Assembly: GCA_001179505.1 (NCBI GenBank)
Contig: CDMY01000654.1
Span: forward strand, 1-36,070
From: Vitrella brassicaformis CCMP3155
Taxonomy: Eukaryota; Protista; Chromerida
DNA: 36,070 nucleotides
Direction: 5' to 3'
Below the pieces are notes generated by a model. It searched no databases, was not told the origin of the DNA, and worked only from the letters and a program-made list of their open reading frames with translations. Below, one piece after another: positions 1 to 36,070 of the stretch (within the stretch, counting starts at the first letter, position 1; each line of letters begins with the position of its first letter). The position numbers were made by a program, and so were the translations under genes.

Positions 1-132
1 AGAGTCCACGTAGGACATGTAGTATGCGTCAGTCCATCCTGTCTGACGTCCTGTCCGCCATGGCCTGTCTCATGGAACGGACAAAGACTCAACAGCCGTC
101 CTGTCTCACAGATCAGTGGATCGTCGGTCTAT

Positions 133-153
133 GAACCCTAGACCCTAAACCCT
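133..153. repeat. three telomere-like heptamers (GAACCCT AGACCCT AAACCCT)
   Basis: Read directly. Reverse complement is AGGGTTT AGGGTCT AGGGTTC; AGGGTTT and AGGGTTC are the Plasmodium-type telomere units. Only 3 units. Confidence 0.4.
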
Positions 154-500
154 GGACCGACTTGCACTTCTGACAATTATTTGCGTGGATCTTTGTCTTT
201 TGCACTCTAAGCTCGCGGTCCTTGCCGATCGCTGTCGTGGGGTTTTTCCCATTGGAGGTGCGTATGGAGGCTGCTGTCATGCTCATCTGGACGCTGATTA
301 CGCGGGGGGTCTGCGAAATCGGTGAATGCTTGTGTGCAGCAGCAGGCGGCAGACAGACAGATGAACGGACAGAACAGATAAGTGCAAATCAGTTTGAGCA
401 GATGGATCTGGATGCATTGCTGTATGTCTTGTGAAGGCTCGACCGGCCGACCGACCGACCGAGACCCACACACACGCACACACATCGAGAAACATACAGG

Positions 501-3500
501 CTATCGATACAGCTGGGTGCCCAGGGCGTGTTGCTTCGAGTACTCCCAGATGCACAGCGCCCCACTCACGTGCACATTCAGCGACCGAATCACGCCCATC
601 TGAGGGATCTCCACGCAGTGGTCCAGCAGGTGCAGCATGTCCGCCGGCACGCCCTCCTTCTCCGCACCCAGCAGCAGCACACACCGCTGCGGGAAGACGA
701 AGGACGTCAGCTGCACCGATGTGGCGCTCTGCTCGACACCCACACACTGGTAGCCTTCACGCCGGCGGGCCTGCACGTAGGCAGGGAGAGAAGACGCCTC
801 CACCTGCACACACACACACACACACAGAAACATCGAGACACGAAGAGCGGTGTGTCCGCTGTCTGCTGATGGTGTACCTCTGTAATGGGCAGCCAGCGGT
901 CGGCCGTGACGGCAATGGCCTTGAATGAGGGGTCACGCAACACCGACTTTTTGGGCACCACCAGACACCTGCACGAGCGCACGAGGATGGGAGAAGCTTG
1001 TCGCTTCCCACGGATTCACTCCTTCTTCCTTCTCACTTGGCATTGAAGACCTCAGCAGTCCGTGTGAGGCCCGCCAGGTTGGGGACCCGGTCGATGAGTG
1101 ACGCCACCACAATCAGCTCGCTTCTCACACGGGCGCCATAGCCGCCCCGTCCCTGGCCGCAATCTCCTTCAATGTGGCTGACGGCCCAGGGGGTGAATTT
1201 GCGCTGCCACGCGAGAGCGCCGTCATCTGCACTGCTGGGATCTGGTCGTGTGCTGGCCACTGGCGGAGTGTCGATCGGCACTGAGTCGGCCAGAGGGGCC
1301 GGCAGGGGAGGGGGAGCCGAGGATGCCTTGAAGGGCTCGTCGTATTGGAGGACCTCGGTGGTCATTTCCTCTCGGATGGACACCCTGACGACAGGAAACG
1401 AGGAGGGCATGAGGGCACCCACGCCACCCCTGTGTGTGCGATGCTGACATCATGGTTGAGATGAACGACCAGCTTGGGCGCAGGTCGTCGTCCATCCACA
1501 CGGGCGCACCGCCAGGCTGGCCGGCGAGACTCTCATCGGTCGGCACATCGACCTCCCGCGGCATCGGACCGCCCTCTGAACACACACACACACACACACG
1601 CCCACACACACGGACACAGACAAACACGTCGATAAAGAGCAGCCACGACACACCGACTGACCTGGCAGAAGGACCTCGATATTGCACTCACTGAAAGGGT
1701 CCAGCAGGTCCCAGATGAGAGTCGTCCGCTGCCGCACCTTGGAGGCCTCCCTGCTCTCAGCCAGGTACCGCACCACACCACACAGCAGCGCACGGCCCGC
1801 CTTGGTGACGAACGGGGTGTTTGCTGCACCATCAGTGGCGGTGAAGGCTGAGGCTCCGTCGCTAGAGGGCGTGTTGATGAGGTGCTGCAGGAGTCTGTGC
1901 AGGGTCACTTGTGTGGGGATGCGGAGGGGGGCGAAGTTGCTCGTCAAGTACGGCAGGAGGGCTGCAAAGACACACATCGCAATTGCCACGACAGTGACGA
2001 TGGATTGGACCGACGTGTGTTGCCCTGTGTCTTGCTGACCTTCGAGTATCTGCCAGCAGACCTCTGTGTTTCGTGCGACGTCGCTTGATGGACCTGCTGA
2101 CCCATGGGTAGCCGAGAACGCCATAGGCAGATGCAGCAGCATGTAGCCGGCCACCTGAAAGACATGCACGCACTCACACGTACGCATATACCGGCAACGC
2201 CTCTCTCGCACCGTGACAAATGTGGTCTGGCATTGCACGGTGAATTCCGTCCTTGTCAGCCCTTCCACCAGCCGCCCCGCCACACCCGACGGATGCCTCA
2301 CACCAACCGCACACCCAACCAGGTCGATGTAATGCCGCACATCCGGGAAATGTGCACACGATGCGTGACGGAACACAAAATCCGCCAGCTGCTCGAGCGT
2401 CGATGTGTCGCGGCCTTCATCGTCACCGAGAACGTATTGGACGACGCACGCCAGCGATTGCCACCCCCTGATCTGAATGCGGTGGTAGAGGCTGTTGGGC
2501 ATGGCTGCCGATGGGGCGGCTGTGGGCTTGTCAGCCGACTTCTTGATGCCCTTCTTCTCATCGGGCGGCCGCCTGATATCCTCCAAATTCTGGTCGAGCC
2601 GACGGGTAAGCGCCGACACAGTCGCCCGCACGAATCGCTGTGCACTGAGAGAGACAGACCTGCACACAACGAACAGCGTATCCAATCCAGCTGTCTTTCA
2701 TGTGCGGCTTGCTTACCCTTCTCGCACAGCTCTCCCAAGGCCGTCGATGAAGCACAAGGCCAGCACACGAGCAAGCGCTGACGACTCCACGAAAGCGCGG
2801 ATATCAATGTTGGCAGCTTCAGACGAGGGAAACCACGCAGGCGGCCGAATAGGTGACACATCGTCACCAGCACCATCACCGCAGCTGACATAAGGAGGGT
2901 CTGATGGATGCCGCGCGTGAGTGTCGCTGCTGCTGCTGGCCGCGAACACATCAAGAGGCCGGCTCTGCGCGCCGTCTTGCAGGACGCCTTCACGCGCCAC
3001 CAGCAGCTCCGCCAGTGCACTCACGTAAGGCTCCATGGCGGCATCAGGGAGGTCACCACACGACGGCGAGGCCCACAGACGAGCCAACGCCGAGAGGAAA
3101 GGAACTGCATACACAGACATGATTCAACAGACACGCGTCATGTGTTGGCCTCTTGGTGTGGTGTGGGTGGGATACCTGTGGCTGCCCGCGTGACGCCAAG
3201 GCACTGGTCGCCGAGGGAAAGGCCGCGACGGAGCGACGTGAGAACAGGGCGGGCTTCGGCGGGCTCTCCTTCCGCGTACAGGTGTGCCTCGGCGTCGATC
3301 GTGAGCGCGTTGAAGACCGTCAAGCTCAGCTCGCGAAGCAGCTGTGGCGCACAAACGACGACGCACCATCACAAGAGCAGACAAGGCGGCACGTGTGTTC
3401 AGCCAGCCGACATACGTACCTCGTTTGTGCCGAGGGACAGCTGGATGTCCTCCAGGTACCGCCACACACTCCCACACAGACACTCCAGCGCCTCTCGCAG

Positions 3501-6500
3501 AGCCGCCCTCCTCCCCTGGTCGGTCTCGTCGCCCACACGGCTGAAGAGAATCGGCAGTGCCAGCCATCTCACCGCTCGCAATAGGACACTTGCCGCACCA
3601 GCCTCACAAGCGTCCAGACGGTCCATGAGCGACCGCGCAAAGCACTCGGTTGCCGTGAGAGGGGAGGAGGGGGCTGTTGGGGGAAGGGGAAAGGACGGCA
3701 GCAGCGTCATCAGGAGGGGGGTGCTTGTGTTGGCTGCTGGCGGGTTGGATCGGTCGCCCATGGCTGCGAGTCTTGCTATGGCGAGGTACTGAGAGACGAA
3801 GAAATGGTCCCGGACATCTCGCCAAGTGCGCCATGGCCCGCCCCCCTGCACAGGTAGATAGCCAGGCAGCTCCTTCAACGATGTCGGCAGTATATAATTC
3901 TGGCGGCGACCTACCTCTCTGATTCGCGTGGATGATTCGCGGCTCTCCCTCGCTGAGACACATGACAACCAGGAAGACAGCTGCCATCAGGCGCCGCTCG
4001 TTCCATCTTGCCTGCCTGCCTGCCCACCTACTTTTAAGTACCTGTGGTCACCCCCTCGGCACCCTGCAGCACTTGCAGCACCGATGACGACTCTCCTTCA
4101 CCGCTATGCTCCTCTCCCCCCTGCTGTATCAGCAGCCGGATGTCTTTGCCCTCAGCGCGCGACATGGCTGGCCGCGGTGGCGATGCAGCCGAGATGGAGA
4201 CGAAGACAGAGGGGAGGAGGGGGGAGGAGGGGCTACAGGTGGGGGTCAGGGCGGCGATGAGACCTGACGGAAGACATCTTAATCGCTTTGGTGTCGGGTT
4301 TGTGAGCGAGTGGATGAGGGGGTTGGCTGACCGGAGGCAAATGACGCCAGGATGGCCGTATCTGGAACAAGGGAAAGAAATATAGTGTGCATCCACGCGT
4401 GTGTGCATTGCGATCCCGTCATACCGATGCTGGCTGGTGCATCGGGTGAACACGCAGAACTGAGCAGCCGGTGAGCCGTAGCCAGCAGCTCCTCAGCACT
4501 GTTACAGACGCGCCCCTGGTAAGGTCGGCTCGGCTCCATGTGTCCATGCAGCTTACCCACCGTGGCAGCTGTGTGTGGAGTCGTGTTGCGAGCGCATCAA
4601 CGACCCATATCAACAGATACCCACACTCACACAAATCCACACACACGCGACCACACTCTGACATAGGGAACGAAGGGAGGGAAGGCACAAACAGACAGAC
4701 AGACAGACCGACCTGTGTGTACGCCTTTGGTGGTTTCCATGGGCGTACACCTGGCATGTACCTGTGTTTTGTTGCTGGCTCGAGCCGCATGCGGCCAGGC
4801 ACTCCTCCGCCTTCATCGCCACATACGACATCACCTCGACAGCCACACGCTTAACGAACACACACACGCACACACACACACACACACACGTGCCTTCTTC
4901 TCGCGGAGAAGCCGAAGGGTCGTCTATCTACCTGGAGTGCCGCCGCATCAGCCGCCATGAATGTGGGCATGTGTGTGAGCAGGTAGGAGAAGATGTACAG
5001 GCGGCACCGGACGGCGGCAGCGGGGAGATACGAGTGGCTGTACACCTGAGCGAGCAGAGGAGATGGGATGGATAAGCGAGATACGACACAGGCAGCTGGT
5101 GTACCTACCTGGAGAACGGACGTCTCCAGGGCAGGGAGTGATTGCTGCAAGAGGGGGGGGGGGGGTNNNNNNNNNNNNNNNNNNNNNNNNNNNNNNNNNN
5201 NNNNNNNNNNNNNNNNNNNNNNNNNNNNNNNNNNNNNNNNNNNNNNNNNNNNNNNNNNNNNNNNNNNNNNNNNNNNNNNNNNNNNNNNNNNNNNNNNNNN
5301 NNNNNNNNNNNNNNNNNNNNNNNNNNNNNNNNNNNNNNNNNNNNNNNNNNNNNNNNNNNNNNNNNNNNNNNNNNNNNNNNNNNNNNNNNNNNNNNNNNNN
5401 NNNNNNNNNNNNNNNNNNNNNNNNNNNNNNNNNNNNNNNNNNNNNNNNNNNNNNNNNNNNNNNNNNGGGGGGGGGGGGGTTGCACACACGTGCAAGGTGA
5501 GCAACGGATTGTTCGGTGCGCGCGGTGTTCTGTTTGTCACCTTGGTGAGATCGTGTGTGCCATCCCCATCACACACGAGCATCAACCGGCCCAGCCCGCG
5601 ACACACCACCTGCAGCCATGCACCAGCGCCCGCATCAGCACAATGCAATCCACATTCTTCTCCTAAACCAACCCGGTCGGCGCTCCCGAGCTCCTTGACG
5701 CCCTCCACTTCGCCCTTGCCCAACACGCCCGCATAAACGCTCCAATACCAGTCCATGAGCGCCGCCCCATCGGGCCACATGGCCTTGACCGCTGCCTTCA
5801 TGAGACCACGGTCAGCCGGCCTGTCGACCAGGCGGTCAGGCAGGGAGGCAAAGAGGGCCACTGCTGTGGCGGGTGTGACCGAGCCGGGTGCCGTGTGGTT
5901 GGCGAGGATGCGTAGGAGGATGGAGTAGAGGGTGGGGCGCATGGCCACCGCGGCTTCTCGCATCTGGCGGGACGGCAGCTGACTGACCGGCCCTTTCACG
6001 TGCTCCTCCCTGAGCACACCGACACACAGCCAGACAGACAGCCGAATCAGCGGGGAGAGGGGAACGTTCGAGAGACCCACTTGAGTGTCCTCGGTGTGCG
6101 GCCGTCGTCAGTCGGCAGGTCGGCCAGCACCTCGAGGAACAGCCGAAGAGGCGTCGCGTTGACCACATTGGCCACCACAAAAGACAGATAGCGGGGCACG
6201 GCGAAATGAGGGTCCGGATGGGCCTTCAGCGTCTCGTGCACGAAGAGCCTCACGCTCCTTTCCATCGCCGGCGCCTCCACACGCGACGCAAAAAGGCCAG
6301 GGTCCGCCAGGGCCACCAGCAGACGGTCAAATAGAAAGCTATCGGTGAATCGGAAGCCGCCCTTGTCCTCGGCTGTGGCCATGGTGTCCATCAGCGACGT
6401 GAGGACGAACTTAGTCACATTGCCGTTCTCATGTGTGAGGGCCCGCAGCACCAGACACTCCACCCACAGCGGCTGCATCGATGTCAAAGGGGTGGAGTCG

Positions 6501-7673
6501 GGCATGCTGCTGCCGCACAGCCGCATGAGAGCCTTGAAGCGGGGCGGCCACTGGGTCTTCACCAGGTGCGCGGCGTACTCTTCCAGCACATCCATCAGAC
6601 CGAAGAAATCCGCCCACCCGTCCTTTCGACCCCCCTCCTCTCCTCGCGCCAGCAGCCTCTGAAGCATCATCTTGGCGCGCTTCCGCGTGATCGATTCTGT
6701 GTCCGCCAATCCCCTCACAATGGCAGCCCATCGGCAATCTGACGCATGGGCGAGAGGCAGCGATCGAGGCGAGAAGAGGTGGCCGAAGCAAGCCACGGCA
6801 AAGGCGTACGAGGACTGGGTGTGCCGTACTGATGAGAAGAGCAGCAGGGCGGTGTCGGGTGCTGATGGCGATGCGTCAAGGACAGGCGGCGCTAGGGTGA
6901 GCAACAGCCGGAGAGGTGCGGGGATGTCAAGCCTCGTCGGGTGCGATGGAATGGGGGGCGGCGCGGAGCCGGCGAGGGACACCAGCAGAGGGGTCAGCGC
7001 CGCAACAGCCGCCGACAACCGTTGCTGTCGGTTGGTCTCCCACAGTTGTGTCAGATAGCAAGTCACCAGTTCACCCAAAGCGACAGCCGACACCGTCCCC
7101 TCTGACCGATCGCCATCCTCATCATCGCCGTCCGCATTTGCCGCCTTCTCAGCCTCACGCACAATGACGTCCTCCAGCGGGAGTTCATCAGAAGAGAGGC
7201 TGGCAGCGAGGCGACAGACGGAGGGATGGATGCTGCTGAGGTTGCTGCACCGCAGGATGGCGACACATGTGGTCGATATGAACGGCTGGACGGCAGCCTG
7301 CACGCTCGTGTCGTCCTCGGTGTTCGCCTGGCTGATCAGGTAGGCGAATGCCCGAACCAGGAGAAGCACATGCCGCTTGTCCAATGAGCTCACACCAGCC
7401 TGATTGCCACAAGCAAATAGGAGCCATATCAAATCTCACTGAGTGCGTGCATCGTGCAGTCACCTGCGTGATCTCCGTGTTGATCTGCGCCGCCAGCTGC
7501 AGGGCCCGCCTCGCCGTCAGCTGCTGGCCCGCTGCCTCACCGGAAGATGCTGACGATGGGACAAGAACGAGGGGCCCAAAGTGCTGCAGCAGCTGGTCTA
7601 TCATCGACTCGGTGACGCTGTCTTCCGGCAGATCTGCCACGAAGCTCTTGACGCGCGAGATCCCATCCACCAT
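501..7673 (-). CDS. TARBP1: tRNA (guanosine-18 2'-O)-methyltransferase, TARBP1/Trm3-like: long helical N-terminal region and C-terminal SpoU domain; multi-exon
   Basis: Spliced C-terminal exons (about 1037-1430, 878-968, 501-803) give ELIVVASLIDRVPNLAGLTRTAEVFNAK / CLVVPKKSVLRDPSFKAIAVTADRWLPITE / ...VGVEQSATS...VLLLGAEKEGVPADMLHLLDHCVEIPQMGVIRSLNVHVSGALCIWEY, the SpoU motif set typical of Trm3/TARBP1. Upstream exons include YHRIQIRGWQSLAC, ESITRKRAKMMLQ and WADFFGLMDVLEEYAAHLVKTQWP. ATG at 7673 (MVDGISRV); TAG at 501-503. Internal exon boundaries are approximate. Confidence 0.88.
5167..5466. other. assembly gap (300 N) flanked by poly-G, inside a TARBP1 intron
   Basis: The N run is seen directly with G tracts on both sides. 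Minus-strand donor AAG|GTGACA near 5543 and acceptor TTGCAG near 5145 bracket it. Confidence 0.9.
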
Positions 7674-7845
7674 GGTGGTGCGCGGAAGATGAATCAATCG
7701 CTCGAATCAAGCATGGGGATCAGCCAAGCATCAAGCACTGACACTGCACACGCCAGAACACGGAGATTTCTTCCGCAGCTGTGAGCTAAGCTCGCAGCAA
7801 GACTCCAAGCTCGCAAAACGCTGCCAAGGTTTCGTTTGGATAGTC
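7674..7845. promoter_or_regulatory. putative compact bidirectional promoter (TARBP1 / NKAP)
   Basis: The two start codons diverge only 172 bp apart. No specific motif identified. Confidence 0.55.
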
Positions 7846-10546
<2,701 letters not shown>

Positions 10547-11792
10547 TCTGATCACCTCCTGGGGCTGTGGCAAAAGTGTTGGGCGGGAGGATTGGGGGCA
10601 TTTTTCGTGCATGCGTGGGGTGCACTGCGTTTCAAATGCACTCGTACGTGGATCCATCCAGCGGACCTCCTGTGTGGTCCGTATGTGGTGATCGGGACGG
10701 TTCGTTCATTTCTGCCTTGCCTTGATGGCATCGATAACGCGCATCTACGCTACGCATCATCGCCTTTGTTCTGCCGTGTCAATCCACACACACACACACA
10801 TGCACCACGAGCCAAGACATCACACGCATATTGACTCGCATAAAGAGAGAGACCACCCTCATCGAATGCAGCCGTTCGTTTGAGCACTGGCCGATCTCCT
10901 GAAACAGGCCGCAACGATGGTGACGCCGCTGGCAACACAGGAGCGTCACTTTCGTTACAGCCTGATTCACTAGATCGACCAATGCAGCACGAACGCATCC
11001 ACTCAGCAATCAACCGGGTCAGGGGTGTCTAGGTATAGGTATTCTCTTGCATATTGTGTATAAGGCTGTCGCTTGCGTGGCCTCACCATACCAGTGTGCG
11101 CGCCTCAGCCGAGACCCTCCAACCCCCTGCACACACCAAGAGGGGAAACCTGGTGCACAGGACGTCGGCTGGCCGCGGACCAAGCAGCAGACAGGGATGA
11201 GCGCAAGCCACGCGTTCACAGACGACGACGCCAATCAGCAGCAGACAGGGATGAGAGCGCAAGACAAGAAAAATGCCAACGGATCGCATGGACAATGGAA
11301 AAAGACAGAGTGACGCCTGGGGTGGTAGAGGGAAGAAGCATCAGACGCACACGCAGAGAGACAGAGAGAGAGAGAGAGAGGCAGGCAGGCAGGTACATAC
11401 ACATCCACCACACACGCAAACACGGCGCTGTCTTAAAATGGCCGACCGTCTCCATCGGTCTCTCCCGTCTCCTACAACAACATTTCACTACTACAAAGCT
11501 ACAGAGGGTCGGAAAAACGTCTTGGCAGCTCTACGCAACGGTGCACTGCACCGCAGCCGGCCGGCCGGCCAGGCAGCAGATGGAAAAGGAAAGTGACAGA
11601 CAGACAGGTGAAAGATGACGCAGCCAGCCACGCAGATACGCCGAACGAATGGTGTGTGTCGGTCTCGCGCGCACACGGCAGCGTGGTAGCTGCCCGCCTG
11701 GACACACACACACGCACATACACACGCGACACGCGATGAACAATTCCATCCATCCATCCATCCATTCACCTGTGAGTTGTGTCGATAGGCCA

Positions 11793-14422
11793 TCACATGC
11801 CGGGGAAGCCGCCAGGGAAGCCGCCCGGCATGCCGCCACCAGGCATCCCGCCTGGCATGCCGCCCGGCATCCCGCCGCCGGGCATGCCACCGCCGCCCAT
11901 CCCGCCGCCGAACTTGCCCATGAGCTTCTGGAACACCTTCTGGAAGGCCGGGTCGCTCATGTACTGTCATGTCAACACACACACACCATCCCCACACGAG
12001 ATGTGTGTGAGTGTGTGGAGGGGGGGGGGAGGGCCTTGACTGACCTCCATCATCTTGCCGGGGTTCTTCTGCACCTCCTCCAGCTTCTTGGCCAGCTGAT
12101 AGATCACACACACACACAAACCGCACCAGCGGATGGAGGGGTGCCATGACGTGCTTTGTACGCATGTGCCATGTGTGCACTGAACACACTTACCGAGGGG
12201 TCTTTGGTGATTTCCTCCGCGATCTCAGGGTCCCGCAGCAAAGTCTGCACGAAGTTCATGGGGTTCCCACCACCACCACCACCAGGCATCCCGCCCGCAC
12301 CAGCACCAGGCATACCTGCCCCACACCACCCCACACCAACAGACAGACACACAGGTGTTGTCGAAGAGAAGACAGTGTGTCGTCTGTGCCGACCGACCTA
12401 CCCGAGAAGTCGAGGTCGGGCATGTCGTCGTCATCCTCTTGCACGTTGGCACGGCTCTTCTTCTGCTCCTCCTCCTGACGCTTCTGCTCCTCGTAGCTGA
12501 ACCGCCCAGGAACAACACACGACACACACCATCCACACACGTGGCTGCTGTCGTCATTGGTGTGGTGTGGTGTGGTGTGTTGCGCGCACCGTCGCTGAGC
12601 CTCGGCCTTGCGGCGCCTCATCTCCTTCTCGCGCTTCTTGCGCTCCTTCTGCAGCCAGACAGGCACACAGACGAGGGCCTTGTCTGTGTGTTGTCCATGT
12701 GTGTATGTGGCTGTGTTGGCAGGTGCCGACCTCCTCCTGCTTGCGCTGCTTCATCCGTCGCTTATCGTCGAGTTTGGCGAACTTCTCGTCGACCAGCTTC
12801 TGCAACTCCCACACGCCCTCGTCGTAGTCAATCTGGAGAGCATTAGAAGCAGGCAGGACACAACACCGACGGCCTTGCTGCGTGCCTGCGTCTGCCTGTC
12901 TGTCCCTCACGCACCTTCTGGCCGAGGTCGAGGTCGCGATGGGCCTCCTCCCAGTGGCCCAAATAGCTGCGCGCACACACGCAGACACACGCAGACGGCC
13001 ATTTCATCTCTGCCCACAGCTAATACATGTGCCTGTGGTTGGCTTGGCTTGGCTTGGCTGACCGGTATGCCTTTCCTCTGATGCGGTACGCCTTGCCGTT
13101 GTCGGGGTTGATCTTGAGGGCCTCGTCGCAGTCACGGATACACGCTGCACACATGGACACAGGCAGACACACATACACACAGATCGATCTCTCCCTCTCT
13201 CTCTCCCTCTGTGTGCGCGTGTGTGTGTGTGGTCAGAAAAAAAAGCGGCTTACCCATGGGTTTTTGGGCCTTGAGGAGGACGTCAGCTCGCTTGGTGTAG
13301 AGGAGGGCCGTGGGGTTGCCCATCTCAACCACCTCAGTCAACTTCAACACCGCCATCACGTAGTCACCGTTCTGACACACACAACACACACACGGAGAAA
13401 CAGATGCCCCGGCTCCCGGGAGTTCCGCTGCGTGTCCGTTCTTTCTCACCTCGATGGCCTCCTGTGCGGCCTCCTTGAGGTCGCTGATCTTGGTGTACTG
13501 ACCCAACACACACCACACCATACACAGACAGACAGAGGCATGCCCTCAATCCCCCGCACATGCGCCCGTGTCCTCCCTGCCCACCCCACCTGTTCGTCGG
13601 TGAACTCGACTTCCCCTGCAGGGGCCAGCGAAGGGAACTCACTCGACTCGTCAGGAGCCATCAGATCGGGGTCATCCTGACACATGCACACACACACACA
13701 CACACATACGTGCGGGAGTCAAGTGCATTGAGGTGCGTGTGGATGGGACGGGGGGGGAGAAGGGGATGCGTGTCAGTGGTCGCGTACCTCCTCGGGTTCG
13801 TTCTCTTCGATCTCCTCGTCCTCCTCTTCCTCATCCTCCTCGGGCTCGTTGTCCTCCTCCATCCTCTCGGTGGTGGTGGTCGGCTTGCCGTTCTTCATCG
13901 GCTCATCTGGACAGCCACAACCACACACACATATATACACACAGACAGAGGGCAGCCATCCACACAATCAGCCTTCTAATGCACACCCTACCCTCATCGG
14001 CTTCTTCGACGTCGTCTTCCTTGCCCTCGGGCTTGGGCGGTATGGTGGCGCCGAGGCTCCGGAGGTAGTCGGTGAAGAACTGCAGCTTCGGCTCGTGCAG
14101 CACCTCGGGCGTCTGCTTCAGCAACGCAACGAAGTCCTTCAACGCAGCGACTGAAGCACACACACACAGCGGCAGAGGGACAGGACACGATAAGCCACAG
14201 ACAAGGAGCGAGACACCCATCATCTTCCTGCCCAGGTGACACCGCCAGCCGGCACCTGGTCAACATGCGCCCTCTCCCTGTCTGCGTTGCTGCCTGTTTG
14301 TGTGTCGGTGGTGACATGACAGTCACATCTGTGCCGCGAGGAGCCCAGCCCTCCGTCGCCTGCGCTTTGTCTGCCTTGTGTGTGTCCCCTCTGCGCTCAC
14401 TTTTGTTCGGGTCGATGCTCAT
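11793..14422 (-). CDS. ST13: Hsc70-interacting protein (HIP/ST13): N-terminal dimerisation domain, TPR domain, STI1 domain, GGMP repeats; multi-exon
   Basis: Exon 1 (14422-14401, MSIDPNK) splices in phase 1 to [38 protein letters not shown]. It is followed by acidic linker DDPDLM, TPR exons ([20 protein letters not shown]; [25 protein letters not shown]), [21 protein letters not shown] and GGMP/GGFP repeats. TGA at 11793-11795. Confidence 0.92.
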
Positions 14423-14559
14423 GGTCTCGGACGAGCGGGGCATCAAGCGCAGAACAGATGATGAATCAGAAAGCTGGCAGAGAGCTCAGATCTCACACCA
14501 CACAGAGGTGCTGGCCTCTCTGCAACACTTCTCCAACTTCCTACAAGTCGGCCGCGAGA

Positions 14560-16778
14560 AATGCGAGCTCAAAGTGGCCCATGTGTGCATCTGTTCGCGC
14601 CCTTTCTGATGCGGACAAGTCACGTCTGTATGTGTGTGGGTTTCGTACGCTAATGGGGATTGACTGGGAGTGGTTTTCGAGTGCATTTCGTAAGGCTGTC
14701 GGTACAATACAACACATGCGTGTCTGGAGGCCTCGTGTGTTCCGGCGTGTGCATGTCCCATTGATGTTGAATGACGTGGCACCGTTTCGTCAGGCTGTAT
14801 TGTCGGTCACTCGCCTGCTACTCACTAATCTATCCACCTCCACTTCCATGTATCATGTTGAGGCTGCCTTTATCCCGTCGACGTGTCCATCTCTCACATC
14901 GCTCTACTACAATGCCAAGCGTGTGGCATCTCTTCCTATGCATGAAGTGTCGTGTCCATGCAGTCTGCCTGCATGTGGTGCGTTTCCCAAGCTAGATGGT
15001 CATGTGTGTGCGCGTCTTAGCCAGCCCCTCATGCGTGAGTTGCTTGGTGTGCCTCTTCATTGGAATCGAAACAGTACTTGCCTACCTTCTTTTTCCGCTA
15101 TCACCCGTCAGTTCACTCGTATCGTCACACGCATCTTTCGTCGTATCTCTCAGCCAGTGCCACCCACCTCTATTTTGGACCTCTGTGCGCATGCGTCTCT
15201 TAAGCCAGTGTACGATCGGTTAGTTCAGACAGGTCAGTATGTACGTATTCATGATGTGTTGCGTCATGCATCCACACTTCGTCGTTTTGTTGCTGCACTT
15301 TTAGATAAGAGCAAGGGAGATATGGTTTGGATGTGTCCACTCATGTACATGCACGCCAACTGGCGCATACACCTGGCCAGTCCATCATATGTGCTGTCCA
15401 CATGTAATGATGATGTGGTGCTCAATGACTTTTCACGTCTGCCTCATTTTCTTGACGGCCCTCGCATTGCCAAGCCTCGTGTGTCCCACACATGGGGCGT
15501 GGCTGTGTTTTGGCTGAAGATGAAGGCGTTTCGCGTAGGTTTGCATTCATGGGATGATATGAAATGGCGACCACTTAACTCATACTACAAGCATCGTTTT
15601 GCGCGTGTGTACAATGATGTCGGTCGCATTTTGAGTATGTGGAACGATTGGAGAGAGGATCACTTCTCCTGTATGCGCATTGGTTCACTTTTTGACGCCC
15701 TTGCATCTCACAATCGTTTCATTCATAGCCACGCTGTACTCAATGGCTGTGTGCTGTCATCGTCTACCGTGCATGTCCATGATATTGGTAATTTTTACCC
15801 TAGCTGCCCACGTGATGACTCACTTGATGCGTTGCGTGCGCTCCATGACTACACTATCGCCCACACCCGCTATCGTTTTGTCAATGTGCCTCGTGCTCCT
15901 GCCTGGCCGTCCATCCGTTCATCTTCGCGTCTCTATCCGGGTCTGTATGGCTTTATGCGCCGTACTACCAGCACTCGTGTCAAACCCTTCTTCAGCACTA
16001 ACTGTAATTACTTTTCGTGTCGTACTTACACATTAGAGGATGTCCTTGATGTTGTGAAGCATGACTTGGCTTATAGTTACACATCGCTCAGTGGTCTGTT
16101 GCTGTATCAGCGTGAAGGGTTTGCACAGGGCAGTCAGCTCAGTCCAGGCCTAGCCAACATATTCGCTGCTCATCGTGAGCGACAATTTATCAATGGTCTA
16201 TCGTCGGATGAGCGTGAGGCTTTTCGGTTCTGTTTCGTACGTAGATGGATGGACGATCGTCTGCTGGTCGTGCCACCACATGCGTGTCTGCCTGCCCGCC
16301 TGCATGATGCGTTGAATGCAGTTGTCGATCGCTTGCTGGTACCCACTTTCTATCATGACAAATGTGTGTTAGAGAAGGATGAGTCAGGTGCGTATGTTGG
16401 CTGCGATGTGCACACTGATGCGACACAAGTCACTCTCTCACAACACAACCCTAATGCCCACTTGCTTACTCCCTATTCCTCTCACACTGTATTGCCTTTC
16501 ATTCGTTATGTTCATGCATGGTCGTCAATGTCTGCTGGTCGCAAGGCCCATCTCGTCTATAGCCACTTGCTACGTGTGCTCGATTACACGATGAAAGAAA
16601 AGGAGTGTCTGCTGCCGGCGCGGTTGCGTGACTGTCTTCATGAGTTGCGCTTGTTTGGGTATTCAGACAGGATGCTATCTCGTCAGCTATATCGTATCCT
16701 TCGCTTCTTCCCGTTTCTATCTTCTCTCGTAGAACTTGCTTCGTTCTTCTGATCGTGTCTGTTGTGTATCGCCGCATC
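14560..16778 (+). mobile_element. probable Penelope-like retroelement copy (5'-truncated or endonuclease-deficient)
   Basis: RT ORF lacking introns in an intron-dense region, visibly T-richer than neighbouring exons (not computed). Boundaries are approximate; an 8-bp direct repeat CCGCGAGA at 14552-14559 and 16779-16786 is a weak TSD candidate. Confidence 0.6.
14581..16752 (+). CDS. intronless reverse transcriptase, Penelope-like element (PLE)/TERT group, no recognisable endonuclease
   Basis: One uninterrupted frame. Motifs: CPC...DGHVC (14953-15009), DKSKG..WMCP..Y (from 15304), K.K...KWRPL, motif A VHDIGNFYPSCP (D at 15781), motif B' QREGFAQGSQLSPGLANI (16108-16161), motif C RRWMDDRLLV (WMDD 16246-16257), and a PLE-like thumb YVHAWSSMSAGRKAHLVYSHLLR...ELRLFGYSDRML. 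The start is uncertain (ATG 14581 or 14653). Confidence 0.85.
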   Translation: MCASVRALSDADKSRLYVCGFRTLMGIDWEWFSSAFRKAVGTIQHMRVWRPRVFRRVHVPLMLNDVAPFRQAVLSVTRLLLTNLSTSTSMYHVEAAFIPSTCPSLTSLYYNAKRVASLPMHEVSCPCSLPACGAFPKLDGHVCARLSQPLMRELLGVPLHWNRNSTCLPSFSAITRQFTRIVTRIFRRISQPVPPTSILDLCAHASLKPVYDRLVQTGQYVRIHDVLRHASTLRRFVAALLDKSKGDMVWMCPLMYMHANWRIHLASPSYVLSTCNDDVVLNDFSRLPHFLDGPRIAKPRVSHTWGVAVFWLKMKAFRVGLHSWDDMKWRPLNSYYKHRFARVYNDVGRILSMWNDWREDHFSCMRIGSLFDALASHNRFIHSHAVLNGCVLSSSTVHVHDIGNFYPSCPRDDSLDALRALHDYTIAHTRYRFVNVPRAPAWPSIRSSSRLYPGLYGFMRRTTSTRVKPFFSTNCNYFSCRTYTLEDVLDVVKHDLAYSYTSLSGLLLYQREGFAQGSQLSPGLANIFAAHRERQFINGLSSDEREAFRFCFVRRWMDDRLLVVPPHACLPARLHDALNAVVDRLLVPTFYHDKCVLEKDESGAYVGCDVHTDATQVTLSQHNPNAHLLTPYSSHTVLPFIRYVHAWSSMSAGRKAHLVYSHLLRVLDYTMKEKECLLPARLRDCLHELRLFGYSDRMLSRQLYRILRFFPFLSSLVELASFF

Positions 16779-17092
16779 CCGCGAGACTAATACCGCTGCG
16801 GTCAGCTGCCTTGACTCTTTTGCATGCTCAGCCAGTAGGCGTTTGCGATCTCATTCTTGGCAGACTTTGATACTCAATGGACGTGTGAGCGGTGTGAAGC
16901 ACGTCAAACTCACAGATCTTGATGGAGGATGGGATTGAACTGAACGCATCGCCTTTGCGCCACGGGTGAGTGGTGCACACAGGACACAGATCTGCCGACT
17001 TGCAGCTCGTTATGTGCTGATCTGCCCTCTGCTTGTTGCAGGTTTGGCTGCTGGCTGAAGCGAACCCAATAGCATACGATGATGCCGCCTGG

Positions 17093-18189
17093 ATGACGGC
17101 ATCTGCGCAGCGATACTCCTCTAGGCGCTCTCGAGCGTTGCCGTCGTCAGTCGCGTTGATGGTGGCTCCTCTGGCCGCATTCATCTCTGCTGATGCAGCT
17201 GCTTTCCTTCCATCCAGCCACTGCCTTCTCGGGGCTTCCGGGCAAAGGCAGACAGGCGTCATCATGCGGAGGAGAGATTTCCCTCCAGTGCTGCAAGCAC
17301 TTGTGCCGACGCAGGAGAGTCCAACGGGTCAGGATGACGTCAACGTGGGTGTGGAGCAGCTCGTGCGGCGGGGCATGAGCCGCTTCGCTGAGGGCAGGGT
17401 GCAGGATTCGCTGAAGGACTTCAACACGGCCATGGAGAGGAGGTGCGACGGGACAAACACAACATGGATGATCGATGCCATGTGTCGTGTTGTGTTGTGT
17501 TGTGTTCTGTCTGTCTGTCTGTCTGTCTGTCATTCATCGGCAGGCCTTCGTTGTCTCCCTTCTTGTGGCAGCGTGGGATTTCGTTATATTATGTGGGGGA
17601 CTATGCCGAGGCGGCGGCACAGTTCAGGCGGGACGTGTCGGTCAACCCGAGCGACACAGAGGAGGTATGCAACCGTCGTCATGCTGGTTGGAGAGATGAA
17701 GAGGTGATGTGTGTGGTGTAGGCCATATGGGCCTTCTTATCTGAGAGCCGGCTATACGGTGACAGCCCGACCACTCACCGACAAGTCCTTGTGGCACCAA
17801 TGGCTCTTTCAGGTACTGACAAGGCCCGAGAGTCCCTTCTCACCATAAATGGTGAAAGGCGGCCGCTCCTGCAGCTGGTCTACGAGTCGCTGCGGGATGG
17901 CGGGGATTCACCGCGGCTCGACCAGCTGAAACGCATTGCAGACACGCAGAGGGGCGGGGCGTCATTCTACGCCTCGCTGTACCTTGGGCTGCTATACGAG
18001 GCGATGGGCGACGTGGGCGAATCGCGCCGGTGGATTGTGAGGGCCGCCGAGTCGCCGTATGCGAGTGAGAAGAAGGGGGCAGAGTGAGGATGGGCACGTA
18101 CACGGCTCTGGTGTGTGTGTGTTGCAGGTTCCGGTGACTACATGGGCGCGGTGGCGAAGGTGCACCGGATGGCACGGGGATGGTGGTGA
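17093..18189 (+). CDS. TPR-like protein of a plant/cyanobacterial family (NlpI-like repeats), possibly plastid-targeted; multi-exon
   Basis: Spliced product: VRRGMSRFAEGRVQDSLKDFNTAMER / PSLSPFLWQRGISLYYVGDYAEAAAQFRRDVSVNPSDTEE / AIWAFLSESRLYG...FYASLYLGLLYEAMGD...RAAESPYA / SSGDYMGAVAKVHRMARGWW*. N-terminus has a hydrophobic stretch ending ADAAAF-LP. The start codon is uncertain. Confidence 0.75.
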
Positions 18190-18341
18190 TGGAATGAGAT
18201 GCGGGCGATGCAGCCGATGGATGACGTCGTGTGCAGTTAGTCGGCCGATGAGCTGAGGTTTGTTGTTTGAAGATGCATGGGGGTGGATTGCATTCATGGG
18301 TAGAGAGAGAGACATGGGTTTGTGTGTCATATGATCGATCA

Positions 18342-19630
18342 TCAAGGCGATTGCGCGGGCGGACAAGATGAAGACACTCTCGTCAAATATAAAACGTAGG
18401 CAACGATAGACTCCTGCCTTCCCCTCCTACCTCCCCTCTCAAACCACCACCACCACCACGCACGCGTATCCTTGGCCTCTTCCTCATTCTCGTCGTCATC
18501 ATCGACAACGAAGCCCGGGAGGGTGGGGCTGGGGGGATGGTGGGGGTACTGGGGAGGGGTCTGGAACGGATTGCCGTTGGCCGTGGGCATCATGGTCTGG
18601 TTGGGGGGTGTGCGGAACCCGCTCTCCTCGTCGAGCTCGTCATCGTCAATAATGCCCGAGTTGCCCATTCCCTGCCCCTCCCCAGCCCCCTTGCCGTCCT
18701 CACCATTCTCGTGCTCATCTCTATCGCGGCCGGGGCTTCCCGGGGGCGTCACGTCGGGGATGGCGACGCTACCAGCACCTGCTTGGCCACCTGCTTGGCC
18801 ACCATCACCACCGGCATCTCTCCCGCTCTCTGTGTTGGGCGGCGGTGTCTCGTCACCCAGGCGGCTCGACAGACGTACCCGCTCTAGACGTGTCTGTGTG
18901 GACAAACAGTATCCATGAAGCGTCTTTTGTCTGTCATCCGTGGTCAACTGGTGGTGTCTATACCTTGTAGTGGTCCTCTAGAATGCGCGGGTCGTCGCCA
19001 TCGATGACAACCCCGACGACACTGTCTCTCTCCCGCACTGCGAAGTTGCACTGGCCGTTGAATGCCGTCTCACAGACGTCGGGTTGCTCGTCGTACCGGC
19101 AGGTGAGACAGCACACGAGCCCAACCTGAGAAGGCCAAGACACACAGGGTGATCCATCCATCCAATACAGAACTACCAAGATAAACCTTGATGCATGCGT
19201 CCGTACCCCCACTATGTCGTCGCACCGCGCCCTCCCCGCAGCGACACCACGACGTATGGCGGCGAGGACGTCTTTGAAGTTGGAGTTGAGTGTGGCTGCG
19301 ATTGTGAGCGGATAGAAACTCAGTTCCAGGGCCACCACCCCCTGCCTGTGTCTGTCCTCGATGGCCTCCGCAACCACGCGCTCAAGCACCTCCACCGAGT
19401 CTGCACATATTCATGAATAAGTCACGCCACACAGAATGACATACACAATAGGACGCAAACCCAGGGCTGGTTCGTGTGTGTGTGTGTGTGGACTGTGCGC
19501 ACCGAGTATTTTCGCGATGCGATCAAACACCTCCCTGATGGTCTCGGTTTCCCTGTTGGTTTCGGTTTGGGGGTAGGCCTTGCTTGCCACCACCACCGCA
19601 CTGGCCTTGGCCTCGCGCAACTCGTCGGCT
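18342..19630 (-). pseudogene. ADA-like copy D: 5'-truncated, internally deleted adenosine-deaminase-fold gene fused downstream of copy C
   Basis: Exons TETNRETETIREVFDRIAKIL / DSVEVLERVVAEAIEDRHRQGVVALELSFYP... / VGLVCC...VVGVVIDGD / TRLERVR, then a jump into an acidic tail homologous to 26460-26760 of the plus copy. Near-identical to 23202-23855. Confidence 0.7.
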
Positions 19631-19669
19631 GCACACACAGACACACACACAGACACAGCTCCCATTTCC

Positions 19670-20794
19670 TCACCTACCGTCTGTGTGCTGCTTGGGCCGA
19701 TCTGGGTCCCCTCGTTGTGCAGCTGCCACCATCCGTCGAGCAGGAGAGACAAGGCACGGTCTTCGAATATAAAACGTAGACAGCGATCTGCAAAGAAGAG
19801 ACATAAGCTGAGGCACTCTCGCCTGGCACACTGACGCCCTGTTCGTCTACCTGGAATGCGTCGACAAACGACACGGGCGCATTCCAGGTAGACGACGAAT
19901 TCCACCATCTCGGTGAACTGGTGGTGGCCAGCACACAGATACGTGCAACAAACCAAACCAACCTACACACACAAGACACACAAAGAGAGAGAAGTTGGTA
20001 CATGCGTGAATGTGTGTGTATGTGTATGTGTACCTCTATTTCATGGTTACATCGCCCTCGCCCTTCCTCCACACCCCTCTGGATGGCATCCAGGATGTCC
20101 GCCGCGGAATGGTCGTAGACACCGGTGAAATACGTGGGGCAGAAGCGGAGCTCCAGTGCCGTCACGCCATCCCTGTAGCGGTCCTCGATAGCCTCGGCCG
20201 TCACCTCCTGCACGACCTCCGGCGTATCTGCAGTATTAGATGCATGAATGCAGGCAGGGAAAAGGCATGGAGACAGGCGCTTAGTCTGGGAGGTAATATA
20301 TATCTGTTGGCATATGTAATGAGCTCGTGTGCTTACCAAAGATGTCCGATAGGCGCCCGAGCTGGGCCCGGCAGCCGGGTCTTGTGCGTGTTCTTCACGT
20401 CCACGGTGAAGTAGTCCACCTGGTCCCTCTCGTTGTCTGGCAGAGGCAGCCCCAGCCGCCTGTAGTGTCTGATCAAACGCAGAGAGAGGGACAGAAAGGC
20501 AATAAGCAGAGCCTCTCCCAAGTGCATTTGTGTGCAACCGCACCGTACCGTATGGCCGTCTCGGGTCTCACGGAGCCCTCGAGGTTGCAGTGCAAGTCGG
20601 CCTTGGGGAGCCTTTTGAACCTGACAGAATGCCAGAGCACACAGACGTACAGCCAGGGAGTTGCATGCACCGTTTGTTGCATTTGGTCAGCATCCAATTG
20701 TCGCATGACAGCTGTACCAGGCAGATTGAGGGTCTTCCTCCTCAGCTTCTTCCAGTTCTCCCTCGTCAAAGATGATCCCTGGTCTCTCCTCCAT
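19670..20794 (-). pseudogene. ADA-like copy C (5' half of an ADA-fold gene with a +1 frameshift)
   Basis: ATG 20794 MEERPG...QSAW / FKRLPKADLHCNLEGSVRPETAIR / HYRRLGLPLPDNE... / DTPEVVQEVTAEAIEDRYRDGVTALELRFCP, matching ADA motifs LPKxELHxHLxGS and ExxEDxxxDGVxYxELRFxP. One extra nt in exon 3 (near 20380) relative to copy B shifts the frame and gives TG|A at the splice junction. Confidence 0.72.
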
Positions 20795-20900
20795 CGCTTG
20801 GGCCAGCGACAGCGTCACAGAGCGACTCAACACGGAGCACTACTTTGAATCTTCCAGTTCTCCCTCTTGTAGAATATGCTGTGTAAGTCAGATTCCTCAC

Positions 20901-22370
20901 CACTCTACCGCCAGGGCTGGGGACCTCGAAGTCCATCGTGAAGTGCTCAGCGAGCAGATGGCTTTTGGCCTCCTCGGAGATGAAGGAGTTGCAGATGCTC
21001 TCCCGGCAGAGCCCAACCAGCTGCCAGGCCGTTAAGCCTTCATGCAGGTGGAGGTTCCGGTAGGCAGCGGGCAGGTCCACGGCCAGCATGGCCGAAGCGT
21101 GCTGCTTGGGGCGATCTTGGTCTCCTCGTTGTGCAGCTGCTACCATCCGTCGAGCAGGAGAGACAAGACACGGTCTTCGAATATAAAACGTAGACAGCGA
21201 TCTGCAGAGAAGAGACATAAGCTGAGGCACTCTTGCCTGGCACACTGACGCCCTGTTCGTCTACCTGGAATGCGTCGACAAACGACACGGGGCGCATTCC
21301 AGGTAGACGACGAATTCCACCATCTCCGTGAACTGCTGGTGGCCAGCACACAGACACGTGCAACAAGCCAAACCAACCTACACACACAAGACACACAAAG
21401 AGAGAGAAGTTGGTACATGCGTGAATGTGTGTGTATGTGTATGTGTACCTCTATTTCATGGTTACATCGCCCTCGCCCTTCCTCCACACCCCTCTGGATG
21501 GCCTCCAGGATGTCCGCGCGCGGAATGGTCGTAGACACCGGTGAAATACGTGGGGCAGAAGTGGAGCTCCAGTGCCGTCACGCCATCCCTGTAGCGGTCC
21601 TCGATAGCCTCGGCCGTCACCTCCTGCACGACCTCCGGCGTATCTGCAGTATTAGATGCATGAATGCAGGCAGGGAAAAGGCATGGAGACAGGCGCTCAG
21701 TCTGGGAGGTAATATATATCTGTTGGCATATGTAATGAGCTCGTGTATTTACCGAATATGGTCGATATGCGGCTGAGAGGAGCCTGGCAGTCGGGCTCGA
21801 TCGTGTTGCGGACATCGGCGGTGAAGTAGTCCACCTGGCCCCTCTCGTTTTCCGGAAGAGGCAGCTCCTCCACGTCGGCAGGTGGAGCTGTCTCTTGCTC
21901 CTGCTCCTGCTGCAGCAGCAGCAGCTGCTGCAAATCAGAAGAGAAGAAACAAAAGCGAGATGTTTCTCACTATTTCCGTGGGCAATGTGCGGTGTTTATA
22001 TGCACCTGTCTCTCGTCCTTGGCCTCCCAGTCTGCCCCAGGACGGTTGCGATGGAGCCAGGGCAGGCCCACGCTCCTCCAGCTGAATGTATGAAAGACAA
22101 AAGAGGCAAAGGGCACCAGAAAGCGACTTATTCAAGGATAAATGCAATGTGTGTCTCCCCGATTAGGGCGTTTGCGTGTGTTCCTGAGTCCTGAGCATAC
22201 CTGGGCTCGTCTGTGTGCGCCATGGACCTGTGCACGACGGAAGAGAAAGCACATCGATGACATTCAGAACAATGCTACTCATGCAATGCTCAGACGTACC
22301 AGTTGATGTCCATTTCATTCTCGGCGTCCTGGCTGGCTCTCGGCTTCCGTGCCCTCCAACTGATCCTCCG
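20901..22370 (-). pseudogene. ADA-like copy B with multiple lesions
   Basis: Near-identical to copy C over about 21105-21760, offset 1414-1416 bp, introns included. It carries +1 insertions (near 21515 and 21290), TGG>TAG (near 21140) and a -1 near 21090. It retains the ADA C-terminal helix region YRNLHLHEGLTAWQLVGLCRESICNSFISEEAKSHLL. The 5' limit is approximate. Confidence 0.72.
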
Positions 22371-22382
22371 AGTCGCTGCTCA

Positions 22383-22611
22383 TCACCTAAGTCTTTGGGA
22401 GTCCTCTGAACCTGAAGTCACATACAATACATACGACGCAACGTGGGAATGCCGTCCATGAGAGAAGCTCTTCAATGGTGGCGTACCGCTCTCTGTCGTG
22501 TGCAGCGCCGGCCTCATCCGCCTGTGCAGGCTGAGCTCCTTCCTCCACTGCAATGCCGCCGTCTGGCGTCTCCTCTGCCCCCCGTTCCTCACCCTCTGTC
22601 GAGTCTAACAT
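22383..22611 (-). pseudogene. ADA-like 5' fragment (exon 1, intron 1, start of exon 2)
   Basis: MLDSTEGEE...AGAAHDRER|intron|FRGLPKT*; homologous to 24720-24930 of the plus copy; stops at the LPK motif. Confidence 0.65.
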
Positions 22612-22667
22612 CGGTCCTCTGTCGTTTCCAAGCTATCTCCTTTGTTTATCTTTCGCCCTGTCTCAAA

Positions 22668-22911
22668 GCAGACACCTCTACCTTCGGAAGTTCTCTGAAC
22701 CTGGAGATTTGAATTCACATACAATACATACGACGCAACGTGGGAATGCCCTCCATGAGAGAAGCTCTTCAATGGCGGCGTACCGCTCTCTGTCTTCCGC
22801 ACCGCCGGCTTCACCTGCCTCTGCAGGCTGTGCTGCGTTCGCCATTGCAATGCCGCCCTCTGGCGGCTGGCCTCCCGCTGGCCCCCGTCTCTCCTCACCG
22901 ATGTCGCTCAT
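22668..22911 (-). pseudogene. ADA-like 5' fragment (second tandem copy, 297 bp offset)
   Basis: MSDIGEE...AGGAEDRER|intron|FRELPKVEV, then it breaks into the 5' flank of the next unit. Confidence 0.65.
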
Positions 22912-22949
22912 CACCTCTGTCGACACACTTTTTGTGTTTTTTTCACCCG

Positions 22950-24231
22950 TCTGATCACAATCATGGCCGGCAGCGTGCTGCTGAGGGTGAGGTTGGTCCC
23001 CTCGGCGTACAGCTGCCGCCATCCGGCGACCAGTGGCTCCGCGAGGCTGCAATGGACCGGAACGCCTCTCTCCCTGGCCCAGTCCACAGCGGCGGGCATC
23101 TCACGACAGCCTGTCAGCCGGTTGGGGCCGGTGGTGTTGAGCAGCTGCTCGACGTTGCCCGGCTGCGATGAGAGGCTCAAGGCAATCTTGACGCCGGCTG
23201 CACGTACCCGCTCCAGACGTGTCTGTGTGGACAAACAGTATCCATGAAGCGTCTTTTGTCTGTCATCCGTGGTCAACTGGTGGTGTCTATACCTTGTAGT
23301 GGTCCTCCAGAATGCGCGGGTCGTCGCCATCGCTGACAACCCCGAAGACACTGTCTCCCTTGCGAAGTTGCACTGGCCGTTGAATGCCGTCTCACAGACG
23401 TCGGGTTGCTGGCAGTAACGGCATGTGAGACAGCACACGAGCCCAACCTGAGAAGGCGAAGACACACACGGTGATCCATCCATCCAAGGCAGAACTACCA
23501 AGATAAACCTTGATGCAATGCGTACGTGCCTCCACTTTGTCGTCGCACCGCGCCTCCCCTTTGAAGTTGGAGTTGAGTGTGGCTGTGATTGTGAGTGGAT
23601 AGAAACTCAGTTCCAGGGCCACCACCGACTGCCTGTGTCTGTCCTCGATGGCCTCCGCCACCACGCGCTCAAGCACCTCCACCGAGTCTGCACATATTCA
23701 TGAATGTGTCACGCCACACAGAATGACATACACAATAGGACGCAAACCCAGGGCTGGTTCGTGTGTGTGTGTGTGTGTGGACTGTGCGCACCGAGTATCT
23801 TCGCGATGAGATCAAACACCTCCCTGATGGTCTCGGTTTCCCTGTTGGTTTCGGTGAAATACTTGTGCTGCTCGTCGTCGCCCTCTGGCAACGGCAGGCC
23901 TCGTTTCTTGTACTCTCTGTATGTACAACGAGGACAGACATGGAGAATCTCTCAATTGGTGCTGTATGATTGCTCTCACTCGATGGCCGTCTCAGGTCGA
24001 ACGGCGCCCTCCAGCTGGCAATGGTCAGCCTTCGGTAAGTTCCTGTACCTGCATCGACGGACACAGATATCATTGCAGCGCAAAGCGTGTGGAAAGCATG
24101 CAGTGAGCGAGTGACTGAACGTACCAGTCGTCGCTGATGTCATATCTCCCAGCCCCTGCAACAGTGCCGCCCGAGGTGCCGCCGTCTGGCCTTGCCTCTG
24201 GCCCCCTTCGCTCACCCTCTGTGCCCTCCAT
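22950..24231 (-). pseudogene. ADA-like copy A: most complete minus-strand copy, frameshifted and 3'-truncated
   Basis: ATG 24231 MEGTEG...YDISDDW / YRNLPKADHCQLEGAVRPETAIE / ...GLPLPEGDDEQHKYFTE... / EVLERVVAEAIEDR / VGLVCC / TRLERVRAAGVKIALSLSSQ...PNRLTGC...GWRQLYAEGTNLTLSSTLPAM. Relative to copy D it has a 36-nt in-frame deletion (near 23560) and a 7-nt frameshifting deletion (near 23360). Confidence 0.72.
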
Positions 24232-24253
24232 GATCTCTTTGTCTTCTCTCACT

Positions 24254-24668
24254 TGTCTCAAATCAATCGCTCGCCCCCCAGCTTTCCCGGCGCCCTCCAG
24301 CTGGCAATGATCAGCCTTCGGTAACTTCTTGTACCTGCATCGACGGACACAGATATCAGTGCAGGTGATGTCATCTGTCACCCTTCCCAGATTCGTCGCC
24401 ATGCTCCATGGCTGCAGGTGCTTTCAATGTCCACCTCATTTCAATCATTATGTCCATTAGAAAGCATCTGCTCTTGGAAGTCATAATGGAAGTCACAATG
24501 GAAGTCTCTTCATCAAAGCTCTTCATCGGCTCCTCCCGTCAAAACACTGTCTTCTTGTCCCTCGAGTGCGCAAAAAAAGGGCGGAAAACTGAGTGTCTCT
24601 AAATCTCGCCAAAATGGGGCCAGGGTGGGGGCTGAGGAGGCGGGGGGCGAGCTGATTGATTTGAGACA
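24254..24668. promoter_or_regulatory. divergent promoter region with an inverted copy of the motif GGGGGGCGAGC(T)GATTGATTTGAGACA
   Basis: 24642-24668 (+) matches the reverse complement of 24254-24279 with one indel. TTTGAGACAGGGCGAAAGA (24660-24678) also matches the reverse complement of 22649-22667 exactly. Each copy lies 40-60 nt upstream of an ADA-like ATG. Confidence 0.55.
24290..24402 (-). pseudogene. ADA-like fragment (intron end plus exon YKKLPKADHCQLEGA)
   Basis: Duplicate of about 24005-24075, truncated after LEGA and joined to the 5' flank of copy A. Confidence 0.6.
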
Positions 24669-24719
24669 GGGCGAAAGACGACACCCAAAGAGGAGAGCTT
24701 TATCGTCTTATCCGTCGCG

Positions 24720-27442
24720 ATGAACTCGACAGAGGCATTGCAGTCTGACCCCCACTGCAATGCCGCCGTGGCGGACGGAGCTGAGCCTCAGCCTGCAGAG
24801 GCGGATGAGGCCGGCGCTGCCCATGACAGAGAGCGGTACGCCGCTATTGGAGAGTTTCTTCATGGACGGCATTCCCACCTTGCGTCGTATGTATTGTATG
24901 TGAACAGGTTCAGGGGCATTCCGAAGATAGAGGTGTGCTGCGTCATCGAGGCCGCTGTGCGCCTCGAGCGCCTGGTGCGGGAGTACCAAAGACTCGGCTT
25001 GCAGCTGCCAGACGACGAGGAGGAAAGGCGCAGGTTCTTCACCGCCATGCTGCCCCAGGAGGACCCGGTCTACAGTCTCGCGCTGGCCTTCACTCGCACA
25101 CAACAGATATTCGGTCCGTGACACACAACACACACAAAACAGACACACAGGCATGCATGTATGTGTGTATGTTTGTGTTTGTGTGTATGTGTACGTGTAC
25201 GTGTGTGTCTGTATGCCGTCAATGGGTGCAGACAGCATGGAGGTGCTGAGAGAGGTGACGGCCGAGGTGGTGGAGGACCGGTACAGGGAGGAGAGTGTAG
25301 TCGCCCTCGAGCTGAGGTTCTGGCCGAAATTATTCACTCACATCTACGGCCACAGCTACGAGGAGGTCATGGGGGCAATCCAGCAGGGAGTGGAAGAGGG
25401 CCGACGGCGGTGTGATAGCGAAATAGAAGTACGTGCACAGCATTGACACACATACACATACATGGAAACATAAGTCCAGCATGTATGTGTGTATGTGTGT
25501 GTCTGTGCTGTATGCAGGTTGGTTTGATGGTCTGTGCCATCGCGGGGGGTGGCGAGGAGCAGTTCGTTGACACGATCAACTTCGCCGTCACGTACAAGGA
25601 GGCCGTCGTAGGCGTGGTCGTCGACGCCAGCGAGCCCGAGCTGCTGCAGTACCTGGTGCGTGCGTACACACGGACCTGCGTGAGAGGATTTTCTCCATTG
25701 TGTCTCCCTTGTACGCTCCCCTCTCGTCACAGCACCATTTGGATAGTGTCCACGCAGCTGGACTCAAGATATCGCTGAAGCTCGAGGAGCCCCGCGACGA
25801 CGCCGCCTCAGTGCTATCCCAGATTCGCCCCAGCCGCATCTGCGACAGCACTGTCATCCACAACCCTGCCGCACTCGACATGATCCGCCAGAATCGCATC
25901 GCCCTCGAGCTAACACCGGCCGAGAGCGAGAGTGACCGGGAGTACGTCAAGTGGCTCTTTGACCACCAGTTCAGCATCTCAGTGAACTCAGAATTCCCGG
26001 TGGTGAGAGGGACCAGCCTCACGGCCCAATTCGAGCGGCTGGCGGCTGAGGAGGGCTGGACACTGGACCAGCTGGCAAGGATGAACTACCGTGCCATCGC
26101 TGGCTCCTTCCTGCCCGAGGAGGCCAAGCAGCGGGTCCGCCACCAATGGTTCCGCCACCGAGGCGACCACCAGCAGCAGCAGCCGGACGATGGGCAGCTG
26201 CCAGCCCCTGACCTTGACCGACACAGCGATGACGACCAGAGCGAACCACACGACAGTGACTGCCAGCAGGTGCCTCAGTCAGAGCCACCCTCGTATTCGT
26301 CAGCAGGTGGGCCGCCGTCTCCCATGCGGGATGCCCGAAGTCCCTCGCCGCCCCGCAGTCCGTCATCACCCAGAAGGCAGCCGCACAGCCGCCTGCAGGA
26401 TCAGACGCCGCCACCGCACAGAGAGAACCACGGCAACCGTCAGCAGCTGGGTGGCGAAACGGGAGCTGGCAGTGTCGCCATCCCCAACATCACGCCCCCG
26501 AGAAGCCCCGGCCGTGATGAGGGTGACGGAGATGAAAACGAGAGTAGTCATGATGGCATCGGGGCTGGGGATGGGCGGGGAATGGAGAACGAGGGCTTCA
26601 TTGATGATGACGAACTCGAGGAGGAAGGCGGCTATCGCACTCCCACCAACAACGTCATCATGCCCACAGCCAATGACGGGTTTAACGACCCATTCCAGAC
26701 CCCACCCCAGTGTCAGCAGCCCCCCACCCCCACTCTTGCTGCCTTCGGTGCCGATGACGACGGCGACGACGAAGACGATGATGACGAGCAGGAGGAGGAG
26801 GCCAACGGAGTCGAGGGCGGCGAGTCCGAGAGTGAGGAGGAGGAGGAGGAGGAAGAGGATGACGATACCGCCGAAGAGGAGGACACTCGTCGTCTCGCCA
26901 CAGCCGTGTACGGCTGCATCAGCAGCGAGATGGCTCGCATCGCACAGTGCGTTGTCCATTGTCTTGCCGCTGAACTGCTGCGCCGCTGCCTCAACGAGGC
27001 TGTCCAGCGGCAGTTGGAGCTGCACAAGGCTGCGCTGCTGGCCATGCAGCTGGGGGCTGCGGTGGGGCGACACGGTGGTGGTGGCGGTGGGAGGGAGGAG
27101 AATGAAGGGACGCAGGAGGCCGTTGAGGTGGACGATGTGCAGCTGACGGGGCAGAAGAGGCCATGCGACGGCAACGGGGACGAGCCCAGACACCGCCCGC
27201 TCAAGCGCCGCCGTCGGCACCACCACTCGCGCAGAGGCTGCAAGAGGAAGCGGCTGGACGGGCACATCGCAGGGCCCCCGCTGAAGAAGCAGCGTGTGGC
27301 TCCAGGTAGACATGGCGGGCAGATATTGACTTCATGTCTCTGATGGATGCGTTTGTCATGTGTCTTTTTGTCTTGGCATCTGTCAGTTGAGCGTGAGGAG
27401 GAGATGGGCGAGCCCAACGAGGTCAAGGGAGAGGAGGAGTAG
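24720..27442 (+). CDS. adenosine/AMP-deaminase-fold protein lacking catalytic metal ligands (pseudoenzyme), with a long acidic/basic low-complexity tail
   Basis: Exons 24720-24835, 24908-25113, 25232-25428, 25518-25655, 25733-27305 and 27387-27442 join in frame. Sequence: FRGIPKIEVCCVIEAAVR...EVLREVTAEVVEDRYREESVVALELRFWP...VGLMVC...VVGVVVDA...AGLKISLKLEE...PSRICDS...IALELTP...SISVNSEFP...GWTLDQLARMNYRAIAGSFLPEEAKQRV. This follows ADA barrel spacing. Confidence 0.75.
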
Positions 27443-28090
27443 CAGGACGAGCCAGGCCAGCAGCAGCAGGAGGGGCCAGACGAGCAGCAGCAGGAGAGGC
27501 CAGGCCAGCAGCGCCTCGAGGAGGATGCCGGCGGCGCCAACCCCATCGCGGAGGCCAACAGCCCCAAGCCCAGCAGTGGAAGGGAGGAGAACGGGAAGGT
27601 GGAGGAGGCCGAGAACGAGGCCATTGAGGTGGACGATGTGCAGCTGAGGGGGCAAAAGAGGCCGTGTGACGGCGACGCTGACGGGGACGAGCCCAGTCGC
27701 CGCCCGCTCAAGCGTCGCCGTCAGCACCACTCCCGCAGAGGCTGCAAGAGGAAGCGGCTGGACGGGCACATCGCAGGGCCGCCGCTGAAGAAGCAGCGTG
27801 TCGCGCCAGGTAGACATGGCGGCAGATACTGACTTCATGTCTCTGATGGATGCGTTTGTTGTGTGTCTTTTTGTCTTGGCATCTGTCAGTTGAGCGTGAG
27901 GAGGAGATGGGCGAGCCCAACGAGGTCAAGGAAGAGGAGGAGGAGCATCACGAGCCAGGCCAGGAGCAGCAGGAGGGACCAGGCCAGCCGCAGCTCGAGG
28001 AGGATGTCGCGCACGAGCCAGGCCAGCAGCAGCAGGAGGGGCCAGGCCAGCCGCAGCTCGAGGAGGATGCCGGCGGCGCCAATCCCATCG
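27116..28090 (+). repeat. ~500-bp tandem duplication (exon end, intron, next exon) in the tail of the ADA-like gene
   Basis: Units start at 27116 and 27617 (GAGGCC.TTGAGGTGGACGATGTGCAGCTG). Both carry CCAG|GTAGAC donors (27306, 27810) and near-identical introns ending TGTCAG (27386, 27889). Confidence 0.9.
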
Positions 28091-28281
28091 AGGAGCCCAA
28101 CAACCCCAACCCCATCCCACCCGCACCGTCCAAGGCGAAGAAGCGCCGGAGGGAGGAGGAGGTCCTCAAGGAGGCCTTCAAGGGGTCGGGATACTGGAAC
28201 AGGAGCAGCAGCAACGACAACGAGGAGGGCGGCGAGGCGAAGGGCCGTCCCCCGTATCGCCTTCGCAGGCGACACAAGTGA
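27890..28281 (+). CDS. possible alternative or ancestral terminal exon of the ADA-like gene
   Basis: Open exon VEREEEMGEPNEV...KAKKRRREEEVLKEAFKGSGYWNR...PPYRLRRRHK*. It is reachable only by skipping or reading through TAG 27440. Confidence 0.45.
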
Positions 28282-30104
28282 TTTTTACGTGAGACGGAGA
28301 CAGACAGATAGATAGAGGGAGGGGAGTGCATAGCTCGATTCTTTCAATTGCATTAGTTGGTTGGCGGCCACAAATGTAGAGGTAGCGAGAGAGTTTTGCA
28401 TCCCCTGTCGGTTCCGTGGATGTCTAGATGGATGGATGGATGGATGAGGGGGCATTCTTCACACACCACACCACACCACACCATGCATTCGTCACCAGAC
28501 AGGAAGGAGAGAAGAGAGATGGGCGGGTTCCTATCCCTGCCATTGTATTGGGTTGTGTGTGAAAGTATGACGTGTGTTCACTCTCAACTCACTATCTCTT
28601 CCATGTGCGTGTCTGTGTCTGATACCCATCGATGGCTGTCTGTGTGGGGATGTTTGTTGTTCGGTGGTGGCGGGGAGAAGCCCCCCGGGCACCCTCTTTC
28701 GCTGCGAGTAGGCCTCCCGCCAACAGGGAGGCCAAAACCAGCAAGGAGGGCATGTTTGTGTTTGCGCCTTGTCGATCTGTGAGCGTGTGTGTGTGTGTAT
28801 GTGCAAAGGTGGACGGGCCGGGCAGGGGCAATGCAACGAATGCGTCAGCCAACAGAGCGATGGATGGATGGTGGGTTGTGATGCGAAGCTTTTCTTTCGG
28901 TTGTGTGTGGTTCGGCTGGGGATGCAGACACCTGTCTGCCTACCTGTCTGCCTGTCTGTCTGTCTGTCTGTAATCTTGATCGTGGAATGCTATGAAGATG
29001 GCTGGTCGGCTGGCTCGTGTGTTCGTTGCATGATGAAGAGGTGTGTGTCCAGTGGGGGTGTGTGCTGTGTTGTGTTCTGAGGGAGGGAGTGTGTTTGTGT
29101 GTGTCGGTCTCCTTCCTTTTGGGGCGTCGTGACTGTGTTGGTGTGTGTTTCCTTTTGTTGGTGGAAGGGAGACGGCCATGGGTGTACTCCTTTTTGGGAG
29201 AACACCCATCGTATGTGAGTGAGAGGGCTGGGAGTGAGCGGAGGATGCGAGCGATCTGAGGCGAGAACTCACAGCTTGGGGGCGTACTCCTGTCTGTACT
29301 TGTATGTCTGCATATACATACGTGTGTATGCCATGCACGCACAGGCGGGAGAACGCCCGCTCTCTCACTCACATTGGTGGTGGACCTGTCTGTCTGTCTG
29401 TCTGTCTCTATGCCTGCGCCTGGCCGTCTGTGTGAGGGGGTGGGGTGGGTCTTCGGTCGGTCTTCTTTTTGGGCCTCTGTGTGTGTGTGTGTGTGTGTGT
29501 TGTTTTGGGCATGGTCGGCGCCAAACAAGTGTGGCATGGTGGGGGGATTAGCTAGACGGCCACCCGAGAGGGAGAGAGAGTCGCAGGCACTCGTACGGAC
29601 ACGTACATATCTACACAAAAGGGGCGTACTCCTGTAAGCACATGTCTACGTATGTATGGCGTGCGCATCCGGGAGGATGCCCGCTCCCTCTCTCTCTCAC
29701 CGTGGTGGGTGGACGTCTGTCGCTACCCCTTCCAGCCCACCAGCCCGGCTGGCTGTCTGTCGGTCTGTTTTGGACTGTCTGTCTGTCTGTCTGGGTGTCC
29801 GTCCTTGCGCTTCTTCGGTTGGTTGGCTGGCTGGCTGGCTGTGTGTGTGTGTGTGTGTGTGTGGATGCATATACACACATACAGACGAGACGCGATCGAT
29901 GGATATATACCGATGAGACGCTTCGACAGACCGATCAAGTGCTGCTTGGATGAATATATACAAAACAAAAGAAAACAAAAGAGTGCCGTGCGTGTATGTT
30001 TGTCATACAGTCATTCATTATTCACACCCACCCACCCAGCCGGCCGCCGATGATTGAGTGACCACATCCATCCATCCAATGGCACTTACAGATGTAGGTC
30101 TGTC

Positions 30105-31114
30105 TCATTTCTTGCCCCCCTTGGCAGCCTGGACTGCATCAATCCTCCTCTGAAACTCGGCATCCTGCTTCTCCAGCCTGCTCTCAAAATCTGCCGTCAG
30201 TTTGGCCTGCCACGCCTGCAGGGAGGCCTCCACGCTCTCAGATGCACTCAGGCCGCTCTCCTGCAGCCACACACAGAGGGGCGGCCACATCCACAAGGCA
30301 GAGAGAGACACCACCTGACTGCATCCACGAGTGTCTGCTCACTCTCTTGTCAGCTGCTGGTGCCGGCACGTCTGTGGGGAAGTCCTCCACATTGGGAACC
30401 TGCGTCTCGGCCGCTGGTCGTTTGGCGAACACACCGACAGGAACTGACAGAGGGACAGACACACAGAGAGAGAGGGCCACGCAATCAGACTGAGCGAGCC
30501 ATTTCATCCATCATACCTTTCAGCAGCGCCTTGATTGCTTCCACCTGCGCCTCGTCCGTGACCACATCCTTCTCCTCAAACGCCACCACAGGCGGCATTG
30601 CCGGCATGAGGCTCCTCGCAGGCACCACACGCACCTCCTCCCTCGTCACATACACATACTGATACAGCTTGAAGTGCCGAAAGAAAGTGTCCAGCACGTA
30701 GTTGGTGACGTCTTTGACGTCCTGGGTCGAGAAGACACCCACAGACCAGGGCGGCCGCTGCACGCTGTGCCGCAGCAGGAGGGCTTTGAACAGGTCAAAG
30801 GCGGCGTGGATGTCCAGCCGCGTCCTGACTGTCTGCCGAAAGAGATGCGCCATCAACGAGCAGAGGGCCGACTGTTTGCGGTCGCTGAAGCCGCTCTCCA
30901 GGCAGAAGAGATAGTTGTTGAGGTGAAAGTCGGACAGAATCTCCTTCCGAAACCCCTCCTCCGCCTCGACGTTGAAAACCCGGTCCAGCACATGCCTTGC
31001 ATAGTCTCGTGTGCCCTTGCCTGCCATGGTGGCCAGGTCGGTCCTCGTCAGGTCCTTGAATGTGAAGAACTCCCCCTTGCTCAGCCCCAGCGCCGGCTGC
31101 GTTGTCTGCGGCAT
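30105..31114 (-). CDS. CFAP119: flagellar central-pair C1a-32 / CFAP119 (CCDC189, CLAMP-domain) homologue; 3 exons
   Basis: ILSDFHLNNYLFCLESGFSDRKQSALCSLM...FKALLLRHSVQRPPWSVGVFSTQDVKDVTNYVLDTFFRHFKLYQYVY matches the family signature. Exons about 31114-30517, 30444-30345 and 30260-30105 join in frame to ...AAKGGKK*. Confidence 0.85.
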
Positions 31115-31519
31115 CCTGGCAATGCAGACTGAGCCACAAACTCGCCTGAACAGCGCAATGAACGGAAGGGCAACACGACCAACAGTGCAGAAAGATCAGC
31201 TGCCCTGAGATTGTTGCATGGTTTCCCTTGCCCTCTCTTGCGCGTCTCAGGGAGGGGGCGCCCCCATCATTAAAGCTCGCACGAAACGTCACTTGGCACG
31301 TCTTACAAGGCTCCTACTACCACTCAGCTTGTTGCTCTCCGCATCACGTAAGTATCCCAATCGGCTCTCTCCTCTTCACTTGTCCTCACCAAACTCGCCT
31401 CCCCTTTCCCTCGGCTCTGGTAGTCTTCCAGCGTCCCCAGCAACAGCAGGCGCTTCCCTCACCTCTTACCCGCTCTACTGGTCGGCCGTTGTGGCTCTTT
31501 GAAGACGGGCAGTTTCCTC

Positions 31520-31963
31520 ATGGGATCGGCGTGCTGTCAGCCTGTCCCTGACAACTACTATCAGCGCTTCCGCGACGGTGCGGAGCGCACAGTGGACCCG
31601 GTGCGTCGGCAGGGCTACGGAGAGTGCATCCTTGACTTCTGCACACAGCACTGCAGCGAGCCGGAGCTGCTGATGCCCGAGGAAGACCCTTATACCAAGG
31701 CCAAGTCGCTCAAGACCCAGCCGAGCAGGCGGCTGACATCGACGCGCAAAGCGGCAAAGGACGACAGCACACCCAAGACCGTCGCCAATGAGGGCACTAA
31801 GCGGTTCTCGATGGACGCGCACCTGGGCCCTGCTGCAGCGGCCAAGTACGCGTCGATGTCGCCGGCGACTCAGTATTCGGTGTCGACGAAGGCGTCCACC
31901 AAGTCGAATCTGCAGATGCTCAACACAACCACGGCCACGCCACACTCCAAGATATTCGAGTGA
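31520..31963 (+). CDS. small intronless hypothetical protein with N-terminal myristoylation/palmitoylation motif (MGSACC)
   Basis: 147-codon ORF with coding-like composition. Gly2 followed by Cys5-Cys6; Ser/Thr/Lys-rich C-half. Confidence 0.6.
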   Translation: MGSACCQPVPDNYYQRFRDGAERTVDPVRRQGYGECILDFCTQHCSEPELLMPEEDPYTKAKSLKTQPSRRLTSTRKAAKDDSTPKTVANEGTKRFSMDAHLGPAAAAKYASMSPATQYSVSTKASTKSNLQMLNTTTATPHSKIFE

Positions 31964-33057
31964 CGAGCGTCTGGGGGTGGCTTGTGGACGGGCCTTTGTT
32001 TTCTGGCCGTCCCGTCCTGTATACATGGCGGTTCTTTGCACATGATAGGAGTGGAGAGGAGTGAAGGGGCTAGAGGCAGGCCCGCCACCGTGCGTACGTG
32101 AGGCAGCCAGGCTGCCTGCCGACAGACAGATGAGGGAAATATTTGTTCAGTGTGATAGATAGACTTGACTGACTACAAAGACATCTCCCCCTGACCCACT
32201 TCCCACCCGCTTCCCTTCTTTTTTCGTGTGCGTACACACAAATACATCCACACACCCACACGCATATACAGCGATACATGCCTGCCTGCCTGCCCCTTTC
32301 TGTAGAGCTAGCTACCTGTTGCCTGTCACATGCTCCGTGCGTGTGTGCATGCCTTCACGTACTCCATGTGTTTGTGGGTGTGCGTGCGAATGTGCGTGTG
32401 AACGTGCGCAACTGCATGTGCCCTCCTGGCTTGTGGGCTCGCGAATAGCAGCTTGCTGGTCGGAAGGTTCATGCGGTGGATTGATTGATGGGTAAGGACG
32501 TGTAGAGAGTGAATTCACCTCTGGGTTTTCTCTTGTGGGGCGTCCGTCCCCTCCCTCTCTCGTGTCCGTCCTTGACTCAAGCAAGTGTCGCTCTACCCGT
32601 CTGGTCCTCTTGTCGACTGCAAGCATGCACGTGGGGGAGGATGGGGGAGGGTGGGAAAGGCAGGCGTGGGGGATGCATGTGTGTGTGGGGTTGTGACCAC
32701 GTTGTCGACTCTTGACACACGATGTGCTGTTGTCAATCAAAGCGCTAATGTGACATCGGTCTACATGTGTCTAACACAATGGGCATTGCAAATGCCATGT
32801 GCGCCGGGGGGAGAAGTAGGCACCGGACACGAAAGGCTTGCAGATCTTTGCGAGCTGCGAAGGAGAAGATCAGGCGGCTGGAAGATCAGGCGCAGCAAAT
32901 GAGATCCACGCAAGTAGCTAGCAAACAAGGATTCGCATCTGCGGAGGCTGCCGCACATCACCTGAGCAGTGAGCGAGCAAAGTGATAGTACAGAAACACG
33001 AGCAAGTGATTATGTCCATCTCCATCTCTCCTTCTCTCTTTCTCTTGGTGTGTGCAG

Positions 33058-36000
33058 ATGGTTGATCGTGTCCTCCCGATAATGGACGGCAGTGATAGCG
33101 CCCCGGCTGACCCCGGAGGTGGTGACGCATCAAACCACACGGCGGATGCGACCCGCATGTGTGTCTGATGATGTGCTGCAGGTGGGCGTGGTGGGGGGTC
33201 GAGTGGCGATGGCAGTCTGCGCGATGTCATAGACCAAATCTATGCGGTGAGCGGAAAAGGGCAAAGGAGAGAAACCGCCAGCTTATGCCGCAGCTGCTGG
33301 TGGTTCTGCTGCTTTGTTCAGGTGAGCTGTCAGATGGCCGCGAGTAGTGAGGCGGCGAAGCTGAAGATATCACAAACCGACAAAAATGCAGAGGTCAGCA
33401 CAGACACCCACGGAACCGCAAAGCAGCACCGATTTGTGTCCGTCTGTCTGTTTGCAGGCCTGTGCATCGCTGGCTGGCCGATTGTCCGCTGTGCTCAAGA
33501 CCCTCACCGACGCCCAGTCAACCCTCGGTCGCGAGCTGACGCAGATCCCCAGCGAACAAGTAACACATGTAAGGATGAAACGACCAATAGACGACGCAAA
33601 CAAAGCAGTCACGTTCTTGCGTGTCTGTGCATTTGTGTGGATGTCAGCGCAAGGATGGTGACCGCAAGGGCTTCCGGTGGCTGTACAACGTCAACGACCG
33701 TCGGGCGGCGGGCGTGTCTGAGAGTTCGGATGAGACCGACAAGGCGGCGCAACAGAGCAAAGCGGTATGCCCGAACACACTCACATACTCAATGCATCCA
33801 CAGGCGGGCCGGCTCATGTGCTCAGGTGTCAACTGGCGATGGGAAGCGCTCGCGCGTCGGCACCAGCCAGGCAGCTGCCGCAGTTGCTGCAAGTAGTGGA
33901 GGTACGTACGACACCGCCCGCCCATCGATGGCTGCAAACATCGTGACGGTGATTGTGTGCTGTTGCTGCTTCCATTCAGGTGCCTCGGTCAGTGGACGTG
34001 GCGCCAGCCCAAAGGTGACACGCACACACACAAGATAAGACCATCTCCAGCGCACACCTACTTTTCCCACATGTATCTGTGTGTGTCAGGGCTATGGCCG
34101 TCCGTGTCTACCGGGTCTGCCCGAGGGCGTCATCGGCCACCTGGGGTCCTTCATGAGCACCATTGCGGCCGCGTCTCGTCTGACGAAGATCAACAAAGAG
34201 ACCAGACAGAAGGCCATTGACGAGACCTTCGGCGCGTTCCGGCACTTCAGTATGACGAAGGACGAGGAGGCCAAATACCAGGCCATTCGCAAGCTGAGGG
34301 ACGTCAAGCACCTGGTGAGATGGGGGTGCAGCGTCATCGGCAAAGCTGTGGCACGTGACATTCGTTGGTCTGGGGTGTGTGTGTGTGTGTGTGCAGGGCA
34401 AGATCCGGACGGCCTATGTGGAGGCGTCCGATCTGGTGCCGAGTGTGGTCGAGCTGCTGGAGAGGTCTGCAGAGACGCTCAAGGAGCTGCATGTTGCAGA
34501 TGACAACTTACGGGGTGAGCACCCCTTAGCGCAGCGGCGACCCCCAGGGGATCCCTTCCCATTTCCCAAGCTGACCGACATACAAATGAAGTCACCCAAG
34601 TGGCTTGGCCACATCAGCAGGTCAGCACACAGAGGGGAGAAGGAGATGGGTTTTTGCACCCGCCTGTCATATCGTTCTGTTCGTCTGGTTGTCTGCAGCG
34701 TTCGTCGCTGGTGTCTGCCTGCCCTCAAGAGTCTTCGAGTCGGCCGTCTTTCCCAGTATAATGGGTCATCCGAGTCCCTCACGCGCCTCATCAAGGCATC
34801 GCCCAACATCGAGCGGCTCGAGTCCGAGATGATGGGTTTCGACGACACCCAGTGGGCCGACTTCACCGCTGCCCTCGGCCGCTGCCCCCACATTAAGGCC
34901 ATCATCGGACTGCACATCGAGATGGATCAGCTCGGCCGTCTCAACCAGCTCAAGCAGGCCCTCAACCAACACTGGGCCAAAACAGAGAGGAGAGGTGACT
35001 TGACACATGTTGCTTGGGCACCGTGACCAAATCATTTCAATGACTGTCCTCCGTCATTGTCGGATGGTGCAGATGTGCCGAAGAGCTTGGGGTTCGTCGT
35101 GTTTGACCCGAACATCGGTGCGGATTGCAGACAGCGCGCGGCCGGCTTGGAGGGCATCAGCAAGTGGGCAGCAGAGGTGAGCTGTCGGCTGGAGTGGCGG
35201 CTATGGAGGTGGCTGGACCCGAGTGGCGGGGTGATCACGCGCCTGAGGGTGGACTGCAGCAGCGATGCTGGGACCGCTCACCCTGCACCTGGCGGCCTCT
35301 ACGGCGAGATAGTAAAACAGCTGGCGGCTGAGGCGACGCAGGTGAGTGAGGCGGACCGTTTGAAAAAGACAAGACAAGGCTCTCTACGTGTGTCTGCCTG
35401 TATGTGAAGGTCTGGTTGCGACTCGGTGGCACACCAATCCACCCGTCATGGCGTGACAAGCTCGTCTTCACCAACGCGACATCCCTCTGGCTCCATACCA
35501 GGGGAGGCCCGAGTACCTCCGATGTGGTGGATAGCATCCCCGCATGGCTGGCTGAGAGGGATGGAGCGGGCCAGACGGCGATGAGCCGATCCTTCCCAGC
35601 TGTCGAGTTGCTAGATGTGAGTGTTGCCGACCTCTCCTTCTCTGACCTGCCCTCTCCCACGTCTAAGCTGAGCCGTCTTGTCGGGGGGCTGGCGGGGCTC
35701 GAGAGAGTCTTTTTCCGCGATTTGTCTAGCGCCTCAATGGCCTGTGAGCTGCTATCATATCTCTCTGTGCCACGCCTAAGTGAGGTTGAGATCGCTGCGC
35801 CCTTGTCTCGTGAGTGGCCAGCCAGCGTGCCGGCGGAGTGGAGCTTTCGCTCACCCCGTATAGAGCGCCTGGCGAGTGCACCTCCCGAGTTCGTCATAGA
35901 CCAGTGGCATAACAAGGAAGATGCACAGCTGTTCCTGCAGTTGGTGGCGACACTGCGCCCAGCGCGTGTCGACTTCACTGCAACACTGGATCGGGATGAC

Positions 36001-36070
36001 TTGGAGGGAGAGGGGGAGGGTGAGCAGGGAGACAATGCATCTGGGCTCCATGCAGCCCGTTCATTCGCGT
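33058..36070 (+). CDS. lineage-specific protein with F-box-like segment and degenerate leucine-rich (RNI-like) repeats; 3'-partial, multi-exon
   Basis: Exons join in frame from MVDRVLPIMDG... through a coiled segment to CLPGLPEGVIGHLGSFMSTIAAASRLTKIN, then LRR-like strands (ETLKELHV, FPKLTDIQM, CLPALKSLRV, SPNIERLE, CPHIKAIIGL, FPAVELLDV, GLERVFF). The last exon (from about 35409) is open to the window end. An extra upstream exon near 32840-32913 is possible. Confidence 0.65.

Follow-up and report, generated by a model that had tools for sequence, protein, structure and literature searches.

A probable 5'-truncated copy of an N-terminal-endonuclease Penelope-like retrotransposon between two genes of Vitrella brassicaformis

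The window, meaning here the whole stretch of 36,070 nucleotides analysed (contig CDMY01000654.1 of Vitrella brassicaformis CCMP3155), carries a long reverse transcriptase (RT) reading frame between two host genes. On one side lies a gene for Hsp70-interacting protein (Hip) and on the other a TPR-repeat gene, and their divergent promoter region of about 600 bp is occupied by the element copy, so the internal, gene-rich site described in the initial annotation stands. The features are listed below, where A3 is an alignment of 48 sequences.

13906..14223, minus strand: Hip gene, first coding exon, divergent (Pfam HipN, E = 1.6e-15)
14320..14580, plus strand: flank of 87 codons, open by chance in the same frame as the RT, with in-frame ATGs at 14455 and 14458; unlike the element
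14579..16922, plus strand: probable 5'-truncated copy of a Penelope-like retroelement of the N-terminal-endonuclease type (RT part of ORF2 and 3' UTR); 96% DNA identity to the C1049 copy
14581..16752, plus strand: open reading frame (ORF) of 723 codons and stop, with its ATG at the junction; 95% amino acid identity to P0001 residues 414-1136
14950..15006, plus strand: CxC...GH motif (SCPCS...GHV), diagnostic for Naiad/Chlamys elements as defined in PMC8557442; CxC-x12-GH is kept in A3
15301..15348, plus strand: DK(G) motif LDKSKGDMVWMCPLMY, DK-x2-G...C...Y; D242 and C252 nearly invariant in A3
15511..15588, plus strand: RT fingers motifs 1/2 (K.K...W...KWRPLNSY); in A3, K313 invariant, R330 and P331 nearly invariant
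15769..15810, plus strand: RT motif A (VHVHDIGNFY), catalytic Asp D401 at 15781-15783, nearly invariant in A3
15811..16104, plus strand: long insertion of about 100 aa between motifs A and B, at the position of the TERT/Chlamys insertion-in-fingers domain (IFD), recognised by spacing and by the model (extra strands, helix 485-497, disordered loop 438-469)
16105..16170, plus strand: RT motif B (QREGFAQGSQLSPGLA); in A3, G517 invariant and G513 nearly invariant
16234..16272, plus strand: RT motif C (FVRRWMDDRLLVV) with WMDD at 16246-16257; R555, D558, and D559 nearly invariant in A3
16534..16749, plus strand: helical thumb, including GYSDRML, from the model (helices 652-720) and sequence
16753..16922, plus strand: 3' UTR; the final ~40 nt, GTGTGAGCGGTGTGAAGCACGTCAAACTCACAGATCTTGA, show conservation across subfamilies and are the 3' terminus common to all copies, as seen by copy comparison
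16923..18408, plus strand: downstream TPR-repeat gene, spliced (cDNA contig L001 100% identical, GT..AG borders; Pfam TPR_2, E = 5e-11)

The TPR gene has a non-coding first exon that runs out of the element to about 16965, followed by exons at 17042-17443, 17542-17665, 17720-18066, and 18128-18408, with the start codon near 17159. The spliced cDNA contig L001 joins the 3' end of the element to the TPR exons, and the TPR mRNA thus has element sequence in its 5' UTR.

The plus-strand frame at 14581-16752 is free of stops over 723 codons from the ATG at 14581 to the stop at 16750-16752, and is open already from 14320, its earliest GTG lying at 14380. An intact frame of about 720 codons had been reported, and all of its motifs (CxC...GH, DK box, D401, WMDD, and thumb) were confirmed where they had been placed; the thumb stretch with GYSDRML lies at 16645-16689.

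The AlphaFold2 model of the ORF reached a pLDDT of 88.3 and a pTM of 0.86. When this model was compared with the PDB by Foldseek, the top 15 matches were all telomerase RTs (TERT; best E = 5.4e-10), with group II intron, retron, and LINE RTs ranking behind. The TERT matches (Candida, human, yeast, Tetrahymena, and Tribolium) span 600-766 aligned columns at an identity of only 10-14%, and they express structural similarity rather than phylogeny. Penelope-like elements (PLEs) and telomerase RTs are sister groups, and the model with its 15 best matches upholds the earlier call of a Penelope-like RT. Sequence searches were nearly silent: Pfam gave only RVT_1 below the cut-off (E = 0.05), and neither the ORF nor profile A1 matched any PDB sequence; the fold is therefore shown by modelling. 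As in the window ORF, motifs A and B of TERT are separated by a long insertion; in the ORF they lie about 106 aa apart with extra modelled elements, and a DKS motif is also present. The window ORF is not a telomerase gene: identity to TERT is low, the ORF carries a CxC motif and is followed by an element 3' UTR, and it belongs to a multi-copy family that includes truncated fragments and has GIY-YIG as a partner domain.

A profile search recovered 217 relatives at E <= 1e-3, and a word-index protein search found two proteins only, both from the same organism. Named relatives were Chara braunii proteins, from a Chlamys host, and the syndinean Amoebophrya, with Chara braunii being the nearest named non-alveolate. 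Tryptophan occupies the YxDD position (WMDD) in 30 of the 48 aligned relatives in A3. The residue had been considered unusual in this copy; judged from the alignment, it is a trait of the clade and no peculiarity of the window copy.

Homology to the element has a sharp onset at 14579-14582 and extends to 16922, and between these limits the DNA is 96% identical to G000:C1049:977-3319, with similarity dropping sharply on both sides. This C1049 copy, in the same genome, has an ORF of 1136 aa encoding the transcribed protein P0001, with about 410 (404-413) additional N-terminal residues; the window ORF matches P0001 residues 414-1136 and is 95% identical to it over 732 aa. With the 1136-aa P0001 as query, tblastn gave a single match in the window (14554-16749) and found no GIY-YIG coding anywhere in it, as the initial annotation had said of the ORF itself. 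The flank at 14320..14580 showed no similarity to the element, tblastn with P0001 being silent upstream of 14554.

The element as such is not endonuclease-less, as had been proposed, because a GIY-YIG domain is found N-terminally in the C1049 copy and in the more distant C33, C198, C249, and C234 copies, and precedes the RT in all longer copies of the family. In P0001, GIY-YIG lies at aa ~229-327 and CxC at aa ~537-539, followed by the RT, and the same order is found in P0005, P0007, P0008, P0016, and P0048, among others. ORF2 as a whole consists of an N-terminal Cys cluster, GIY-YIG endonuclease, KR-rich linker, CxC motif, telomerase-like RT, and thumb, and is preceded in three copies by a 439-aa ORF1. 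The initial annotation had also stated that longer copies with a standard GIY-YIG, together with a place inside a described PLE family, would make this an ordinary 5'-truncated insertion; such copies exist, and the window copy starts at about residue 414 of the C1049 ORF.

The model of the N-terminal domain (pLDDT 81) matched I-TevI with a Z score of 8.5 and an rmsd of 1.9 A over 88 of 94 residues, followed by UvrC and Eco29kI. Among 46 sequences, the GIY-YIG domain has invariant residues in G, R, and H and nearly invariant ones in Y, Y, T, E, and N. Pfam returned no GIY-YIG match for the Vitrella endonuclease region, and PF01541 was detected at E <= 0.01 in 12 of the 46 alignment members. In the Chara braunii protein GBG72634.1, PF01541 lies at 375-459, exactly where the family profile aligns.

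These copies also bear on the idea that the insertion belongs to a PLE lineage truly devoid of endonuclease and relying on free DNA ends, like Athena and Coprina, which the window copy resembles in encoding an RT without endonuclease. In keeping with this idea, a CCCTAAA-like stretch of three units occurs at window positions 135-158, 14 kb from the copy. Such a lineage is extremely improbable, given that it is contradicted by GIY-YIG in the C1049, C33, C198, and C249 copies and that the CxC motif and the architecture are those of the clade with an N-terminal endonuclease. Athena and Coprina lack an endonuclease throughout and sit at chromosome ends, whereas the Vitrella family is endonuclease-positive and the lack is secondary and limited to the window copy. 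This copy has the Hip and TPR genes as neighbours at an intrachromosomal site, without a telomeric array beside it or capping by telomeric repeats.

Craig, Yushenova, Rodriguez & Arkhipova (2021) described Chlamys as N-terminal GIY-YIG PLEs of green algae, streptophytes, Selaginella, and Physarum (PMC8557442). Full-length Vitrella paralogues share with Chlamys the order of GIY-YIG, KR-rich linker, CxC motif, and RT. They further share an endonuclease without the CCHH Cys pair in the GIY-YIG core and with conserved R, H, E, and N. A "DK" motif instead of the DKA of Naiad and a long, IFD-like spacing between motifs A and B may be further similarities. The Vitrella copies show no conserved Cys pair between GIY and YIG, reading SPCTKHS in one case and SPWSTHS in others. 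Frequent 5' truncation, partial-tandem pseudo-LTRs, and the lack of a canonical hammerhead ribozyme in the Vitrella family are additional points of agreement. In contrast to Chlamys, the Vitrella host is an alveolate (chromerid) outside the host list of PMC8557442, and ORF1 is present in the three copies mentioned. No (CA)n/(C)n target bias was seen at the Vitrella junctions examined. Another difference is a CxxC-x6-CxC cluster (RCSQCRCTWRMCRC) about 85 aa upstream of GIY, as Chlamys has been described without an upstream Zn-finger linker (PMC8557442). The Vitrella copies and the 15 nearest relatives keep this cluster, and the Chara proteins lack it.

The Naiad elements, which are invertebrate N-terminal GIY-YIG PLEs (PMC8557442), share with the Vitrella family the CxC motif, an N-terminal endonuclease preceded by a Cys-rich motif, and the lack of a hammerhead ribozyme. 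However, Naiads are metazoan elements that keep CCHH inside the GIY-YIG core together with DKA, whereas Vitrella lacks CCHH and has DKS, and the CxxC-x6-CxC pattern of Vitrella differs from the CX2-5CxxC of Naiad and Neptune. By these features, we place the family of the window copy among the Naiad/Chlamys-type PLEs with an N-terminal endonuclease, its predicted architecture being that described in PMC8557442. The resemblance to Naiad/Chlamys that had been suggested thus holds, with the CxC motif conserved and the endonuclease N-terminal in the paralogues. What had been put forward as an undescribed system has the architecture of known N-terminal-endonuclease PLEs in a new host group, and in the literature searched this type of element is unreported for this group of organisms.

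Taken together, 14579-16922 is most probably (roughly 85%) a 5'-truncated, still open insertion of an N-terminal-endonuclease Penelope-like retrotransposon. The target would have been nicked by the endonuclease of the element, and the RT would have primed on the nick and copied the element RNA from the conserved 3' end until synthesis or joining halted after ~2.3 kb. The resulting insert would consist of the CxC-RT-thumb part and the 3' UTR without endonuclease or upstream ORF1, and its landing site would be the Hip/TPR divergent promoter region, the TPR mRNA now including its 3' end. We infer the target-primed mechanism from PLEs and other target-primed retroelements, and likewise the timing and the lack of function. 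The frame would still be open because the copy has spent little time as neutral sequence. As it carries no endonuclease, the window copy would not transpose on its own and would be a dead-end truncated insertion, the only local effect of which is to supply the 5' UTR, and perhaps promoter context, of the TPR gene.

The truncation could also postdate the insertion, if a full-length element had lost its 5' part (ORF1 and endonuclease) by deletion or rearrangement in the promoter region. No pseudo-LTR, target-site duplication, other signature of the original integration, or adjacent microsatellite was seen at the window copy, and the window junction has only a 4-bp GGCC microhomology that fits either route, so that truncation during target-primed reverse transcription and later deletion are both compatible with the site. 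Nevertheless, no element remnant lies upstream of the window copy, and heavy 5' truncation is usual in PLEs generally (PMC8557442) and within this family. At least ten dispersed 40-170-bp fragments consisting only of the element 3' end are present in the genome, all with one terminus, ending in ...CACAGATCTTG(A/G). A later deletion is thus improbable.

A further alternative to the truncated insertion is that the RT part has become a host gene, having gained a start codon at the junction, expression from the Hip/TPR promoter region, and a selected host function (e.g., TERT-like or rvt-like). The 723-codon frame is intact with every catalytic residue present, and the ATG at 14581 coincides with the truncation junction, the corresponding codon of the full-length copy being TTG (Leu). 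The dN/dS between the window and C1049 copies is 0.21 (dS 0.106, dN 0.023), which is mainly a reflection of selection on active ancestors when two transposable element copies are compared, as the branch after insertion is not isolated. Polarised amino acid changes are balanced (10 window-derived, 7 C1049-derived, and 15 ambiguous), with no surplus on the window branch, and no closer "master" copy for the window sublineage is present in the assembly, which is a short-read assembly with repeats under-represented. The low dN/dS, the balanced changes, and the missing closer master suggest little neutral decay and would also fit selection. If about half of the 88 differences arose on the window copy, only one or two stop-creating changes would be expected by our estimate, and an open frame is therefore unsurprising. 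Variants specific to the window are found in the cDNA contig L001, but L001 is a mosaic assembly that shows only the 3' part transcribed into the TPR mRNA and nothing across the 5' junction. The genome also holds the usual range of truncated copies. We therefore regard co-option as unlikely. It is very unlikely that the endonuclease-less CxC-RT-thumb ORF is maintained by selection as a telomerase-like reverse transcriptase gene of the Vitrella host, and the domestication of the window RT raised in the initial annotation, for which nothing specific speaks, is doubtful. If co-option did occur, the locus would show a PLE RT in nature partway to domestication.

The Naiad/Chlamys branch has been known only since 2021, with hosts among animals, the green lineage, and Physarum (PMC8557442). 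A small transcribed N-terminal-endonuclease family in a chromerid, with a relative in Amoebophrya, extends this host range to alveolates, which speaks for the permuted architecture being ancient in origin or having spread horizontally. This sub-branch has features that would be useful for a PLE reference alignment, namely the CxxC-x6-CxC cluster ahead of the endonuclease, the additional ORF1, and Trp in the YxDD motif.

No Rfam family, hammerhead ribozymes included, reached its gathering score in the window or in L002, L010, L005, and L009. A hammerhead ribozyme in the pseudo-LTR is typical of canonical PLE clades, and Naiad and most Chlamys have been described as lacking it (PMC8557442). Folding of the 3'-terminal alignment gave an invariant 6-bp stem, without covariation. 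A piece of about 130 bp of the element's own 3' end precedes the C33, C198, and C249 copies in a pseudo-LTR-like manner. The 3' flanks of the window copy and 10 fragments are unrelated and unique, and the C1049 copy sits in a ~60-bp satellite containing (TG)n.

Copies of the window reverse transcriptase (RT) were sought in the Vitrella brassicaformis assembly (72,700,666 bp in 1064 contigs; PMC4501334), in which the window forms the whole of contig C654. A word-index protein search retrieved P0001, a protein of 1136 aa from a JGI transcriptome contig, residues 405-1136 of which are 95% identical to the window ORF and which has about 410 extra N-terminal residues. The P0001 ORF is also present on Vitrella contig C1049, where the element copy matches window positions 14579-16922 at 96% DNA identity with an abrupt loss of similarity on either side, and the missing N-terminus is not encoded anywhere in the window.

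The extra N-terminus contains a GIY-YIG nuclease according to alignment, predicted structure and Pfam. In 46 aligned sequences the YIG glycine, an R and an H are invariant, and two Tyr, a T, an E and an N nearly so; PF01541 is matched at E<=0.01 by 12 of the 46 members, and its match in Chara braunii GBG72634.1 (residues 375-459) is the segment aligning to the Vitrella endonuclease profile. The endonuclease model (pLDDT 81, core >90) superimposes on the I-TevI catalytic domain with a Z score of 8.5 and an rmsd of 1.9 A over 88 of 94 residues, followed by UvrC and R.Eco29kI as next-best matches. GIY-YIG also precedes the RT in the copies on C33, C198, C249 and C234 (50-67% aa identity). Because longer copies carry the endonuclease ahead of the RT, the window copy is placed as starting at about residue 414 of ORF2, between the KR-rich linker that follows the endonuclease and the CxC motif. 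The RT in the window belongs to an ordinary insertion, truncated at its 5' end, of a Penelope-like element (PLE) family that has few copies and an endonuclease N-terminal to the RT. The initial annotation had seen an endonuclease-less lineage; the genomic copies with an upstream GIY-YIG that it had itself named as the outcome speaking against this were found.

On the forward strand the frame is free of stops from 14320 to the stop codon at 16750-16752. A GTG at 14380 is the first start listed for it (790 aa), and translation from the ATG at 14581 gives 723 residues. The motif coordinates first reported were exact on re-checking.

Motifs in the translation of the window ORF (window positions)
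14950-15006, + strand, CxC...GH motif
15301-15348, + strand, DK-x2-G...C...Y motif
15781-15783, + strand, Asp of motif A
16105-16170, + strand, motif B
16246-16257, + strand, WMDD part of RRWMDD
16645-16689, + strand, thumb including GYSDRML

Pfam returned only a sub-threshold RVT_1 match for the ORF (E 0.05), and PDB sequence searches with the ORF and with a profile gave no matches. An AlphaFold2 model built with 48 homologues was confident (pLDDT 88.3, pTM 0.86), and its 15 best PDB structure matches were all telomerase RTs, from Candida, human, yeast, Tetrahymena and Tribolium (best E 5.4e-10; 600-766 aligned columns), with group II intron, retron and LINE RTs below them. The RT call and its Penelope-like, TERT-sister character are therefore upheld. 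Trp occupies the first position of WMDD in 30 of the 48 aligned relatives, and Tyr or Phe is found in more distant ones; judged from this alignment, the residue, earlier described as unusual, is a clade character and no mutation of the window copy.

Between the window and C1049 copies dS is 0.106 and dN 0.023 (dN/dS 0.21). Amino-acid changes polarised with distant copies as outgroup are balanced (10 window-derived, 7 C1049-derived, 15 ambiguous), and the assembly holds no copy closer to the window copy than C1049. The low ratio, the balanced changes and the lack of a closer copy together mean that the window copy can have diverged neutrally by no more than about 2%, from which only an estimated 1-2 stops are expected, so that the open frame is unremarkable. 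The ATG at the truncation junction, where the element has TTG, is suggestive of co-option by the host, which is nonetheless quite improbable. Most of the low dN/dS is a legacy of active ancestors. Of the earlier reading as a divergent, recently active or domesticated RT, domestication thus keeps only this slight chance.

The family shares with the described Chlamys/Naiad clade (PMC8557442) an N-terminal GIY-YIG, KR-rich linker, CxC and DK motifs (DKS in Vitrella), and an RT followed by the thumb; the spacer between RT motifs A and B is probably long as well. Its endonuclease is without the CCHH pair, as in Chlamys and unlike Naiad. Published Chlamys elements differ in host, being named from green algae, streptophytes, Selaginella and Physarum, with no alveolate in the main text (PMC8557442), whereas Vitrella is an alveolate. 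The Vitrella family further departs from their published description in its CxxC-x6-CxC cluster upstream of GIY and its ORF1. It may also do so in its insertion sites, since no preference for (CA)n or (C)n was evident at the junctions examined, although the C1049 copy lies in a satellite that contains (TG)n. The cluster, which may be a DNA-targeting zinc finger, comes after a His-rich helix and lies ~85 aa N-terminal to GIY; it is kept in Vitrella, Amoebophrya and 13 other relatives and absent from the Chlamys-type proteins of Chara braunii.

CxxC-x6-CxC cluster
P0001 aa 121-149; C1049 locus (L002) ~4110-4196, - strand

Named relatives are Amoebophrya sp. CAD7955066.1, with the same endonuclease-RT order, and several Chara braunii proteins; most others are metagenome or transcriptome proteins. 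A literature search found no report of PLEs in alveolates, which is no proof of absence. The transposable element table of the Vitrella genome paper has Copia, Gypsy, LINE and other classes (Woo et al. 2015, PMC4501334), and neither Penelope nor PLE turned up when the supplementary files of that paper were searched as text. The family is a new member, possibly a new sub-branch, of a described type of PLE, and its host group is new for that type. Overall, the assignment to PLEs stands, while the endonuclease-less lineage, the unusual WMDD and, given an architecture already described (PMC8557442), the undescribed system fall away. In alignment A2, a PCIF1_WW domain (best E 2.8e-11) occurs in three distant relatives that share the endonuclease, and a CCHC zinc knuckle in six; these are accessory domains in other branches of the PLE group.

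All copies end in a common 3' terminus, ...CACAGATCTTG(A/G). Between subfamilies, conservation is far higher over the final ~170 nt than over the ORF, and the terminal ~40 nt are kept across subfamilies with an invariant 6-bp stem (ACGTGT/GCACGT) lacking covariation. Scattered through the genome are at least 10 fragments, 40-170 bp long, that consist of the 3' end only (GTGTGAGCGGTGTGAAGCACGTCAAAGTCACAGATCTTG) and have unrelated, unique 3' flanks.

3'-end fragments (within loci L023-L033)
C394:43485-43541
C227:581623-581673
C529:10314-10371
C982:104485-104614
C305:386016-386129
further fragments on contigs C330, C380, C630, C770 and C646

These are probably extreme 5' truncations, and such a set is the hallmark of target-primed reverse transcription in which 5' truncation is heavy. 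About 130 bp of the element's own 3' end stand ahead of the C33, C198 and C249 copies as a short pseudo-LTR. An Rfam search found neither a hammerhead ribozyme nor any other family in the window or the tested element loci; Naiad and most Chlamys elements are likewise described without the ribozyme (PMC8557442). The same three copies have an ORF1 directly upstream of the endonuclease-RT ORF (ORF2), with identities between copies of 62% and 29%.

ORF1
C33 locus (L018) 4371-5690, 439 aa
C198:114235-115536
C249:96297-97343

ORF1 is absent from the window and from the C1049 copy, whose 563 bp of upstream sequence include satellite units, so that the C1049 copy too may be incomplete. A ~60-bp satellite with the unit ...GCGCATGCACGTGTCGACTTGG(TG)nTATATAATGAA... 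surrounds that copy (L002 480-977, 4706-4765 and 5046-5105); independently of the element, arrays of this satellite occur on dozens of contigs (220 matches genome-wide).

The insertion sits between two divergently oriented genes that would lie ~600 bp apart with the element removed.

Genes flanking the insertion (Pfam)
13906-14223, - strand, first coding exon of the Hip gene (HipN domain)
downstream of the element, + strand, TPR gene

Microsatellites of (CA)n/(CACAGA)n type recur every ~170-350 bp in the Hip introns and flanks (12969-14183), none adjoining the element. The cDNA contig L001 (JGI 3300017148 contig, 1-5007) runs from the element 3' end through 16923 to ~16965, is spliced (GT..AG) to 17042 and continues into three further exons at 100% identity, so the TPR mRNA includes the 3' part of the element. 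In L001 a mosaic of two paralogous element copies is joined to the window's spliced TPR gene; the mosaic follows the C1049 version, with the window version at seven sites; both copies contribute reads to it, which does not itself show a transcript starting at the window ORF. Such mosaic assemblies call for care when taken as evidence for a single transcript. Near the start of the window a three-unit interstitial telomere-like repeat (CCCTAGACCCTAAACCCTGGA), which is no terminal array, occupies 135-158, 134 bp from the contig start.
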